Made by a program: the position numbers and the translations under genes. The notes beneath the pieces are model-generated. The model was given only the letters and a program-made list of their open reading frames with translations. It did not search any database and was not told the origin of the DNA. This document shows, in pieces, positions 1 through 64,000 of a stretch of 64,000 bases of DNA. Origin of the DNA: a bacterium (lineage in GTDB: Bacteria > UBA8248 > JACPRG01 > G963555815); assembly GCA_963555815.3 (NCBI GenBank), contig CAUVWX020000001.1, positions 800,001 to 864,000 on the forward strand, written 5' to 3'. The number at the start of each line of letters is the position of its first letter. Position 1 is the first letter of the stretch.

Positions 1-19
1 TTTCGACCGTCGAGTCCGC

Positions 20-1192
20 TTGGGGGCAAAGGGGGCTCTTTCGACCCTCTGGGCGTTTGTGTATCGACCGCCTTACCGCCCTCGTGGAGAGATTCGCCGC
101 ATCCTCATCATCGTCTATCCCCCGGGCCTGGGCGACTATGTGGTGGCCACTTCTTTCTTAACAGCCGTGGGTGCCGCTTTCGATGGCGCCTCCTTGGAGG
201 TTCTGGCCGGAGGCCCTCACGCCGAGGTTCTGGGGAGTCACCCCTCGATCTCGGATGCGATCCTTTACGAGGACAGCTGGATTTCCAAGGACGACAAGGG
301 AGCTTCGCTTCGCCCTTGGCGGGAGCGAAAAATCCTTTGGGATCACCTGAGGGAGAAGAGGTACGATCTCGTCTTTGACCTCCTTGGAAACTTCGCCTCT
401 GCGCAACTGACCTATCAGACCGGGGCCCCTCTTCGAGTGGGTTTCTCGAGTGGAGTGGATGCTTTTCTCACCCATCCCGTTCCAGACCTTCGTTTCACCT
501 CTCCCTCCAAACCCATGACCGAGCACCAGGGGGACCTGCTTCGACGGCTCGGTATAGAGCCCATCCCAAGCGGGCCCTCGGTCCATCCATCGCCCAAGGA
601 TGAGGCCTTCGCCGAATCCTTGATCAGCGAGACGGGCCTGGGCGGGGACTCCGTCCTCCTCGGCCTTGCTCCGGCCGCGGACCACCCCTCCCGACGGTGG
701 GAAGAAGAGGCCTTTGCCGCCCTGGGGGATCGCCTGGCCCAGGGGTGGGGAGGGAGGTGTCTGCTGTTTGGTGGAGAGAAGGACCGGGACTATCTGGGGT
801 CCATCTCCCGTAGGATGGCCTCGAGACCCGCCAACTTCACCGGCCGGGCGAACGCCTTGCAAACGGCGTCCCTCCTTCGGCGATGCCGGATGCTGGTGAG
901 CGTCAATACAGGGCTCATGCATCTTGGGGCCGCCGTGGGCCTGCCGGTGGTGGCCCTCTATGGGGACGGCCCGCCCCTTTGGCATCCCTGGGGGGAGGGG
1001 CATCAGATCTTGACCAGGCCCCTGAGAAGGCGCGGGGCCGGCGAGGGAGAACCCTTGAGCGTTGAAGAGGTGCTCCAGGCGGCAAGACGCATCTTGGGGC
1101 CCCCTCTGCGGGAGGTCTCCTCGGACCTGGCAAAATACCCGGCAGCGAAAGAATCCAGTCGGACGGATGGGGTCCGAGAGGAGGGGCGGTGA
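20..1192 (+). CDS. Glycosyltransferase family 9 (heptosyltransferase-like); true start may lie upstream of the window
   Basis: GLGDYVVA, YDLVFDL, SRRW, VSVNTGLMHLGAAVGLPVVALYG motifs; frame is open back to position 2. Confidence 0.85.
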   Translation: MGAKGALSTLWAFVYRPPYRPRGEIRRILIIVYPPGLGDYVVATSFLTAVGAAFDGASLEVLAGGPHAEVLGSHPSISDAILYEDSWISKDDKGASLRPWRERKILWDHLREKRYDLVFDLLGNFASAQLTYQTGAPLRVGFSSGVDAFLTHPVPDLRFTSPSKPMTEHQGDLLRRLGIEPIPSGPSVHPSPKDEAFAESLISETGLGGDSVLLGLAPAADHPSRRWEEEAFAALGDRLAQGWGGRCLLFGGEKDRDYLGSISRRMASRPANFTGRANALQTASLLRRCRMLVSVNTGLMHLGAAVGLPVVALYGDGPPLWHPWGEGHQILTRPLRRRGAGEGEPLSVEEVLQAARRILGPPLREVSSDLAKYPAAKESSRTDGVREEGR

Positions 1193-2367
1193 GCCCTCCC
1201 AGGGCTGGGAGCCCCCTTCGAGTCCTCATCATCTCCCACGCCTATGTCACCCCCTTCAACCGGGCCAAGGTGGAGGCCATCTCTGCCACGGGGGAGGTGG
1301 ATCTCATCCTTCTCGTCCCTGGCCGCTGGGAGGGCTCCCAGCCCTGGGAGGGCCCGGTTCCGGACTCATGGCCGGGGGCTCCATATCGTTTGGTGAGGGG
1401 ATCTATCGCCTTTCCGGGACATGGAGGAGGGTACTGGTTCTTGAGAGGTCTTGGGACTATCCTTCGGGAGTTTCGCCCCGAGATCGTCCATGTGGAGGAG
1501 GAGCCATGGTCGGTGGTGGCCTACCAAGTGGCATTCTGGAAAAAGCGGTTTCCGTTTCACTACCTCCTCTTTTCCTGGGAGAACCTGCCAAAGAATTTTG
1601 GCGGGCCTCGCGGTTGGATGGAGCGGCGGAGTTTAGGGGCCCTTGACTTCGCCTTGGCTGGAAACGAGGGGGCCGCGGCGGAGCTTCAACGCAAGGGTTT
1701 CAGCCCTGAGCGGGTTGCCATCCTGCCACAGCTCGGTGTGGACCCCGAACAGTTCAAGCCGCGAGAGGGGTCTTCTTCCCCCTGGACGATTGGCTACGTG
1801 GGACGCCTGGTGCCCGAAAAGGGGATCGATGTTCTCCTTGGTGCGGCTTCCAAACTGGAGGGGGAGTTCCGCCTGAAACTCCTTGGGGCGGGACCTCTCG
1901 CCGATGATCTAAAAGCCCTCGCACGGCGCCTGGGGGTGGAGGGGCGCACAGAATTTTTGGGGGCCGTCCCTCACGGCGAGGTGGCCGGCTTCCTTCAGAC
2001 CCTGGATGTCCTCGTCCTCCCTTCGGTGACGACCCGTCAGTGGGCCGAGCAGTTTGGCCACGTTCTCATCGAGGCCATGGCCTGCGCTCTTCCGGTGGTG
2101 GGCTCCCGATCCGGGGCCATCCCGGAAGTGGTGGGGGAGACGGGCCTCCTCTTTCCCGAGGGAGACGTCGCTGCGCTGCGGGACTGCCTGAGGCGGCTTC
2201 GAGACGATCCGGGGCTCTCTCGAGATCTGGGGGAGAGGGGGAGGCAGAGGGTTCTTGAACGATACACGTGGGATCAGATCGCACGCTCCACCCTTGACGT
2301 CTACCGGCGACTGTCCGATCCGGACAGGCGGTCTCTTCCCGCGCCGGACCCCTTGAGGTCGCCATGA
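1189..2367 (+). CDS. Glycosyltransferase family 4
   Basis: YVGRLVPEKG, EQFGHVLIEAMACALPVVGS (EX7E). Confidence 0.9.
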   Translation: MSPPRAGSPLRVLIISHAYVTPFNRAKVEAISATGEVDLILLVPGRWEGSQPWEGPVPDSWPGAPYRLVRGSIAFPGHGGGYWFLRGLGTILREFRPEIVHVEEEPWSVVAYQVAFWKKRFPFHYLLFSWENLPKNFGGPRGWMERRSLGALDFALAGNEGAAAELQRKGFSPERVAILPQLGVDPEQFKPREGSSSPWTIGYVGRLVPEKGIDVLLGAASKLEGEFRLKLLGAGPLADDLKALARRLGVEGRTEFLGAVPHGEVAGFLQTLDVLVLPSVTTRQWAEQFGHVLIEAMACALPVVGSRSGAIPEVVGETGLLFPEGDVAALRDCLRRLRDDPGLSRDLGERGRQRVLERYTWDQIARSTLDVYRRLSDPDRRSLPAPDPLRSP

Positions 2368-3809
2368 GCCTGGCCGCCAGGGTCCTTCGAAACTCGGGCT
2401 TTCTCCTGGGCGGCCAGGTGACGGACCGCATCCTCAGGATCGTCGTCATCGCCTTTCTCGCCCGCTATCTGGGGGAAAGTGACTTTGGCCTCTATGCTTT
2501 TGTTTTCACCTATGTCGAGTTTTTCAACCTCCTGACAGATTTGGGGCTTCACACCATCCTGGTGCGCGAGGTGTCCCGCTCCCCTGAGCGAACAGAGGAG
2601 TACCTGGGAGGGGCCCTCAGCCTGAAACTCTTGGCGTCTCTTGGGGGCACCGGGCTTGCTCTTCTCGTCGTCCGGGCGATGGGATACCCGACCTCCACGT
2701 TGGTGTTGGTGGGATGGGCTTGTCTTGGCCTCTTCTTGTCATTCCGCATGAGCTCCTTGCGACAGATCTACGACGTCACCTTCCAGACGAAGCTCGAGAT
2801 GAGGACCCCTGTCCTCCTCGGCATCCTGAGCGAGGTCCTCTCGGCCCTTTTCGTCATCGGGGCGATTGCCCTGGAAATGAGCCTCGCCTCGATCATCCTC
2901 TTGCAGAACCTGGCCTATCTTCCCGGGGCTCTTTCGGTGGCGTGGCTGGCCAGGCGGCGCATCAGGCACCCCCTTCGGTGGGCCCCTGGTCTCTGGAAGG
3001 GGCTTCTTCGGGAGTCCTTCCCCCTGGCCCTGGCGAACCTCTTTACGCTCGCCTACGTCAAGATAGATATCCTGATGCTTTCACTCATGCGGGGGAATGC
3101 CGACGTAGGATTCTATGCGGCAGCCTACAAGTTGGCGGGCTCTCTTTCCATCTTCCCCACGGCCCTCTTGATATCCCTCTTTCCCCTGATGTCCCAGTAC
3201 GCCCGATCCTCTCCCGAGGCCCTGGCCTCACTTTTTCAAAGGAGCCTGAAGGCCATCTTGCTGGTCTCCCTCCCCCTCACCGTGGGAGGCATGGTCCTGG
3301 CTCCAGACCTCATCGGCCTCATCTACGGCCAGGGCTATCAACCTTCGGTTGCGGCCCTTCAGATCCTGATCTGGGCCGTCTCCTTCAGCTTCTTGAGCTA
3401 CCTCTTCACCTCGGCATTAAACGCCATGGATCGTCAGCGCCTCTATCTGGGGCTGACGGCCGCCATGGCGTTCCTCAACATTGGCCTGAACGCCCTTCTC
3501 ATCCCGCGCCATGGCTTCATCGGGGCCGCCGCTGCAACGGTCGTGACCGAGGTGGCCCTGACGGGTCTGTGCCTCTGGGTTCTGGCGGGCCACCTTCGGG
3601 GTCTTGACCTTACGTCTATTCTTAAGTTCGCCTTGGGGGCCGCAGTCATGGGGATCGTGATCTACTTTGCACCCTTTCCCTTTGTCCTAAAATTCCTGGT
3701 GGGCGTGGCCCTTTATCTGGCCTGGGTCCTTCTCTTCCGTGGGGTGAGCCGGGAGGAATGGGGGATTTACCGCTCCGCCCTTCGCCCCGGAACCCGGGCT
3801 TCAGGATGA
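2364..3809 (+). CDS. Wzx-type polysaccharide flippase
   Basis: LARYLG..FGLY, DLGL..ILVREVS, VGFYAAAYKL, LIPRHGFIGAAAATVV; many TM segments. Confidence 0.88.
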   Translation: MSLAARVLRNSGFLLGGQVTDRILRIVVIAFLARYLGESDFGLYAFVFTYVEFFNLLTDLGLHTILVREVSRSPERTEEYLGGALSLKLLASLGGTGLALLVVRAMGYPTSTLVLVGWACLGLFLSFRMSSLRQIYDVTFQTKLEMRTPVLLGILSEVLSALFVIGAIALEMSLASIILLQNLAYLPGALSVAWLARRRIRHPLRWAPGLWKGLLRESFPLALANLFTLAYVKIDILMLSLMRGNADVGFYAAAYKLAGSLSIFPTALLISLFPLMSQYARSSPEALASLFQRSLKAILLVSLPLTVGGMVLAPDLIGLIYGQGYQPSVAALQILIWAVSFSFLSYLFTSALNAMDRQRLYLGLTAAMAFLNIGLNALLIPRHGFIGAAAATVVTEVALTGLCLWVLAGHLRGLDLTSILKFALGAAVMGIVIYFAPFPFVLKFLVGVALYLAWVLLFRGVSREEWGIYRSALRPGTRASG

Positions 3810-3881
3810 AGAAAGAAAGAGCTATGGTGAGCCCTTACTTTGCCTCGCCTTTGGGTCGCCTCGCAGAGGAGGACGCCTGAG

Positions 3882-5093
3882 ATGAGACGTCCCTCCTATC
3901 CCTATCGAGCGGGGTGGAAGAGGGCCATCGCCCTGGCCTTCGACACTTTGGGCGATGCCCTTGGAGGGCTCACAGCCCTTGGAGGGCTCACAGCCCTTGG
4001 GGGGAAGAAGTCCAGGCCTGGGGGGGTACCTCCTGCAGGCGACGACGCCTTGGGTCAGGGTCTGGACGGAGGAGCGGTGAAGCGGGTCCTGGTCATCCGA
4101 CTGGACCACGTGGGAGACGTCCTCTTCTCCACGGTTGTCTTTCAGCCCCTTCGCCAGCTCTATCCGAAGGCCCACATCACCGCCCTGACGGGGCCGTGGG
4201 CGGCTCCCCTTCTCCTCCATCATCCTGATGTGGACCGGGTCGTCTCTTTCCGTAGCCCCTGGTTTGACCGAGGGGGGATTTCGGGATGGACCGACACGCT
4301 GGGGGCTTTTCAGTTTCTTCGTCGAAGCCGCTTTGACGTGGGACTCGACCTTCGAGGCGACCCTCGCGTCATTGGTCTCATGACGGCCGGGAAGGTCCGC
4401 TACCGGGCGGGCTATGGCTGGGGCGGGGGCGGCGTCCTTCTCTCTCGGGAGCTCGACCACCCCCCCGGTCTTCACCAGGTGGACCGAAATATTCGTTTGG
4501 TGCAGGCCCTCGGGTGGAAGGGGGAAGGCGAGAACTTTCGAAGGCCTCAGCTCTTTGTGTCGAAGGCCGAGGAAGAAGAGGCCAGGGCACGGCTCCTGGC
4601 CCTCGGTGTGGCGGCGGAAGAGCGTCTGATCGCACTTCACCCTGGGGCGAGTGTGTCGGAGAAGCGATGGCCGGCCGAGCGCTACGCCTCCCTGATGTCA
4701 TGGCTTTCCCGACGGCCAGGCCTAAAACTCCTTCTTCTGGGGGGTCCTGAGGAGCGGGATCTTGCCGCTAGGGTGGCAGCCCTCTCTGGGGTCTCGTCCC
4801 TGAACCTGGCCGGGGCACTCTCCCTGAGGGGGTTGATGGGGGTCCTGAGCCGGTGCTTTCTGATGATCGGAAACGACTCCGGTCCCACACACATTGCCGC
4901 CGCCCTCGGGGTCCCGACGGTGGCCCTCTTCAGCGGGAAGAATGAACCGTCGGAATGGGGCCCCATCGGGGTCCGGGCCCACCTCATTCAACCGCCTTCG
5001 CGCCATGCCGCGGACATCGAGCGAGGGGAAGTTTCGGTGGGAGAGATCCAGGTCGAGGATGTGGAGAAGGTGATCGAATGCGAATTGGCCTAG
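3882..5093 (+). CDS. Glycosyltransferase family 9
   Basis: RLDHVGDVL, LHPGAS..KRWP, IGNDSGPTHIAAALGVPTVALF; ATG 3882 has a GAGGAGG SD (ORF track starts at 3840). Confidence 0.88.
   Translation: MRRPSYPYRAGWKRAIALAFDTLGDALGGLTALGGLTALGGKKSRPGGVPPAGDDALGQGLDGGAVKRVLVIRLDHVGDVLFSTVVFQPLRQLYPKAHITALTGPWAAPLLLHHPDVDRVVSFRSPWFDRGGISGWTDTLGAFQFLRRSRFDVGLDLRGDPRVIGLMTAGKVRYRAGYGWGGGGVLLSRELDHPPGLHQVDRNIRLVQALGWKGEGENFRRPQLFVSKAEEEEARARLLALGVAAEERLIALHPGASVSEKRWPAERYASLMSWLSRRPGLKLLLLGGPEERDLAARVAALSGVSSLNLAGALSLRGLMGVLSRCFLMIGNDSGPTHIAAALGVPTVALFSGKNEPSEWGPIGVRAHLIQPPSRHAADIERGEVSVGEIQVEDVEKVIECELA
3957..4000 (+). repeat. In-frame 18-bp tandem repeat (2.4 copies), encodes ALGGLT-ALGGLT-ALG
   Basis: GCCCTTGGAGGGCTCACA x2 followed by GCCCTTGG. 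Confidence 0.9.
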
Positions 5094-6187
5094 ATGCCCG
5101 GATGTACAGCTGGTCCGGGATCGGGACCTATCTCAAGGCGCTCATCCACGGTATTGCGCGCCTCGACTCTCGGGATAATTTTGTTTGTTTTTTCCTTCCC
5201 GAAGATTTGCGCCATTTTAGCCCCCCGGCCCCGAACTTCAGCGCCGAGCCCTGCCCCGTCCCCGTCTATTCTCTTCGAGAGATGACGGCCCTTCCCGGTC
5301 TCCTTCGGTCTCACCAGCTCGACCTCATCCATTTCCCCCATTATGTGTATCCCTTCTGGGCGAACCTCCCCGCTGTCATCACCATCCACGACCTCATCCA
5401 CCTCCTTTTTCCTCACCACCATCGAACCCCCTTCCACCGCTGGTATGCCAGGGTGGTCATGCGTCAGGGTGCCCGAAGGGCGCGTCGGATTATCACCGTT
5501 TCGGAATACTCCAAGGGGGATATCGTCCGCCATCTCGGGGTCTCTCCCGACAAGGTCAATGTGATCTACAACGGGCTTCTCGGAACTTTTTCCCCCGATT
5601 TGGACGGAGGGGCGGAAGGGAGAGTGCGACGCCGCTTTGGCCTCGATCCTCCCTATTTCCTCTACGTTGGAAACGCCAAGGAGCACAAGAACCTCCGGGG
5701 CCTTTTTGAGGCTTACAGGCGACTTCGGGCTCGCCTGGGCCCTGAGGGGCTTCGTCCGTCCCTGGTCCTCACGATTAGAAGAGAAGATCTGAGGGGGGAA
5801 GAGGCCGCTGATCCTCCGGAGGACGTGAAATTCCTTGGACGCGTCGAGGATCCCTATCTCGTGGACCTCTATCGCGGGGCCACTCTGCTCGCCTTCCCCT
5901 CTCTCTACGAGGGTTTTGGGTATCCGCCGCTCGAGGCCATGGCCTGCGGGACGCCGGTCGTGGCCTCGGACGCGGCCTCTCTGCCAGAGGTGGCGGGGGA
6001 GGCCGCCCTCCTCGTCCCCGCGGGCAACCTTGACCGCCTCTCAGACGCCTTATATGATGTGCTGACGAAGGAGGAGCTTCGCACGGAGCTTCGCCGCCGG
6101 GGGGTGGAGCGGGCCGAGCACTTTAGCACCCTGACCATGGCGGACGCGACCCTTCGTGTCTATGAGGAGGCCCTGGCCTCGCTTTGA
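5078..6187 (+). CDS. Glycosyltransferase family 4 (mannosyltransferase-like)
   Basis: MRIGLDAR start, TIHDLI, FPSLYEGFGYPPLEAMACGTPV. Confidence 0.9.
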   Translation: MRIGLDARMYSWSGIGTYLKALIHGIARLDSRDNFVCFFLPEDLRHFSPPAPNFSAEPCPVPVYSLREMTALPGLLRSHQLDLIHFPHYVYPFWANLPAVITIHDLIHLLFPHHHRTPFHRWYARVVMRQGARRARRIITVSEYSKGDIVRHLGVSPDKVNVIYNGLLGTFSPDLDGGAEGRVRRRFGLDPPYFLYVGNAKEHKNLRGLFEAYRRLRARLGPEGLRPSLVLTIRREDLRGEEAADPPEDVKFLGRVEDPYLVDLYRGATLLAFPSLYEGFGYPPLEAMACGTPVVASDAASLPEVAGEAALLVPAGNLDRLSDALYDVLTKEELRTELRRRGVERAEHFSTLTMADATLRVYEEALASL

Positions 6188-7323
6188 AGGTCGCCATTGT
6201 CCATGACTGGCTCACGGGGATGCGGGGGGGGGAAAAGACCCTTGAGGTCTTTCTGGACCTCCTGCCAGACGCCCACCTCTTCACCCTGGTCCACGACCGG
6301 GGGAAGCTTTCTGCCCGGATCGAGTCCACCCCGATTCACACCTCTTTCATTCAGCGGCTCCCCTTCGGTGTCAGCAGGTATCGCTACTATCTCCCCCTGA
6401 TGCCGGCGGCCATAGAGCGGTTTGACCTGACTCCTTTTGACCTCGTTCTCAGTCTCAGCCACTGTGTTGCAAAGGGAGTCATCACGCGACCCGACGCGGT
6501 CCACATTTGCTACTGCTTCACGCCTATGCGCTACGCCTGGGAGAGCTACTACCGCTACTTCGGGGATCATCGGGTCGGATGGATGGGGAGATTTTTGCTT
6601 CCTCCCCTCTTTACCTACCTGAGGATGTGGGATGTCGCCTCGGCCCACCGGGTGGACCACTTTGTCGCCGTCTCCGAAGCCGTGGCACGCCGGATCAAGA
6701 AGTACTACGGCCGGGATTCTACGGTCCTCCCCTGCCCGGTCGAGACAGGGCATTTTCGGGCTTCTGCCGGCGGAGACTACTATCTCATCGTCTCGGCCTT
6801 CGCCCCCTATAAGCGGATCGACCTGGCGATTGAGGCCTTCAACACCCTTGGCTATCCTCTTCGGATCGTCGGCGGAGGGCAGGATGAGACGCGCCTTCAG
6901 GCCCTTGCGGGCAAAAATGTCGAGTTCCTGGGGTGGCTCACAGGGCGGGACCTGGTGGAGCAGTACGAGGGGTGCAAGGCCTTCCTCCTGCCGGGGGAGG
7001 AGGATTTCGGCATTGCCCCTGTGGAGGCCATGGCCGCCGGGAGGCCGGTCATCGCCTTGGGGAAAGGCGGGGCCCTGGAGACGGTCGTCCCCTTCGATGA
7101 CCCCGAGGGGAGAGACCCGACCGGTGTCCACTTCTCTGAAGAGTCAGCAGAGAGCCTGGCGGAAGCCGTTCGGAGATTTGAGAGAATTGCCCACCTCTTC
7201 GAGCCAGCCCGGGTCCGCGCTCACGCTCAGAGGTATGACGCCCTGGCTTTCCGCAGGGCCGCGGAGGACATCCTGCGTGGGGTGGTCCCATCGCCCGAGA
7301 GAGAGAGCCCGCTTCGGGTCTAG
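6184..7323 (+). CDS. Glycosyltransferase family 4 (WbaZ-like)
   Basis: MKVAIVHDWLTGMRGGEK, YCFTPMRYAW, EDFGIAPVEAMAAGRPVIA. Confidence 0.9.
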   Translation: MKVAIVHDWLTGMRGGEKTLEVFLDLLPDAHLFTLVHDRGKLSARIESTPIHTSFIQRLPFGVSRYRYYLPLMPAAIERFDLTPFDLVLSLSHCVAKGVITRPDAVHICYCFTPMRYAWESYYRYFGDHRVGWMGRFLLPPLFTYLRMWDVASAHRVDHFVAVSEAVARRIKKYYGRDSTVLPCPVETGHFRASAGGDYYLIVSAFAPYKRIDLAIEAFNTLGYPLRIVGGGQDETRLQALAGKNVEFLGWLTGRDLVEQYEGCKAFLLPGEEDFGIAPVEAMAAGRPVIALGKGGALETVVPFDDPEGRDPTGVHFSEESAESLAEAVRRFERIAHLFEPARVRAHAQRYDALAFRRAAEDILRGVVPSPERESPLRV

Positions 7324-7341
7324 AGGAACCCGCTTGCGCCC

Positions 7342-8751
7342 ATGAAGCGTTACACCCACTTCGCCGCCACCTTGCTCGCCATTACCGATCTCGTCTCGGT
7401 CACGGCGGCCTGGGCGGCGGCCTTTTTTCTCCGGTTCTTTGTGGAGATTATTCCCGTCGTCAAGACCTACCCCACCTTTCCCAGCTATCTGAAATTTGTC
7501 CCTATCGTGTGGGCCGCATGGTTCTTCTCGGCCCGATTGGTGGGTCTTTACCGGCCCGAGATGGGCCGCCCCTTTGGGCTATGGACGAAGCAACACCTTC
7601 AGGCGGCGACGGTCGCCGTTATCCTCCTTACGGCCCTGACCTTCTTTTATCGAGAGTTCGCCTTTGCCCGGTTCTCCCGAGTGGTGATGGCCTACTTCTG
7701 GGTCCTGGTCATCGTCTTCTCGGGGCCCGCCCGGGGGGTGGCCCTGGTGATCCTGAGGCGGATGCGGCGGCGCGGCTACGAGGTCCGCCGTATCCTTATT
7801 GCGGGAACTGGGGAAGTGGGTCGGGACTTGTGCCGGAGGATGCAGGAGCGGGGCGAGTTCGGCCTGGAGGTGATGGGGTTCCTGTCCGACCGCAGGGAGG
7901 ATGTGGGGATGACGCTGGACGGGGTCCCCATTGTCGGGCAAATCGAGGATGTCCGGGAGGCCATCCGAAAGAGTCTGGCGGACCAGCTCTTCATCGCCCT
8001 GCCTCTTGACGCCTCTGATCGCCTAAAACGTGTCCTAGAGAGCCTTGGGGAAGAGACCATTGATATCAAGGTGGTCCCGGACTTCCTCCGCTACATGAAG
8101 CTCAACGCTGGGATTGAGGATTTCGACGGGCTTCCTGTCATCCGTCTCAGGGAGGGTCCCCTCTACGGCTGGAACAACCTTGTGAAACGGGCAATGGATG
8201 TCGTTCTATCGGGTCTCGCCCTCATTTTCCTCTCCCCCCTCATGTTCGTCATCTCTCTTGCGATCAAGTTCACCTCAAAAGGGCCCGTCTTCTACCGGCA
8301 GGAGCGGATGGGCCTCGACCGGGTCCCCTTTCAGATGATCAAGTTTCGGTCTATGCAGGACGGGGCTGAGAACGAGACGGGGGCCGTCTGGGCCAGTGCC
8401 GACGACCCCAGGCGGACCCGGACGGGAAGCCTGTTGCGGAAGATGAGTCTCGACGAGCTCCCGCAGCTCTTCAACGTCCTTAAAGGTGAGATGAGCCTGG
8501 TCGGCCCTCGGCCTGAGCGCCCCGTCTTTGTGGAGCAGTTCCAACGCTCTGTCCCCGGCTATGTGCTCCGGCACAAGGTCAAGGCGGGGATCACCGGCTG
8601 GGCCCAGGTGAACGGCTGGCGGGGGCAGACCTCCCTGGAGAAGCGGATCGAGTGCGACCTCTACTATATGGAGCACTGGTCACTCTGGTTTGATCTCAAG
8701 ATCATTTGGCTCACACTCCGCAGGGGCGTCCTTAACCGGCATGCGTATTGA
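7342..8751 (+). CDS. Undecaprenyl-phosphate glucose phosphotransferase (WcaJ-like priming transferase)
   Basis: N-terminal TMs; KFRSM, LDELPQLFNVLKGEMSLVGPRPE, GITGWAQVNG. Confidence 0.92.
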   Translation: MKRYTHFAATLLAITDLVSVTAAWAAAFFLRFFVEIIPVVKTYPTFPSYLKFVPIVWAAWFFSARLVGLYRPEMGRPFGLWTKQHLQAATVAVILLTALTFFYREFAFARFSRVVMAYFWVLVIVFSGPARGVALVILRRMRRRGYEVRRILIAGTGEVGRDLCRRMQERGEFGLEVMGFLSDRREDVGMTLDGVPIVGQIEDVREAIRKSLADQLFIALPLDASDRLKRVLESLGEETIDIKVVPDFLRYMKLNAGIEDFDGLPVIRLREGPLYGWNNLVKRAMDVVLSGLALIFLSPLMFVISLAIKFTSKGPVFYRQERMGLDRVPFQMIKFRSMQDGAENETGAVWASADDPRRTRTGSLLRKMSLDELPQLFNVLKGEMSLVGPRPERPVFVEQFQRSVPGYVLRHKVKAGITGWAQVNGWRGQTSLEKRIECDLYYMEHWSLWFDLKIIWLTLRRGVLNRHAY

Positions 8752-9538
8752 GAGAGAGGGGTCCCTCGTCCCCTCCGTCGTCGCCGTCATCCCGGCCCGG
8801 TATCATTCCGAGAGGTTTCCCGGAAAGCCCCTCGCGAAGATTGCTGGAAAGCCCATGATCCAGCACGTCTTCGAACGGGCGAAAGAGGCGAGGCACGTGG
8901 AAAGGGTCCTGGTGGCGACAGACGATGAGCGAATCCAGGAGGCGGTGCAGGCCTTTGACGGGGAGGCCGTCCTCACCTCGAAAGACTGCGCCTCCGGGAT
9001 GGACCGCGTGGCGGAGGCCGTGCGGGACTTTTCGGCCGACCTCGTCGTGAACGTCCAGGGGGATGAGCCCCTCATCTCCCCCCAGAGCATCGACGCCGCT
9101 CTTCTTCCCCTTATCGAAGATTCTGGACTTTCCCTCAGCACCCTTGCCAGTCGGATCCAGGCGGAACATGAATTTCTTGACCCAAATGTCGTCAAGGTCG
9201 TCTTCGACCAGAACCACATCGCCCTCTACTTCTCCCGGTCCCCTCTTCCCTATCATCGCAAGGCCGGGGAGTCGGAGGGTTCGGGCGAGACCCTTCGGGG
9301 GGGTGGGCATGAAGCGGGGCCGGCCTTCAAACACATCGGCCTCTATGTCTATCGCAAGGAGGTTTTAATGGCCCTCTGCCGGACCCCGCCGACCCCCCTT
9401 GAGAAGATTGAGGGGCTAGAACAGTTGCGAGCCCTCGAGTCGGGATACAAAATGAGGGTGGTGGAGACGGACCGGGAAGCAGTGGGCGTGGATGTCCCCG
9501 GGGACATCGCCCGCGTGGAGGCTGCCCTCAGGCGCTAG
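8741..9538 (+). CDS. kdsB: 3-deoxy-manno-octulosonate cytidylyltransferase
   Basis: IPARYHSERFPGKPL, VNVQGDEP, YFSRSP, HIGLYVY, EGLEQLRAL; start codon approximate. Confidence 0.95.
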   Translation: MRIEREGSLVPSVVAVIPARYHSERFPGKPLAKIAGKPMIQHVFERAKEARHVERVLVATDDERIQEAVQAFDGEAVLTSKDCASGMDRVAEAVRDFSADLVVNVQGDEPLISPQSIDAALLPLIEDSGLSLSTLASRIQAEHEFLDPNVVKVVFDQNHIALYFSRSPLPYHRKAGESEGSGETLRGGGHEAGPAFKHIGLYVYRKEVLMALCRTPPTPLEKIEGLEQLRALESGYKMRVVETDREAVGVDVPGDIARVEAALRR

Positions 9539-9552
9539 GTGAAGATGGATAA

Positions 9553-11235
<1,683 letters not shown>

Positions 11236-11236
11236 A

Positions 11237-12058
11237 ATGGGGGAGGTGACGGTCGGAGGGGTGAAACTAGGTAATGGGCAACCCCTCGTCCTTATTGCGG
11301 GCCCCTGTGTCATCGAAGGGGAGAAGGAGGCCCTCAAGGCCGCCCGAAAGCTGAAGGAGATCTGTCAGAAGGCTGGGATGCCCCTCATCTACAAGTCCTC
11401 CTACGACAAGGCCAACCGGTCCTCCGGGGCCTCTTTCCGGGGGCCAGGACGTGAGCGGGGCCTCGCCATCCTCGCCCGGGTCAAGGAGGAGCTGGGGCTT
11501 TCGGTCCTTTCGGACATTCACTCCGAGGCCGAGGCTGAGCCGGCCGCCGAGATCCTGGACGCCCTTCAGATCCCGGCCTTTCTGTGTCGTCAGACAGATC
11601 TCCTGGTCGCTGCCGCCAAGACAGGAAAACCTCTCAACGTCAAGAAGGGACCTTTTCTAGCCCCTTGGGATATTAAAAATGTCGTGGAGAAGATCAAGGG
11701 AGCGGGGGGGCGGTCCATCCTGTTGACGGAGCGGGGGACCACCTTTGGCTACAACAACCTGGTGGCCGACATGAGATCCCTGATCTTCCTTCGGGAGTTT
11801 GGCTATCCTGTCATCTTCGATGTGACGCACAGCCTTCAGCTCCCCGGGGGCCTCGGGAACGCCTCGGGGGGACAGCGGGATTTTGTGCCCCCGCTCGCCC
11901 GGGCCGCCACCGCCGTTGGGATAGACGGCCTGTTCATCGAGTGTCACGAAGACCCCGATTCCGCCCCCAGCGACGGTCCCAGCATGCTCCCCATGGATCG
12001 TCTCCCCTCCCTCCTGGAACAGGTGAGACGGATTCATCCGCTGGTGGGCCCCCGCTGA
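11237..12058 (+). CDS. kdsA: KDO8P synthase
   Basis: LIAGPCVIE, KSSYDKANRSS, QIPAFLCRQTDL, FDVTHS. Confidence 0.97.
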   Translation: MGEVTVGGVKLGNGQPLVLIAGPCVIEGEKEALKAARKLKEICQKAGMPLIYKSSYDKANRSSGASFRGPGRERGLAILARVKEELGLSVLSDIHSEAEAEPAAEILDALQIPAFLCRQTDLLVAAAKTGKPLNVKKGPFLAPWDIKNVVEKIKGAGGRSILLTERGTTFGYNNLVADMRSLIFLREFGYPVIFDVTHSLQLPGGLGNASGGQRDFVPPLARAATAVGIDGLFIECHEDPDSAPSDGPSMLPMDRLPSLLEQVRRIHPLVGPR

Positions 12059-12122
12059 CCTGGAAAATCCGGTTTTTTTGCAGGATGCCGAGAGCGACAG
12101 GAATCGGTCGTGGGTTCCGACG

Positions 12123-12437
12123 TCAGCCCACGATCTCGCTGATCTGTATCTGGGGCTGAATGTCTGTGTAGTTCGGCATGTCGCCCACGACCTCTTTGCC
12201 GTGCGCCTCGCCCGCCTTGTGGAAGTCGGCGACGGAGTTGAAGTAGAGCTGGCCGATGCAGGCAAAGGGTGGGGCCTCGCCCGGCGCCCCTCCCGAAACG
12301 CCTTCATCGACCTCAGTGCGCACGAGGCCGAACTCTCCATATTGCTTGTGCACCAATGCCATGTGCTTCTTCACGTAGTACTTTACGTCAAACTTCTTGC
12401 CCTCTCCGCTCGGATACAGCACCGATACGCGAATCAT
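12123..12437 (-). CDS. EthD family protein
   Basis: MIRVSVLYP..FDVKYY..HMALV..DMPNYTDIQPQIQISE. Confidence 0.85.
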   Translation of the reverse strand: MIRVSVLYPSGEGKKFDVKYYVKKHMALVHKQYGEFGLVRTEVDEGVSGGAPGEAPPFACIGQLYFNSVADFHKAGEAHGKEVVGDMPNYTDIQPQIQISEIVG

Positions 12438-12546
12438 GAGAGACCTCCCGCTGTGGATGGAGCGACAAGGCTACACAAGAAGCTTTTGGTGACATTTTAC
12501 CCTAGGAACCCTGGCCGTGCCTGAAATTTCATCTGAGGTGTCCGCA

Positions 12547-13275
12547 TCAAGACCTCCGCTTTCCCCTTAGCCGAGGCGCGCTTTTCTCTCCGGGCAGGTT
12601 TTTTAAGGGATAGACGCATTCTTTCATAAGAGGGCATTCCCAACAGTGGGGTTTTCTCGCCTGGCAGATATATTTGCCGAACTTCCACATGTGGATGTGG
12701 GTGGAGTAGGCCTTTCCCGGCGGAAGGAGGGCGGCCATCTCAAAGTGGGCTTTTGCGGCCGAGCAATTTTCGGGGATGAGGCCGAGCCGCAGGCAAACCC
12801 GGTGGACGTGCGTGTCCACGGGAAACGCGTCCTTCTCGAAGGTGAACATCAGGACGACGCTCAGAGTTTTTGGGCCGATCCCTTTGAGGTGCCCAATAAC
12901 CTTCTGAGCCCCCTTCAGATCTAGATCTTTCAGGAAGTCGGCGGAAAGCTCCCCGTGGGTCTTTTTTAGCCAGCGCAAAAGATCCCGAATGCGGCGGCTT
13001 TTTTGCCCCGCCAGGCCCCCCGGTCGGATGGCTTTTTCGATGGCCCGGGGGGAGGCGCGCATAACGTCTTCCCAGCTGGAAAAACGCTCCCGTAGGCGCC
13101 CGTAGGCCAGGTCGCGGTTCGCGTCCGTCGTATTTTGGGAGAGCATGGTGAGGATGAGGGAGCTCAGGGGGTCTCGCCCGTCCGGCCGCCACCTGACCGG
13201 CCTAAAGAGCGAGGACAGGACAGAGATGACCCGCCGGGTCTTTCTCTTCAGTTCAGGACGGGTAGGGGTCGCCAT
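12547..13275 (-). CDS. nth: Endonuclease III-family HhH-GPD DNA glycosylase with 4Fe-4S motif
   Basis: LSQNTTD, KGIGPKT (HhH), FPVDTHVHR, C-x6-C-x2-C-x5-C. Confidence 0.9.
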   Translation of the reverse strand: MATPTRPELKRKTRRVISVLSSLFRPVRWRPDGRDPLSSLILTMLSQNTTDANRDLAYGRLRERFSSWEDVMRASPRAIEKAIRPGGLAGQKSRRIRDLLRWLKKTHGELSADFLKDLDLKGAQKVIGHLKGIGPKTLSVVLMFTFEKDAFPVDTHVHRVCLRLGLIPENCSAAKAHFEMAALLPPGKAYSTHIHMWKFGKYICQARKPHCWECPLMKECVYPLKNLPGEKSAPRLRGKRRS

Positions 13276-13336
13276 GGCGATTATATAGTTAACAAACCCA
13301 CTATTAGTTTAAAGCATTGAATGCATTTATAATTAC

Positions 13337-13486
13337 TCATTTCTTCTTACGCCCTTTCCCGCCCTTTTTCGGCTTGTTTGGTGGTGGCTTCGCCTTCAAG
13401 AGGTCGCTGACCACCTCCTCAAAGGGCAAGCCCTCAAAGGAAAGAGGCCCCTTATCCCCCCTTTTGGATCTTTTCGTCTGAGCCAT
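13337..13486 (-). CDS. 49-aa basic micro-protein (IS passenger)
   Basis: Hand translation MAQTKRSKRGDKGPLSFEGLPFEEVVSDLLKAKPPPNKPKKGGKGRKKK; GGGGGA SD-like upstream; below the ORF-track cutoff. Confidence 0.65.
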   Translation of the reverse strand: MAQTKRSKRGDKGPLSFEGLPFEEVVSDLLKAKPPPNKPKKGGKGRKKK

Positions 13487-13581
13487 CACACATCCCCCAA
13501 AAAAGCTATCAGTTTTTTCTTAACACAGGTTGATTAGACTACTAGTATTAGACTAGCCTTACAGTTCTGAAAGGGGGAACC

Positions 13582-14031
13582 ATGATTAGACTTTGGATAG
13601 GTGATGTGAAAGTTGAGTGCGACACCCCTGCGGAGGCCTCCGAAATTGTCCGGCTGGTGGGGTCTCAGAGGCAGAGGCGCTCTTCTCAGAGGTTTCCATC
13701 CGAACTTCTTCAGAATTTAGCAGCCGGGCTTTCATCTGCCCCTCCACATGGGCTTGAGGTTCCGTTTCTCCAGACAATCACAGCGTCTGGGAAAGGGGTC
13801 TCTTCGAAAGACCTCGCCTCAACGCTGGGAGTAAAAAAAACGACCGCTTTGGGCCCCATTTCCAGAGCCACAGAAAAGACGTTGAGGAGCATAGGGGAAG
13901 AGCCCCGGGATGTCTATGGGATTGACAGAGAAGGACAAGTCCCTTTATGGGTTCCTGGCCCTAGAGCAAAAGAGGCTTTGAGAAAGATGGAAGGATCTGA
14001 AGGAGATCAAATGCACAGACCCCAAAAGTAA
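13582..14031 (+). CDS. Hypothetical protein, possible C-terminal winged HTH (IS passenger)
   Basis: AAGGGGG SD; GVSSKDLASTLGVK..ALGPI helix-turn-helix-like pattern. Confidence 0.6.
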   Translation: MIRLWIGDVKVECDTPAEASEIVRLVGSQRQRRSSQRFPSELLQNLAAGLSSAPPHGLEVPFLQTITASGKGVSSKDLASTLGVKKTTALGPISRATEKTLRSIGEEPRDVYGIDREGQVPLWVPGPRAKEALRKMEGSEGDQMHRPQK

Positions 14032-14137
14032 AACAGCCCCCGCCAGCTGATACTGGCGAGGGCTATTATACAGGAGAACCCCGGAGGGCCTCTCCCTTAC
14101 ACATATTCACTTTAGGCCCTCTCGGTCCTCCTGTCAA
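14024..14137 (-). ncRNA. Candidate ~80-nt sRNA unit (promoter plus terminator)
   Basis: TTGACA(14137-14132)-N17-TAAAGT(14114-14109); hairpin 14035-14064 followed by GTTTTACTTTT on the minus strand. Confidence 0.4.
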
Positions 14138-14216
14138 GGAGGCAATCGTGAGGGCCTTTCTGTTTATGTGGCCCGGACCCATCCGTGCACCAACCCTTTC
14201 CTAAAAACGGGTCGGT

Positions 14217-14305
14217 GCGCCAGTGGTGGAATCGGTAGACACGGCGGGTCTGGGACCCGCCATTTAGCGAGGATATGTTGGTTCGAATCCGGCCTAGCGC
14301 TCCCA
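14217..14305 (+). tRNA. Atypical tRNA-like element: Leu-type body, TGG (Pro) anticodon, possibly pseudo
   Basis: Acceptor GCGCCAG/CTAGCGC (1 mismatch), D-arm GTG-GAATCGGTAGA-CAC, anticodon stem GCGGG/CCCGC with loop TC-TGG-GA, 16-nt variable region, T-arm GTTGG-TTCGAAT-CCGGC, 3' TCCCA. Confidence 0.7.
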
Positions 14306-14352
14306 CTCTATTTTTTCACTGGTCTTTTAGATAGTCAAATACATCAAGAGAG

Positions 14353-15279
14353 GTGGATGTTATGGAAACCGACATCACCAAATTGGCCGAGTATTTCTCG
14401 GATGAGAAAAAGGCCATTGAGCTAATCGAAAGGCTCCGCTGGCCTGGGGGCCCTGTCTGCCCCCATTGTGAGTCGAAAAAAGCCTATCGGCTTCGAGTAA
14501 AGAGCTTAAGGCGGAAACTGTGGAAATGTGCCAAGTGCCGAAAACAGTTTTCGGTGATGGTGGGAACCATCTTTGAGGATTCCCATATACCCCTTAAAAA
14601 GTGGCTGGTGGCAATCTATCTTATGTGTTCCTCGAAGAAGGGCATTAGTGCTAATCAGCTTCATCGGAGCCTCAAGCTAACTTACAAATCTACCTGGTTC
14701 ATGTGCCATCGAATCAGATATGCCATGAGTCAGCCACTACTAGCAGACAAACTCAAAGGAATCATAGAGGCCGATGAGACCTACATTGGCGGAAAAGCGA
14801 GGGGGACGGTCGGACGAGGGGCAGACAAAAAGGTTCCGGTCCTGGCCCTAATTGAACGTGGCGGTAGGGCAAGGTCTTTTCTATTGCCTAATGTGGGCGG
14901 GGGGACAATCCGTTCCTTAATCAAAGGTCATGTAGAAATCGAGGCGGAGATTATGACAGACCAGTTTCCCTCCTACAAAGGGCTAGGCAAGCATTTTGCG
15001 GGCCACCATGTTGTTGAACACGGAAAGCAATATGTCCGAGGCATTGTGCACACCAACTTCGCTGAGAGCTATTTTAGCCTCCTCAAGCGGGGCATTATGG
15101 GCACCTTTCACCATGTCAGCGAAAAGCATCTGCCTTTCTACCTGGCCGAGTTTGACTTTAGGTGGAATGAGCGAGAACTTTTAGATGGAGACAGAACCGC
15201 AGAGGCCATCAAATGTATCGAGGGAAAAAGGTTGACCTATAAACAGCCAAGGAAAAGACAAAACAGGAAATCTTGGTAG
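14353..15279 (+). CDS. IS1595-family (ISXO2-like) DDE transposase
   Basis: Zn ribbon CPHC..CAKC; EADETYIGG; IMTD; HTNFAESYFSLLKRGIMGTFHHVSEKHL..YLAEFDFRWN. Confidence 0.95.
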   Translation: MDVMETDITKLAEYFSDEKKAIELIERLRWPGGPVCPHCESKKAYRLRVKSLRRKLWKCAKCRKQFSVMVGTIFEDSHIPLKKWLVAIYLMCSSKKGISANQLHRSLKLTYKSTWFMCHRIRYAMSQPLLADKLKGIIEADETYIGGKARGTVGRGADKKVPVLALIERGGRARSFLLPNVGGGTIRSLIKGHVEIEAEIMTDQFPSYKGLGKHFAGHHVVEHGKQYVRGIVHTNFAESYFSLLKRGIMGTFHHVSEKHLPFYLAEFDFRWNERELLDGDRTAEAIKCIEGKRLTYKQPRKRQNRKSW

Positions 15280-15314
15280 TGGGTCGTTTTGAGAGGTTCT
15301 AAGGACCAGGTGGG

Positions 15315-15350
15315 GCTTGCGAAATGTCAATTAATTGACATTTCGCAAGC
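15315..15350. repeat. Perfect 36-bp spacerless palindrome
   Basis: GCTTGCGAAATGTCAATT|AATTGACATTTCGCAAGC. Confidence 0.95.
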
Positions 15351-15359
15351 TGGATGGGG

Positions 15360-15610
15360 TTATTTGAGGGACAGAAGGTGTTTTTTGGCGCAGTTTAAGT
15401 CAATTTAGAGATAGTTGATCATCTGTTTAATATGACCAATCTCAATTTCCGGATTTTCACTATTTCGTGGTCCCATTGGGAAACTCCGATATATTTTTCC
15501 ACCATAGCTTATCCAAATTCTATGCTCCTTTACCTGTCAGGTGTGTTCTGGCGCACATTCCTTTAGCATTTTTTGATTTTTCTTATACGAGCCGTGCCCC
15601 TGGTAGTCAC
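15360..15610 (-). pseudogene. HicA-like toxin pseudogene (1 frameshift, 2 internal stops)
   Basis: Reconstruction: MTTRGTARIRKIKK/MLKECAPEHT*QVKEHRIWISYGGKIYRSFPMGPRNSENPEIEIGHIKQMINYL*IDLNCAKKHLLSLK; begins 3 nt after the upstream gene's stop. Confidence 0.55.
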
Positions 15611-15613
15611 GGC

Positions 15614-16090
15614 TCAAGCAGCTAATGCTTTCTCTAGGTCTAAGATGTTGTTTTTTGCCGCCAGCTTTCCGACCCTTCTAATTTCAGGATAAGCAGATAA
15701 TTCAGCCTTCCGTCTAATCATTCCTTCGACCTGAATATCGCCGCTTCTAACCCTCTCGACAGCCTTCCACCATTTCTTGTCTGCATCCTTGGAGGTTTCC
15801 CCAACAAACCTGTGGACCTCTCTTTTAAAAGCGGAAAAATCTGCTGAACCCGCTGAAATATCAAACAAAACGGCTTTGAACGTTTGGAGGATTTGAAGAT
15901 AAGCCTCTCCCTCGTTCTTACCACTACCAGCGATGTCTCCTGGCTGAACGCCATACATCCAAACGTCTTCTTTTCCTTCCTGCACGGCAAGAACTCGCCC
16001 GCGAATATATACATCAACTAAAAACCCATTTCCTTCCACTTTTTCTCTAAAAGTCAAGAATAGTGGCAAATGGCCTCTGGCTGCAGCCAT
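15614..16090 (-). CDS. Hypothetical protein, HicB-like antitoxin candidate
   Basis: AGGAGG SD; VWMYGVQPGDIAGSGKNEGEAY resembles the HicB N-terminal P-G-x3-G-x3-E-A motif. Confidence 0.55.
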   Translation of the reverse strand: MAAARGHLPLFLTFREKVEGNGFLVDVYIRGRVLAVQEGKEDVWMYGVQPGDIAGSGKNEGEAYLQILQTFKAVLFDISAGSADFSAFKREVHRFVGETSKDADKKWWKAVERVRSGDIQVEGMIRRKAELSAYPEIRRVGKLAAKNNILDLEKALAA

Positions 16091-16136
16091 ACGCTACCTC
16101 CTTTTGGGTATTCTCGAATTTCCCAGAATAGCAATG

Positions 16137-16165
16137 AGTATATCTCTACCAACTATGGCTGTCAA
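16137..16165 (-). promoter_or_regulatory. Sigma70 promoter for the HicB-like gene
   Basis: TTGACA-N17-TATACT. Confidence 0.7.
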
Positions 16166-16223
16166 TGGTGCTTTTGTGGAGGGAATTTCATGGGGGCATG
16201 GCGGATTTCCTCCAAGTGGGGTC

Positions 16224-16322
16224 TTGACAAACCAACCCCTTTTCCGTAAATTCCCCTACGGTGAAGGAAATCTCTTAGTCTTTTGTGGCCGGAAACCGCT
16301 GGCGGGCGGTTCCGGCCTTTTT
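16224..16322 (+). ncRNA. Candidate ~65-nt sRNA unit (promoter plus intrinsic terminator)
   Basis: TTGACA(16224)-N17-TAAATT(16247); hairpin GGCCGGAAACCGC/GCGGTTCCGGCC 16287-16317 then T5. Confidence 0.45.
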
Positions 16323-16535
16323 GCTATTAGGGCCGGATCCTCTGCTTCCTTCTACAACTCCTCGTTCACCAAATAAAATATAGCCTAGAATGGTGCGCCC
16401 GTCAATGGTTGTCCTTTTGGGTTTGTGAAAGGGATAATCGCCGTCGCCATAGGCGAAAATGTCACAAAAGTAAGGGTTTAGGCCCATATTGTGTGTTTCT
16501 CCACAGGGTTTTCCACAAGATGTGGAAATAACCCC

Positions 16536-18389
16536 CTACTGGCGCTTTTTAGGGGCCGGGGTTGTAGAGACTGGCCCGCGCTCTTTGGGCAGGGCTGGTT
16601 CCTGGCCTTTGTATTGTAGGTTATACAGACGGGCGTAGATCCCGCCCATCCGAAGAAGCTCCTCATGGGCCCCCACCTCTCGGACCTCCCCTCGGTGGAG
16701 GACGATGATCCGGTCGGACCGCTTGACCGTCGAAAGGCGGTGGGCGATGACCAGGGTGGTGGTCTTTCCAAAGAAACGACTAAGGGCCCTTTGGACATAA
16801 AATTCCGTAGAGGCGTCCAGGTTGGAGGTGGCCTCGTCGATGAGGAGGATCTGGGGCGAGCGAGCGACGGCCCGGGCCAGGGACAGGAGCTGTCGCTCAC
16901 CGGCCGAGAGGTTATAGCCGCGCTCACGGATGGGTTCCCCGTAGCCACCCGGAAACCTTCGGATGAATTCATCGACTCCGACGGCGGCGCCGACCGCCTC
17001 AAGATCCTCATCGGAGATGGACTCATCCCCCAGGCGGATGTTCCGGGCTACGTCCCCCGAAAAGAGAAAGATATCTTGCATGGCAAGGCCGATTTGCCGG
17101 CGGAGTTTTTGGGCGGGGATCTCCCGGATGTCTACCCCATCGAGGAGGATGCGGCCCCGCTGGATCTCGTAGAGACGGCTGAGAAGCTTGAAGAGGGTCG
17201 ATTTCCCAGCCCCCGTGGCCCCCACCAGTGCCACCGTCTCACCGGGTCCCACATGGAACGAAACGTCCCGAAGGACATCTTCCTTCCCGTCGTAAGAGAA
17301 CCAGACTCCCTCGAAGGAAATCCCGCTTTTGCCGTCCAAAGTCTGAACCTTCTTTGTGTCTCCCACCAGCGCGGGGTCAGAGGGTTCGTCGAGGAGCCCA
17401 AAAATCCGCTCCAGGGCCGCCATGGCGGCCTGCATGATGGTGTACTTCGCGCTCAGGTCCATCAGGGGGGCGAAGAATTTTGCGATATACTCGATGAAAG
17501 CCACGAGGACGCCGAAGGTGACAACCCCCCGGACGATCTCCCCTCCCCCGTAGAAGAGGATGACGGCCACCATGATGGCCCCAGTGACCTCGACGAGGGC
17601 GAAGAGGCCGCCGTCGAAGATAATCGACCGAAGGCACTGGCTTCGATAGCCCCGGTTGAGGCCCCGAAAATCCCGATAGGTTTCCTGTTCCTTTCGAAAG
17701 AGCTGGACCACATCGACCCCGCAGATCTGATCCTGAAAGAAGGCGTTCAACTGCGAGAGCCTGGCCCTTATCGCCCGGAAGGTGTCCCGCACCTTGGGGC
17801 GAAGCCAAAGGGTCACCGCCAGGATCACCGGGATAGCCGAAAAGGTGATGAGGGCGATACGAGGTTCCAGCCAGAGCATGGCCCCCATGATCCCCAGGAG
17901 GAGAAAGAGATCTCCCAAGATGGAGATGACTCCGGAGTTGAACATCTCCTCGACCCCTTCCACGTCCGACGTCACGCGAGTCAACAAACGGCCGACGGGG
18001 TTTCGGTCAAAGAAGGCCTGGGGGAGGTCCTGAATGTGTCCGAAGAGGGAGGATCTAAGGCGATGGGTCACCCGCTGCCCTAAGAGCTGGAGCCAGTAGG
18101 TCTGAGCGAAGCGGACCCCCGCCACGGCCACGATCGCCAACAGATAAATGAGCGCGAGAGGGCCGAGGCCGGCTCCGCGGCCCGGCGTGATGTGGTCATC
18201 AATGACAACCTTGAGGAGATAGGGAGGGACCAGCTGCACGAATGCCGCGACGGGGATGATAGCGAGGATGAGGGCCAGCAGGGGGCGGTGCCGCCACACG
18301 TATTCCTTGACCAGACGTTTTATCAGGTGGCCGTCGTAGGCGCGCCCATCCTGCTCCTCCTGTGAGATTTTCTCCCAGAGTCGAGCCAT
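16536..18389 (-). CDS. ABC exporter TMD-NBD subunit (MdlB/YheH-like)
   Basis: GATGAGKST, LSAGERQ, LLIDEATS, IAHRLST. Confidence 0.92.
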   Translation of the reverse strand: MARLWEKISQEEQDGRAYDGHLIKRLVKEYVWRHRPLLALILAIIPVAAFVQLVPPYLLKVVIDDHITPGRGAGLGPLALIYLLAIVAVAGVRFAQTYWLQLLGQRVTHRLRSSLFGHIQDLPQAFFDRNPVGRLLTRVTSDVEGVEEMFNSGVISILGDLFLLLGIMGAMLWLEPRIALITFSAIPVILAVTLWLRPKVRDTFRAIRARLSQLNAFFQDQICGVDVVQLFRKEQETYRDFRGLNRGYRSQCLRSIIFDGGLFALVEVTGAIMVAVILFYGGGEIVRGVVTFGVLVAFIEYIAKFFAPLMDLSAKYTIMQAAMAALERIFGLLDEPSDPALVGDTKKVQTLDGKSGISFEGVWFSYDGKEDVLRDVSFHVGPGETVALVGATGAGKSTLFKLLSRLYEIQRGRILLDGVDIREIPAQKLRRQIGLAMQDIFLFSGDVARNIRLGDESISDEDLEAVGAAVGVDEFIRRFPGGYGEPIRERGYNLSAGERQLLSLARAVARSPQILLIDEATSNLDASTEFYVQRALSRFFGKTTTLVIAHRLSTVKRSDRIIVLHRGEVREVGAHEELLRMGGIYARLYNLQYKGQEPALPKERGPVSTTPAPKKRQ

Positions 18390-20129
18390 TCAGAGGACCT
18401 CCAACTCCGCCAGCAGACGCTGACGCTCAAAGAGTTCAGCGTAGAGTCCCCCTTTGGCCAAGAGGACGTCGTGAGTCCCTTCCTCCTCCACTCTTCCGTC
18501 TTTGAGGACGATGATTCGGTCCATCTCCCGCATGGCCGTGAGGTTGTGGGAGATGAAGAGGGTGGTCAGGCCCCGGCCATGGCGCCGAAGCTCGGCAAGG
18601 AGGCCGACGGCGGTGCTGGAGTCCAGGTTGGAGAGGCCGTCGTCCATGATGAGAATGCTGTGGCGGCCAATGATTCCCCGGGCGATGGTGGTCCGCTGCC
18701 GTTGTCCAGTGGAGAGTGTGATCCCCCGCTCACCCAGTATTGTGTCGAATCCCTGCGGGAATCGTTCAACCTCTCTGGCGAAATAGGCTTGGTCGGCCGC
18801 TTCCCGAATGTCGGAAAAGGGGGGGTCCTCATCCCCGAAAGCGATGTTCTGAGAAATGGTCCTCGAGAAGAGAAATGTCTCCTGGGGGATGAAGCCGATC
18901 CCCTCCCGAAGCACCCTGAGGGGGATCTGGTGGATCTCAATCCCGTCGAGGAAGATGTGGTCCTTGGGAACTGCAAGGAGGCGGGGAAGAAGACGAACCA
19001 GTGTGGACTTCCCAGAGCCCACCGGCCCCACGAGGGCAACCCATTCGCCCGGCCGGATGTGAAGGTTGACCCCCTTCAGGATCGGTCCTGCGCCGTCATA
19101 GGCGTAGTGCAGGTCTCGAATCTCGATCTCCCCCTTGAGGTGCCGGGCGGGGGCAGAGGCGAGAGACCCACTCGCATCGGAGACGTCGGGCATTTCGCCG
19201 AGGATCCCCTGGAGGCGCCTCCAGGCCGTCAGACCTCTCTGAAAGAGGTTCAAGATCCAGCCAAGGGCTGTGGTGGGCCAAAGGAGCATGGCGAGATAGC
19301 TGTTGAAGGCGACAAAGGCTCCAAGGGTCATCTCGCCCGAAATGACCTTGAGTCCCCCGGCCCACAGGACGATGAGGCCCCCGATCCCTCCCATCAGGGA
19401 CATGAGGCCAAAGAGGTAGCTCCTCCCACGGGCGTGGATGGAGTTGATGCGAAGGTAGCGGTCATTGAGTTGGTCGAACTGACGCCTTTCGGCCTCTTCC
19501 TGGACAAAGGCCTTGACCACCATCATCCCGCTCAGGTTCTCTTGGACCTGTGTGCTGATAGCGCCGAGGGTCTCCTGGGTTTTCTGGGAGAGAGTGTGAA
19601 GTCGGGCAAAGAGTCCCCGCATCCCCACGAACCAAAGGGGATAGAGGATCAGGGCGTAGAGGGTCAGGCGGGGGCTCAGAAGGACCATGGCCGAGACGAC
19701 AAAGGCAAAGACGACGACGGTATTGAGGCCGTTGGTCAGCCCCGGGCCCAGGAGCATCCGGACGTCATTCAGGTCGTGCGTCGCCCGGGACATGATCTCC
19801 CCCGTCGGCGTCCGAAGATAAAAAGTTCTGGAGAGACCCTGGAGATGGCGAAAGAGGAGGTTTCGAAGGTCATACTCCACGCGGCGGCTCGTCCCCAGGA
19901 GGAGCCAGCGCGAATAGATCCTGGTGAGCCCGCGACCCAGGGCGGCGGCGGCCATGAGCCCTGCTGGGAGGAGAAGATGTGCCGCCCCAGGGGACTCCTT
20001 TAGGGCTTCAATGGCCCCTTTGAGGAGCCATGGGATGAGGATTCCAAGAGCGCTGGAGACAAGGAGGAGAAAGAACCCTGCCGAGAGATTTAGGCGGTAC
20101 TTCCACAGAAAGGGCCAGAGCTTTCGCAT
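18390..20129 (-). CDS. ABC exporter TMD-NBD subunit (MdlA/YheI-like), degenerate Walker B
   Basis: GPVGSGKST, LSTGQRQR, ILIMDDGLS (D replaces catalytic E). Confidence 0.92.
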   Translation of the reverse strand: MRKLWPFLWKYRLNLSAGFFLLLVSSALGILIPWLLKGAIEALKESPGAAHLLLPAGLMAAAALGRGLTRIYSRWLLLGTSRRVEYDLRNLLFRHLQGLSRTFYLRTPTGEIMSRATHDLNDVRMLLGPGLTNGLNTVVVFAFVVSAMVLLSPRLTLYALILYPLWFVGMRGLFARLHTLSQKTQETLGAISTQVQENLSGMMVVKAFVQEEAERRQFDQLNDRYLRINSIHARGRSYLFGLMSLMGGIGGLIVLWAGGLKVISGEMTLGAFVAFNSYLAMLLWPTTALGWILNLFQRGLTAWRRLQGILGEMPDVSDASGSLASAPARHLKGEIEIRDLHYAYDGAGPILKGVNLHIRPGEWVALVGPVGSGKSTLVRLLPRLLAVPKDHIFLDGIEIHQIPLRVLREGIGFIPQETFLFSRTISQNIAFGDEDPPFSDIREAADQAYFAREVERFPQGFDTILGERGITLSTGQRQRTTIARGIIGRHSILIMDDGLSNLDSSTAVGLLAELRRHGRGLTTLFISHNLTAMREMDRIIVLKDGRVEEEGTHDVLLAKGGLYAELFERQRLLAELEVL

Positions 20130-20194
20130 CTCAGTCCAGAGTTTTGAGGGGCTGTCACCGGGGCAAAAGAATAACCGATCCCCGGAACCCCTGC

Positions 20195-20890
20195 CTATTT
20201 GGGGGACGTCCAGTGTTTGACGGCGTCCAGCACTTCACGGGTTTTTTCCTCCGGGTCTCTAGAGCTTAAGATAAAAGAGATCAACGCGACACCGTAGGCC
20301 CCGACGTCGAGGGCCCCCGCTGCATTTCCTGCTGTCACGCCTCCAAGGGCGAAAACTGGGATTTCTATCTTTTTGCACACCCCCTCGAGTCCTTCCAAGC
20401 CAAGGAGGTTCGGAGACGAAACTGTCTCTGGGGGAGAGGTGGTCCCCTGTGGCGGAGGGTTTTTGCCGTACTTCCGGCCCGGGAAGATGGGGCTCAGGGT
20501 CACGAAGTCCGCCCCCATGGCCTGGACCATTCGAGCCTCCTCGACACTGTGGGCAGAGTAGCCGATGAGCGCCCTGTTGCCCAGGATGGCCCGGGCGTTT
20601 TGAACGGGGAGCCCGGCCTTTCCCAGATGGACCCCCGCCGCCCCAACAGCGGTCGCCGCATCTACACAGTCGTTGATGAGAAGACGGCCCTGATAGCTGT
20701 CGACCAAGGCCTTGACGGACTCTGCAAGCCGGTAGATCTCTCCTCCCAAAAGATCCTTCTCCCGGAGCTGGATGAGGTCTGCCCCTCCTCGAAGGGCCCC
20801 CTCCAGGGCCGAAAGCAGGTCCCCCCCGGGGACAAGAGCCCGCTCCGTGATGAGATAAAGTCGGCCCAGGGGTTTCTTTTTCTTTCGCAT
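20195..20890 (-). CDS. thiE: Thiamine phosphate synthase (ThiE/TenI family)
   Basis: LYLIT, IQLREK, LIND, GVHLG, IGYSAHS, PVFALGG; could be a TenI-like paralog. Confidence 0.8.
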   Translation of the reverse strand: MRKKKKPLGRLYLITERALVPGGDLLSALEGALRGGADLIQLREKDLLGGEIYRLAESVKALVDSYQGRLLINDCVDAATAVGAAGVHLGKAGLPVQNARAILGNRALIGYSAHSVEEARMVQAMGADFVTLSPIFPGRKYGKNPPPQGTTSPPETVSSPNLLGLEGLEGVCKKIEIPVFALGGVTAGNAAGALDVGAYGVALISFILSSRDPEEKTREVLDAVKHWTSPK

Positions 20891-21030
20891 CAAGGTGCCT
20901 TGGAAGACAGGAAAGGAGGCTTAAATGAAAAATGTTCTTTGAAGATCTGCCCGCAGACTTACATGACGCTTATCGCCCTGGGGTAACCCTTTAGACTTTA
21001 AAGAAAGAGGGCCGACGGCTTCTTTCGGGC

Positions 21031-21816
21031 CTAGGAATTGGAGGCCCCAATAACGCCCTCGAGCGGGCTTGAGGCGGAGGCGTAAAGCTTTTTGGGGATC
21101 CGGCCCGCTTCGTAGGCCAGCCGGCCCGCCTCAACAGCAAGTCGCATGGCTCTTGCCATCTTGAGGGGGTCCTTGGCCCCTGCGATGCCGGTGTTCATCA
21201 GGACGGCGGTAGCGCCCATCTCGATGGCGATGGCGGCATCCGAGGCGGTCCCGACTCCGGCGTCCACGATGACGGGGACATGGGCCTGCTCCAGGATGAT
21301 TTGGAGGTTGTAGGGGTTTTGGAGCCCAAGGCCAGAGCCGATGGGGGCGGCAAGCGGCATGACGGCCGGGCAGCCCATCTCTTCTAGCTTCTTGCAGGTG
21401 ATTGGGTCATCGTTCGTGTAGGGGAGAACGACAAAGCCTTCGTCCACTAGGGTTTTTGTGGCCCGAAGGAGTCCTTCATTATCGGGGAAGAGGGTCTTTT
21501 CGTCGCCGATGACCTCAAGCTTGATGAGGTCTGTCCCGAGGGCCTCTCGGGCGAGACGGCTGGTCAGGATGGCCTCCTCGGCGGTGTAACAGCCGGCCGT
21601 ATTGGGAAGGAGTGTGATGCGATCCCGGTCGATGTAGTCCAGAAGAGATTCCTTTCCCGGGTCGTTCAGGCTGATCCGGCGGATGGCCACGGTCACGATC
21701 TCAGCCCCACTCTCCTCAATAGCCCGCCGGGTCTCTTCAAAGGAAGAATATTTGCCTGTCCCCACGATGAGTCTCGAGGTAAAGGTCCTGCCGCCAAGCT
21801 CATAGGTGGAACTCAT
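21031..21816 (-). CDS. thiG: Thiazole synthase
   Basis: [42 protein letters not shown]. Confidence 0.97.
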
Positions 21817-21909
21817 GATTTGCTCCTTCCGGGGACTTCCCGCAGAGTGGCGAGCCGGTTCTGCCCCCAAAACCGCCGGGCCTTTTCGGCGGACGCCAGC
21901 GCGTCATGC

Positions 21910-22143
21910 TCAGCTGGCCCCCCCCCCGACCGCGTGTATGATCTCAATCTGGTCCCCCTCCTCAAGGGTTGCCGAGGAGTAGTCAGAACGCGGAATGATG
22001 GCCTGATTACGAGCGACGGCCACACTAGATCCCTTCACACCGAGAAGATCAAGAAGCTCCTCTACGGAGAGATCTGACACTACGCGCCGTTCTTCCCCGT
22101 TCACCGAGACCGTGATTTTCCGCTCACTTTTCACCGCGCACAT
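21910..22143 (-). CDS. thiS: Sulfur carrier protein ThiS (start uncertain; ends GGGAS)
   Basis: VNGE, VAVARNQAIIPR, LEEGDQIEIIHAVGGG. Confidence 0.88.
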   Translation of the reverse strand: MCAVKSERKITVSVNGEERRVVSDLSVEELLDLLGVKGSSVAVARNQAIIPRSDYSSATLEEGDQIEIIHAVGGGAS

Positions 22144-22180
22144 AAAAAAAACCGCCTGTTCAGATTTGGAACAAGCGGTT
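22144..22180 (-). terminator. Intrinsic terminator of the TPP riboswitch expression platform
   Basis: AACCGCTTGTTC-loop-GAACAGGCGGTT followed by a T run on the minus strand. Confidence 0.8.
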
Positions 22181-22237
22181 GAAGGATCTGGCCCCCTTGA
22201 AGCCCTCGAAAGGGCCCCGGCTCGGCCAGCCGATTTC

Positions 22238-22321
22238 AACCGCTTCCCTACGCTGGCATTGCCCAGGTCAGGTTCAAAGGGTTGTCGGGAACCGACTCTC
22301 AGTCAGCCACCCCTAGCGGTT
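22238..22321 (-). promoter_or_regulatory. TPP riboswitch
   Basis: GGGGTG..CTGAGA..ACCCTTTGAACCTGA..GGGCAATGCCAGCGTAGGGA; P1 AACCGCT/AGCGGTT; directly upstream of thiS-thiG. Confidence 0.93.
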
Positions 22322-22489
22322 CTTTTAAATAATATAGCCGCCACCTAGGCGATAGGCAAGACCTTTCATGACACGAGAAGGTGCCTGGGATAGCCCCCCC
22401 ACTACCCACGCGGCAAATCTGTAAGGCCAGAGGCTTGGAGTTCGGTGCGCGTTAGGATGAAGGAGAAGGGAATGGTTTGGGAGGGAGAA

Positions 22490-25310
22490 TCAACCCTCAC
22501 TCTCGCACAGGTAGATGTGGTTGGACTCAGTCTCATCCACCCATTCCGTAAAGAAGTTCGGCATCACGCCGTTCGCTACGCTGCGAAGCTCATCCAGGAC
22601 TGCGCCGTCGGTCTTGCCCCCCAACGCCAGGGCTCGTGCATTCGCGGTGCAAGAAAACCCCTCCGAAACGTTCCCCAGACTCGGGTCATAGCCGAGACTG
22701 CGAAGTTCGGAGAGCAGCTCTTGCAGCTTTGCCTCGAAACGATTCTCATAAACAATCAAGATATTAATGGCCCCTCGGACCTCCGGATCAACGGACCCGA
22801 GCCGCTGGAACCCCTCGCCCACCCTACTCAGGATCATGTTGCCACCGCCGAGAAAGTCCGACCACTCCCAGTCCAGGGTGATGGAGCCACCATCCGAGGA
22901 AAGTTCCCCGTTAAAAGTCCCCGTGTCCAAGAGACGGTCCGGCCCATGCTTTCGAAGGAGGCTGCAGTCGTCCACGACACTCTCACCAGAGGATGTCGTG
23001 AACGTCACCGACCCATCTTCGTGGACAGTCCCCTCCAGGGGTTGACGGCCCTCTGCGTGCCTGACCCGGCCGTCCGGCGCCCCGCCACAACGCTCACTGG
23101 TAATTTCGTCGACCCAATGGTTTTCAGACGGTAGGGTGCCTACCGAATGGGTCGTCATGGATCCGCGAAGAGTGCTCCCGTCTGCTTGGAGCACCAGAGT
23201 GAGGGTCCTTTCCGAAGGGAAGGGAGTCCCACCGTCGGTCTTGTCCTGGCCAGTCCTGACTGTCGTCCACACCCCTTCTACCCTCGAAACCGTCCTCTCG
23301 GGCCGCAGGCTGACCCTACGCTCGGACTCCACGGCACTCAGGATTATGCTGTCGCCGCCGAGGAATTCCACCCACGTCCAATTTAGAGTGAGAGAGAGAT
23401 CGTCTGGAGAAAGCTCCCCACTATAGGTCCCTGTGGGTTGAATGGAATCTACCCCCCCTGAGCGCAGAAGACCGCACTCGTCCGAGAGGATTGCACCAGA
23501 GACCGTCGTGAACGTCACTGACCCATCTTCGTGGACGGTCCCCTCCAGGGGTTGACGGCTCTCTGCGGTCCTGACTCGACCGTCCGGCCCCACGCCACAA
23601 CGCTCACTGGTGACCTGGTCGACCCAATAGTTGTCTAAGGGAAGTGTGTCCACCTCACCTGCCACCAGGGCTCCTTGGACAGTCTGTCCCTCCACTTGAA
23701 GCGTCAGGGTAAGGGTCCTCTGCGTCGGGTAGGAAACGCCTTGATCGGTCTGCCACTCGCCCGTCCTCTCCGTCGTCCACACCCCTTCTACCCTCGAAAA
23801 CCCCCTCTCGCGCCGCAGGCGGGTATCCAGAGTCTCCTGCTCCTCAGGCCTTTCTCGTTCGATTCTGGCCAGGCGCCGTCGCTCGGCCTCCGCCCGTTCA
23901 GCGGTGTCGACAGCTGCCAGGCGGTCTATGGCCTCGCGGTCCTCGGGGAAGATGGTGAGTATCTTGTTGTAGTTCTGCCGAGCCCGCTCAAAATTGCCCC
24001 GCTCAAAGTCCTGCTCGCCCCACCCACGATAAATCTCCGCCATCTCCTGAAGCTTATCGAGCGCCCGAATGTTGCTCGGGTCCAGCCTCAGGGCCTCCTG
24101 AAGCGTCTCATGCGCATTGTCCCCAGCGGGCGTCGTGTAGCGCCGGCGTGAAAACTGAGAATCCGCCCGGTTCAAGAGCGCAACAAGCTTGTCGCCCTCG
24201 TCCCTTCGGGGAGGGCCCGGCCTCAGATCGGTCCGGCTCGCCAAAACCCCGTCTCGAGCAAGACGATACACAGGGGGGGGCCAGACGACCGTCGGCCAGC
24301 TGGCGCGCCAGGGGAAGAAGCCCCCGCTCACGGTCCGACCGAAACGCACCCTCCAAAACCCGCTTCGCCTCCTCATACTCATGCCCCGTGATGTTCCCCC
24401 CCTCAAGCAGCTCAGCCAAACGCCCCACCCGATCCCGGTCGGACGGGTCAGCGTGCTGCCGCCTCTCGACAGGCCCGGGCACGGAAAAGACAAACTGCCC
24501 CACACCCTGCATGGTCCCAAAGAAGGGCGTCTGTCGGCCTTGAGAGGCGGCCGTCACCCGACCCTGCACAAAGGCCGCAAGCTCCTCGGCCGTCAGGACG
24601 CCGTCCCGGGGGCTCACGTCCGCCTCACCATCCAGCCCCTCAAGAAGCCTTCGGGTAAAGAGCCCGTGACCCGCCTCCTCCCCCACCGGCTGGTCACGCT
24701 CACCAGCCGTCAGGATCTGACGAAGCCGACCCCGCGTGAGATGGTCCACGTCCACCCCCACCCCAGGCCTCTGCGTGACCACCACGCTCCGAGCCGCCAT
24801 CAAACCAGAGTAGCAAGCGTCCACCGCAAAGAAGACGTGCTTGGCAGGAAGCTCAAGCGAGAGGCTCTGGACCTCGCGCATCGGAATCCCGGTCTCGACA
24901 ATCCGATCCTTGTCCCCGTCCACAGGAAGGAGATAGCCCATCTCCCCTCCTCCCGGGAGGTCCCTCGTCAACCCATGACCAGCATAAAAGACAAAGACTC
25001 GGTCCTCTTCCTTCGTCTTACGAGACAGCTTCCCAAAGGCCGCCCGAATGGCCTGGGCCGTCGCCTCCTCATCCAAAAGTAAAATGATCTCAGAAAAACC
25101 AAGCTTAAGAAGGGACTCCTTCATGCTGTTGGCATCGTTCACGGCATAGTTGAGCCTCGGGGCACCGCCCTTATAAGCGTTAATCCCAACCACGATCGCA
25201 TAGGAGTCGCCATACGGGCTTGACACCTGCGCTCGGGCCACCCCGGACATAGAAAACAAGAAGGTGAAAATGAAAGACGCCACCCAGACGAAAGTTCGAG
25301 TAGCTTTCAT
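22490..25310 (-). pseudogene. Secreted caspase-like (peptidase C14) + TPR + 2x170-aa repeat protein, split by a +1 frameshift in a C8 tract (24273-24280)
   Basis: Signal peptide ending ARA-Q; FYAGHG and VDACYSG dyad; removing one C joins ORF 25310 to ORF 22490 as LAPP-VYRLARDG (939 aa). Confidence 0.8.
22815..23798 (-). repeat. Two intragenic repeats with 510-bp period
   Basis: SRVEGVWTT..SERCG..RQPLEGTVHEDGSVTFTT..FLGG twice; GTCCACACCCCTTCTACCCTCGAAA at 23265 and 23775. Confidence 0.9.
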
Positions 25311-25531
25311 GACGTCTATTTCCCCTTAAAAGGAGTCTCCCTAAAGTGAAATCTCTGTGAAGAAAATTTAAGAGAAAATGTCAATTAAATCAAGCCTCCC
25401 TTAGCCTTCCAGGGGCCCCGCAGCACAAGGAAACCCCTTTTTTCTCTATCCCCTGAGTAGGTCAACAGGACCCATGGGAGAATAATTCCCTTGATACCCC
25501 AATATCGCCACGCGTCAAGACAAGGTGTGGA

Positions 25532-26086
25532 TCACATCCTCGGCAGGGTCACCCCCTTCTGCGACTGGTATTTCCCTTTTTTGTCCTGATAGGAGACCAT
25601 GCACTCCTCGTCGCTCTCAAAGAAGAGGACCTGTGCAATACCCTCATTGGCATAGATTTTCGCCGGGAGGGGCGTTGTGTTTGAAACCTCGAGCGTCGCA
25701 TAGCCCTCCCATTCGGGCTCAAATGGGGTCACATTCACAATGATGCCGCAGCGGGCGTAAGTGGATTTCCCAACGCAAATCGTCAATACCATTCTTGGAA
25801 TTCGAAAGTATTCGACGGTTCGCCCAAGGCAGAAAGAATTCGGGGGGATGATGCAGGAATCTCCCGTGCGTTCTATCAGAGAGCCCTCATCAAAGGCTTT
25901 TGGGTCCACAATGGCGCTATTGACGTTAGTGAAGATCTTGAATTCGTTGGCAATCCGGATATCGTACCCATAGGAGGAAAGACCGAAGGAGACGACCCCT
26001 TCTCGGATTTGCTTCTCCTCAAATGGCTCTATCATCCGGTGCTTAAGAGCCATCTCCTTGATCCAGCGGTCACTTTTGATGCTCAT
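25532..26086 (-). CDS. dcd: dCTP deaminase
   Basis: [37 protein letters not shown]. Confidence 0.96.
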
Positions 26087-27461
26087 AAGAAACTCCTCTT
26101 TTGATCTCTCCCGCCAATCGGGCCTCATCCCCCAGAGCCAGCTCCGCCGCGTGTCGGCCGCTCTGGACGGCACCCTCAATGGTGGCCGGAAGGCCCGTGT
26201 CTGTCCAGTCACCGGCTAGGTAGAGGTTTGCAACGGCGGTGCGCGCCCCCGGCCGCCTCTTCTCCACTTCGAGCCGAGGGGAGAAGGTGGCGTGCTTCTC
26301 TTTGACGACGACGGCGTGGCTAAGCCCGGCCTTCCGCGCCGCGGGAACGACCCGGCGAAGGTCCCGGAGGCCCATCTCGATAAGCTCCTCCTTGTTCTTC
26401 TCCACGTGGGCCGACGCCCCGCTCATGACGAGGGCAAGATATTGGCCGGGCCGGTCATAACCCTGAAAGAGCAAGCTCTTATTAAAGAGCCATTGCCACT
26501 CAGTGTCTAGCAGAGCCGCAAAGGGTCGGTCGGTGACGGGGCGGTCGAGCCAGAGATTGACGGAGATGATGGGTGAGGAAGGAATCCCTCGGCAAGGCTG
26601 AAGGGAAGGAACCTTCTTCAGAAGTTCATCGTCCAGGAGGGCCTCCAGGGAATGGTGGTCCACCGCCAGAATGAAGATTTCCGCTGAGAGTTTTTCGCCG
26701 TGGGCCAGCTCGACCGCTTTCACTCGGTCCCCCTGGAAATGAAAGCTCCTGATCCGGCTTCCCAGACGGACCTCTCCCTGATGGCCCTCGATGAATCTCC
26801 TCGCGTTCTCGACATAAAGTTGGCTCAATCCCACCCTGGAGATCCCGATTCGCGAGCCTTTCCTTGGGCCAAAGAAGCCCCGGCGAAGGACGGCCTCCAG
26901 GAGCTTGGCCGAAGCCAACCGGGGGACCTCGTTGAGGGCGGAGATGGCGATGACGTTCCAAAAATTCCTCTGCGCTCGCTCCGTCTGGCCGAGGGTTTTT
27001 AGCCACTCTTCCACCGTGAGCCCTTCGCTCGAATGTCTTTGTCCATCCCGGCCCCAAGCGAGGCTCCGGGCGAGTCGCCACATCCTCGCCTTATCCCCAA
27101 GACCCAGGCTCTTTAGCCTGAACGCCCCGGCGAAAAGGTGCCAGGGGCTCGGCAACCTCGGACACCGAAGCGAGGTATGTCCTTCTTGTTCCCCAAAAAA
27201 GTCTACCCGGAGGTCATCCTGAAAGGAGAGCTTTTCGAAGCTTCCGATCTGTCTTAGGAAGCGGAAGGTCTCGGTGAAGGTGCCCATAAAGAGGTGCTGC
27301 CCATTGTCCACCACGTCCTCGGTCTTCGGATCTGTGTAGGAGTATGCCCTTCCGCCCAACCTGCCTCGGCCCTCCACCAAGAGGATTTTTGCCCCTTGAG
27401 AGGCCAGCTCGCAGGCACAGGAGAGACCGGCGAAGCCGCCTCCGATAACGATGGCCCTCAT
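26070..27461 (-). CDS. hpnE: Hydroxysqualene dehydroxylase (FAD-dependent)
   Basis: [40 protein letters not shown]; follows hpnD. Confidence 0.92.
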
Positions 27462-28366
27462 CGTTTGACGCGGCGAAGAGGGCCCTTCCCTAGAGGCACC
27501 CGGGGTCCTGCTGACAATCGGTAGTCCTTCCAGACCTTCAGGGCGATGTAGAGCTTTTGATATCTCGGGAGGGCGATCGGGCGGTTGAAGACGTCATAAT
27601 GCAGTCCTTCAATCCTCCCCAAGAGGGCGCGGTAGATGGCGCACATGATCTGGGCGGCGATGAGGTTTGGCCGATCCTCTGACGCGATGGCCGCCGAGGC
27701 CATGCGATAGTAGCCCTGGGCCCGCTGGGACTCAAAGGCCATGAGGGAAATGAAGCGGTCATCGTACTGGCCCCGAAGGAGCTCTTGCTCCGAATAACCG
27801 AAGCGGTCGAGATCATCCAGGGGGAGATAGATCCTCCCCCGCTCGGCATCTGTCTTGAGGTCCCGCAAGATATTGGTGAGTTGAAGCGCCACCCCCAGCT
27901 TCTCGGCGTACACCTTAGCCTGGGGGGTTTGGTAGCCGAAGACCTCGATGCACATCAGGCCGACGACAGAGGCCACGTGGTAGCAGTAGGTGTAAAGCTC
28001 CTCGAAGGTGCGGTAGCGCGTCTTGTGGAGGTCCATCTCGACCCCGTCGATGAGGGCGTCCAGGTACTCGCGGGGGATCGAGAACCGATGGACGCACTCT
28101 GAAAGCTTGACCGAGATGGGGTGGCGGGGGCCGCCGTTGAAGATTCGGTCCACCTCCTCGCGCCAGTCGCCAAGGCGCTCGGCGCTGCTGTGGGGGTCTG
28201 GCTCCTGGTCTGCAATGTCGTCCACGGCCCGACAAAAGGCGTAGACCGAATAGATGGCCTCGCGTTGCTCTTTGGGCAGAAAGAGGAAGGAGTAATAAAA
28301 GTTCGAGCGGCTCCGCTTGGCGATCCCCTTGCAATATTTAAGTGAGGTAGAGCGTCTGGGAATCAT
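27458..28366 (-). CDS. hpnD: Presqualene diphosphate synthase
   Basis: SNFYYSFLFLP, YAFCRAVDDIAD, LQLTNILRD, GRIYLP. Confidence 0.92.
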   Translation of the reverse strand: MIPRRSTSLKYCKGIAKRSRSNFYYSFLFLPKEQREAIYSVYAFCRAVDDIADQEPDPHSSAERLGDWREEVDRIFNGGPRHPISVKLSECVHRFSIPREYLDALIDGVEMDLHKTRYRTFEELYTYCYHVASVVGLMCIEVFGYQTPQAKVYAEKLGVALQLTNILRDLKTDAERGRIYLPLDDLDRFGYSEQELLRGQYDDRFISLMAFESQRAQGYYRMASAAIASEDRPNLIAAQIMCAIYRALLGRIEGLHYDVFNRPIALPRYQKLYIALKVWKDYRLSAGPRVPLGKGPLRRVKR

Positions 28367-28367
28367 C

Positions 28368-29336
28368 TCAGCGGAATTTCGGCCCGAAGGCCGAACGGGC
28401 CAGAACGGAAATTTTATCCCAAAGGTTCAACGTGGGCCGGTGCCCGAAGACGTCAAACTGGCAAGTCTCCACGCGACGGAGGATCCGGGTCCCCCCCAGC
28501 CAGGTGAGGCGCATCTCAAACCGAAGGTTTTTAGACACCCGGCTCAAGAGGGGACGGCCCCGCTCAAAGAGGTCCCAGGTCCGCTCCGCCTCAAGACCCA
28601 TCAGCTTCACGAAGGCGCTGTTGTAGGTCCTTGAGAAAAGGTCCTGCTCTGAGTAGTCAAATTGGGCCATATCCACCTGAGGCAGATAGATCCGGTTTTT
28701 TTTCCGGTCCACGTCCACGTCCTGCCAGAAGTTGGTGAGTTGGAGGGCCGTGCAGATGGAGTCGGAGAGGGTGTGGAGCTCCGGGTCGCGACAGTTGAAG
28801 ATATAGAGGACCAGCTGGCCCACGGGGTTGGCCGAGTGGCGGCAATAGAAGAGGAGGTCCTCGAAGGTTTTATGGCGGTTTTGGGTCGCATCCATACGGT
28901 AGGCCTGAAGGAGGGCCCGAAGTGGCTCGATGGGGATGCCAAACTTGACCACGGTCTCCCGAAGGGCGATGAAGACGGGATGGCTTACCTCCCCCTGATA
29001 GCACTTCCCCAGGAGCTCGTCCCATTCGTCCAGGAGCGGCAGGCGGGCCTCTTTGAACCTGGCCTCGTCGGCGAAGTCGTCGGCCGTCCTTGCGAAACCG
29101 TAGATGGCGTGGACATAGGGCCGTTTCTCCCGGGCGATGAAACGGGAGCCCACGGGAAAGTTTTCATAGTGGGTGGTGGCCATAGCGGTGCAATAGGCGA
29201 ACGAGGACTCCAGGTCCCAGGCTTTTTGCGGTCCGGCCGGCGAGGGCGGAGGAGTCACCGCGGCTCGGCGGATCTCCACCAAGGTTTCGGGGGCAGGGGG
29301 GGCGGTTTCGATGGGAGGCACCGCCTTAGCGTTCAT
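28368..29336 (-). CDS. hpnC: Hydroxysqualene synthase
   Basis: HYENFPVGS, FARTADDFADE, YCRHSANPVG, LQLTNFWQD. Confidence 0.93.
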   Translation of the reverse strand: MNAKAVPPIETAPPAPETLVEIRRAAVTPPPSPAGPQKAWDLESSFAYCTAMATTHYENFPVGSRFIAREKRPYVHAIYGFARTADDFADEARFKEARLPLLDEWDELLGKCYQGEVSHPVFIALRETVVKFGIPIEPLRALLQAYRMDATQNRHKTFEDLLFYCRHSANPVGQLVLYIFNCRDPELHTLSDSICTALQLTNFWQDVDVDRKKNRIYLPQVDMAQFDYSEQDLFSRTYNSAFVKLMGLEAERTWDLFERGRPLLSRVSKNLRFEMRLTWLGGTRILRRVETCQFDVFGHRPTLNLWDKISVLARSAFGPKFR

Positions 29337-29393
29337 AGGGGGAGTTTTGATAATCTCCAGAGCTTTAACCCTTAAAGTACCTGGCGTCTCTTG

Positions 29394-29923
29394 TCACCAG
29401 CTCATCTGGTGCAAGAGGTACTGATAGAAGGGGTCGGTCAGGAACTCTCGTTCGACGTTGAGTCCCCTGACACAGTCCTCAAAGACGTCCGAGAGCTTTC
29501 GAAAGAGGGAGGCAGGGGGGCGAAGGGCGTCCATCTCAGACACCTTATGGTAGGCCCTTTTGTCCTGGCTCACGAAGAACCGAGCCCCGCCCAAACGCTG
29601 CTCTCTCTCCAGGCCATCCGGATAGAGGCCGGTGAAGAAGAGGCAGTAGTCCCCGATATGCTTTCGGACCTCCCGGGGGTTTAGATGTGCCATCTCTTCC
29701 GCTTCCATGAGCATAGAGAGGGATTTTTTGATCTCTTGGCCCGCCTCGTCCCGGAGACAATAGAGGTTGTTAACATGGGCGAAATCCACCAGGATGTCCG
29801 AGACATAGGCCACAATTCTCTGGTTTTCAAGCCCACCATGTCAAAACTGGAGGTCGTCAAACGCCGCAGAAGGCGACAGAGAGGGTGGTCGCGGGGGATC
29901 CCCTTCTTTCGGGAGATGAGCAT
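29394..29923 (-). pseudogene. Hypothetical protein with a 1-nt frameshift near 29825
   Basis: MLISRKKGIPRDHPL..VGLK (SD GAGAGG) continues in another frame as NQRIVAYVSDILVDF..REVRKHIGDYCLFFTGLYP; one extra A in an A4 run restores the frame. Confidence 0.6.
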
Positions 29924-30026
29924 CGACCTCTCTTTCCCAATGGATGCAGAACTTAAAAATCGTCCCACACCCGGTCTATGCTGTCAACCTCCACAGCGGC
30001 AGCACTGCTGGTATAATAAGAACCAT

Positions 30027-30998
30027 ATGCTGACGCGTCGTTTTTGCCTTCAGGCCCTTTTTATCCTCCTTTCCGCCCTCTTTGCGGCGTCGCTCACCTT
30101 CTCCCAAGAAATTCGGGTCCTTCAGGGAGACGGATTCGACGTCAAGTCCGTCGCCTTTTCGCCGGACGGGCGCATCCTCGCGTCGGGGTTAACTTCCGGG
30201 ACCATTCTCCTCTGGGAGGCCTCGTCAGGAAAAGAGATCAGGCGCCTTGAGGGGCATACGGGCTATGTCTTCTCCATCTCCTTTTCGCCCGATGGCCATC
30301 TCTTGGCCTCGGGGTCATCGATAGACAACACCATCCGCCTCTGGGACGTGTCATCGGGGGAAGAACTGAAACGCCTTGAGGGGCATGGAAGCTATATCAG
30401 GTCCGTCTCTTTTTCCCCGGATGGTCGCTTGCTGGCCTCAGGGTCTGATGACAGGACAGTCCGCCTCTGGGACGTTTCGTCTGGGAGGGAGCTGGCGCGC
30501 CTAGTGGGGCACGGAAATGTGGTCGGCTCGGTCGCCTTCTCGCCCGATGGGCGCCTCCTGGCGTCGGGGGCATGGGACCGCACGATTCGCTTCTGGGATG
30601 TCTCCTCAACAAAAGCGTTAAGGCGCCTTGAGGGGCTTGCGGACTTCGTGGTGTCCATCTCCTTCTCGTCTGACGGTGGCCTTCTGGCATCAGGATTGGC
30701 TGATGGGACGATCCATATTTGGGAGGTCTCCTCAGGGAGAGAGCTGAGGCGCCTTGAGGGGCATCGCTTTGCGGTCAACTCCGTGTCCTTTTCGCCCGAT
30801 GGCCGCCTTGTCGCCTCAGCGTCAGATGACCAGACCGTCCGACTCTGGGAGGTCTCCTCAGGGAAAGAACTAAGGAGATTCAAGGGACATGGCGGCTCTG
30901 CCAACTCCGTCGCTTTTTCGCCCGATGGCCGTCTCCTGGCGTCGGGGTTAGATGACAAAACGGTCCGCCTCTGGGAAGTTCCCGCAAAACCACCCTGA
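30027..30998 (+). CDS. Secreted 7-repeat WD40 beta-propeller protein
   Basis: Hydrophobic N-terminus; seven LEGH..V.SV.FSPDGRLLASG..D.T.RLW units; TG-n-TATAAT at 30009-30017. Confidence 0.88.
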   Translation: MLTRRFCLQALFILLSALFAASLTFSQEIRVLQGDGFDVKSVAFSPDGRILASGLTSGTILLWEASSGKEIRRLEGHTGYVFSISFSPDGHLLASGSSIDNTIRLWDVSSGEELKRLEGHGSYIRSVSFSPDGRLLASGSDDRTVRLWDVSSGRELARLVGHGNVVGSVAFSPDGRLLASGAWDRTIRFWDVSSTKALRRLEGLADFVVSISFSSDGGLLASGLADGTIHIWEVSSGRELRRLEGHRFAVNSVSFSPDGRLVASASDDQTVRLWEVSSGKELRRFKGHGGSANSVAFSPDGRLLASGLDDKTVRLWEVPAKPP

Positions 30999-31086
30999 TC
31001 CTGCAAAAGACCTTCGTCAAAGAAGAGAAAGAAAAGGCCTGAGAGATCTTTTGTTGGTATGATTAAGGTCACAGGGAGGTTGACTC

Positions 31087-31542
31087 ATGCACAGATGGTC
31101 CCTTCGGGCCTTGACCGCCCTTCTGTTTGCCCTTCTGACCGCACCTCCCGCCCTTTCCCAGGCAGTTCGGGTCCTGGAGGGGGGAGGCTGGGTCTCCTCT
31201 GTCGCCTTTTCCCCCGATGGCCGCCTCTTCGTCTCTGGGTCAAACGACGAAACTATCCGTCTTTGGGACGTGTCCTCAGGAAAGGAAGTAAGGCGTCTGG
31301 AGGGACATGAAAAGACGGTCTTCTCCGTCGCCTTTTCCCCTGACGGCCGCCTCCTCGCTTCTGGGTCGGTGGACCCCACCATCCGGCTTTGGGATGTCAC
31401 CACAGGGATAGAATTGAGACGTCTGGAGGGGCATGAATCCTTTGTCCTCTCTGTCGCCTTTTCCCCTGACGGCCGTTTTCTTGCCTCTGGGTCAGCAGAT
31501 CTCACCGTCCGTCTTTGGGAATTTTCAGCCAAACCACCCTAA
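31087..31542 (+). CDS. Secreted 3-repeat WD40 protein (paralog)
   Basis: Signal peptide, GGGAGG SD, three WD40 units, same AKPP C-terminus. Confidence 0.85.
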   Translation: MHRWSLRALTALLFALLTAPPALSQAVRVLEGGGWVSSVAFSPDGRLFVSGSNDETIRLWDVSSGKEVRRLEGHEKTVFSVAFSPDGRLLASGSVDPTIRLWDVTTGIELRRLEGHESFVLSVAFSPDGRFLASGSADLTVRLWEFSAKPP

Positions 31543-31572
31543 TCCCGCCGAAGGCCCTGAGGAGAACGCACA

Positions 31573-31953
31573 ATGCCTCAGATCTGGGTAGAGGTGGAAG
31601 AGAGCCGCAACTGCCCATACAGCCCACAGCAGGTGTTCGAGACGTTGGGCGAGGTGAAGACGGCCGCCGAGATCCGTGTGGCGGACGTGGCGGGGAACGA
31701 GGTGTCAGAAATCATTGCCGGGTGGTCAAGCGTGGACGGGGGGAGCCCCTGTCCCGTCCGGTATGTGAAGGTGACGGACTCGGGATCGGGCGTCTCTCTC
31801 CTGGTGTGCGGAGGAGATTTTGGGATTCGGGTCCGGCCGGCAGACCGCCCAGGACCCTGGAACCTGGCGGACAGCGCTCAGAGGGGCGAGGCTTACCTGC
31901 TGCTGGATTCCCAAGCAACGGTGACGCCGTTAGACAACCCCAACAGTTCTTGA
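31573..31953 (+). CDS. Hypothetical protein
   Basis: GAGGAG SD; plausible globular composition. Confidence 0.6.
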   Translation: MPQIWVEVEESRNCPYSPQQVFETLGEVKTAAEIRVADVAGNEVSEIIAGWSSVDGGSPCPVRYVKVTDSGSGVSLLVCGGDFGIRVRPADRPGPWNLADSAQRGEAYLLLDSQATVTPLDNPNSS

Positions 31954-32013
31954 GTAGCATGGAGCCAAAGAAAAAGAAAAGGCGCCCTAAAATCCGCTGA
32001 ACAGGAGGTCTTT

Positions 32014-32487
32014 ATGAGGCTCAACAACGGTGACCTACTCCCAAGTGTTAGCGGTCCTACTGCGGGCGGGGGAAGTCTGACGATCCCCGAATATTTGAAA
32101 CAGGAATGGAATATTGTCCTTTTCTATCGAGGTCACTGGTGACATTTCTGCAATCTGCAGTTTGCAGACTTCGTTGGACACGGCGAAGAGTTTGAAAAGG
32201 CGAGCATCGGCATTGTCGCACTATCGGTCGATGGGGAGGAAGACACTCAGAAAATGGTGGAAAAGAACAAGATCGGTTTTCCGGTCATTTACGGGCTGGA
32301 CGTGAGGAAAGAAGCCGAAAAGATCGGCGCTTATTTTGACAGTGAGAAGGGTTACCTTCACCCCGCCAACTTCATCGTGCAAAAGGGTAGAGTGATCAAC
32401 GCAACCTACTCCAGCGGTCCGTTAGGCCGCCTTCAGGCCCAAAATGCGCTCATGCTCATCAACCACTATCGCGGACAGGCAAAATAG
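32014..32487 (+). CDS. AhpC/TSA peroxiredoxin-like selenoprotein (Sec at TGA 32140-32142), 157 aa
   Basis: AGGAGG SD; MRLNNGDLLP..VLFYRGHW-U-HFCN..IVALSVD..FPVIY..HPANFIV in one frame across the TGA. Confidence 0.85.
32154..32168 (+). promoter_or_regulatory. Candidate bacterial SECIS hairpin
   Basis: 11-nt spacer after the UGA, then TCTGCA-GTT-TGCAGA. Confidence 0.6.
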
Positions 32488-32729
32488 GAGGGAATCAGTT
32501 CCGGGTTTCCTGACGGGGAGCCTCCCCGTCCTCAGACTTCGCTCAGCAGGGACAATAGCCGTACCCAGTGCCGGAGGCCAGGATGGAATACATCTTCTGC
32601 ATCACGTGGTAGAACCGCGTCCAGAACCCTTCCGCCCGGCACTCAGAAACAGTCTCAGCCATCTCTCAGCATTCCCGTCCTTTTAATGATTTCTCTCGAT
32701 ACAAGAATAGATGTGCCAAGTGTTTCTTT

Positions 32730-33323
32730 TCAATACTTCCTCAAGACCCCAACCACGACCCCCTGGATCTGCAGGTCGTTCTCCTTTAGCACGATGGGGC
32801 TCATGGATGGGTTCGCGGGCTGAAGGCGGATGTTCCCGTTTTCCCGGTAGAACCGCTTGAGCGTCGCCTCTTTCCCCTGCAGGAGCGCCACGACTGTCTC
32901 CCCAATCTCCGCCGTCGACTGCTCTTTGACGATGACGTAGTCCCCGTCCTGAATGTGGTCCTCGATCATGGACTCTCCGCGCACCTGAAGAACGTAGAGG
33001 TCTTTGGCCCCCGCCTCGGTCCAGGGAAAGGTAATGGTCTGCGGATCGACGATAGCCTCAAGGGGGCTCCCGGCGGCGATGTAACCGAGGAGGGGCAGAC
33101 CCGCCGTCTCCGTCCTCTCCAGGACCTCGATAGAGCGGCTTCGATTCCAGCCCCGCTTGATGAGGCCCTTTGAAATGAGGTTCAGGATGTGCTTGTGGAC
33201 TGTTGCCGGCGACGTCAGGCCGAATGCCTTGCCAATCTCATGAAGGCTGGGCGAATAGCCTTTCTCCTTGATGAAATTCTTGACGAAATCCAGGATCTCG
33301 CGCTGTCTCCTGGTCAGATACAT
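32730..33323 (-). CDS. lexA: LexA repressor
   Basis: LTRRQREIL..GYSPS..EIG, LLGYIAAG cleavage site, GESM (Ser), TLKRF (Lys). Confidence 0.95.
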   Translation of the reverse strand: MYLTRRQREILDFVKNFIKEKGYSPSLHEIGKAFGLTSPATVHKHILNLISKGLIKRGWNRSRSIEVLERTETAGLPLLGYIAAGSPLEAIVDPQTITFPWTEAGAKDLYVLQVRGESMIEDHIQDGDYVIVKEQSTAEIGETVVALLQGKEATLKRFYRENGNIRLQPANPSMSPIVLKENDLQIQGVVVGVLRKY

Positions 33324-33398
33324 CGCATCTCTCCCGTTTCGAAGAAACCTTTTGGTCTCTTGTGATCTTGAAGGGGTCTGAACTTTTTCTGTGTAGAA

Positions 33399-33426
33399 TC
33401 TTAGCGAAACCGAAACGAAAGTCAAG
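33399..33426 (-). promoter_or_regulatory. lexA promoter with a candidate direct-repeat operator in its spacer
   Basis: TTGACT-N16-TAAGAT; spacer contains TTCG-N7-TTCG. Confidence 0.5.
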
Positions 33427-33460
33427 ACAAAAAATTGGGCCCACCCAAGATTTAGCTGGC

Positions 33461-33500
33461 TTGACAAGCGAGAAATCAGGATATACCTTATAGGGGTATA
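33461..33500 (+). promoter_or_regulatory. csoR promoter and CsoR operator
   Basis: TTGACA-N17-TACCTT overlapping the pseudo-palindrome TATACCTTATAGGGGTATA (TAC..G-tract..GTA type). Confidence 0.7.
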
Positions 33501-33523
33501 GGGTATAAACTAAGGAGGCCCCA

Positions 33524-33793
33524 ATGATTGACAAAGAGACCAAACAGTCGGCCCTTGGCCGCTTGAACCGGATTGAGGGGCAAATCCGCGGGTTGAAGGG
33601 GATGGTGGAGGCCGAGAAATACTGTATCGACGTCATCCATCAGGTCAACGCCGCCCGCCGGGCCCTGGAGCAGGTCGCCCTCCTGGTGATGAAGCGCCAT
33701 CTGAAGAGCTGTGTCTCTGGGGCCATCCAAGAGGACGACGGTGCCGGGAAGGTCGAGGAGTTCATGGAAAGCATCGACAAGTTCATCCGGTGA
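33524..33793 (+). CDS. csoR: CsoR-family copper-sensing repressor
   Basis: RLNRIEGQIRGL..YCIDV..HLKSC (C-H-C ligands). Confidence 0.9.
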   Translation: MIDKETKQSALGRLNRIEGQIRGLKGMVEAEKYCIDVIHQVNAARRALEQVALLVMKRHLKSCVSGAIQEDDGAGKVEEFMESIDKFIR

Positions 33794-33823
33794 AAGGCCC
33801 CTTTACGAGGAGGAGGGAGAGCC

Positions 33824-34372
33824 ATGAAGAGGATCTGGATATTATTGGTATCGGTCACAATGATTTTGGGAAGCACCAGCTACGCCTTAGCCGGGGACCG
33901 AAGGACAATGGGCCCTGGGATGATGGGAATGGGCCACGGCATGATGGGGACTGGGATGATGGGCTTTGGTCCTGGAATGATGGGAATGGGCCACGGCATG
34001 ATAGGGCCTGAGATGATGAGGTTCGGTCTTGGCGTCGACCTAACCGAAGATCAGAGGGAACAGTTGACCGACCTCCGGGTCCGGTTTATTCAGGAAAGTG
34101 CCGACATTCAGGCTGAGCTAATCCGGTCCCAAGCGGCCCTCCAGACACTTCTCATCGATCCATCTACCCGGGATGAGGCCATTGAAGCCAAGGTACAGAA
34201 GGTCGCCGCCGCTCAGGCCCGACTCTTCGTCCTGCGAGTCCAGATGAAGCGTGAGATGCAAGAAGTGTTGACGGAAGAGCAGCGCGAGCAGATGATGCGT
34301 GGCTTCTTCCAAGGCCAGAGGCCGACAGCCCCCCATGGCGCGCCAAGGGGCCCCAGGATGCCGGGACGCTAA
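33824..34372 (+). CDS. Periplasmic Spy/CpxP-family protein with Met/Gly/His-rich N-terminus
   Basis: Signal peptide; MMGMGHGMM repeats; two LTxxQ motifs. Confidence 0.85.
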   Translation: MKRIWILLVSVTMILGSTSYALAGDRRTMGPGMMGMGHGMMGTGMMGFGPGMMGMGHGMIGPEMMRFGLGVDLTEDQREQLTDLRVRFIQESADIQAELIRSQAALQTLLIDPSTRDEAIEAKVQKVAAAQARLFVLRVQMKREMQEVLTEEQREQMMRGFFQGQRPTAPHGAPRGPRMPGR

Positions 34373-34444
34373 AGCACTTCTCGCAGGCGCCGTTGAGAGG
34401 AAGGCGGCATTCCTAGAAGACTGCCATGAACTGCAGAGGACAAT

Positions 34445-36895
34445 ATGGATGACACCCCCATTAAAGACCACGCCCACATAAGCGGCGGCGGAAAGACAAA
34501 AGACCCCGTCTGCGGGATGGACGTTCAGCCGGAGACTGCCGAACACCGGTACGATCACGATGGCCACACGCATTTCTTTTGCAGCGGCCATTGCCTGCAT
34601 AAATTCCGCCAAGACCCTGCCAAGTATTTAAATTCCTCGCCAGCCGCACGATCTCAACCGGTGGATGTGAAGGGGACATACATCTGCCCGATGGACCCTG
34701 AAGTGCGCCAGGAGGGTCCTGGCTCATGTCCCAAGTGCGGCATGGCCCTCGAGCCGGAACTCGTGACAGCCCCGGCCGTTAAGACAGAGTACGTCTGCCC
34801 CATGCACCCGGAGGTCGTCCAGGGTGAGCCGGGGTCATGCCCCATATGCGGGATGGCCCTTGAGCCCCGCATCGTGACCGCGGAAGAAGAGAACCCAGAG
34901 ATGGTGGACATGACCCGGCGTTTCTGGGTCAGCGTGCCCCTGGCGGCCTCGATCCTCTTCCTCTCCATGTCGGACTTGATACCAGGACAGCCGATTCAGC
35001 GCGCGATTCCACCGCTTCTTTTGGGATGGATTCTGCTGGCGCTTTCCACACCAGTCGTGCTCTGGGGCGGAAAGCCTTTCTTTGAGCGCGGTTGGACCTC
35101 CATCGTCAACCGCAGTCCCAACATGTTCACGCTCATCGCCATTGGCGTCGGCACGGCCTATTTCTACAGCGTGGTCGCTACCCTATTTCCGGGCATCTTC
35201 CCAGACGTGTTCCGCGGCGAAGGGGGTGAGGTGGCTGTCTACTTCGACGCAGCCGCGATGATCATCGCCCTGGTCCTTCTGGGACAGGTGCTGGAGTTGC
35301 GCGCCCGCAGCCGGACCAGCAGCGCCATCAGGGCACTGCTCGGTTTTTCGCCCAAGACGGCCCGGGTAATTCGCGAAGACGGAAACGAAGAGGATATCCC
35401 ATTGGATCAGATCCAACGGGGAGACCGACTTCGGGTCCGTCCCGGCGAGAAGGTGCCGGTGGACGGGAACGTCCTGGAGGGTGTGAGTTCCGTGGACGAG
35501 TCCATGGTGACCGGTGAGCCGATCCCGGTGGAAAAAGCCCCGGGTGGCCGGGTCATCGGAGGGACCGTGAACGGGACGGGCGGGTTTGTGATGAAGGCGG
35601 AGCGTGTGGGCAGCGAAACACTCCTCGCGCAGATTGTCCAGATGGTGAGCGAGGCCCAACGGAGCCGCGCTCCCATCCAGCGTCTGGCGGATGTCGTTTC
35701 CTCTTACTTTGTTCCGGCAGTCGTCCTTGCGGCCATCGCGACATTCATCATCTGGGGTCTCATTGGACCTGAGCCTCGGATGGCCTTCGCCCTGGTCAAC
35801 GCCGTGTCGGTTTTGATCATCGCCTGCCCGTGCGCATTGGGGCTGGCGACGCCGATGTCCATCATGGTGGGGACGGGCCACGGGGCAACTGCCGGTGTGC
35901 TAATTAAGAACGCCGAGGCCCTCGAAATTTTGGAGAAGGTGGACACGCTGGTCGTGGACAAGACCGGGACACTCACAGAAGGCAAGCCCCGTCTGACCTC
36001 GGTGGTGGCCCTCCCGAATAAAAACGATTCAGAAGTCCTGCGCCTGGCCGCGAGTCTGGAGCGGGCCAGCGAACATCCCCTCGCCGCGGCCATCGTGGCC
36101 GGGTCGAAGGAGAAGGGGCTGGAACTCTTCGACGTTGAGGATTTCCGATCCGTCACCGGGAAAGGAGTAGTCGGAAAGATTCAGAAGCAGATCGTGGCCC
36201 TCGGCAACCTGAGCCTTCTTAAAGAATTGGAAATTCCTGCCGGAGATCTGTTGGAGAGGGCGGAAGCGCTGCGAAGGGAAGGCCAGACCGTGATGTTCCT
36301 CGCCGTGGACGGACGCCCGGCCGGACTCCTCGGTGTCGCGGACCCGATCAAAGCGTCTACGCCAGAGGCGATCCGGGCGCTCCATCGGGAGGGAATCAAC
36401 ATCGTCATGCTGACCGGAGACAGCCAAACCACCGCTGAGGCAGTGGCCCGCCAGCTCGGGATCGATGACGTGAAATCGGAGGTGCTGCCCGCGCAGAAAG
36501 GCGAGGTGATCAAGAGACTTCAATCAGAGGGCCATGTGGTGGCGATGGCGGGCGACGGCATCAATGACGCACCCGCCTTGGCCCAGGCCCAGGTCGGCAT
36601 CGCCATGGGGGCGGGCACGGACGTGGCCATTGAAAGCGCCGGGGTGACGCTGGTGAAGGGCAACCTTCGCGGCATCGCCCGGGCCCGCCGGCTCAGCCGG
36701 GGGACGATGCGCAACATCCGGCAGAATCTATTTTTCGCCTTCATCTACAACTCGCTCGGAATCCCCCTGGCGGCGGGCGTCCTTTACCCAGTATTCGGCC
36801 TGCTCCTCAGCCCTATCATCGCCAGTGCGGCGATGACCTTCAGCTCAGTGTCCGTGATCACCAACGCCTTGCGCCTCCGGGGGCTGAACCTCTAA
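34445..36895 (+). CDS. copA: Cu(I)-translocating P1B ATPase with YHS and two HMBD domains
   Basis: [51 protein letters not shown] and MxxSS. Confidence 0.93.
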
Positions 36896-37147
36896 CACGG
36901 GCCTATCTAGAAGGAGGGCCACGAGCAATCAAACCCCCAATGACGGTAAAGTCCTCCCTTTCGGACGTAGCCAGCTCGATATGGGAATTTCAGCCTTACC
37001 GAACTGGCCATTCAATAGCGTCTGATTCACGCTATAATTAAAGCTAATTTGACAACATTCAGGGGGCCAGCGTCCTTCTCCTGGGTCCGGAAGGTGCCCT
37101 TCGAGGCCTTACCGAGGTCTATCGAGATAATCCTGGATCGCAGGGAG

Positions 37148-37903
37148 ATGAAGTTGCCTGAGGGAAAAATATTCAAGCTTATGCTTGCTTTGAAACTTGC
37201 CCTTCAAAATCCCGCGAAATTCTCAAAATCTACCAAGCGTGGGTTCGATAATTTTTACCGTGATCTACTCTACGAGCACAGCGGAATCCCAACCGTTTCT
37301 CTTGGGGATATTGTCGCTCCGGAAGTGGAGGTAAAATTCCGAGATTTTCTCACACGACATGGCAAATTAAGCGCTCATAAAATTTTTGTGATCTCAACCA
37401 TCGTGGCGCATGAAAAACCCCGCATCATTTTCGAAATCGGGACGTTTGATGGAACTTCAACATTGCAATTGGCTCTAAATTCTCCGGAGAATGCCATTGT
37501 CTATACACTTGACTTCCCTCCGGATGCGAATTCCACAGAGTTTAGTATCGATGCAGGGGACAGAAAATATATTGAAGCGTCATCTTCCATCTCCAGGAAG
37601 TATACTAAATATGAAATTGGGAAAAAGGTTGTCCGGAAGTTGGGCGACTCGGCGAACTTTCCATTTGAGGAAGTTACCTGTAACGGTTGCCCCGATTTTA
37701 TTTTTCTCGATGGAAGCCATAGTTATGACTACATCAAAAACGACACGGAGAAATCGCTAGAGATCCTTGCGCCGAATGGATGTCTCGTATGGGACGACTA
37801 CACTCCGTTTTGGCCCGGTGTATTTGAATACCTGACCGAGTTGGGGCGAGAGTTGCCCATCAAGCGAATCGAAGGTACCAGGCTCGTCTATTACAAAGCG
37901 TGA
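37148..37903 (+). CDS. Class I SAM-dependent methyltransferase (Methyltransf_24-like), AT-rich
   Basis: IFEIGTFDG, YTLD, FIFLDGSHSY, LVWDDY. Confidence 0.85.
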   Translation: MKLPEGKIFKLMLALKLALQNPAKFSKSTKRGFDNFYRDLLYEHSGIPTVSLGDIVAPEVEVKFRDFLTRHGKLSAHKIFVISTIVAHEKPRIIFEIGTFDGTSTLQLALNSPENAIVYTLDFPPDANSTEFSIDAGDRKYIEASSSISRKYTKYEIGKKVVRKLGDSANFPFEEVTCNGCPDFIFLDGSHSYDYIKNDTEKSLEILAPNGCLVWDDYTPFWPGVFEYLTELGRELPIKRIEGTRLVYYKA

Positions 37904-37995
37904 TCGGTTTTTCTCGTTGGACCAAAGTGGTCGAGTTCTTTCAGGTATCTCTTGATTGCCATGCTGCTCATCGTCCTCTGCACACCCGCGCTAGG

Positions 37996-38250
37996 TTAAC
38001 CCAATAATCTATTCTGGACTCCCTGCAACCTCTTTGACCCCTTCAGAAAATAGCAGCAGAGGGAAGCGGCCAGGAGGACGCCCGTGGTGAGCAGGAAGGC
38101 AGGTCCGTAGCTCCCGATCCGGTCAAAGACAGTTCCGGCGACAAAGGGCCCCAGAATGGAGCCCAGGGCGTGGCCGAAGAGGAGGTATCCATAGAGGGTG
38201 GGAAGGGACTTTCGCCCATAGATCCCGGCGGCGGCGGAGGGCGTAAGGGA
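37996..38250 (-). pseudogene. C-terminal fragment of an MFS transporter
   Basis: YGRKSLPTLYG..GSILGPFVAGTVFDRIGSYGPAF; only about two TMs remain. Confidence 0.7.
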
Positions 38251-38438
38251 AGAAACGTCTTGATCCTCGCGACAGTTCAATGGGTCAAAGCTCTTGTCCC
38301 ACCCCCATTTTCTTCCAGATCGAACTCCCTAAAAACCTTCCTCTGAACCTTTCTTGCAATCCCAATGGGATCGTGTGATTATTGGAGAATGTTAGAATGA
38401 TCCTGGAAGAACCCAGCCAGGTGAATCAGGAGGGAGTG

Positions 38439-38765
38439 ATGGGTGAAGAAGAAAAGCCCATGAAGAGCGCCATTGAGCTGGCCTTGGAGCGGACGACCCA
38501 CTTCAAGAAGGACGCTGAAAAAGCAGCCCTGCCTAAGGAAAAAATAAAGCGCATCTCAGAGATCGAGAAGGAATATCAGGCCAAGGTGGCTGAGACCGAA
38601 ATCCTCCTGGAGTCAAGGTTCAAGAAGGTCGTGCAGACTTTAGCCCCTGAGGAAGCCCCTATCCATATTGAGGCGCTGCGCGAGGAGTTTCAAAAAGAGC
38701 GGGAATCCCTGAACAAGAAAAAGCTTCTTGAGATCGAGAAGGTCAAAGGACTTCCCCCAACCTAG
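38439..38765 (+). CDS. Coiled-coil hypothetical protein
   Basis: AGGAGG SD; MKSAIELALER; charged helical composition. Confidence 0.7.
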   Translation: MGEEEKPMKSAIELALERTTHFKKDAEKAALPKEKIKRISEIEKEYQAKVAETEILLESRFKKVVQTLAPEEAPIHIEALREEFQKERESLNKKKLLEIEKVKGLPPT

Positions 38766-38856
38766 ATCTCCCGTTAAAAAGTTTCCCTTCGAACACCCAG
38801 CCAGCTTTTTAAAGATAGTGCGTCGTTGTATGGGGGTGATGGAGCTAGAGGACCTC

Positions 38857-39381
38857 TCATTCCTTTCGAAGGGGGGCCTCTTCTTGGACAGGCCTTGGGG
38901 CAAAAGGGCTCTGGGTGCTCAGGCCGGGGACCACTTCCGGGCCCGACCCGGGAGGGTCAGGGTTAGGAAAGACAGCGGCGTGGGAGAATCCCTTCCGGAG
39001 ACGGTAGAAGAAGAAGTAACTGAGCTGTCGGGGGGCATTGGTGACCTGGTCGATCAGGAGGTGGAGGAGGTAGCCGAGGACCGCCCCCAAGAGCCAGAAG
39101 TTTGAAGAATACCACCAGACGGCAAGGCCGCAGAGGGGGACCCACTCATAGGCGTGGAGGGGGAGATAGACCGATCGGGGATGTGGCTTCTGGAACCCTA
39201 GACAAGCGAGGTGGCGGAAGCCCTTCCGCCAACCCCATGTCCCGACAAAGTCGGGTATGTGGTCGAGGTCAACGAGCCAGCCAGAGAGGAAAAAGCCGGT
39301 TCCCATCTCGATGGACCCTGTGGCAAGGCCGATAAGGGCCCCCCCGGCCGCCGAGACCCCAATGTGCCCCGCCGCGTTCAC
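38857..39381 (-). CDS. Membrane-bound metal-dependent hydrolase (YdjM-like)
   Basis: N-terminal His, LVDLDH, LHAYE, GYLLHLLID. Confidence 0.7.
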   Translation of the reverse strand: MNAAGHIGVSAAGGALIGLATGSIEMGTGFFLSGWLVDLDHIPDFVGTWGWRKGFRHLACLGFQKPHPRSVYLPLHAYEWVPLCGLAVWWYSSNFWLLGAVLGYLLHLLIDQVTNAPRQLSYFFFYRLRKGFSHAAVFPNPDPPGSGPEVVPGLSTQSPFAPRPVQEEAPLRKE

Positions 39382-39478
39382 AAGGAGAATACCCCCTCGA
39401 GGGGGCCGAGAATAACCCGCCCGCTTGGCCCTTTGGGATTAGGATTTGGCAAGAAGGTCTGGATGAGAGCCGCCCCCG

Positions 39479-39715
39479 TCAGTCTCCCGCCATCTGGCCT
39501 CGGAGCCGCTCCTTTTTCCACTTCTTCTTTAGATAGTTGATGACCAGGATCTCCACCATCTCCTCGGCGGCCTCCCGGTCCTCTCCGAAACCGTAGAATT
39601 CTTTTTCGACCTCCGGCCCCTGGCCTTCCGTCAGGAGGATCGCCCTGGATTCCCATTTCCCTTCGCCTGGGCTTGTCTCGATCTCGACGGCCCGATCCAG
39701 GACAGCCTTTCTCAT
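39479..39715 (-). CDS. Small hypothetical protein
   Basis: GGGAGG SD; 78 aa. Confidence 0.6.
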   Translation of the reverse strand: MRKAVLDRAVEIETSPGEGKWESRAILLTEGQGPEVEKEFYGFGEDREAAEEMVEILVINYLKKKWKKERLRGQMAGD

Positions 39716-39765
39716 GGCAACCTCCCTTCGGGGCCAGGCTTGCCCCTCAAGGTTCCATTCCTATT

Positions 39766-40559
39766 TCAAGCGTCCTTCGCGATGGCGCGGCAGGCCTCCG
39801 CGTTGGTGGCACTCACCCGATCGACGAGGGCCGAGAGGACAGACTGGTCGAGCCCCATCTGGCGGGCCATATCGAACTGGGCCTGGACTTCCCGCTCAAG
39901 CCCTCGCGTGATGCTGACAGAAAGACGGATGAACAGAACCTCACGCTCCGTGAGGAGACCCGTTTCGACCGCGCCCTCTGATCGGCCTTCAACACCCTGG
40001 GCCGAGTTCGAGGTTGCCCAACTGTCTTTGGGCTCTCCGCGTTCTGCGTCCGGGGGGCGGACATTGACAGCCTGAATACCTTGGGGGAACTGAGCTACGT
40101 CAAATTCCACCAGCTGGTTCTCATGAAGGCCAGTGAAGTTCAAACCTTGCAACTTGGAGCAGTGAAAGAAGAGGTCCTCCCCTTGTACCGTCTCAATAAA
40201 TCCAAAACCCCGCTCACTAACGATCCGCTTAATTCTCCCCTTGGATATACTGCTCTGATTATTTCCACCTTCACGCCGCCTTGCCCCCCCCCCCTGAGAG
40301 TCTCTCTCCGGGAGGCGGGGAACTGGGTCCAGGACGAGGTGCCAACAAATTCAGCTCTCTGATCCCTTGGCGAAGACTGTCTCCCCAAAAACCTTCTTTC
40401 GGGTCCAGAAGCTTCCCAACTTTCTCCCGGACCTCTTTCTTCCCCCTCTTGATCAAAAGTCTCCGCTCTCTTTTCTTGCTGATCTAAGGATCCCTCTATC
40501 TCTTCTGGATCCAAGGGGTCTCTCTCTTCTTGATCTAAGAATTCCTCTCTGTCTTCCAC
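39766..40559 (-). pseudogene. Cold-shock-domain protein with acidic N-terminal extension, split at a G11 tract (40284-40294)
   Basis: KGRIKRIVSERGFGFI..DLFFH..VEFDV..QAVNV in the frame of ORF 39766-40152 with no ATG/GTG/TTG before it; G12 or G9 fuses it to the SD-led ORF at 40559. Confidence 0.7.
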
Positions 40560-40564
40560 GGCCG

Positions 40565-40756
40565 TCAGGCCTCCATATCCAACAAAGACTTCTTAATATT
40601 GAAGAGCTTTCCGTCGCCCTTCTTGATTAAGACCAGCTCTCCTTCCCATTCCTTCACAATCTCCACCTCTTCTCCACTTTGGAACTCTATTGACTCTGTT
40701 TCTCCCTCCTTTCCCATCCGAAGATAGGCAGTGAACGCTTCCTTCACCTTTGCCAT
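40565..40756 (-). CDS. Small SH3-like hypothetical protein
   Basis: IEFQSGEEVEIVKEW..VLIK..GKLFNIKKSLL pattern; GAGG SD. Confidence 0.6.
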   Translation of the reverse strand: MAKVKEAFTAYLRMGKEGETESIEFQSGEEVEIVKEWEGELVLIKKGDGKLFNIKKSLLDMEA

Positions 40757-40902
40757 GTTTTCTAAACCCTCAATGATAACTGTCCAAGCTGCCTTTCCCC
40801 CGGAGACACATCTCTGGTCCGGGGGCCACCGCCGCAAGATATAGGGAGCAACCCCAGATTGTCAACGAAGTGCGCTCTACCAGTTCGGGCCTATATTTCT
40901 TT

Positions 40903-41211
40903 TCACTTTTCAGGTGCCAGCGGATGTCGGCCTCTGGCCTCGGCTTCCACTCGCTTCTTGGTGTCGTGCTCCATCAGGATCTGGCTCATGGTCTTCTGGA
41001 TCTCCTTCGCCTCCTCCTCCATCTGAAGAGATTTTAGACATTCCCGGGCCATCGAGAGGGCTTGATAGTTCTCTGGATACTTCTGGGGAAAGGCCTCAAA
41101 GGCGGCGCTGGCCTTGGTGAGGCACTCCGAAATTTCCCCTTGGGCCTTGGCGGCCTTCGAGGCTTCCATGAGTCGGTCATATTCGGCTTTCTTTTCTTTT
41201 TCTTCCGTCAT
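40903..41211 (-). CDS. Helical hypothetical protein (TPR-like)
   Basis: GAGGTGAGG SD; all-helical composition. Confidence 0.6.
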   Translation of the reverse strand: MTEEKEKKAEYDRLMEASKAAKAQGEISECLTKASAAFEAFPQKYPENYQALSMARECLKSLQMEEEAKEIQKTMSQILMEHDTKKRVEAEARGRHPLAPEK

Positions 41212-41376
41212 GGCCTCACCTCATCTTCTGGGCAAGCTTTTTCGCCGGCCTTCGCTCTGTTGGGAGATGGGGAAGGTTGCTGAGGGAGCCCCTTATTTTC
41301 ATGATCATAACATTTCGATATTCCGGTCTATTTTGCCCACTGCCACTGCCAATTTCAAGGGGGATTTGGCTCGCCG

Positions 41377-42219
41377 TCAAGGCACCAAAGCCTCGACCCA
41401 GGAAAAAAGACGCCTTGCCTTCTCCTCCTTCCCTTGCTCTTGATAGATGGCAACGAGGTTTCTGCACATCCGAGCCAGGATCTCCCGGTGGCCCACGGGG
41501 GCCAGGAAATCTTCCTGAAAAGGAAATCCAAGGGAGTCAAAGAGGACCTCACAATCCACCCTTGAGAGGAGTTCACCGCCGGCGAATGCGTCGATGAAGA
41601 TGGGTGGCTTTGTCCCCTCCTCGTACCGCAAGAGAAAGTGGCCGGGGGATCCCACCCCCCTTAGGGGAAGCCCCAGGCGCTTTTGACCGATGAGGAGATA
41701 GAGGGCCGAGAGCGAGATGGGGATGCCCCTTCGCCGGTCGAGGACTTGATTGAGGAAGCTATTTTCCGGATCGTAGTAGGCTTGGTGGTCGCCGCGAAAC
41801 CCTTTCTCGTGAAACAAGTAGTGGTTCAGAAGATGGAGGGCCTCCACCCCCTTGGCGGGACGCAGAATGGGCCGAAGGTCTTCCGCCATGACGTCCAGAA
41901 CCCCCCGGTAGCGTCCCTCGTCGAGGTCTGGATAAGCCCACCTTGCCAGCAAAAAGCACCCCACCTCCAGGTCAGGGTCCGGTCCCTCCGCCCAGCGAAC
42001 CAGTTCCTGATTCAAGACCTCTTCGGTAGAGGCGCCGAGCAGAGAGCGGGCACGAAGGCGGACCAGCGGGTCCCCGTCCTCATCGGCCAGGCGCCGAAGG
42101 GGATCCTGAGCGACTTCCCCCAGGGAGAGAATTTCTTTCGCAATGGCTTTCCAGACGACGGGGTCTTTGTCCCTCATCAAGATCAGGAGGGATTTAAGCT
42201 TGTCGGAAGAAGAAGTCAT
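41377..42219 (-). CDS. SirB1/transglutaminase-like family protein
   Basis: FRGD..YYDPENSFLNQVLDRRRGIPISL, PGHFLLR, FIDAF, ILARM. Confidence 0.85.
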   Translation of the reverse strand: MTSSSDKLKSLLILMRDKDPVVWKAIAKEILSLGEVAQDPLRRLADEDGDPLVRLRARSLLGASTEEVLNQELVRWAEGPDPDLEVGCFLLARWAYPDLDEGRYRGVLDVMAEDLRPILRPAKGVEALHLLNHYLFHEKGFRGDHQAYYDPENSFLNQVLDRRRGIPISLSALYLLIGQKRLGLPLRGVGSPGHFLLRYEEGTKPPIFIDAFAGGELLSRVDCEVLFDSLGFPFQEDFLAPVGHREILARMCRNLVAIYQEQGKEEKARRLFSWVEALVP

Positions 42220-42227
42220 CCTGACCT

Positions 42228-42626
42228 CTAGGGAGCCGGTTCAGACGGGGCCGCATTGACGGCTGAGGGCTCCATCAGGTGATGGCGATGGGGGTCCTTC
42301 AGGGAGTATTCAACAGAGACCTCGTCGCCCACCCGCGTTGCGCGGTAGCGTGGGGCTTCAACCCTCGCCTCGCCCGTCACGGCGCGCCCATCCACAGTCC
42401 GAAACTGAAAGGTGATGCGGTGAACTTCCTGGCCGTTTTCCTCCCGTTCCACCCTCTTCTCCGTTACGCGCGCGACCGTCCTCTGGCGGTCCGCCCCGTC
42501 CGACAGGGTGCTCAACCGTGGGAAATAGATGAAATGGAGGTACGCGGTGAGGATTATAACCAACCCGGCCGACAGGACAAAAAACCTGCGATAGGGAAAG
42601 TTTCGCCGATGGCCCTCGCCTCGCAT
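42228..42626 (-). CDS. DUF3592-like membrane protein
   Basis: N-terminal TM; TVARVT..F.TVDGR..VGDEVSVEY..DP. Confidence 0.65.
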   Translation of the reverse strand: MRGEGHRRNFPYRRFFVLSAGLVIILTAYLHFIYFPRLSTLSDGADRQRTVARVTEKRVEREENGQEVHRITFQFRTVDGRAVTGEARVEAPRYRATRVGDEVSVEYSLKDPHRHHLMEPSAVNAAPSEPAP

Positions 42627-42777
42627 GAAAGACCTCCATTTTCTCTATTCGACCGATTCCAGATCCTTCCGTCAAGGTCAGAGAGGGCCGGAGTTCCCGG
42701 CCGCCGTTGACCCCCACCTCTTTTGCCGTTATTATAAAGGGGAATTTGGCCTCCGTTTCCCTACCCATCAGAAAGAT

Positions 42778-45252
42778 ATGTCCTCTTTCCTTGCGACAGA
42801 TGCTCCACCCCTTTATGTGCAGGTGGCGGTATCCCTGCCTCTTTATCAGACTTTCACCTATCGGGTCCCAGAACACCTGAGGGAAAAGGGCCGGGGGGTT
42901 CGAGGAGATCGGGTCCTCGTCTCCTTCGGGGGCCGAAGACTGACTGGATATGTGGTGGGGCCTGCCCCCGCCACGCCGGGCAAGGGAGTTCCCGAGGTCA
43001 AAGACCTCCTGGAGGTCCTCGATGAAGCCCCGGTTGTGACGGAGGAGATCTTTAGACTCACTCGGTGGCTTGCTGACTATTACTGTGCAGGCTGGGGGGA
43101 GGTCCTGAGGACCGCCCTGCCGGCGCTGGGAAGAGGCAGACGGGCTCCCCTCTGGAAGCTCTCCGAGGCGGGAGAGGAGGCGCTGGCCGCAGGAGCGGTC
43201 CGAAAGGGGTTGCGCCGGGGGATCCTGGAGATCCTGAGCGAGCACCGGGAGGGTCTCACCGCTGGGCAAACGGCCCGCCAGCTGGATGGACATCCGGAGA
43301 GCAGCATCCGGCCGGCCCTAAGACACCTGGCGCGCCAGGGCTGGGTCGAGGTGAGAAATCTCCCCGCGCGTTGGCGGACAAGGCCGACACTTTTGGCCGA
43401 GCTCGTTCAGCCCCCCGAGGAACTCGAGGAAGAGAAGCTCAAGCGGCGCGCGCCTCGCCAGTGGGAACTTCTGCGCCTCCTCTTGAAGACCCCTTCCCTC
43501 CGCCTCGACGCCCTCCCCGCCGGGCTTCGCGGGGGGCCGCTTCGGGCCCTCACGGCCAAAGGCTGGGTGAGAGTCCAGGAGGCAACAGGCGCGGGCGATG
43601 GGTCAAAGGACCGGGCAAAACCCTCTCCTCTTCGTCCCACGCCCCATCAGACACAGGCCTTTGGGCCCATCGCGGAGTCACTTCGCCAGGGAGGGTTTCA
43701 GGCCTTCCTGCTCCACGGGGTGACCGCCAGTGGAAAGACTGAGCTCTACCTTCGCGCCATCGAGCAAGTCCTGGCAGACGGGAAGGGGGTCATTGTCCTC
43801 GTCCCCGAGATTGCCCTCACACCGCAACTCCTCGGGCGGTTTCGGGAGCGCTTCGGCGAACAGGTCGTTGAACTCCACAGCGACCTCAGCGACCCTGAGC
43901 GCTATCGGGGATGGCGTTGTGCGGCTTCCGGGGAGGTCCCCATCGTCGTGGGTGCCCGCTCGGCCATCTTCACCCCTGTGCCCCGACTGGGACTCATCGT
44001 CGTCGACGAGGAGCACGAGCCCTCCTATAAGCAGGAAGAAAGTCCCCGCTACCACGCCCGGGACGTGGCCCTCATCCGGGGGAGGTTTGCGGGGGCGACG
44101 GTGATCCTGGGCTCGGCCACCCCTTCCCTGGAAAGTTACTGGAACGGGCGAAAGGGAAAGTATCATTACCTCTCCATGCCCAAGCGAGTAGAGAATCGCC
44201 CTCTCCCCTCTGTCTCCATCGTGGACATGCGAAAGGAGGCATCTTCGGAGGGCATCCTCTCGAAACCCCTCAAGGAGGCCCTTGAGGAGCGCCTGAGACG
44301 GAAGGAACAAAGCCTTCTCTTCCTCAACCGCCGTGGGTTCGCCTCCGCCCTTCTTTGCCGGGACTGTGGCCACGTGGCCCAGTGTCCCCACTGCGCCGTC
44401 TCCCTCACCTTCCACCTTCAGGCCGCCTGTCTTCGCTGTCACTACTGCGGCCATCGGGCCCCTGGACCAAAAACGTGTCCAGGCTGCGCAGGGGTCCGCC
44501 TGGACCGCCGGGGTCTCGGGACACAGCGTGTCGAGGAGACGGTACAGCGGCTTTTCCCCGAAGCGGCCGTGGGGCGTATGGACCGCGACACGACTCGGGC
44601 CCGTGGAGCCCATCGCCGCATCCTGGACCGTCTGGCGCGCGGCGAGGTGGACATTTTGATCGGGACCCAGATGATCGCCAAAGGCCATGACTATCCCGCC
44701 ATCACCCTGGTGGGGGTCATCTCGGCCGATATCTCTCTCAACATGCCTGACTTTCGGGCCGCCGAGCGCACCTTCCAGCTCCTGACCCAGGTGGCCGGGC
44801 GGGCGGGGCGGGGCTCGGGCCCAGGCGAGGTCTTTCTTCAGACCTATCGCCCGGACCACTATTGCATCCGCTTCGCAAGGACTCAGGATTACGACGGATT
44901 CTGCCGGCAGGAGCTGGAGTTCCGCCGTGAGCTTCGCTACCCTCCCTTCAGCCGTTTGGCCCGTCTGCGTGTGGAGTCGGGCGATGCGGAGATGGCGAAG
45001 GAATTCGTCGGCCGTCTGGCGGACGCAATGATAAAGATCCTTCCCGCTGGGGTAGCGGAAGTGATGGGCCCTTCTCCGGGCGTCTTTCCCAAACTCCAAA
45101 ATCGCTATCGGTGGCAAATCCTGCTGAAAGCGTCGACACCAAAGCTCCTCCTTCAGGCACTTCGGATGGGAAGTGAGTTGACCGAAGGACGTCTTCGCCC
45201 TCCCTCCAAGGTCCGATTCGGCGTGGATGTGGACCCGGTGGAGCTGTTCTGA
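42778..45252 (+). CDS. priA: Primosomal protein N'
   Basis: LHGVTASGKTE, DEEH, FLNRRG, four CxxC, GTQMIAKGHD, QVAGRAGR. Confidence 0.97.
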   Translation: MSSFLATDAPPLYVQVAVSLPLYQTFTYRVPEHLREKGRGVRGDRVLVSFGGRRLTGYVVGPAPATPGKGVPEVKDLLEVLDEAPVVTEEIFRLTRWLADYYCAGWGEVLRTALPALGRGRRAPLWKLSEAGEEALAAGAVRKGLRRGILEILSEHREGLTAGQTARQLDGHPESSIRPALRHLARQGWVEVRNLPARWRTRPTLLAELVQPPEELEEEKLKRRAPRQWELLRLLLKTPSLRLDALPAGLRGGPLRALTAKGWVRVQEATGAGDGSKDRAKPSPLRPTPHQTQAFGPIAESLRQGGFQAFLLHGVTASGKTELYLRAIEQVLADGKGVIVLVPEIALTPQLLGRFRERFGEQVVELHSDLSDPERYRGWRCAASGEVPIVVGARSAIFTPVPRLGLIVVDEEHEPSYKQEESPRYHARDVALIRGRFAGATVILGSATPSLESYWNGRKGKYHYLSMPKRVENRPLPSVSIVDMRKEASSEGILSKPLKEALEERLRRKEQSLLFLNRRGFASALLCRDCGHVAQCPHCAVSLTFHLQAACLRCHYCGHRAPGPKTCPGCAGVRLDRRGLGTQRVEETVQRLFPEAAVGRMDRDTTRARGAHRRILDRLARGEVDILIGTQMIAKGHDYPAITLVGVISADISLNMPDFRAAERTFQLLTQVAGRAGRGSGPGEVFLQTYRPDHYCIRFARTQDYDGFCRQELEFRRELRYPPFSRLARLRVESGDAEMAKEFVGRLADAMIKILPAGVAEVMGPSPGVFPKLQNRYRWQILLKASTPKLLLQALRMGSELTEGRLRPPSKVRFGVDVDPVELF

Positions 45253-45253
45253 G

Positions 45254-45282
45254 TTGATTTCACGTAGGCGGAGGAGTATATT
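45254..45282 (+). promoter_or_regulatory. Sigma70 promoter upstream of def
   Basis: TTGATT-N17-TATATT. Confidence 0.5.
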
Positions 45283-45353
45283 CAGAGAGCTTTGATCCTA
45301 CTGATTTCTAAGGGATTCTCTCTCTATCCAGATCGGGACGCGAGGTCTCTGAT

Positions 45354-45872
45354 ATGGTGGTCCGACCGATCCTCATATACCCCAACCCGAGCCTGCGACG
45401 AAAGGCGAAACGGGTTCAGGGGATCACCGAAGAGGTGAGCGCCCTGGTCAGGGACATGTTGGAGACCATGCGGGCCGCCCCTGGCATCGGGCTTGCCGCC
45501 CCACAGGTGGGCGTGAGCCTTCGGGTCATCGTCGTGGACCCGAGCACCGGAGAGGACCCCAAAGCTGTCCTGGCCCTCATCAATCCCGAGATCATCTCGA
45601 CCGAAGGCTCCTGTGTGGCCGAGGAGGGTTGCCTTAGTCTGCCCGAGGTCGCGGAAGAGGTGGAGAGAGCGGAAAGGGTGACGGTGCAGGCGGAATCTCT
45701 CGACGGGCGCAAGGTTGAGGTCAAGGCCGAAGGTCTCCTCGCCCGTATCCTCCAGCATGAGGTGGACCATCTGGAGGGCACCCTCCTCATCGACCATCTG
45801 AATGGCGTGAAACGAGAGCTTGTCGAGCAAAAACTCCGAAAGCGCCAGCGGGAAGCGGTCGAGGCAAGCTAG
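45354..45872 (+). CDS. def: Peptide deformylase
   Basis: GIGLAAPQVG, EGCLS, QHEVDH. Confidence 0.97.
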   Translation: MVVRPILIYPNPSLRRKAKRVQGITEEVSALVRDMLETMRAAPGIGLAAPQVGVSLRVIVVDPSTGEDPKAVLALINPEIISTEGSCVAEEGCLSLPEVAEEVERAERVTVQAESLDGRKVEVKAEGLLARILQHEVDHLEGTLLIDHLNGVKRELVEQKLRKRQREAVEAS

Positions 45873-45899
45873 GGGCATCCAGGGTGTTCGGGAGGACAT

Positions 45900-46829
45900 A
45901 TGCGCGTCTGGTTCATGGGCACGTCCGACTTTGCGGTGCCCTGCCTGGACGCTCTCCTGGGCTCCAGCCATGAGATCCTGGGGGTTCTCACCCAGCCGGA
46001 CTCTCCAGCCGGAAGGGGGCGCAGACTAAGACCTCCCCCCATTAAAATTAGGGCCGTGGAAGCCGGGCTGAACGTCTATCAGCCTGAAAAGCCCCTCTTG
46101 AAGGGGAGCCTCCTGGAAGGGGTTCAGCCTCCCCCAGATCTTGTCCTCGTCGTGGCTTATGGTCACCTCTTGGGTCCGGACCTCCTGAAGTGGCCCGTGC
46201 GGGGTTGTGTCAACCTTCACGCCTCTCTTCTCCCGAAACTTCGAGGGGCGGCCCCCATCAACTGGAGCATCCTCAACGGAGAGACCGAGACGGGAGTGAC
46301 GACCCTTCTAATCACAGAACGCCTCGACGCGGGGCCTATCTTGCTTCAGCGGCCATGCCCCATCCTGCCCGAGGACACGACCGAAAGCCTGTCGGCGCGC
46401 CTTGCAGGGATGGGAGCGTCGCTGGGTCTTGAAACCTTTGAGGCCTTGGAGGATTCCCGGATCACTCCTCAGCCCCAAGAAGAGACCCTGGCCACCTATG
46501 CCCCCAAGCTCAAGAAGGCCGACGGGATCATCGACTGGTCTCTCTCTGCGGAGGTGATCTGTCGAAAGGTTCGGGGACTTCGCCCTTGGCCCGTGGCGCA
46601 GACTTCCTGGGGCGATGGGATTCTTTTCATCTGGTCGGCCCATCCGTCCCCGGCCGAAGCGGGCGCCCTTCCTGGGACTGTCCTCGGCTTGAGGGAGGAA
46701 GGGATCGGGATTGCCGCCCTGGACGGAACGGTCATCATCACCGAGATCCAGGCCGAGGGGGGAAAGCGTATGGAGGCCCAGGCCTTTTGGCGCGGACACC
46801 CCCTCCTTTCGGGCACACCATTGGCCTGA
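45900..46829 (+). CDS. fmt: Methionyl-tRNA formyltransferase
   Basis: FMGTSDFA, TQPD, NLHASLLPKLRGAAPI, LDAG. Confidence 0.96.
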   Translation: MRVWFMGTSDFAVPCLDALLGSSHEILGVLTQPDSPAGRGRRLRPPPIKIRAVEAGLNVYQPEKPLLKGSLLEGVQPPPDLVLVVAYGHLLGPDLLKWPVRGCVNLHASLLPKLRGAAPINWSILNGETETGVTTLLITERLDAGPILLQRPCPILPEDTTESLSARLAGMGASLGLETFEALEDSRITPQPQEETLATYAPKLKKADGIIDWSLSAEVICRKVRGLRPWPVAQTSWGDGILFIWSAHPSPAEAGALPGTVLGLREEGIGIAALDGTVIITEIQAEGGKRMEAQAFWRGHPLLSGTPLA

Positions 46830-46833
46830 ACGC

Positions 46834-48219
46834 ATGACAGTGACAAAAAATCTCAAGAGAAACAGCGTTAGAGGCCTGGCCCTCGAACTTCTCTGCGAAG
46901 CGGAACAACCAGGAGAAAGGGTCAACGAAAGGCTGCGGTCCCTGCAAGACAGGTCAAACCTAGAGGCCCGGGACCGGGCTTTCCTTCGGGAGCTGGTCTA
47001 CGGGACGCTCAGGTGGCGGGGATATCTGGACCTCGCCCTCTCTCGGCATTTGAAGGATCCCCTCGAGGGGCTGCCAGAACCCATTCGAAATCTCCTCCGT
47101 CTGGGGGCCTATCAGATCCTCTTCACCGACAGGGTGCCCGCCCGGGCGGCCGTCAACGAGGCGGTCCTGCTCGCTCGCGAGAGGGGCTTTGATGGCCTGA
47201 CGGGTCTTGTGAACGGAGTCCTTCGGAACCTCTCCCGCACGGCGACTGCAGACGAAAAGCCTATTCCACCAAAGATGGAGTCGACGGTGGCAGGGGCTGC
47301 GGAACTCGCCGTCTCCACCTCTCACCCCGCCTGGATGGTGGAACGGTGGGCGGCGCGATGGGGCATGGAAAGGGCAGAGCGGATCTGCCGAGCCAATAAT
47401 GAACTGGCTCCCCTCACGTTGAGGGTGAACCTCAGAAGATCGACCCCCGAACTCCTCCAGAAATCTCTCAGGGAGGCGGGTTGCGAAGTGACGCGGGGAA
47501 CCCTTTGCCCTGAGATCCTTCGAATTGCGGGGGGGCCCGAAATTCCCTCTCTGCCCGGTTACCGGGAGGGGTGGTTTCAGGTCCAGGACGAGGCGGCAAC
47601 CCTGATGAGCCATGTGGTGTCCCCGCGGCCAGGCCAGCGGGTCTGGGACGCCTGCGGGGGTCCGGGGGGGAAGGCGACCCATCTGTCCGAGCTCATGGAG
47701 GACAAGGGGCTCGTCTTGGCGACGGACCATCATGCGGGACGCCTGAGGCGGGTCGGTGAGAACACAAGGCGCTTGGGCCTGAGGGCGGTGATGCCGGTCC
47801 GGCTGGATATCCTGAGGGGTGGGCTAAAAGCCGCTCAATTTGATATGGTCCTCCTGGATTCCCCGTGCTCAGGTCTGGGGGTCCTTAGACGCCACCCTGA
47901 GGCCAAATGGAATAAGCGGAAGGAGGACATCAAGCGGCTCGCCGAGCTTGAGCTATCGCTCCTTCGGACGGTGGCCGGCAGCGTGACCCCAGGGGGTCGG
48001 CTCGTCTACTGTGTCTGCTCGAATGAGCTGGAGGAGACAAGGGGAATTCTTCAAGCCTTCGCCGACGGCGCGCCCCTTCGGTTCTCTCTGGAATCTCCCG
48101 AAGGCGATCTCCCCTGGGCGGCCCGAAGGTTCTTGTGTCCGGACAAAACGGTTGAGATCCTGCCGGGCGACGCCGGGACGGATGGTTTCTTTGTAGCGCG
48201 ATGGCGAAGAGAGGATTAA
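46834..48219 (+). CDS. rsmB: 16S rRNA m5C967 methyltransferase
   Basis: NusB-like N-terminus; VQDEAA, DACGGPGGK, DSPCSGLG, YCVCS. Confidence 0.93.
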   Translation: MTVTKNLKRNSVRGLALELLCEAEQPGERVNERLRSLQDRSNLEARDRAFLRELVYGTLRWRGYLDLALSRHLKDPLEGLPEPIRNLLRLGAYQILFTDRVPARAAVNEAVLLARERGFDGLTGLVNGVLRNLSRTATADEKPIPPKMESTVAGAAELAVSTSHPAWMVERWAARWGMERAERICRANNELAPLTLRVNLRRSTPELLQKSLREAGCEVTRGTLCPEILRIAGGPEIPSLPGYREGWFQVQDEAATLMSHVVSPRPGQRVWDACGGPGGKATHLSELMEDKGLVLATDHHAGRLRRVGENTRRLGLRAVMPVRLDILRGGLKAAQFDMVLLDSPCSGLGVLRRHPEAKWNKRKEDIKRLAELELSLLRTVAGSVTPGGRLVYCVCSNELEETRGILQAFADGAPLRFSLESPEGDLPWAARRFLCPDKTVEILPGDAGTDGFFVARWRRED

Positions 48220-48236
48220 AAAGGAAGGATTTAGCG

Positions 48237-48953
48237 ATGGGGAAATTTCTGAAGTTCCTCATCTACCTGGGTCTGGTGACGGGCATCGGCCTGGGCAGTG
48301 GGTATCTTGCGATGCGCTGGGTCCTGGGGGTCGGAGAAATCCCCGTCCCGTCCATCGTCGGAAGACACGTCGTGGAGGCCCTGGAGTCCCTCGGAGGTGT
48401 GGATCTCAACCTCGAGGTCCGCGGCCGAGAGTTTGACCCTGTCGTGCCCCTTCACCATGTGATCCGCCAGGACCCCGCGGCGGGTGAGCCTGTTCGGCGG
48501 GGTCGGCGGGTCGCCATAATCCTGAGCGGGGGGACCAGGGAGACCAATGTCCCTGACCTCAAGGGGGAGCCCTTGAGCCAGGCCAGAGGCCTCATCGGGG
48601 GTTTGGGCTTTCAGATCGGAAGGGTGGTCTGGACTCACTCCCCGACCCACTCCGAGAACACCGTCATCGCCCAAGACCCAGGGCCCGATGGGACGGCGGA
48701 GCGAGGCAGCAACGTGAACATCTTGGTGAGCCGGGGACGCTTGAAAGCGACCTATTTGATGCCCGATCTCATCGGTGAGGACCTAAACCGGGCCGTTGGA
48801 ATCCTTCAGACTTTTTCCCTTCGCCTGGGAAAGGTGAACCACGAGGTATACCCCGGCCTTGGGCCTGACGTCATCATTCGCCAGGAGCCCAAAGCCGGAC
48901 ATTTGGTGAGCCCAGGGGAAATTGCCCACCTCGTCGTCGCCCGCCCTCGGTAA
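48237..48953 (+). CDS. Membrane-anchored triple PASTA-domain protein
   Basis: N-terminal TM; three VP.L.G..VI.Q.P units. Confidence 0.88.
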   Translation: MGKFLKFLIYLGLVTGIGLGSGYLAMRWVLGVGEIPVPSIVGRHVVEALESLGGVDLNLEVRGREFDPVVPLHHVIRQDPAAGEPVRRGRRVAIILSGGTRETNVPDLKGEPLSQARGLIGGLGFQIGRVVWTHSPTHSENTVIAQDPGPDGTAERGSNVNILVSRGRLKATYLMPDLIGEDLNRAVGILQTFSLRLGKVNHEVYPGLGPDVIIRQEPKAGHLVSPGEIAHLVVARPR

Positions 48954-49092
48954 TGCGAATCGGGGGGGGACAGGGAAAGACGTCTTCTTTCGCCACCCCC
49001 TCCCGAATGACCCGGGGGAGGTGGCGGTCCGTGCAGTATTGTGATCTGTCTCGACAGAGAGATCATTTTCGGGGGGAGGAGAAAATTTTGTC

Positions 49093-49830
49093 ATGGCGGT
49101 GAGAAGGAGAAAACCCGTCTCTTTCGGGGCAAAAAACTCGATTAGGGTCGCCCCTTCCATCCTGGCGGCTGACTTTGGCCGCCTGGGGGACGAGGTGTTG
49201 GCCGCCGCCGAGGCTGGGGCGGATTGGATCCATGTGGATGTGATGGACGGCCGGTTCGTCCCTAACCTCACGATGGGCCCCCTTGCCGTCGAGACAGCCC
49301 GGCGCGCGATCGAGAAGCGGTTCCCCGAGATTCTCCTCGACGTTCACCTAATGATCGTAGAGCCCGAGCGCCACCTGAAGGCCTTTGCGGAATCAGGGGC
49401 AGATATCCTGACGGTCCATGTCGAGACCTGCCCCCATCTCCACCGCACCCTTCAGGTTATCCGGGGAATGAAGAGCTGGCGTGGCTCCCCCCTTCGGGCG
49501 GGGGTCGCCCTGAACCCGGCAACGGGGCCGGAGGAAGTGTTTGAGGTCCTGGAGGCGACGGATTTGGTCCTTGTGATGACCGTGAACCCGGGCTTTGCAG
49601 GACAGGCCTTCATCCCGTCGGTCCTCCCGAAGGTCCGCCGCGTTCGAGAGAGCCTCGACCGTCTCTCGAAGCCCCCCCTTTTGGAGGTCGATGGCGGCGT
49701 GGACCTGAAGGCGGCCCCTCGCCTGATTAAGGCCGGGGCGGAGGTCTTGGTGGCTGGAACCGCTGTGTTCGGTGCTCCCCATTACCGGAAGGCCATTGAA
49801 GCGCTGCGCCGCGGGAAGGCAAGAAATTGA
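49093..49830 (+). CDS. rpe: Ribulose-phosphate 3-epimerase
   Basis: APSILAADF, HVDVMDG.FVPN, DVHLM, MTVNPGFAGQ, EVDGG. Confidence 0.97.
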   Translation: MAVRRRKPVSFGAKNSIRVAPSILAADFGRLGDEVLAAAEAGADWIHVDVMDGRFVPNLTMGPLAVETARRAIEKRFPEILLDVHLMIVEPERHLKAFAESGADILTVHVETCPHLHRTLQVIRGMKSWRGSPLRAGVALNPATGPEEVFEVLEATDLVLVMTVNPGFAGQAFIPSVLPKVRRVRESLDRLSKPPLLEVDGGVDLKAAPRLIKAGAEVLVAGTAVFGAPHYRKAIEALRRGKARN

Positions 49831-49855
49831 CGAGAGGGGAAAGGGAGCATATCAT
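49827..49855 (+). promoter_or_regulatory. Sigma70 promoter of the ffh-rpsP cluster
   Basis: TTGACG-N17-TATCAT. Confidence 0.55.
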
Positions 49856-49951
49856 ACGGGGTTTCACCGCTTTTCTACGGTTGAAAGATGGGTTGGAAGA
49901 TGGGAGAAAGACCCGTCCGATGGTGCCCGATATGGATCTCTGGAGGGTGAC

Positions 49952-51283
49952 GTGTTCGAAGGCCTGACCCAGCGCCTGGAGGGAGTATTTCGCCGCCTTC
50001 GCAGCCGGGGCAAGCTCGGCGAGGCGGATATCGCCGAGGCCCTCAGGGAAATTCGGCTCGCCCTCCTGGAGGCGGATGTCCATTTCAAGGTGGTCAAGGA
50101 CTTCATCTCGGGCATCCGGGAAAGGGCCCTCGGGGCCGAGGTGATTCGAAGTCTCAGCCCCGGCCAGCAGGTCGTCAAGATCGTGAACGAGAAGCTCACG
50201 GAGCTGATGGGAGGCTCTCCCTCGGCCCTCGCCCGGGCCCAGATGCCCCCAACGGTCATCCTCCTGGCGGGCCTTCAGGGATCGGGAAAGACGACGACGG
50301 CGGCCAAGCTGGCCTTGCGGTACCAGCGGGAGGGAAACCGCCCTTTTCTCGTCCCCACCGACGTTCACCGTCCGGCCGCCATTGAGCAGCTCAAAATCCT
50401 CGGCAAAGAGCTCGGGGTTGGGGTCTACGATCCGGCGCCCGGCGACGACCCCGTCGCCATCGCCGATGCAGGCCTGGCCGCGGGCCGATCGGCAGGGGCG
50501 CACACGGTCATCGTGGACACGGCGGGCCGCCTTCAGATCGACGAGCCCCTGATGGAAGAGCTCCGCCAGACGTGTGAGCGAGTCTCCCCTGACGAACGAC
50601 TCCTAGTCGCGGACGCCATGACGGGACAGGAGGCCGTCAAGCTGGCAGAGGCCTTTCACAAGGTGGTCCATCTCACCGGCGTCATCCTGACCAAAATGGA
50701 CGGCGACGCCCGGGGAGGAGCGGCCCTCTCCATTCGAGCCGCCGTGGGGATCCCCATCAAGTTCATCGGGGTGGGGGAGAAATCAGAGGCCCTGGAACTC
50801 TTTCATCCCGCCCGGGTGGCCTCCCGGATCCTGGGGATGGGGGATGTCCTTGGCCTCATCGAGCGGGCCGAGGCCACTGTATCCGCCGAAGAGGCCACGG
50901 CCATGGCCCTGAAAGTCCGAAAGGAACAATTCACCCTGGAGGACTTCAAGGATCAGCTCCACCAGATCCGGCGAATGGGACCTCTGGAGGATCTTCTCGG
51001 GATGATCCCAGGGGTCGGAAAGCTCCCTGCCCTTGATGCCAGCGAGCAACACCTCACGAGGACCGAGGCCATCATCAGCTCCATGACGCCAAAGGAGCGG
51101 GCGGAACCCGCCCTCATCGATGGAAGCCGTCGCCAGCGCATCGCCCGGGGCAGTGGGACCACGTCCCAGGACATCAACCAGCTTCTGAAGCAGTTCGCTG
51201 AGATGAATCGGATGATGAAGCTGATGACTCGGGGCACTAAGGGGAAACAACTCAGAAATCTTCAGGGACTGATCAGGAGATAG
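49952..51283 (+). CDS. ffh: Signal recognition particle protein
   Basis: [33 protein letters not shown] domain. Confidence 0.97.
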
Positions 51284-51288
51284 GACGG

Positions 51289-51555
51289 ATGGTTCGGATT
51301 CGACTTCGACGAATGGGCACAAAGAAAAGGCCTTTCTACCGAGTGGTGGTGGCCGATTCACGCTCCCCAAGAGATGGACGCTTCATCGAGACCTTGGGGA
51401 CCTATGACCCAGGGAAGGATCCGGCCGCTGTGCACCTCGACCAGGACAGGGCCAAATACTGGCTGGGCCAGGGGGCCCAGATGTCTGAGACCGTAGAGAA
51501 CCTCTTTCGACGGTCTGGCGTCCTCGGCAAAGAGGGTCTTGGCCCGGAGTCATAG
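51289..51555 (+). CDS. rpsP: 30S ribosomal protein S16
   Basis: [30 protein letters not shown]. Confidence 0.98.
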
Positions 51556-51612
51556 AGTGGGCGAGGGGTCTGAGTTCAGCGAAAACCCTTCCGGTGCTGC
51601 GGGGGTACACCG

Positions 51613-51843
51613 ATGAAAGAGATAGTGGAGTACATCGCCCGTCAGCTGGTGGACGAGCCCGACCGGGTTGAGGTCAAACAGATTGAAGGCGAGAGGACGA
51701 CGGTCATCGAGCTGCGCGTCGCGCCGGAGGATCTCGGCAAGGTCATCGGCAGGGAGGGCCGAACAGCCAAGGCCATGCGGGCCATCCTGAACGCCGCCGC
51801 CACCCGGGAGCGAAAGCGGGCTGTCCTGGAGATCTTGGAATAG
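51613..51843 (+). CDS. khpA: KH-domain RNA-binding protein
   Basis: [13 protein letters not shown]; canonical position after rpsP. Confidence 0.92.
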
Positions 51844-51847
51844 GGGC

Positions 51848-52495
51848 ATGGGGGGCGAGATGGTCGCCATCGGGTGCATTGTGCGCGCCCATGGAATCCA
51901 GGGCGAGCTCCTCTTCCTCCCCTGGCTGGAGGTGGAGGGGGCCCTTTTGCCCGGGCTGGAGTTGACCCTGGATGACACGGAAGGCCCGAGGAAAAAGGCT
52001 TTGTGCCTCCAAGCGGCCCGCCGCTTGCTTCCCCCGTCGGCGACTGGAGGTCTAGCTCCCTCCGTACCCCAGGGAGATGGGGCCGGGGCGAGGCCGAGAA
52101 CGACCCGTTCGGCGAAGCAGGTGAAACGCCAGGATACATGGATTCTCCGCATGGAGGGCTGCTCGGACCGCAATGCTGCCGAGGCCCTGGTAGGGGCCCT
52201 GGTTCGGATACCCAGGGATCGACTTCCCCCTCTTCCTTCGGACGAATTCTTGTGGGAAGACCTCCTGGGCCTTCAGGTCGTGGATGAGGCGGGGGAATTC
52301 CTCGGGATGATCGTTGAGATCTTCCCGACGGGGAGCAACGAGGTTCTGGTCATGGAGGAAAAGAGCGGTGAAGAGATCCTCCTTCCGGCCATTCGAGAGG
52401 TGATCCGGGAGGTGGATCTGGAGCGGGGGTTTCTTCGGGTTCGCATGATGGAAGGTCTCCGGGGACCGGTCGAGGGGAAGGGAGATGATCTTTGA
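51848..52495 (+). CDS. rimM: Ribosome maturation factor RimM (with ~30-aa insertion)
   Basis: IG.I.RAHGIQGE, DRNAAEAL, DLLGL.V, TGSNEVL. Confidence 0.92.
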   Translation: MGGEMVAIGCIVRAHGIQGELLFLPWLEVEGALLPGLELTLDDTEGPRKKALCLQAARRLLPPSATGGLAPSVPQGDGAGARPRTTRSAKQVKRQDTWILRMEGCSDRNAAEALVGALVRIPRDRLPPLPSDEFLWEDLLGLQVVDEAGEFLGMIVEIFPTGSNEVLVMEEKSGEEILLPAIREVIREVDLERGFLRVRMMEGLRGPVEGKGDDL

Positions 52496-53234
52496 CGTTA
52501 TTACCATCTTCCCGGAGATGCTGGATTCCCCGCTGTCAGAGGGCCTTCTCAAGAAGGCTCAGGAGAGGGGCCTCCTTCAGGTCAGAGTCCATAATCTGAG
52601 AGACTATGCAGAGGAGCCCCACCGAAAGACGGATGACTATCCTTTTGGCGGTGGGGGTGGGATGATCATGAAATTGGACCCCATGGCGCGGGCCATTGAA
52701 GACCTTCGCGCCCTTCCCCCCCCTGCCCACACTCTCCTCCTCAGCCCCCAGGGACCCCCCTTCACCCAGGACCGGGCGCGAGGGCTCTCCCGGGAGGCGC
52801 GAGTGATCCTCGTATGCGGGCGATATGAAGGAGTGGACGAAAGGGTGAGGGAGCGTTTTGTGGATGAAGAGATCTCGATCGGAGATTATGTTCTCACTGG
52901 GGGGGAGCTGCCGTCCCTGGTGGTTATGGACGCAACCGCCCGGATGATCCCGGGGGTCTTAGGCTGCGCCCGCTCGGCGGAGGAGGACTCTTTCTCGGTC
53001 CCCCTTCTCGACTATCCCCAGTACACGCGCCCGGAGACCTTCCGGGGGTTGAGCGTCCCCTCGGTCCTGCTGTCCGGGGACCACGAGGCCATCCGTCAAT
53101 GGCGCCGACAGGAGACTCTTAGGCGCACCGCCGAACGGCGGCCCGACCTCCTCAGGAGGGCGGAACTGACCGAGGAGGACAAGACCTGGCTTGAGGAGCA
53201 GCGCCTGGGAGGCCCCTCAGCGGCAGAGGAATGA
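52485..53234 (+). CDS. trmD: tRNA (guanine37-N1)-methyltransferase
   Basis: [39 protein letters not shown]. Confidence 0.97.
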
Positions 53235-53237
53235 GAG

Positions 53238-53585
53238 ATGAAGGCCATCAAGCAGATTGAAAAGAAGGCGATGCGAATGGACCTCCCGGCCTTTCGTCCG
53301 GGGGACCTCCTTCGGGTTTATTCCCGGATCAGGGAGGGCGACAAGGAACGCCTTCAGGTCTTTGAGGGGGTTGTCATTGGACGAAAGGGAGGTGGTGTCC
53401 GGGAGACTTTTACGTTGCGCAAGATCTCCTATGGCGTCGGGGTGGAGCGCATCTTCCCCCTCCATTCGCCCATGATCGAGAAGATCGAGGTCGCCCGAAA
53501 GGGAAAGGTCCGCCGGGCCAAGCTTTACTACCTTCGAGGCCGGCGGGGAAAGGCAGCCAGAATCCGCGAACAGAAGGCAACCTGA
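53238..53585 (+). CDS. rplS: 50S ribosomal protein L19
   Basis: [29 protein letters not shown]. Confidence 0.98.
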
Positions 53586-53589
53586 GCCA

Positions 53590-54207
53590 GTGCCCCTAGG
53601 CTGGAAGTGGGAGCAGCAGCTTTGGGAAAGGGGATACCGGCGGGTGGCCGGGGTGGATGAAGCAGGCCGAGGCCCCCTCGCCGGGCCCGTCGTGGCGGCG
53701 GCCGTCGTCCTCCCCTTTCCCTGCCATCTGCCGGGCCTGAATGATTCAAAGCTCCTGACGGCCAATGAAAGAGAGTGCCTCTACGACCTCATCCTAGAGA
53801 CGGCCCTCGACTGGTCCATCGGCAAAGAGACGGCGCGGGCCATAGACCGTCACAACATCCTCCAGGCGAGCCTCAGGGCTATGGGAAAGGCCGTGAAGGG
53901 CCTTGCCCATCCTTCAGACTCCCTTCTTGTGGATGGTCTCCAAAGGATCCCTCTCCCCCTCCCTCAGGAAACCCTCGTTCGAGGAGACCGCCTGAGCGTC
54001 TCGGTGGCGGCCGCCTCTATTCTCGCCAAGGTCACGCGGGACCGCCTCATGAGCCGTTACGACCACCGCTTTCCAGGCTACGGGTTCGCCTCGCACAAGG
54101 GCTATCCCACTCAGGCCCACCTCTTTGCCCTTTCGCGTCTTGGCCCCTCTCCCATCCACCGCCTGAGCTTTCGCCCCCTCCGGGACCGTTTGCCGTCCTC
54201 TAAATGA
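53590..54207 (+). CDS. rnhB: Ribonuclease HII
   Basis: [33 protein letters not shown]. Confidence 0.97.
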
Positions 54208-54596
54208 GTGGGTGGCTAAGGAGGGAGAAGGGGGACCCGCGCCGGGCCCTTGGCCGGCGGGGAGAAATTCTCGCCGCGCGCCATCTAAAAAGTCTTGGCT
54301 ATTCCATCCTGGAGCGAAATTTCAGGACTTCCCTCGGTGAGATCGACCTGATCGCCTGCGAGGGGGACCTTCTCATCTTCGTGGAGGTGAAGACCAAAAA
54401 GACGGGTTCGTTCACACCGCCCGAGCTCTCCGTGGACCGTAGAAAACAGAAAAAACTCGCCACTCTTGCTCAGGAATACCTCGCTCGAGAGGGTGAAAAG
54501 AGTTGGAGCTGCCGGTTTGACGTCGTCGCAGTGACGCTCCCCACTGGCGGGAAGCCCCAGATTTTTCACATCCCGGACGCCTTTAGGCCAGAGTAG
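54204..54596 (+). CDS. yraN: YraN family (UPF0102) protein
   Basis: LGRRGE, GEIDLI, FVEVK, RFDVV. Confidence 0.93.
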   Translation: MSGWLRREKGDPRRALGRRGEILAARHLKSLGYSILERNFRTSLGEIDLIACEGDLLIFVEVKTKKTGSFTPPELSVDRRKQKKLATLAQEYLAREGEKSWSCRFDVVAVTLPTGGKPQIFHIPDAFRPE

Positions 54597-54629
54597 GGAG
54601 GGCCTTACATTTCATGGGTCCAGGATGGA

Positions 54630-55424
54630 TCACCCCTTTTGCGTGTCTGTTTCCTTGGACGATAAATTTCGCTCGTGAATAATCCGAAGGCCTTTCAGCG
54701 TGAGCAGGGGATCCACGTGGTCGATGAGGTCCATCTCCTTGGCGATGAGCTTGGCGGCGCCCCCTGTTGCGATGACCTGAGCAGACTGGCCGAGCTCCTG
54801 CCGCATCCGGGCAACGATCTCCTTCACCATGCCCACATAGCCGTAAAGGACCCCCGACTGCATGCTGGCAATGGTGTTCTTCCCGATGGCCTTTCCAGGC
54901 CAGTCTAGCTCGACCCGGGGCAGCTTGGCCGCGTGCTGAAAGAGGGCCTCCATGGAGATCTCGATCCCCGGCGCGATAGCGCCCCCCAGGTACTCTCCAC
55001 GGGCCGACACAGCGTCAAAGGTGGTCGCGGTCCCGAAGTCCACGAGGATGAGAGGACCGCCGTATTCAGTGTAGCCCGCCACGGCGTTGACGATGCGGTC
55101 GGCCCCCACCTCGCGGGGGTTGTCGGAGAGGATGGAGATCCCCGTCTTGGTCCCCGGGCCCACCATCAGTGGGGTGCATCCAAAGTAGCGGCTGGCCATC
55201 TCCTCCAAGGCTGAAAGGAGGGGGGGGACCACACAGGAGATGGCCATCTCCCTGACCTCCTTAGGGTTCAGGCCTTGGTGCTGGAAGAGCTCCATGAGGA
55301 ACGTCCCTAACTCGTCGGCCGTCCGTTCGGGACGGGTGGCCGCGGTCCAATGGACCAGCAGCTCCTCCCCCCGGTAGACTCCCAGCGCGACATTGCTATT
55401 TCCAACATCCATCACCAGAAGCAC
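54630..55424 (-). CDS. coaX: Type III pantothenate kinase
   Basis: MDVGNS, VGADR, VDFGTATT, GGAIAPG, ATGG; GTG 55424 with GGAGG SD. Confidence 0.95.
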   Translation of the reverse strand: MLLVMDVGNSNVALGVYRGEELLVHWTAATRPERTADELGTFLMELFQHQGLNPKEVREMAISCVVPPLLSALEEMASRYFGCTPLMVGPGTKTGISILSDNPREVGADRIVNAVAGYTEYGGPLILVDFGTATTFDAVSARGEYLGGAIAPGIEISMEALFQHAAKLPRVELDWPGKAIGKNTIASMQSGVLYGYVGMVKEIVARMRQELGQSAQVIATGGAAKLIAKEMDLIDHVDPLLTLKGLRIIHERNLSSKETDTQKG

Positions 55425-55437
55425 TAAGATACCTCCA

Positions 55438-56238
55438 TCACAAGGAAGACGGCGAGGCTTCAAGCTCCACGATCTCGCCCGTCCGCAGGGAAAGGCGACC
55501 CGCTGCGGTCTCAATCAGAAGGGCCCCATCCTCCGCCAGGTCCAGGGCGGTCCCCTCCACTTGACGTCCCCTGTCGGTGGCTCTAACCCGACGTCCCAGG
55601 GTGGAGGACTTTTGGCGCCAGGCCTCCCGGATGGGGGCGAAGGACTCGCGCCTCCAGCGGCGACAAAAAATCTCGAACTCGTCCAGGAGCCGGGCGGCCA
55701 GAGGCGCCCGCTCCACCGTCTTGCCGGTCGTCCCGAAGATGGAACCGGCCTCAGAACGTAGCTCCGGTGGAAAATCCTCGTGCTTTCCCGTCACGTTCAG
55801 GCCGACTCCCACTACGGCATAGTCCAGCTGCCCCCCCCGGGCCCGTGACTCCGTCAGGATGCCGCCCACCTTTTTGCCCTCGATCCGTATGTCGTTGGGC
55901 CACTTGAGTCGCGGGGCGACTCCGCAGAGGGCCTCTACGGCAGTCGCTACCGAGACCCCGGCAAGAAGGGTGAGTTGGGACATATCGGAAGAGAGAGTGG
56001 GGCGAACGACGATGGAGCCATAGAGGCCCCGCCCTGGGGGTGAAAACCAGACTCGCCCCAGGCGTCCCCGCCCTTGGGTCTGGGTGTCGGCGAAGACCGC
56101 CGTTCCTTCGGGGGCCCCTCCTTCGGCCAGGTCCAAGGCCCGGTCATTGGTGGACGCAAAGGAGGAGACGAAATGGAGAGGGACTTGTCGGAAGTCAGGG
56201 TGACGATGGCGTCTCACTTCTTCCACAAAACCCATCAC
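55438..56238 (-). CDS. birA: Biotin-[acetyl-CoA-carboxylase] ligase (no N-terminal HTH)
   Basis: STND, QTQGRGRLGRVWFSP, KWPND, KKVGGIL. Confidence 0.95.
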   Translation of the reverse strand: MMGFVEEVRRHRHPDFRQVPLHFVSSFASTNDRALDLAEGGAPEGTAVFADTQTQGRGRLGRVWFSPPGRGLYGSIVVRPTLSSDMSQLTLLAGVSVATAVEALCGVAPRLKWPNDIRIEGKKVGGILTESRARGGQLDYAVVGVGLNVTGKHEDFPPELRSEAGSIFGTTGKTVERAPLAARLLDEFEIFCRRWRRESFAPIREAWRQKSSTLGRRVRATDRGRQVEGTALDLAEDGALLIETAAGRLSLRTGEIVELEASPSSL

Positions 56239-56247
56239 TTTGCCCCC

Positions 56248-59088
56248 TTAGGACTCTTTCTCCCATTCAGTAACGCGCGCCAGGTTGCCTTCCAGGCGAG
56301 CCATCAGCTCCACCAGGGTATCTCGCCGGGCCCGTGTTTCCTGGACCACCTCTGCTGGGGCGCGCTCTTCAAACTGGGGGGAATCGAGCCGGCGCTGGAC
56401 CGCCTCGAGATCCTTCCGGGCCGCGGCAAGCTTCTTCGAGATGCGCTCTCGCTCTGCGCCGAAATCCAGAAGACCTTTTAGGTCGACGATGAAATCCCCC
56501 CACGACGTTGTGTCAGTCGCCGAAACAGGGGGATGCGCTTGCCCGGGCTCTAGGTAGGAGAAAGCTTCTGCGTTCGTGGCTGCAACAAAAAATTCCTTTT
56601 CTTTTTCTAAGACCTCCCGGCCAAGCTCCCCGAGCTCTCCCCGAAGCTGAGCAGAGAGGCGAAACTTTTTTCGAGGATGAATGTCCATCTCGCCAAAAAT
56701 GTTTCGGACCCCGGTGATGGCCTCGATGAGAAGGCCCATCGGGCGCTCGGCCTCTTCATCAATAAATCTCTCGTCCACCTCAGGATAAGGCGCCAGAGCG
56801 AGGAGGGAAGGCCCTCCAGGTGGCTTTGGGAGCCGCTGCCAGAGCTCCTCCGTCATAAAAGGCATGAAGGGGTGAAGAAGGCGAAGAGAGGTCTCCAAAA
56901 CCTCCGCCAGAAGGGCCCGCACATGTTCCCCTTCCTTCTTATCGGCCAGGCGATGTTTTGTCTCCTCCAGATACCAGTCACAGAACTGATGCCACATGAA
57001 CTGGTAAAGGACGCTCGAGGCCTCGTTGAACCGATAGGATTCCAGGGCCTCACGGACCGTCCGGGTGGTTCGGTGAAGACAGCTTAAAATCCAGTGGTCG
57101 GCCGGTCTCACAGGGGAGTCGCTGTCCCCCTTCTTTGCTTTTCGGACAGCGAGAAGCGCCGCCTCCCGGTCGGGAGGGTTCTCCCCCAAATGGCTTAGGC
57201 AAAAGCGCGCCGCGTTCCAGATCTTATTGCAAAAGTGCCGGTAGCCCTCGATGCGCTCCCCGGAGATCCGGATGTCCCGGCCCTGGGCAGCTATGGAGGA
57301 AAGCGTAAAGCGGAAGGCGTCGGCCCCTTGTTTATCGATGATCTCGACCGGGTCGATGACGTTCCCCCGGCTTTTGCTCATCTTCTGACCTTCCGGGTCC
57401 CGCACCAGGGCGTGGATATAGACCTCGCGGAAAGGGACCTCGCCCATGAATTTGAGGCCCATCATCATCATCCGGGCGACCCAAAAGAAGAGGATGTCGA
57501 AGGCGGTGACGAGGACGCTCGTGGGATAGAAGGTTTTTAGGGCGGAGGTGTCCTCGGGCCAGCCCAAGGTCGAGAAGGGCCAAAGGGATGAGCTGAACCA
57601 GGTGTCCAGGACATCGGGGTCACGGACGAGATTTTTGGCCTCACATTTTGGACACTCGGTCGGGTCCTCGAGGGAGACGATGGCCTTGGCGTCCTGGAAA
57701 AAGATGTATTGCCCGTCGGCTGTCTCGGTTACCGCTTTCCTTTGCGCATCAACTGCTTTTCCCTTCCGGCTCCATTTGCCTTTGTTGCAGTCAAGACAGT
57801 ACCAGGCCGGGATCTGGTGTCCCCACCAGATCTGACGCGAGATGCACCAGTCCTTGATGTTCCGCATCCACTCGAAATAGGTCTTGGTCCAGGTTTCGGG
57901 GACAATTTTGGTGCGCCCCTCCTCAACAGCTCGAATAGCGGGTTCTGCCAGCTGCTTTGTCGCGACAAACCATTGAGGAGTGAGAAAGGGTTCAACCGCC
58001 GTCTGACAGCGGTAGCAGTGTCCGACCGAATGGCGGTGGGGTTCTTCTCCGGCAGAGAGGCGAAGCTCTTCAAGATCCTTCAAGATGAGCTTTCGCACCT
58101 TATAGTGGTCTTCTCCCAGGTACTTCTCTGCCCTTTCGCTCTCTAAAGGTTTTCCCTCGTTGTCCACGAGGAATTCCGGAGAAAGCTGACCCTTCGATGT
58201 GAATATCTTGATTATCGGGAGCTCGTGGCGGACTCCGATCTCATGGTCATTGAAGTCGTGGCCGGGCGTGATCTTAAGGGCGCCCGTCCCGAACTCCATC
58301 GAGACAAAAGGGTCGGCGATGACCGGGATCTTGCGGTTGACGACGGGGACAAGGACTTTCCGCCCGATGGCACCCTGATATCTCTCGTCCTCCGGATGGA
58401 CGGCGACGGCCGTATCGCCGAGGATGGTCTCGGGGCGCGTCGTGGCGACGATGAGGGCCTCGTCAGGCTTGTCCTCAAAGACATAGCGGACGTGCCAGAG
58501 CCTTCCGTCCACCTCTTCGTGCTGGACTTCGATGTCCGATAACGCTGTATCGCACCGCGGGCACCAGTTGACGAGCCGCTCGCCCCGGTAGATGAGATGG
58601 TCCTCATAGAGGCGAACAAAGGCTTGCCGCACCGCCTTCGAGAGACCTTCGTCGAAGGTGAAGCGGGTCCGGTCCCAGTCACAGGAAGCGCCGAGTTTTT
58701 TGAGCTGGCCGAGGATCCGCTTCTCGTATCGCTTACTCCATTCCTTTGCCTCTTCGACGAATTTCTCCCGTCCGAGCTCTTCGCGGTTTTTGCCCTTCTC
58801 GGCGAGGACCCGCTCGACCACATTTTGCGTCGCGATCCCGGCGTGATCGGTCCCCGGCATCCAGAGGGTGTTCGAGCCCTCCATTCGCTTCCATCGAACC
58901 AGGATGTCCTGAAGGGTGCTGTTGAGGGCATGTCCCATGTGGAGAGAGCCCGTGACGTTGGGCGGGGGAATGACGATACAGAAGGGCGGACGCGAGGAGG
59001 TGTCCTCGGCACGAAAGGCTTCAGCCTCAAGCCAGGCTTGGTACCAGCGCCCCTCAACGGATTGGGGGGTGTATCCAGTCTCGATCAT
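56248..59088 (-). CDS. valS: Valine-tRNA ligase
   Basis: PPPNVTGSLHMGH, DWCISRQIWWGH, KMSKS, C-terminal coiled coil. Confidence 0.98.
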   Translation of the reverse strand: MIETGYTPQSVEGRWYQAWLEAEAFRAEDTSSRPPFCIVIPPPNVTGSLHMGHALNSTLQDILVRWKRMEGSNTLWMPGTDHAGIATQNVVERVLAEKGKNREELGREKFVEEAKEWSKRYEKRILGQLKKLGASCDWDRTRFTFDEGLSKAVRQAFVRLYEDHLIYRGERLVNWCPRCDTALSDIEVQHEEVDGRLWHVRYVFEDKPDEALIVATTRPETILGDTAVAVHPEDERYQGAIGRKVLVPVVNRKIPVIADPFVSMEFGTGALKITPGHDFNDHEIGVRHELPIIKIFTSKGQLSPEFLVDNEGKPLESERAEKYLGEDHYKVRKLILKDLEELRLSAGEEPHRHSVGHCYRCQTAVEPFLTPQWFVATKQLAEPAIRAVEEGRTKIVPETWTKTYFEWMRNIKDWCISRQIWWGHQIPAWYCLDCNKGKWSRKGKAVDAQRKAVTETADGQYIFFQDAKAIVSLEDPTECPKCEAKNLVRDPDVLDTWFSSSLWPFSTLGWPEDTSALKTFYPTSVLVTAFDILFFWVARMMMMGLKFMGEVPFREVYIHALVRDPEGQKMSKSRGNVIDPVEIIDKQGADAFRFTLSSIAAQGRDIRISGERIEGYRHFCNKIWNAARFCLSHLGENPPDREAALLAVRKAKKGDSDSPVRPADHWILSCLHRTTRTVREALESYRFNEASSVLYQFMWHQFCDWYLEETKHRLADKKEGEHVRALLAEVLETSLRLLHPFMPFMTEELWQRLPKPPGGPSLLALAPYPEVDERFIDEEAERPMGLLIEAITGVRNIFGEMDIHPRKKFRLSAQLRGELGELGREVLEKEKEFFVAATNAEAFSYLEPGQAHPPVSATDTTSWGDFIVDLKGLLDFGAERERISKKLAAARKDLEAVQRRLDSPQFEERAPAEVVQETRARRDTLVELMARLEGNLARVTEWEKES

Positions 59089-59187
59089 CCTGCCTGGCCC
59101 TCGCTTTTCAGGCGCAGCATCTGCTGTTCAATGAGGATCTCGGCTAGCTCGGGGCCGACCGGGCGGGACTCCTCCTAGAGGGTTTGG

Positions 59188-59919
59188 CTAACCCCCGCCT
59201 GAAGGAGCTTGCTCGACATCGCGTTGGCCAACCTTCTCCGCAGCGGAGACCGAGAGAGATGACGGCTCCCCCGCGGTCAGTTGCGCCTTGTAGTGGGGCG
59301 TCACCATCCCCCCGGAGACCACGAGCTTGATCCCGTCCTCGATGCTCATGGTGAGGGGCATCACATCCTTCCGGGGGACAAAAATGAGCATCCCAGAGGT
59401 GGGGTTGGGCGTTGTCGGGATGTAGATCTTCACCACATCCTGCTGAACCGTATGCTCCACCTCCCCCCGGGTTTCCGATGTCACAAAGCCCAGGACGTAC
59501 ATCTCCCGACGGGGGTACTCCACCAGGACCACGCGCTCGAATTTCTCACCCTTTCCCCGGGTGATGGCCTCCAGGAGCTGCTTGGCCCCCCCGTAGATGG
59601 TCCGTACTATAGGAAGTCTGCAGAGCACCTTTTCTCCGAGGGCGATGAGCTGCCTTCCCATCAGGTTGGTCGCCACAAGACCCACCAGGAAGAGGGCCAC
59701 AGCTGTGGCGAGGACACCAAGTCCGATGACCAGAACGCGCGGGATGTCGACGCCGGGATAGCCGAAATATTCAAAACCCCGGGTGACTGCGGGTGAGAAG
59801 ATCCCGTTCAGCACGTTGGTGAGAAACCGAAGGAGAAGAAAGGTGACCCAGATGGGCACGATCACCACAATGCCGGCAATCAAGAGATTCCGAATGCGAT
59901 TACTAAACGCCCTCAGCAC
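59188..59919 (-). CDS. DUF502 membrane protein
   Basis: VVLVEYPR, LGFVT, IPTTPNPTSG, VVSGG. Confidence 0.9.
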   Translation of the reverse strand: MLRAFSNRIRNLLIAGIVVIVPIWVTFLLLRFLTNVLNGIFSPAVTRGFEYFGYPGVDIPRVLVIGLGVLATAVALFLVGLVATNLMGRQLIALGEKVLCRLPIVRTIYGGAKQLLEAITRGKGEKFERVVLVEYPRREMYVLGFVTSETRGEVEHTVQQDVVKIYIPTTPNPTSGMLIFVPRKDVMPLTMSIEDGIKLVVSGGMVTPHYKAQLTAGEPSSLSVSAAEKVGQRDVEQAPSGGG

Positions 59920-60058
59920 AGCCCTATCCTCCCATAGGGAATCCTTTTCTGAATATATCCTGGCGAGATCAATCCACCAACCCTTTTTTGTCGGCCCTTC
60001 AGGAGAAGTCCCTCCTGATATGCCCTTTCAGGGGACGGGCCGAGCGCGAAAAAAGGCC

Positions 60059-61063
60059 CTATCTGGATTGTCGGTAACGCCGAACGGCTTTCACGTGCTC
60101 TTCGAGGGTTTTTGAGAACTCATGGCCCCCGTCCCCTCGCGCGACGAAATAGAGGTAGTCCACGGGGGCGGGGTTGACGGCGGCCTTGAGGGAGGCGAGC
60201 CCAGGGCTCGCAATGGGACCCGGGGGGAGACCGTGGTGACGATAGGTGTTGTAGGGGGAGTTGACCCGAAGGTCCTCCTTCGTGAGTGGCCCAGCCGTCC
60301 TGCCCAGAGCGTACAGGACCGTCGGGTCACCCTGGAGGCGGACTCCCTGCTGGAGGCGATTGTGATAAACCGCAGAGATGAGCGGACGCTCTTCGTCCAG
60401 GTAGGTCTCCCGCTCGATGATCGAGGCCAGGGTCAGCGCCTCGTGAGGGCTCAGCCCCAAGGTCCTCCCCTGGGCCTGCATCTCTTCCGTGAACCGCGCC
60501 CTAAACGTCTCCACCATCTCGCGGATCAGAGTCCGGGCCGATATCCCTTTCGCAAAGGAATACGTTTCAGGGAAGAGGTAGCCCTCAAGACTTTGGGCCT
60601 TAAGATCTAGCTCGGCGAGTAAATCCGTATCCTGCGAGAGGGCCGTGATCTCCTGGTAACTCGCCAGGCCCGCTTGTTCCGCCGCCCGGGCGACCTCGGC
60701 CAGCGTGAACCCTTCGGGGACGGTGAATGAATGGAGGACCACATCGCCGCGACGAAGTATTCCCAGGATCTGGGACGGCGATAAGGAGGCACTCAGCCGA
60801 TACTCGCCCGCCTGAAGACTTCGGGAGGCCCCTCGAAAGAGGGCCATGAGGCTGAAAATCTCCCACCGCCAGATGATCCTCTCCTCCTGAAGGAACTGGG
60901 AGATCTCCAGAAGCCCGGCCCCCTTTCTGACCTCGACAATCCGCTCAGAGACCCCTCTTTGAAAGGGAAGAAGGGTCGCCAGGAGGATCCCCCCCAGGGC
61001 CACGGCCACGAGGAGGACCACGCCTAGGAAGACCCATCCCTTCCGCCTGGCAGGACGTCTCAA
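60059..61063 (-). CDS. mltG: Endolytic transglycosylase
   Basis: TVPEG, LEGYLFPETY, LASIIERE, LQGDPT, SPYNTY..GLPPGPI, YFVA. Confidence 0.95.
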   Translation of the reverse strand: MRRPARRKGWVFLGVVLLVAVALGGILLATLLPFQRGVSERIVEVRKGAGLLEISQFLQEERIIWRWEIFSLMALFRGASRSLQAGEYRLSASLSPSQILGILRRGDVVLHSFTVPEGFTLAEVARAAEQAGLASYQEITALSQDTDLLAELDLKAQSLEGYLFPETYSFAKGISARTLIREMVETFRARFTEEMQAQGRTLGLSPHEALTLASIIERETYLDEERPLISAVYHNRLQQGVRLQGDPTVLYALGRTAGPLTKEDLRVNSPYNTYRHHGLPPGPIASPGLASLKAAVNPAPVDYLYFVARGDGGHEFSKTLEEHVKAVRRYRQSR

Positions 61064-61088
61064 AAAATTCCCCTTCCTGTTCTCCGCC

Positions 61089-62705
61089 TCACCGCCTCAA
61101 CTTTCGCCGAAGGGCAAGGAAGAAGAGGACGATCTGGATGGGGCCAAAGACGCTGAGAGCGGTCGTCAGCCATTGGGCAAGTCCGGGGGTCGGGTAGAGC
61201 TCCCGGCCCAGGGAAAGAGGGAGCGTCCGAAGGAGGGTGGCGCTCCGAAAAGAATAGAGGACCGGATCGCCGATATTTTCCCGGAGCCATCTCACATTCT
61301 CTTTGGGCCAGAGCCAGAAGCGTTGGGTCACCGGGGAGGGCACGGCACTGACCTGTATCGGGACGAATTCGCCAACCGCATTTCTCGCCTCTAAAAAGCC
61401 CGGAGACACCGTGAAGGGAACGGCGAGAAGGAGCACGAGGAGCAGGAACACCCCGAATGCCCTCTGGTAGCTTTCGCCATATCCACTTGCGAGCCTGTAA
61501 AGATTCAGGGCGCCAATCCCGTGCCGCCAGAAGGGGTGCTGTCGCAATCGCCTCATCTGCATCTCGCCATAGTGGAAAGTTCCTGCCGTGGCGAAGTCCT
61601 TCGCGTCTTCATAGTTCTTTTTGAGCTGTTGATAGAGGATCTGCGTGAGGCGAAGGCGGTTCTTCTTCTCTCCCGCGTCTTCTTTAGATTTCCGTAATTG
61701 AATCTCGTCATGAAGGACGTTGTTCCGATTTTTGTCTTTTGCCCAGGTGCAATTCAGAAAATCCACACCCCGAAGATCTGTCCCCAGGAAAGAGGTCCGG
61801 CCGAGATAGACTTCCTGGAATTGAACCTTTGTCCTCTCATCAAAGAGAGCGTCCCGGAACATGGCCTCCCCGTGGTCAGAAAATATGAAAGTCTGCGGGA
61901 CAAGGAACGCTTCACCGCTCTCTTCCATGACTCCCGCTGTGCCTCTGAAGGCCACCGCGCCTGTAAAGCACGCCCGCGTGAAATTAACCCTTCCAAGGAA
62001 CCGCGTCTGCTCAAAGCGCACCCCCTCGCAAAACGTGGCCCCGCGGAAGTCTGCCCTCTCGCCAAAGATGGCGTTGGGGAAGATGGTCCCCTCTCCAAAG
62101 GTGGCCTCACGGAAGTCCATCCCTGCCCCAAAGGTGGCGTGGGTGAAGCTCGTCCCCTCTCCGAAGGTGGCGTGGGAGAAGCTCGTCCCCTTTTCGAACG
62201 TGGCGTGGGAGAAGCTCGTCCCCTTTTCGAACGTGGCCCGTCCGAAGAGCGTGTCCTCCCCGAACTCGGCCCCGATGAAGTCCGCCCCCTCTCCGAAGGT
62301 GGCGTGAATGAAGCTTGTCCCCTCTCCGAAGACGGCGTGAGTGAAGCGTGCCCCTTTTCCGAACGTAGCCCGGAAGAAGCGGGTTCCCCTTCCGAAGGTG
62401 GAGAAGGTGAAGTCCGCCTCCTCTCCAAAAGTGGCGTACGACAGCCGCAATCCGGGTTCCTCACGAATCCGGGTGATTTCTCCCAGTTTGACGAGATGAG
62501 GGAAAACGAACCCTCGAAGGTCGTAGGATGGCAACCCGGCCTGCGAGATGATCTCGCTCAGGCGCCGGGTGAACTCCTCCTGGTCCTTATCGTGGTCTTT
62601 CCAGTGAAAAAAGCACATCCCATCGGCGCCTGGATGCTGTTCATAGGCGCACCGGTAGTCCTCTAGCACTGGATGCTTCCAGGTACATTTTGAAGAGTTC
62701 GCCAT
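61089..62705 (-). CDS. Pentapeptide-type (11-aa unit) repeat protein with Cys/His N-terminus and C-terminal membrane domain
   Basis: About 15 ATFGEGTSFxx units; FHYGEM..R, GYGES followed by two TM segments. Confidence 0.85.
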   Translation of the reverse strand: MANSSKCTWKHPVLEDYRCAYEQHPGADGMCFFHWKDHDKDQEEFTRRLSEIISQAGLPSYDLRGFVFPHLVKLGEITRIREEPGLRLSYATFGEEADFTFSTFGRGTRFFRATFGKGARFTHAVFGEGTSFIHATFGEGADFIGAEFGEDTLFGRATFEKGTSFSHATFEKGTSFSHATFGEGTSFTHATFGAGMDFREATFGEGTIFPNAIFGERADFRGATFCEGVRFEQTRFLGRVNFTRACFTGAVAFRGTAGVMEESGEAFLVPQTFIFSDHGEAMFRDALFDERTKVQFQEVYLGRTSFLGTDLRGVDFLNCTWAKDKNRNNVLHDEIQLRKSKEDAGEKKNRLRLTQILYQQLKKNYEDAKDFATAGTFHYGEMQMRRLRQHPFWRHGIGALNLYRLASGYGESYQRAFGVFLLLVLLLAVPFTVSPGFLEARNAVGEFVPIQVSAVPSPVTQRFWLWPKENVRWLRENIGDPVLYSFRSATLLRTLPLSLGRELYPTPGLAQWLTTALSVFGPIQIVLFFLALRRKLRR

Positions 62706-62804
62706 AGGCTTTCCTCAACGCAACGTCGCGCGAACAACACCCAATCTGCCCTTGAGGCAGTGGGTCAACGGCCGGCAGAAAGGCTCGTCCTGGAGGTCGC
62801 CCTT

Positions 62805-63815
62805 CTACTCCTCCTCTTCATCCTCCGACGGCAACTCGCAGTTTAGGAAATCAACACCCTCAAGGTTTGTCCCGTGAAAGGAGGCCTCTCCCAGATCGAC
62901 CTCTCGGAACCTGACCTTTGCCTTCTGTTGAAACTTCACGTTATGAAACACCACCTGCCCCGAAAAGCTCGTCTTAAAAAAGTGCACCAAGCCGACGAAA
63001 GCGGCCCCATTGAAGTCCGCCCCCTCTTCGAAGGTGGCCCCGGAGAAATCCGTTCCGTCCCCGAAGGTCGCCTGATAGTAGGTCAATCCCTGACCGAACT
63101 TGGCTTCAAAGAAGTTCACCTCCTGGCCGAAGGTGATCCCGCGGAAGTTTGTCTTCTCTCCGAAGTGAGCCCGGGAGAAGCTCGTCCCCTCTCCGAAGGT
63201 GACCCACATGAAGAGCGCCTGATCGCCGAAGGCGGCCCCGTTGAAGTCCGCCCCATCGCCGAAGGTGGTCCCACTGAAGTCCACGGCCCGGCCGAATGTG
63301 GTACCCGGGAACTTCGTCTCCTTGCCGAAGGTGGCATTGTCGAAGCGCGCCTCATCGTCGAAGGTGGCCTCGGAGAAGAGCGTCCCATCTCCAAAGGTGG
63401 CGCTCATGAAGTCCGCTCCCATTCCAAAGTTTACGCCCGAGAAGTTCGTCCCATTTGCGAAGCTGCTGTGGGAGAAGTCCGTCTCACCTGGAAAAGCGAC
63501 CCCGGAGAAGTCCGTCCCATCCCCAAACACGGCAAGGCGGAACACGCACCGGAGGTTCTGATGGCTTTTCATGAAGTCTCCCAGGCGGATGCCGTGAGGG
63601 AAAACAACGCCTCGGAGGTCAAGTCTCAGTAAAGTGCTCTCGGAGACGAGAGAGACGAACTGGTTCAGGCGTTTAACAAACTCTTCCCGATCCTTATCGT
63701 GATTTCCCCAGTGAAGAAAGCACATTCCACCGGCGTCAGGATCATCATGCGACGCGTGGGCACACTTGTAGGAAGGTATATCCGGATGGCCCCACGCGCA
63801 CTTTGGAGCACTCAC
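62805..63815 (-). CDS. Soluble paralogous pentapeptide-type repeat protein
   Basis: Same KCxWxHP..YxC..GMCFxHW..HDKD N-terminus; about 18 11-aa units; acidic tail; GAGGAGG SD. Confidence 0.85.
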   Translation of the reverse strand: MSAPKCAWGHPDIPSYKCAHASHDDPDAGGMCFLHWGNHDKDREEFVKRLNQFVSLVSESTLLRLDLRGVVFPHGIRLGDFMKSHQNLRCVFRLAVFGDGTDFSGVAFPGETDFSHSSFANGTNFSGVNFGMGADFMSATFGDGTLFSEATFDDEARFDNATFGKETKFPGTTFGRAVDFSGTTFGDGADFNGAAFGDQALFMWVTFGEGTSFSRAHFGEKTNFRGITFGQEVNFFEAKFGQGLTYYQATFGDGTDFSGATFEEGADFNGAAFVGLVHFFKTSFSGQVVFHNVKFQQKAKVRFREVDLGEASFHGTNLEGVDFLNCELPSEDEEEE

Positions 63816-63866
63816 TTTGTTCCTCCTCGTTCAGGTTAAGGTGACGCCGGGCGAACCCGGGGGTTA

Positions 63867-64000
63867 TTATCCGTAGGTTCCCACACTGGGATCGATCTCT
63901 CGCGCCCAGGTGTCGATGCCGCCCCGAAGGTTTTTTACCTTTTCGAAGTCCCGCTCCCTGAGGAACTGGGTGACCGAGGCGCTCCGCTGACCGAGGTGGC
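63867..64000 (-). CDS. Rhodanese domain, C-terminal part (gene truncated by the window edge)
   Basis: Hand translation HLGQRSASVTQFLRERDFEKVKNLRGGIDTWAREIDPSVGTYG*. Confidence 0.8.
   Translation of the reverse strand, partial: HLGQRSASVTQFLRERDFEKVKNLRGGIDTWAREIDPSVGTYG

Follow-up and report, generated by a model that had tools for sequence, protein, structure and literature searches.

An IS1595-family element with cargo on both sides of its transposase

The window, by which we mean the whole 64-kb stretch of DNA analysed, contains at 13276..16442 a complete element of 3,167 bp, with a GC content of 48% versus 60% for the genome. The 8-bp target duplication GTCGCCAT is exact on either side, at 13268..13275 on the left, where it includes the start codon of an nth-like gene (minus strand), and at 16443..16450 on the right. 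The 24-bp terminal inverted repeats (TIRs; 13276..13299, plus strand, and 16419..16442, minus strand) are identical at 19/24 positions in the end alignment, as proposed in a preliminary description. Both ends start with GGCGATTAT, which fits GGnnATTAT, the end consensus of the ISNwi subgroup. Between them lies an intact IS1595-family DDE transposase with a zinc ribbon (14353..15279, plus strand, 308 aa), its motifs preserved and its scores above cut-off for NF033547 (215 bits, cut-off 75), PF12762 and PF12760; it takes up 29% of the element, under a third as had been noticed. An empty site with a single 8-mer was found in a genome of the same genus (G001), and the search of the own genome returned this copy only.

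Transposase profiles, TIRs and target duplication support the earlier view of an IS1595 transporter element with passengers, and the element is confirmed as a genuine IS1595 cargo transposon. Its passengers include a tRNA with a mismatched anticodon, a difference from the IS1595 transporter IS (tIS) described in the literature searched. It resembles tIS with ISNwi-like ends in its DDE_Tnp_IS1595 domain and zinc ribbon, GG-ended TIRs, 8-bp duplication and changing passengers on either side of the transposase; transposase with zinc finger, GG ends and 8-bp duplication are IS1595 features in PMC8101967, which did not recover the ISNwi group as monophyletic.

Protein-coding cargo and ORF-less units

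Leftmost in the element is a basic micro-ORF (13337..13489, minus strand, 49/50 aa), announced as one of 49 aa, whose family recurs in related, also distant, IS1595 elements. It matched an HMM built from tRNA loci with an E of 8e-6, and this family or a sister family was found at 46/80 tRNA loci among the matches listed (partly by construction), at 14/110 transposase loci including the window's own, and at 0/17 controls; a third HMM (mC) was discarded because its cluster was contaminated with frames overlapping the tRNA. The expected wHTH-like ORF is also present (13582..14031, plus strand, 149 aa); it is cargo specific to the element, with a DUF6416-like lead and weak, below cut-off HTH matches in the profile search. 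A palindrome of 36 bp separating convergent genes (15315..15350) is perfect in the window, as had been noticed; run X7 has an imperfect version and run X11 has lost it by deletion.

Two ORF-less promoter-terminator units had been proposed, and two promoters and two terminator hairpins were indeed recovered; neither unit matched an Rfam family. Unit A (14030..14137, minus strand) runs from a sigma70-type promoter (14137-14109) up to a strong hairpin (14032..14067), a minus-strand, likely bidirectional terminator. Unit B (16224..16323, plus strand; promoter 16224-16252, hairpin, U-run) lies back-to-back with a strong Shine-Dalgarno sequence (SD) followed by a Met-Pro-Pro-stop mini-ORF (16188..16213, minus strand), the sole match of this kind in the 64-kb window, with 0.02 expected.

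A sigma70-type promoter (11/12; 16137..16165, minus strand) precedes a two-gene operon, read earlier as a HicB-like/HicA-like pair. The two adjacent ORFs are there, but the HicA-like one is a pseudogene (15405..15610, minus strand) broken three times, by a frameshift near 15568 and by stops at 15539-15537 and 15407-15405, and no Pfam HicA or HicB match was obtained: Pfam/NCBIfam HicA or HicB matched 0/114 and 0/11 / 0/14 members. Its conserved upstream partner, a 158-aa protein with a HicB-like lead (15614..16090, minus strand), belongs to a large, unnamed family of 825 clusters. Neither this protein nor its partner was clearly matched in fold and PDB searches, and a single-sequence search with the HicA-like fragment found nothing. 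Against HicB 6g1c, which stands for the partial RNase H fold, the 158-aa protein reached Z 5.3 (rmsd 4.1, 75 aligned), which ranked 24, below T-fold matches (Z 6.7), and Atlas HicB clusters at 0.76-0.78 give a lead only. A partner ORF was called in 18/20 loci of the family (none in L451; two seem truncated), the window's own being broken. For the intact paralogous pair of the genome the predicted complex scored 0.82 versus 0.02 for the best control, runs agreeing in at least 85% of contacts and the partner pLDDT being at least 80; the mark used is reached by 116/157 solved pairs and 2/215 mismatched pairs. The HicA-like ORF and the 158-aa protein are thus a conserved adjacent pair, predicted to bind, with a score that may come from likeness to solved complexes. 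The likeness to HicAB type II toxin-antitoxin (TA) systems comprises a conserved two-gene operon, a partner of ~85 aa with invariant His residues, the weak HicB fold match and the predicted complex, whereas the window pair has no Pfam/NCBIfam match, a 158-aa protein with an 825-cluster family of its own, a broken toxin-like gene and no tie to IS1595.

A Leu-bodied tRNA gene with a Pro anticodon

The tRNA-like RNA of the preliminary description is a gene (14217..14303, plus strand) detected by ARAGORN and by Rfam (40 bits), which encodes a Leu-bodied 7/5 type II tRNA with a UGG anticodon; a functional Leu-bodied tRNA is a better reading than the mimic suggested there. The window copy has lesions, namely U73, C33, an acceptor mismatch and wobbles in the variable arm. 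Upstream lies a leader consisting of an SD (14136-14142) and an 18-codon, Pro-containing ORF (14148-14204; leader 14136..14204, plus strand), whose SD overlaps the -35 of the unit A promoter on the opposite strand and whose C-terminal ...RAPTLS resembles the ...RAPP... leaders of loci L361, L376 and L319. A hairpin (14187..14220, plus strand) spans the end of the leader and the 5′ flank of the tRNA, and an antisense promoter with an extended -10 is predicted at 14310..14338 (minus strand), with its putative transcript start at the tRNA 3′ end. The two Pro-rich mini-ORFs and the tRNA-directed antisense promoter had been overlooked in the first description.

The insertion is shared with other strains, where the HicA-like gene is unbroken and the tRNA is in better condition, with A73 and a Watson-Crick variable stem in runs X7 and X11; on the sequences compared, therefore, the window has a decaying allele, in which tRNA cassette and HicA-like gene have been degrading since insertion. 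Assembly errors as the source of the lesions were rejected, as the window allele is present in runs X1 and X2 from two studies; one of the two runs may be the source sample.

The tRNA family resides in transposons

A first search pattern that demanded C33 recovered only the two copies of the own genome in 51 genomes, plus phage tRNAs without transposases. A GTDB scan then yielded at least 116 Leu-bodied 7/5 tRNA genes with the UGG anticodon, from loci kin to one another, so that counts overstate independence; UGC, GUC, UUA and CUA versions were also found, UGG and UGC dominating, and the family occurs in ~1-6% of sampled genomes in three phyla. Among the matches listed, 58/80 UGG loci with flanks had a transposase no more than 3.5 kb away, of IS1595 (56) or IS1 (2), and 50/80 had one within 1.5 kb, versus 0/17 canonical tRNA-Leu loci taken from five of these genomes. 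The tRNA lay within the element ends at 22/22 of these loci with detected ends, the other 36/58 being without detected ends, and two TIR calls at 14/25 being regarded as chance. The carrier transposases have a median identity of just 43%, and the second tRNA copy of the own genome, with U15:U48 and C33, is inside an IS1-family element. In phylum samples with 1.5-kb flanks, a transposase was found at 6/13 non-seed loci only. The same kind of tRNA resides in related transposons of many bacterial phyla.

Among the matches listed, tRNA and transposase are convergent at 29/58 loci and CCA is encoded in only 33/116 genes. Both observations, together with the translational inactivity of some allo-tRNAs and the decay of the window copy, are compatible with a tRNA that acts outside decoding, as a neutral passenger or a structured mimic (a processing signal, a decoy for enzymes that target tRNAs or one component of antisense control over the transposase). 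We regard this as improbable, as all four tRNA-transposase geometries were found, and synthetase determinants and the anticodon stem, needless for a pure processing signal, are kept by covariation.

Leucine determinants are retained

The fold itself covaries: among the 114 distinct genes listed, 18 of the 19 stem positions that were scored are paired in 96-100%, showing many kinds of compensatory change, and the 7-bp acceptor and 5-bp T stem, which have the same 7/5 lengths in the window, at 97-100%. The search pattern fixed G18G19, A20a and, as the nineteenth of these positions, an unpaired 13:22, and left 15:48 and 73 free; at the free positions A15:U48 was found in 116/116 and A73 in 111/116 of the matches listed, and the D loop is of the Leu type. 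In E. coli, Leu identity consists of A73, A15:U48, G18G19 and A20a and does not use the anticodon (PMC9976931). The family follows these rules for A73 and A15:U48; the window allele deviates by U73 and the IS1 copy by U15.

The body could alternatively have been remoulded into a second tRNA-Pro, derived from tRNA-Leu, charged by ProRS and serving as a back-up Pro decoder. A73, G35 and G36 are Pro determinants too and C1:G72 occurs in 11/116 of the matches listed, but Pro identity requires G72 and G15:C48 (PMC9976931), and this bacterial identity is not that of the family, which among the matches listed has G1:C72 in 95, G15:C48 in 0/116 and A15:U48 throughout. The ProRS of one of the five hosts tested is archaeal-type, and the same source does not list G72 as a determinant for that type, but ProRS is bacterial-type in the other 4/5, this one included. 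GUC members mostly retain A73, UGC members have G3:U70 in 0/7, and an antisense brake would be superfluous for a harmless tRNA. Remoulding is accordingly highly improbable in our judgement.

Predicted antisense promoters and Pro-Pro leaders

Promoters and terminators were called as consensus matches, and are therefore predicted signals. An antisense promoter with its -10 ending 0-29 nt beyond N73 was found at 34/109 loci among the matches listed, versus 2/65 canonical tRNAs; other 30-nt bins gave 1-9 loci in the same search, and the positioned promoter is missing at 75/109 loci. An antisense terminator upstream of the tRNA was present at 69/109 loci, versus 24-38 in shuffled sequences, and 13/15 Pro-Pro-stop mini-ORFs lay on the strand of the tRNA and no more than 220 nt upstream of it, with 0.25 expected (both among the matches listed), so that all three signals are enriched in position. 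Pro-Pro leaders occur at 26/112 loci listed and use all four Pro codons (CCG 35, CCT 19, CCA 18, CCC 15). Folding z-scores separate the upstream regions of the family from controls (70/112 vs 2/65), a simple hairpin count doing so weakly (71/112 vs 31/65). There was no enrichment of upstream RNA that could pair with the anticodon loop. A match between leader codon and anticodon was not supported, L182 being a GUC tRNA with an MPPP leader; nor was classical attenuation through a sense intrinsic terminator, a U-tail being found at 3/71 upstream hairpins and sense terminators at 34/110 loci listed versus 16/48 controls.

The position of the mini-ORFs and their use of all four Pro codons would suit a stall-relief switch, in which the Pro-Pro leader would respond to slowed decoding of Pro codons, upon loss of EF-P or tRNA-Pro (e.g., through a tRNase toxin or a phage), by switching on a Leu-charged UGG tRNA with which ribosomes get past Pro codons, survival being bought with accuracy. 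RNase-type toxins are common among the cargo, and RAPP-type leaders exist at some tRNA loci; RAPP motifs stall ribosomes (PMC10951233). We nevertheless find this unlikely, since MPPP also stands ahead of GUC tRNAs (L182, L426), of a transposase (L054) and of further ORFs, Pro stalls would not be eased by UGC, GUC or stop anticodons, and a sense terminator for attenuation is lacking.

The SD, Met-Pro-Pro-stop and hairpin also recall the anatomy of the tRNA-sequestering CreT mini-ORFs, against whose toxicity extra tRNA helps (PMC8501985), and the window element bears both the mini-ORF and the UGG tRNA. The mini-ORF RNA might then be a toxin that sequesters tRNA-Pro, with the UGG tRNA as its antidote. 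This is very improbable, since the mini-ORFs draw on all four Pro codons instead of a single rare one, MPPP also precedes GUC tRNAs, and the positioned antisense promoter has its start at the end of the tRNA instead of at the mini-ORF.

The cargo is not one conserved module

The preliminary description had toxin-antitoxin, sRNAs and tRNA moving as a single unit. The co-occurrence tabulation speaks against it: the family of the 158-aa protein, and likewise the 149-aa ORF, were found at 0/80 tRNA loci (matches listed) and 0/110 transposase loci besides the window's own, which led us to reject a single conserved module, and 1/20 loci of the 158-aa family, again the window's own, had an IS1595/IS1 transposase within 1.5 kb. 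Among 19 distinct complete homologous elements, 4 carry the Leu-bodied tRNA, window included (three by pattern, L057 by ARAGORN). What recurs across distant elements is the tRNA together with the regulatory signals on its flanks, as well as the micro-ORF, with NYN, PIN, MazF, Panacea and IrrE/RmrA matches as other cargo of related elements. The addiction or anti-phage reading is not supported for the whole cargo, but an addiction- or defence-type reading survives for the tRNA cassette.

Discussion

In our best explanation, to which we give about an even chance, the Leu-bodied, Pro-anticodon tRNA on IS1595 is a mistranslating RNA toxin silenced by a predicted cis-antisense RNA. To judge from its determinants, the host LeuRS would likely charge the UGG tRNA with Leu; the charged tRNA would misread Pro codons and put the wrong amino acid into proteins, which would probably be toxic. 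Antisense RNA from the promoter at the tRNA 3′ end would silence it, the Pro-Pro mini-ORF would tie its output to ribosome stalling at Pro codons, and the pay-off would be addiction or abortive defence, as with the TA- and defence-type cargo of these elements. Several observations weigh against this explanation: U73 and C33 in the window, U15:U48 and C33 in the IS1 copy, the few encoded CCA ends, the 75/109 loci that lack the positioned promoter, Pro-Pro leaders that are found at only part of the loci and do not follow the anticodon, upstream hairpins that are not sense terminators, the 6/13 non-seed loci with a transposase and the inactivity of UAU allo-tRNAs in translation. The wider proposal, that IS1595 and IS1 spread an all-RNA TA or abortive-defence cassette with a Leu-charged toxin, a 3′-end antisense antitoxin and a Pro-Pro stall link, we put somewhat below an even chance; its toxin would have swappable non-Leu anticodons (UGG, UGC, GUC, UUA, CUA).

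Type I TA systems are controlled by cis-antisense RNA, which is predicted for the cassette proposed here, and Streptomyces tRNA-ProA/ProRSx performs deliberate mistranslation, a Pro-identity body with a dedicated synthetase reading other codons. Both tRNA-ProA and the present family are natural tRNAs with an identity-anticodon mismatch, but here a Leu body would read Pro codons and is IS-borne, and no synthetase gene was found among the scanned cargo. CreTA shares an all-RNA, addiction-type design with strong SD, mini-ORF and hairpin, and two consecutive target codons in the mini-ORF; its carrier is CRISPR-Cas rather than an IS, and its codons are rare Arg or Ile codons, each read by one rare tRNA, rather than Pro-Pro with four Pro codons (PMC8501985). 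The toxin proposed here, a mischarged tRNA, differs from both CreTA and type I TA.

The allo-tRNAs and irregular tRNA polycistrons (Mukai et al., 2017; PMC5389517) likewise have a long variable arm, a synthetase blind to the anticodon, a range of non-cognate anticodons, GUC and stops among them, and TA genes and transposon proteins as neighbours. As a precedent for the proposed toxin, allo-tRNAs with a Ser body and a Leu anticodon cause mistranslation and death in E. coli; the transposon-linked UAU allo-tRNAs are inactive in translation (PMC5389517). Allo-tRNAs have an 8/4 or 9/3 acceptor branch, Ser identity (G73/U73) and a Sec-like D arm, whereas the present family has a canonical 7/5 cloverleaf, A73 (111/116 listed), A15:U48 and a Leu-type D loop, is dominated by UGG and UGC and was mapped within IS1595/IS1 ends; its antisense promoter and Pro-Pro mini-ORF are not described for allo-tRNAs in the part of PMC5389517 available. 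No title or abstract in the literature searched described an IS-borne, Leu-bodied UGG family, and the 7/5 irregular tRNAs in the supplement of Mukai et al. (2017) may include examples.

If our explanation is correct, mobile DNA would exploit the anticodon-blind LeuRS to carry portable corruptors of the genetic code, and the tRNA itself would join the toxins of TA or defence systems. The association of irregular tRNAs with transposons and TA genes, which was pointed out for allo-tRNAs and is still unexplained, would thereby gain a function that can be tested. Surveys of genomes and of recoding would be mis-annotating such genes as additional tRNA-Pro, -Ala or -Asp genes or as suppressors, and the family would be a natural source of scaffolds for missense and nonsense suppressors that come with control RNAs of their own.

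The IS1595 element and its insertion site

The preliminary description of a complete IS1595 element was borne out. An 8-bp target duplication (13268-13275 and 16443-16450 in the window sequence) brackets 3,167 bp with terminal inverted repeats identical at 19/24 positions and a 308-aa ORF that is an intact IS1595 transposase, and every item named in its cargo list was found. The empty site sought in relatives exists: in G001, of the same genus, both flanks meet with a single 8-mer, so the element is a true insertion. It is present once in its genome, with a GC content of 48% (genome, 60%). The insertion point is exactly the start codon of an nth-like glycosylase gene (12547-13275, minus strand), which is cut off from its native upstream region and may now be driven by the outward-facing micro-ORF transcript. 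As a transposon, the carrier is an ordinary IS1595 family member. The genome holds three further IS1595 transposase genes (G000:C1, about 1074058, 1147122 and 1352833); ends and target duplication were found for two, one transposase is frameshifted, and the neighbouring ORFs look DNA methylase- or restriction-like by eye.

The proposal that protein and RNA cargo move as one unit did not hold. Homologous transposase loci, 80 from metagenomes and 30 from the element's own phylum, yielded complete elements of 1.7-5.1 kb, 19 of them distinct, and the passengers of those inspected were unrelated. The 149-aa HTH-like ORF (13582..14031, plus strand) and the family of the 158-aa protein (15614..16090, minus strand) were absent from the 110 transposase loci and from 80 tRNA loci, the window's own excepted, which rules out the whole cargo as a single conserved module; the protein cargo is non-conserved. 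Basic micro-ORFs of 50-60 aa recur in related IS1595 elements and fall into two families that exclude each other (L303:3740-3916, L352:1117-1281); they have no Pfam match and are possibly transposition regulators.

A Leu-bodied tRNA family

ARAGORN calls the element's tRNA (14217..14303, plus strand) tRNA-Pro(UGG). Its D loop is of the Leu type and its variable arm is long, and a separate ordinary tRNA-Pro(UGG) is encoded in the same genome. A GTDB pattern scan (Leu-type D arm, UGG, long arm) found at least 116 such loci, by record titles in Acidobacteriota, Planctomycetota, Alphaproteobacteria, Gemmatimonadota, Verrucomicrobiota, Actinomycetota, Chloroflexota and others. Among 114 distinct genes, pairing is 96-100% in acceptor, anticodon and T stems with many compensatory types (counts ignore relatedness); shuffled controls gave 42-86% at variable positions.

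At positions left free by the search pattern, A15:U48 (116/116) and A73 (111/116) are kept among the matches listed; PMC9976931 gives both as E. coli Leu determinants, and G72 and G15:C48 as Pro determinants, which are rare (11/116 and 0/116 of the matches listed). ProRS is of bacterial type in 4/5 hosts tested. Since Leu determinants are kept, Pro determinants are mostly missing, G3:U70 occurs in 0/7 UGC members and GUC members mostly keep A73, the simplest inference is that these tRNAs would be charged with Leu irrespective of anticodon, giving missense or nonsense suppression. Against this count C33 in 16/114 genes, an encoded CCA in only 33/116 matches listed, and U15 in an IS1-borne copy. 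The mostly missing CCA and the conserved stems bear from opposite sides on a non-decoding mimic, which we consider quite improbable. A remoulded tRNA-Pro, favoured by the few members with C1:G72 and opposed by the general scarcity of Pro determinants, is highly unlikely. Phage tRNA-Leu genes with C33 replacing U33 occur on viral contigs L014, L016-L018 and L022-L029.

Association with transposons

A transposase lies within 3.5 kb in 58/80 UGG loci with flanks (IS1595 56, IS1 2) and within 1.5 kb in 50/80, compared with 0/17 canonical tRNA-Leu loci from five of the same genomes. Both element ends were found in 22 of the 58, and the tRNA was inside in 22/22. Relative to the transposase it is convergent in 29, downstream in 16, divergent in 11 and upstream in 2. 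Carrier transposases have a median identity of 43% and interleave with tRNA-free ones in a midpoint-rooted FastTree tree. The closest transposase relatives (L130, L132) also carry such a tRNA, and L057 has a GUC version. The second Leu-bodied UGG tRNA of the window's genome sits inside a complete 1,968-bp IS1-family element (L048, G000:C1:980285-982252) with an 8-bp target duplication; this tRNA has an intact ACCA end, U15 and C33, and is overlapped by an upstream ORF.

With the anticodon more open, phylum samples gave 3/50 (position 36 limited to C or G), 7/220 and 2/160 non-seed genomes; the 13 loci have UGC (6), UGG (5), GUC (1) and UUA (1), and only 6/13 have a transposase in the 1.5-kb flanks. 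On viral contigs a transposase accompanies 6/116 loci, whose anticodons are UGC, CUA, GUC, UGU, AGG and UUA. Genome G133 carries a UGC member twice (L421/L423), and the identity of the copies suggests recent movement. Irregular tRNAs stand in tandem with the Leu-bodied gene, upstream in L292, L314, L418 and L324 and downstream in L269, and L050 has at -301 a long-arm UGA tRNA with U73, 5′ of the transposase. Some IS1595 transposases (L076/L077, at about +1017 counted from the gene start) and some of the tRNAs that accompany them (L304, L298 and L391, on the upstream side) have as neighbours short RNAs that resemble the tRNA-like domain of tmRNA.

Control signals around the tRNA

The 80 nt 5′ of the tRNA are strongly folded (z below -2 in 70/112 vs 2/65), and the fold is not of the sense-terminator kind. 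By consensus match, an antisense sigma70-type promoter has its -10 box ending 0-29 nt past the discriminator in 34/109 loci, compared with 1-9 in other bins and 2/65 canonical tRNAs. An antisense terminator is predicted on the upstream side of 69/109 (24-38 when shuffled). The predicted antisense promoter of the window spans 14338-14310 (minus strand).

SD-led Pro-Pro ORFs precede 26/112 genes (shuffled mean 5.4, maximum 11); 13/15 Pro-Pro-stop mini-ORFs fall in the 220 nt upstream, against 0.25 expected, and all four Pro codons are used. In the window, a RAPP-like leader (14148-14204; RAPP motifs can stall ribosomes, PMC10951233) precedes the tRNA and an MPP-stop mini-ORF (16199-16188) precedes the TA-like operon. 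Each is back-to-back with one ORF-less promoter-terminator unit, so the two units are best read as antisense RNAs to the leader regions.

The scheme we favour, at about an even chance, is a toxic, mistranslating Leu-bodied tRNA that would be silenced in cis by the predicted antisense RNA; the Pro-Pro mini-ORF would serve as a stall-dependent input, and the pay-off would be addiction or abortive defence. The Pro-Pro leaders would also suit relief of the stall by the tRNA; leaders of the 112 genes showed no tracking of the anticodon, MPPP is also found before other genes, and we regard this reading as unlikely. A mini-ORF toxin with the tRNA as antidote, for which CreT (PMC8501985) is the comparison system, draws on the same mini-ORFs and is very unlikely. 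The M(K)PPP-stop mini-ORF is a general mini-ORF leader: with SD and hairpin it stands 5′ of an IS1595 transposase in L054, while in L425, L426 and L429-L431 it precedes an irregular tRNA(GUC) of a phage or further prophage ORFs, one of which shows, by eye, a motif like a P-loop. Other cargo fits the addiction or abortive-defence setting favoured here: in a scan of part of the 146 candidate ORFs, run without a control set, 12/99 proteins near tRNAs match PADLOC and several of 90 match NYN, PIN, MazF, Panacea or IrrE Pfam models.

The HicA-like pair and decay of the window allele

The 158-aa protein belongs to a nameless family of 825 clusters, accompanied in 18/20 loci by a His-containing partner of about 85 aa; an IS1595/IS1 transposase within 1.5 kb is seen, among the 20, for the window's copy alone. 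Searches of Pfam and NCBIfam gave neither protein a name. The 158-aa model is confident (pLDDT 92), and its HicB match is weak (Z 5.3, rank 24). For the genome's intact paralogous pair, complex prediction gave 0.82 vs 0.02 for the best control, a mark attained by 116/157 solved and 2/215 mismatched pairs. By these models the two are a plausible candidate for a HicAB-like pair. The intact paralogous pair (L453, G000:C1:703748-704176) could cross-react with that of the element. Another intact pair occupies the same nth/ABC intergenic region in a same-family genome (L435, G003:C7:798259-798717), with no IS1595/IS1 transposase found nearby.

The window's toxin-like HicA-like gene (15405..15610, minus strand) is broken at three places. 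The same insertion occurs on contigs X7 and X11, which come from two further studies; among the differences listed, their tRNA has A73, Watson-Crick pairing in the variable stem and a T stem better than here. The HicA-like gene is unbroken in X7 at all three sites and in X11 at both sites it covers, although most of the transposase is gone from X11. Runs X1 and X2 carry the allele seen in the window. Judged from these sequences, the window copy is a decaying allele of a formerly intact cassette. Loss of the HicA-like frame and tRNA discriminator, with the 158-aa gene still open, may be the trace of a host escaping two toxins.

Relation to known systems

By its proposed action the Leu-bodied tRNA resembles allo-tRNAs (Mukai et al., PMC5389517; review, PMC7609411), but it lacks the features that define them, an 8/4 or 9/3 acceptor branch and Ser identity. 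Our literature search, at the level of titles and abstracts, found no paper on a Leu-bodied IS-borne tRNA family. New here are a controlled count across the whole family, its predicted antisense architecture, its Pro-Pro leaders, and the comparison of alleles in intact and in decayed form. The window element opens onto a widespread IS-borne cassette of a Leu-bodied, putatively missense tRNA.

Follow-up and report, generated by a model that had tools for sequence, protein, structure and literature searches.

The window (the whole stretch of DNA that was analysed, 64,000 nucleotides long) carries an insertion sequence of the IS1595 family, within which a tRNA gene of unusual composition lies upstream of the transposase gene and on the same strand. 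The features of this element are as follows.

13276..16442, plus strand: IS1595-family element, 3167 bp, 48% GC against 60% in the genome, single copy
13276..13300, plus strand: left terminal inverted repeat, with an 8-bp target duplication (13268-13275) just before it
13337..13486, minus strand: Lys-rich passenger frame of 49 codons, in which three consecutive CCA codons give Pro-Pro-Pro
13582..14031, plus strand: passenger gene, 149 aa, weak helix-turn-helix match (PF04967, E 0.002, below cutoff)
14217..14305, plus strand: tRNA gene with a Leu-type body, 7/5 acceptor/T stems, a UC-UGG-GA anticodon loop (C33) and a long variable arm
14362..15279, plus strand: IS1595 DDE transposase, 305 aa, open frame (PF12762 132 bits, PF12760 59 bits)
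15614..16090, minus strand: passenger gene, 158 aa, two homologues besides itself
16418..16442, minus strand: right terminal inverted repeat, with the 8-bp target duplication (16443-16450) just after it

Assignment to the IS1595 family follows from the IS1595-type DDE transposase (215 bits against NCBIfam NF033547, cutoff 75), from the terminal inverted repeats with their 8-bp target duplication, and from an empty site elsewhere. The repeats are 25 bp long and imperfect, and the empty site, present in a genome of the same genus (G001) with an 8-base overlap, confirms the element ends. An earlier reading made from the sequence alone had taken the tRNA-like gene to be cargo of the element, and the target duplication and the empty site in G001 bear this out, placing the gene between repeats that begin and end at 13276 and 16442. 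The insertion point is the exact start codon of an endonuclease III (nth)-like gene (12547-13275; junction 13268-13276). Since the target duplication contains this start codon, the nth-like gene has been severed from its original upstream region, and it may now be driven from within the element. For the transposase, a start at ATG 14362 is likelier than one at GTG 14353, which falls within a Shine-Dalgarno-like tract; the 47-nt spacing between tRNA and transposase first proposed is true to the GTG, but becomes 56 nt to the likelier ATG.

The passengers gave few leads. The 149-aa gene, upstream of the tRNA, is possibly a regulator, judging by its sequence; a homologue search returned itself alone, and its atlas leads were unnamed clusters and DUF6416. 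The 49-codon Lys-rich frame had no family match in Pfam and NCBIfam, and comparable frames, short, Lys-rich and with runs of Pro, are seen again in L088, L161 and L182, just 3′ of the tRNA. Likewise, the 158-aa gene had no match in Pfam or NCBIfam, and HicB-like atlas clusters at 0.76-0.78 only are a weak lead. No synthetase gene was found among the element's genes with Pfam and NCBIfam. Just 3′ of the transposase stop lies a perfect, loopless 36-bp palindrome (15315-15350), where assemblies break; an allele from another study (X6, see below) differs at 15344-15346 within it. On the minus strand, a 10/12 promoter match (14137-14109) precedes a 16-pair terminator-like hairpin (14067-14032), which together would yield a short RNA of about 70 nt; five allele differences cluster in this stretch (14032-14137). 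From another promoter match on that strand (14338-14310), transcription would run antisense into the tRNA.

The cloverleaf itself occupies 14217-14301 on the plus strand, with discriminator U73 at 14301 and then CCCA. It is real: ARAGORN calls it tRNA-Pro(tgg), and Rfam RF00005 scores it at 40.2 bits (gathering threshold 29, E 2.8e-6). The Leu-type D arm, long variable arm, TGG anticodon and C33 described by the sequence-only reading are all present, as is the acceptor C.A mismatch, which is C5.A68. Two additional pairings suggested at the same time fared less well among 28 family members (described below). The 8-bp zipper of the anticodon arm is possible in this copy, but positions 32-38 pair in 12/28 and positions 33-37 in 10/28 members, and an acceptor of nine positions is not conserved, -1:73 pairing in 11/28 and -2:74 in 9/28. 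With their pairs unconserved across the family, a conserved zipper stem and a 9-bp acceptor were both rejected. On sequence, the normal reading of this RNA is a 7/5 tRNA with discriminator U73 and CCCA. Without modification, the strand has a fold of lower energy than the cloverleaf (z -1.0).

To which amino acid does such a body belong? The gene has the long variable arm, A20a and core tertiary contacts of a tRNA-Leu; it lacks the discriminator A73 (U73 in this copy), and in place of a Leu anticodon and U33 it has UGG and C33. It also lacks the G72 and G15:C48 of tRNA-Pro, carrying C72 and A15:U48. A model of the tRNA family scored the host's five tRNA-Leu genes at 66-74 bits, against 47 for its tRNA-Pro(UGG) and 44 for its tRNA-Pro(CGG), and in this scoring the host tRNA-Leu genes rank next to both Leu-body/UGG copies of the genome. 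As the host owns all five tRNA-Leu genes and a normal tRNA-Pro(UGG), the element tRNA fills no gap.

This copy is likely weakened by its U73. The same element at the same site was present in a run of another study (X6), whose allele rests on one contig at a depth of about 7 and shows 22 listed differences over 2071 bases: six in 1518 coding bases, 11 in 465 non-coding bases and five in the 88-nt tRNA. At four of the five tRNA differences X6 fits the family pattern (A73, two Watson-Crick variable-stem pairs and one T-stem pair); at the fifth, an acceptor pair is broken in X6. Judged against the X6 allele, our copy is decayed, with U73 and three weakened stem positions. The notion of a decaying captured tRNA, one of three options of the sequence-only reading, thus describes this copy, but not the family. 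Differences are denser in the tRNA than in coding DNA (p 3e-5), but not clearly denser than in non-coding DNA (p 0.058), and of the four differences in the transposase three affect a first or second codon position. Drift of a fixed insertion therefore explains these changes as well as host selection does.

A second Leu-body/C33/UGG gene lies in the same genome (C1 981508-981595, minus strand); its acceptor and T stems pair perfectly, and both A73 and CCA are present. It precedes, in sense orientation, the gene of an IS1-like transposase that scores below the NCBIfam cutoff, within an element of 1970 bp with 22-bp terminal inverted repeats that is absent from G001. Being intact, it could act in trans for the weakened copy in the window. 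A fixed CCA site was not found in IS1-like transposases (35 proteins, one alone beside a UGG tRNA). Three IS1-like loci (L354:3407-3484, L356:2542-2619 and L376:1973-2050) hold short-armed tRNA-like genes whose anticodon is GGA or TGA and whose 3′ end is common to them, and in a fourth (L348) a Leu-body tRNA is located directly downstream of the transposase.

The tRNA recurs far beyond this genome. A metagenome pattern scan, with C33 and TGG fixed by the pattern, gave at least 119 stretches; 27 of the 119 listed passed acceptor and T-stem filters, and two without D and anticodon arms were then dropped. Among the matches listed, an IS1595 transposase was found in 10/27 cloverleaf loci versus 0/92 chance matches, and in 8/16 versus 0/64 when only long-flank loci were counted. 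We aligned 28 sequences, comprising metagenome cloverleaves among the matches listed, one viral match and the two genome copies. Acceptor pairs and T-stem pairs are each 99% intact, and two-sided changes occur in 15 of the 22 tested pairs, exceeding all slid controls, in an alignment where part of the D arm was pre-set by the search pattern. A73 is found in 27/28 members, A15:U48 in 26/28 and G72 in 2/28. A one-off pseudo-tRNA is therefore refuted by a covarying family of Leu-body UGG tRNA genes within IS1595 elements. Upstream of the nearest relatives, where the earlier reading had suggested looking, the search came up empty: Rfam identified no tRNA at the 19 nearest related loci, the family model identified a single tRNA (L017, anticodon GTC), which lies downstream in antisense orientation, and ARAGORN at low threshold returned noise only.

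Relaxing the pattern yielded five U33-UGG cloverleaves among eight viral stretches, three of them beside IS1595. When viral IS1595 loci were selected by their transposase, 17/80 carried a Leu-body tRNA (at least 60 bits), with the anticodons TGG in 12 (three of which were already in the query alignment), AGG in two, TGC in two and TTA in one, and a Leu anticodon in none. Similarly, 7/18 extended genome loci carried a Leu-body tRNA (TGC 4, TGG 2, TTA 1), again none with a Leu anticodon. The tRNA of the 17 viral loci is upstream and sense to the transposase in four, upstream and antisense in four, and downstream and antisense in nine; as position and strand vary, it is a free-standing gene and not a fixed 5′-UTR element. 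In one well-supported transposase clade (SH-aLRT 100, quick tree), 19 of 22 members keep the tRNA.

C33 has multiple separate origins when mapped on the transposase tree (four changes are needed for TGGc), and 11/20 UGG elements have the canonical U33. On viral contigs (L023-L066), many of them large, phage tRNA-Leu genes with C32-C33 and ordinary Leu anticodons (TAG, AAG, GAG, CAG, CAA, TAA) are frequent. Since C33 also occurs in these phage tRNAs, we regard it as secondary, the constant feature being a Leu body with a foreign anticodon. Among 51 genomes of its phylum, the C33 pattern was found in the source genome only; in another phylum, 6/401 genomes matched the Leu-body/non-Leu-anticodon pattern, two of them real by eye, and neither of these two has an IS1595 match nearby.

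Other genes accompany the tRNA at some loci. In two cases a companion tRNA with a GGC or CGC anticodon and a body that looks Cys-like by eye stands in tandem with a UGG tRNA, and further odd companions include a short one with a UUA anticodon and a long-arm GTC one with C33; the loci with companions are L075:2266-2339, L150:1529-1601, L117:184-255 and L017:3568-3652. A gene resembling a coiled coil plus winged helix (by eye) recurs beside the tRNA in L001 (3504-4115, minus strand), L150, L185, L200, L202 and L206, in IS1595, IS1-like and prophage settings, and in L001 its frame spans the tRNA gene. In L177, a 78-codon HicA-like frame (by eye) is situated directly 3′ of the tRNA.

The codons of the transposases were examined in 130 unique near-full sequences (partial ones excluded), among them 20 UGG elements and 100 tRNA-less elements, the latter meaning that no tRNA was found within 1.5-3.5 kb. 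CCA accounts for 73/209 Pro codons in UGG elements versus 113/900 in tRNA-less elements, raw counts that kinship inflates; other A-ending codons in UGG elements are near background. In the 12 UGG transposases of the main clade, the sole fixed codon among 58 conserved degenerate columns is CCA (12/12). This column lies near the N terminus; among 97 outgroup proteins it is mostly occupied by Ile (36), Ala (13), Met (9), Val (7) or Phe (6), and by Pro in one. A UGC subclade nested in the UGG clade has lost the N-terminal CCA, with Arg or Lys at that site, and has instead fixed GCA (6/6) at a column that in the outgroup is Met (44), Ile (19), Leu (18) or Val (12), and never Ala. UGG members do have Ala at this column, yet encoded by GCA in 0/11. 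A second column of the subclade has GCA in 5/5; with six sequences only, two unrelated codons are fixed in it as well, and CCA (20/68) and TCA (17/58) are abundant in the UGC group too. As to the other anticodons, an AGG element in the clade (L223) has CCC at the N-terminal site and one outside it (L258) has CCT at both other hot spots, and of the UUA elements L269, and not L332, has a TAA stop at the C-terminal hot-spot column. Outside the main clade, linker Pro codons are CCA in 7/8 UGG elements versus 12/87 tRNA-less elements.

Pro at family-hydrophobic columns is encoded by CCA in 28/30 cases in UGG elements and 10/40 in tRNA-less elements, and GCA, taken as a control within these genes, shows no such contrast (12/89 vs 16/95). 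At conserved-Pro columns, CCA is used in 2/36 cases in UGG elements, a share indistinguishable from background (18/213). Where GCA is the cognate codon, it likewise accounts for 11/24 cases at hydrophobic columns versus 0/24 at conserved-Ala columns. Two or more hot-spot CCA codons are found in 17/20 UGG elements versus 3/110 others, the hot spots having been defined on the same data as tested; the exceptions are three UGG elements without two such codons and three tRNA-less elements with them. On well-supported branches there are five independent pairs, about four concordant and none opposed (sign-test median p 0.125), so that the phylogenetically independent test is underpowered. The general pattern is that the element keeps its cognate codon at positions normally hydrophobic in the family, and that the codon moves when the anticodon changes.

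At the C-terminal site, tRNA-less proteins most commonly have Leu (38/97) and then Pro (21/97, six by CCA), and one tRNA-less clade favours T-ending codons there, which makes a DNA-level constraint possible. Pro occurs naturally at this site, Ala is fixed at the UGC site throughout the UGG clade, and Arg or Lys takes the N-terminal site in the UGC clade; Leu is thus not strictly required anywhere. An AlphaFold model of one clade transposase (pLDDT 71) places the N-terminal Pro in a short helix at the cut end. In the transposase of the window the relevant codons are these.

14734..14736, plus strand: CCA codon 125, in the linker that follows the helix-turn-helix region; UGG elements keep CCA at this site
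15247..15249, plus strand: CCA codon 296, in the C-terminal motif, a hot-spot site

They are the only two CCA codons among its ten Pro codons, and both coincide with hot spots (linker and C-terminal); the strongest, N-terminal site is absent, and there is no overall CCA excess (2/10).

Bacterial LeuRS recognises A73, the tertiary core and the variable arm of its tRNA, and not the anticodon (PMC2377443, PMC9976931). For the A. aeolicus enzyme, A73 is reported to be crucial, its change to U lowering leucylation 45-fold, and changes of A35 to be without effect on aminoacylation (PMC2377443). Bacterial Pro identity requires G72 and G15:C48, and the determinants of ProRS include G35, G36 and A73 (PMC9976931). 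By these rules, intact members of the family should bring leucine to CCA codons. We propose, at a probability of roughly 60%, that a tRNA with a Leu body and UGG anticodon, borne by the insertion sequence and likely charged with leucine, recodes the CCA codons of its own transposase, whose output would likely depend on the tRNA. In such a scheme, host LeuRS would charge the element's tRNA, the charged UGG tRNA would place Leu at the CCA codons kept at fixed transposase sites, and transposase output would be gated by the element's own tRNA. The Leu form, or the decoding of a rare codon by a Leu-tRNA, may raise this output, with the direction of the effect uncertain, and C33 likely damps host-wide mistranslation or toxicity. 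That the Leu form is the more active one, and the tRNA hence an ON switch, falls just short of an even bet. Tentatively, and at somewhat below even odds, the insertion sequence may possess a private genetic code, made up of a tRNA charged with Leu whose anticodon can be switched (UGG, AGG, UGC, UUA) and the matching codon at hydrophobic transposase positions; active transposase would then be made only when this tRNA outcompetes the host's cognate tRNA (for example, in proline starvation or tRNA attack), and hosts would fix changes that weaken it. Where the sequence-only reading had offered a decoy or miscoding tRNA, miscoding is supported for the family by the retained Leu identity elements, the non-Leu anticodon and the co-varying transposase codons.

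The same marker codons could instead serve as a brake or rate sensor, with a weak (C33) or uncharged tRNA slowing the ribosome, or with Leu inactivating the transposase as copies rise. The separate origins of C33 are in keeping with this, as are the reduced translational efficiency of position-33 changes in yeast (PMC3664417), the location of the strongest site near the gene start and the absence of a strict need for Leu at any site. We nonetheless consider a brake unlikely: the cognate codons lie at hydrophobic and not at conserved Pro or Ala columns, a placement more readily reconciled with Leu being tolerated or useful than with its being harmful, and about half of the UGG elements have U33.

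Less probable again is a tRNA that acts as a decoy or antidote (against an anticodon nuclease or a tRNA-modifying toxin), or as a general mistranslation or defence factor, with the codons a by-product of tolerated Leu-to-Pro changes. Allo-tRNAs are found near toxin-antitoxin genes and a transposon-related gene (PMC5389517), the HicA-like frame after one member and the weak HicB-like lead for the 158-aa gene point the same way, and single CCA codons at conserved hydrophobic columns in L336 and L326 resemble tolerated changes. Against this, tolerance leaves unexplained both the synonymous 12/12 CCA across divergent proteins and the new fixed GCA after an anticodon switch, and no toxin gene is common to the loci examined.

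There is very little likelihood that the tRNA is charged with proline and merely supplies a rare codon. Its G35 and G36, and A73 where present, are ProRS determinants (PMC9976931), and CCA is rare in the host (10% of Pro codons), but G72 is all but missing from the family and G15:C48 absent, the same body also bears UGC, AGG and UUA anticodons, and the host owns a tRNA-Pro(UGG). A neutral captured tRNA-Leu, in decay and functionless in every element, is similarly improbable. The two alleles of our locus differ at 5/88 tRNA positions, each difference harming one allele, at a rate not below that of non-coding DNA (11/465); for the family, however, this reading is contradicted by covariation, by fixed non-Leu anticodons and by retention of the tRNA throughout most of the well-supported transposase clade. 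The faintest prospect is that of a cis element, the remaining option of the sequence-only reading, in which RNase P cleavage or a leader fold sets transposase mRNA stability: the window, the second copy and 4/17 viral loci share the upstream-sense arrangement, and co-transcript processing would incidentally create an mRNA 5′ end, but the tRNA's placement varies, with the opposite strand in 13/17 viral loci, the zipper and extended acceptor are unconserved, processing needs no conserved anticodon matched to codons, and no tRNA lies upstream of the 18 nearest full transposases first collected.

We know of no identified target gene for any known mistranslating tRNA, and hence why bacteria keep them is an open question. 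Under recoding of the transposase by its neighbouring tRNA, the target is predicted to single codons of an adjacent gene, and natural anticodon switches accompany matching codon switches, which makes the proposal directly testable by presence or absence of the tRNA combined with a CCA, CCG or Leu codon. If true, it would constitute a new layer of transposition control, by recoding. Calls of tRNA-Pro, tRNA-Ala or suppressor tRNA inside insertion sequences would then be mis-annotations, and the host of such an element may place Leu at CCA codons proteome-wide.

The IS1595 family is known to include passenger-carrying subgroups, and the element at 13276-16442 shares the zinc-ribbon DDE transposase, the inverted repeats of about 25 bp, the 8-bp target duplication and the passenger genes of that family. 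A tRNA passenger matched to the codons of an IS1595 transposase was not found in the largely open-access literature searched. In Streptomyces, bldA, a single tRNA-Leu(UAA), gates genes that keep its rare TTA codon; bldA is a normal cognate host tRNA, whereas the tRNA described here is mobile and non-cognate, and would change the amino acid. The tRNA-ProX genes of Streptomyces and Kitasatospora (tRNA-ProA, -ProN and -ProT) likewise are a natural bacterial mismatch of body and anticodon, with several anticodons per body and mis-annotation by anticodon (PMC10404621). They are, in effect, the mirror image, combining a Pro body with Ala, Asn or Thr anticodons beside a ProRS isoform gene (PMC10404621), in contrast to a Leu body with Pro, Ala or stop anticodons, inside an insertion sequence without a synthetase gene and with its codons fixed in the transposase; the terms 'transpos' and 'mobile' are absent from the main text of that paper (PMC10404621). 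The allo-tRNAs and irregular tRNA polycistrons (Mukai et al., PMC5389517; reviewed in PMC7609411) also have long variable arms and non-cognate anticodons, and their missense decoding has been demonstrated in E. coli; they, too, sit near transposon-related genes (PMC5389517). Their stems are 8/4 or 9/3 and their identity Ser or Ala (PMC5389517), unlike the 7/5 stems, with covariation in both, and Leu identity of the present family, and they are not known to match codons of a transposase (PMC5389517). By analogy, then, the element's tRNA would work like tRNA-ProX and the missense allo-tRNAs, yet it fails the defining features of both, and it is best described as an apparently undescribed, recurrent variant of the mistranslating tRNAs, with a specific predicted target.
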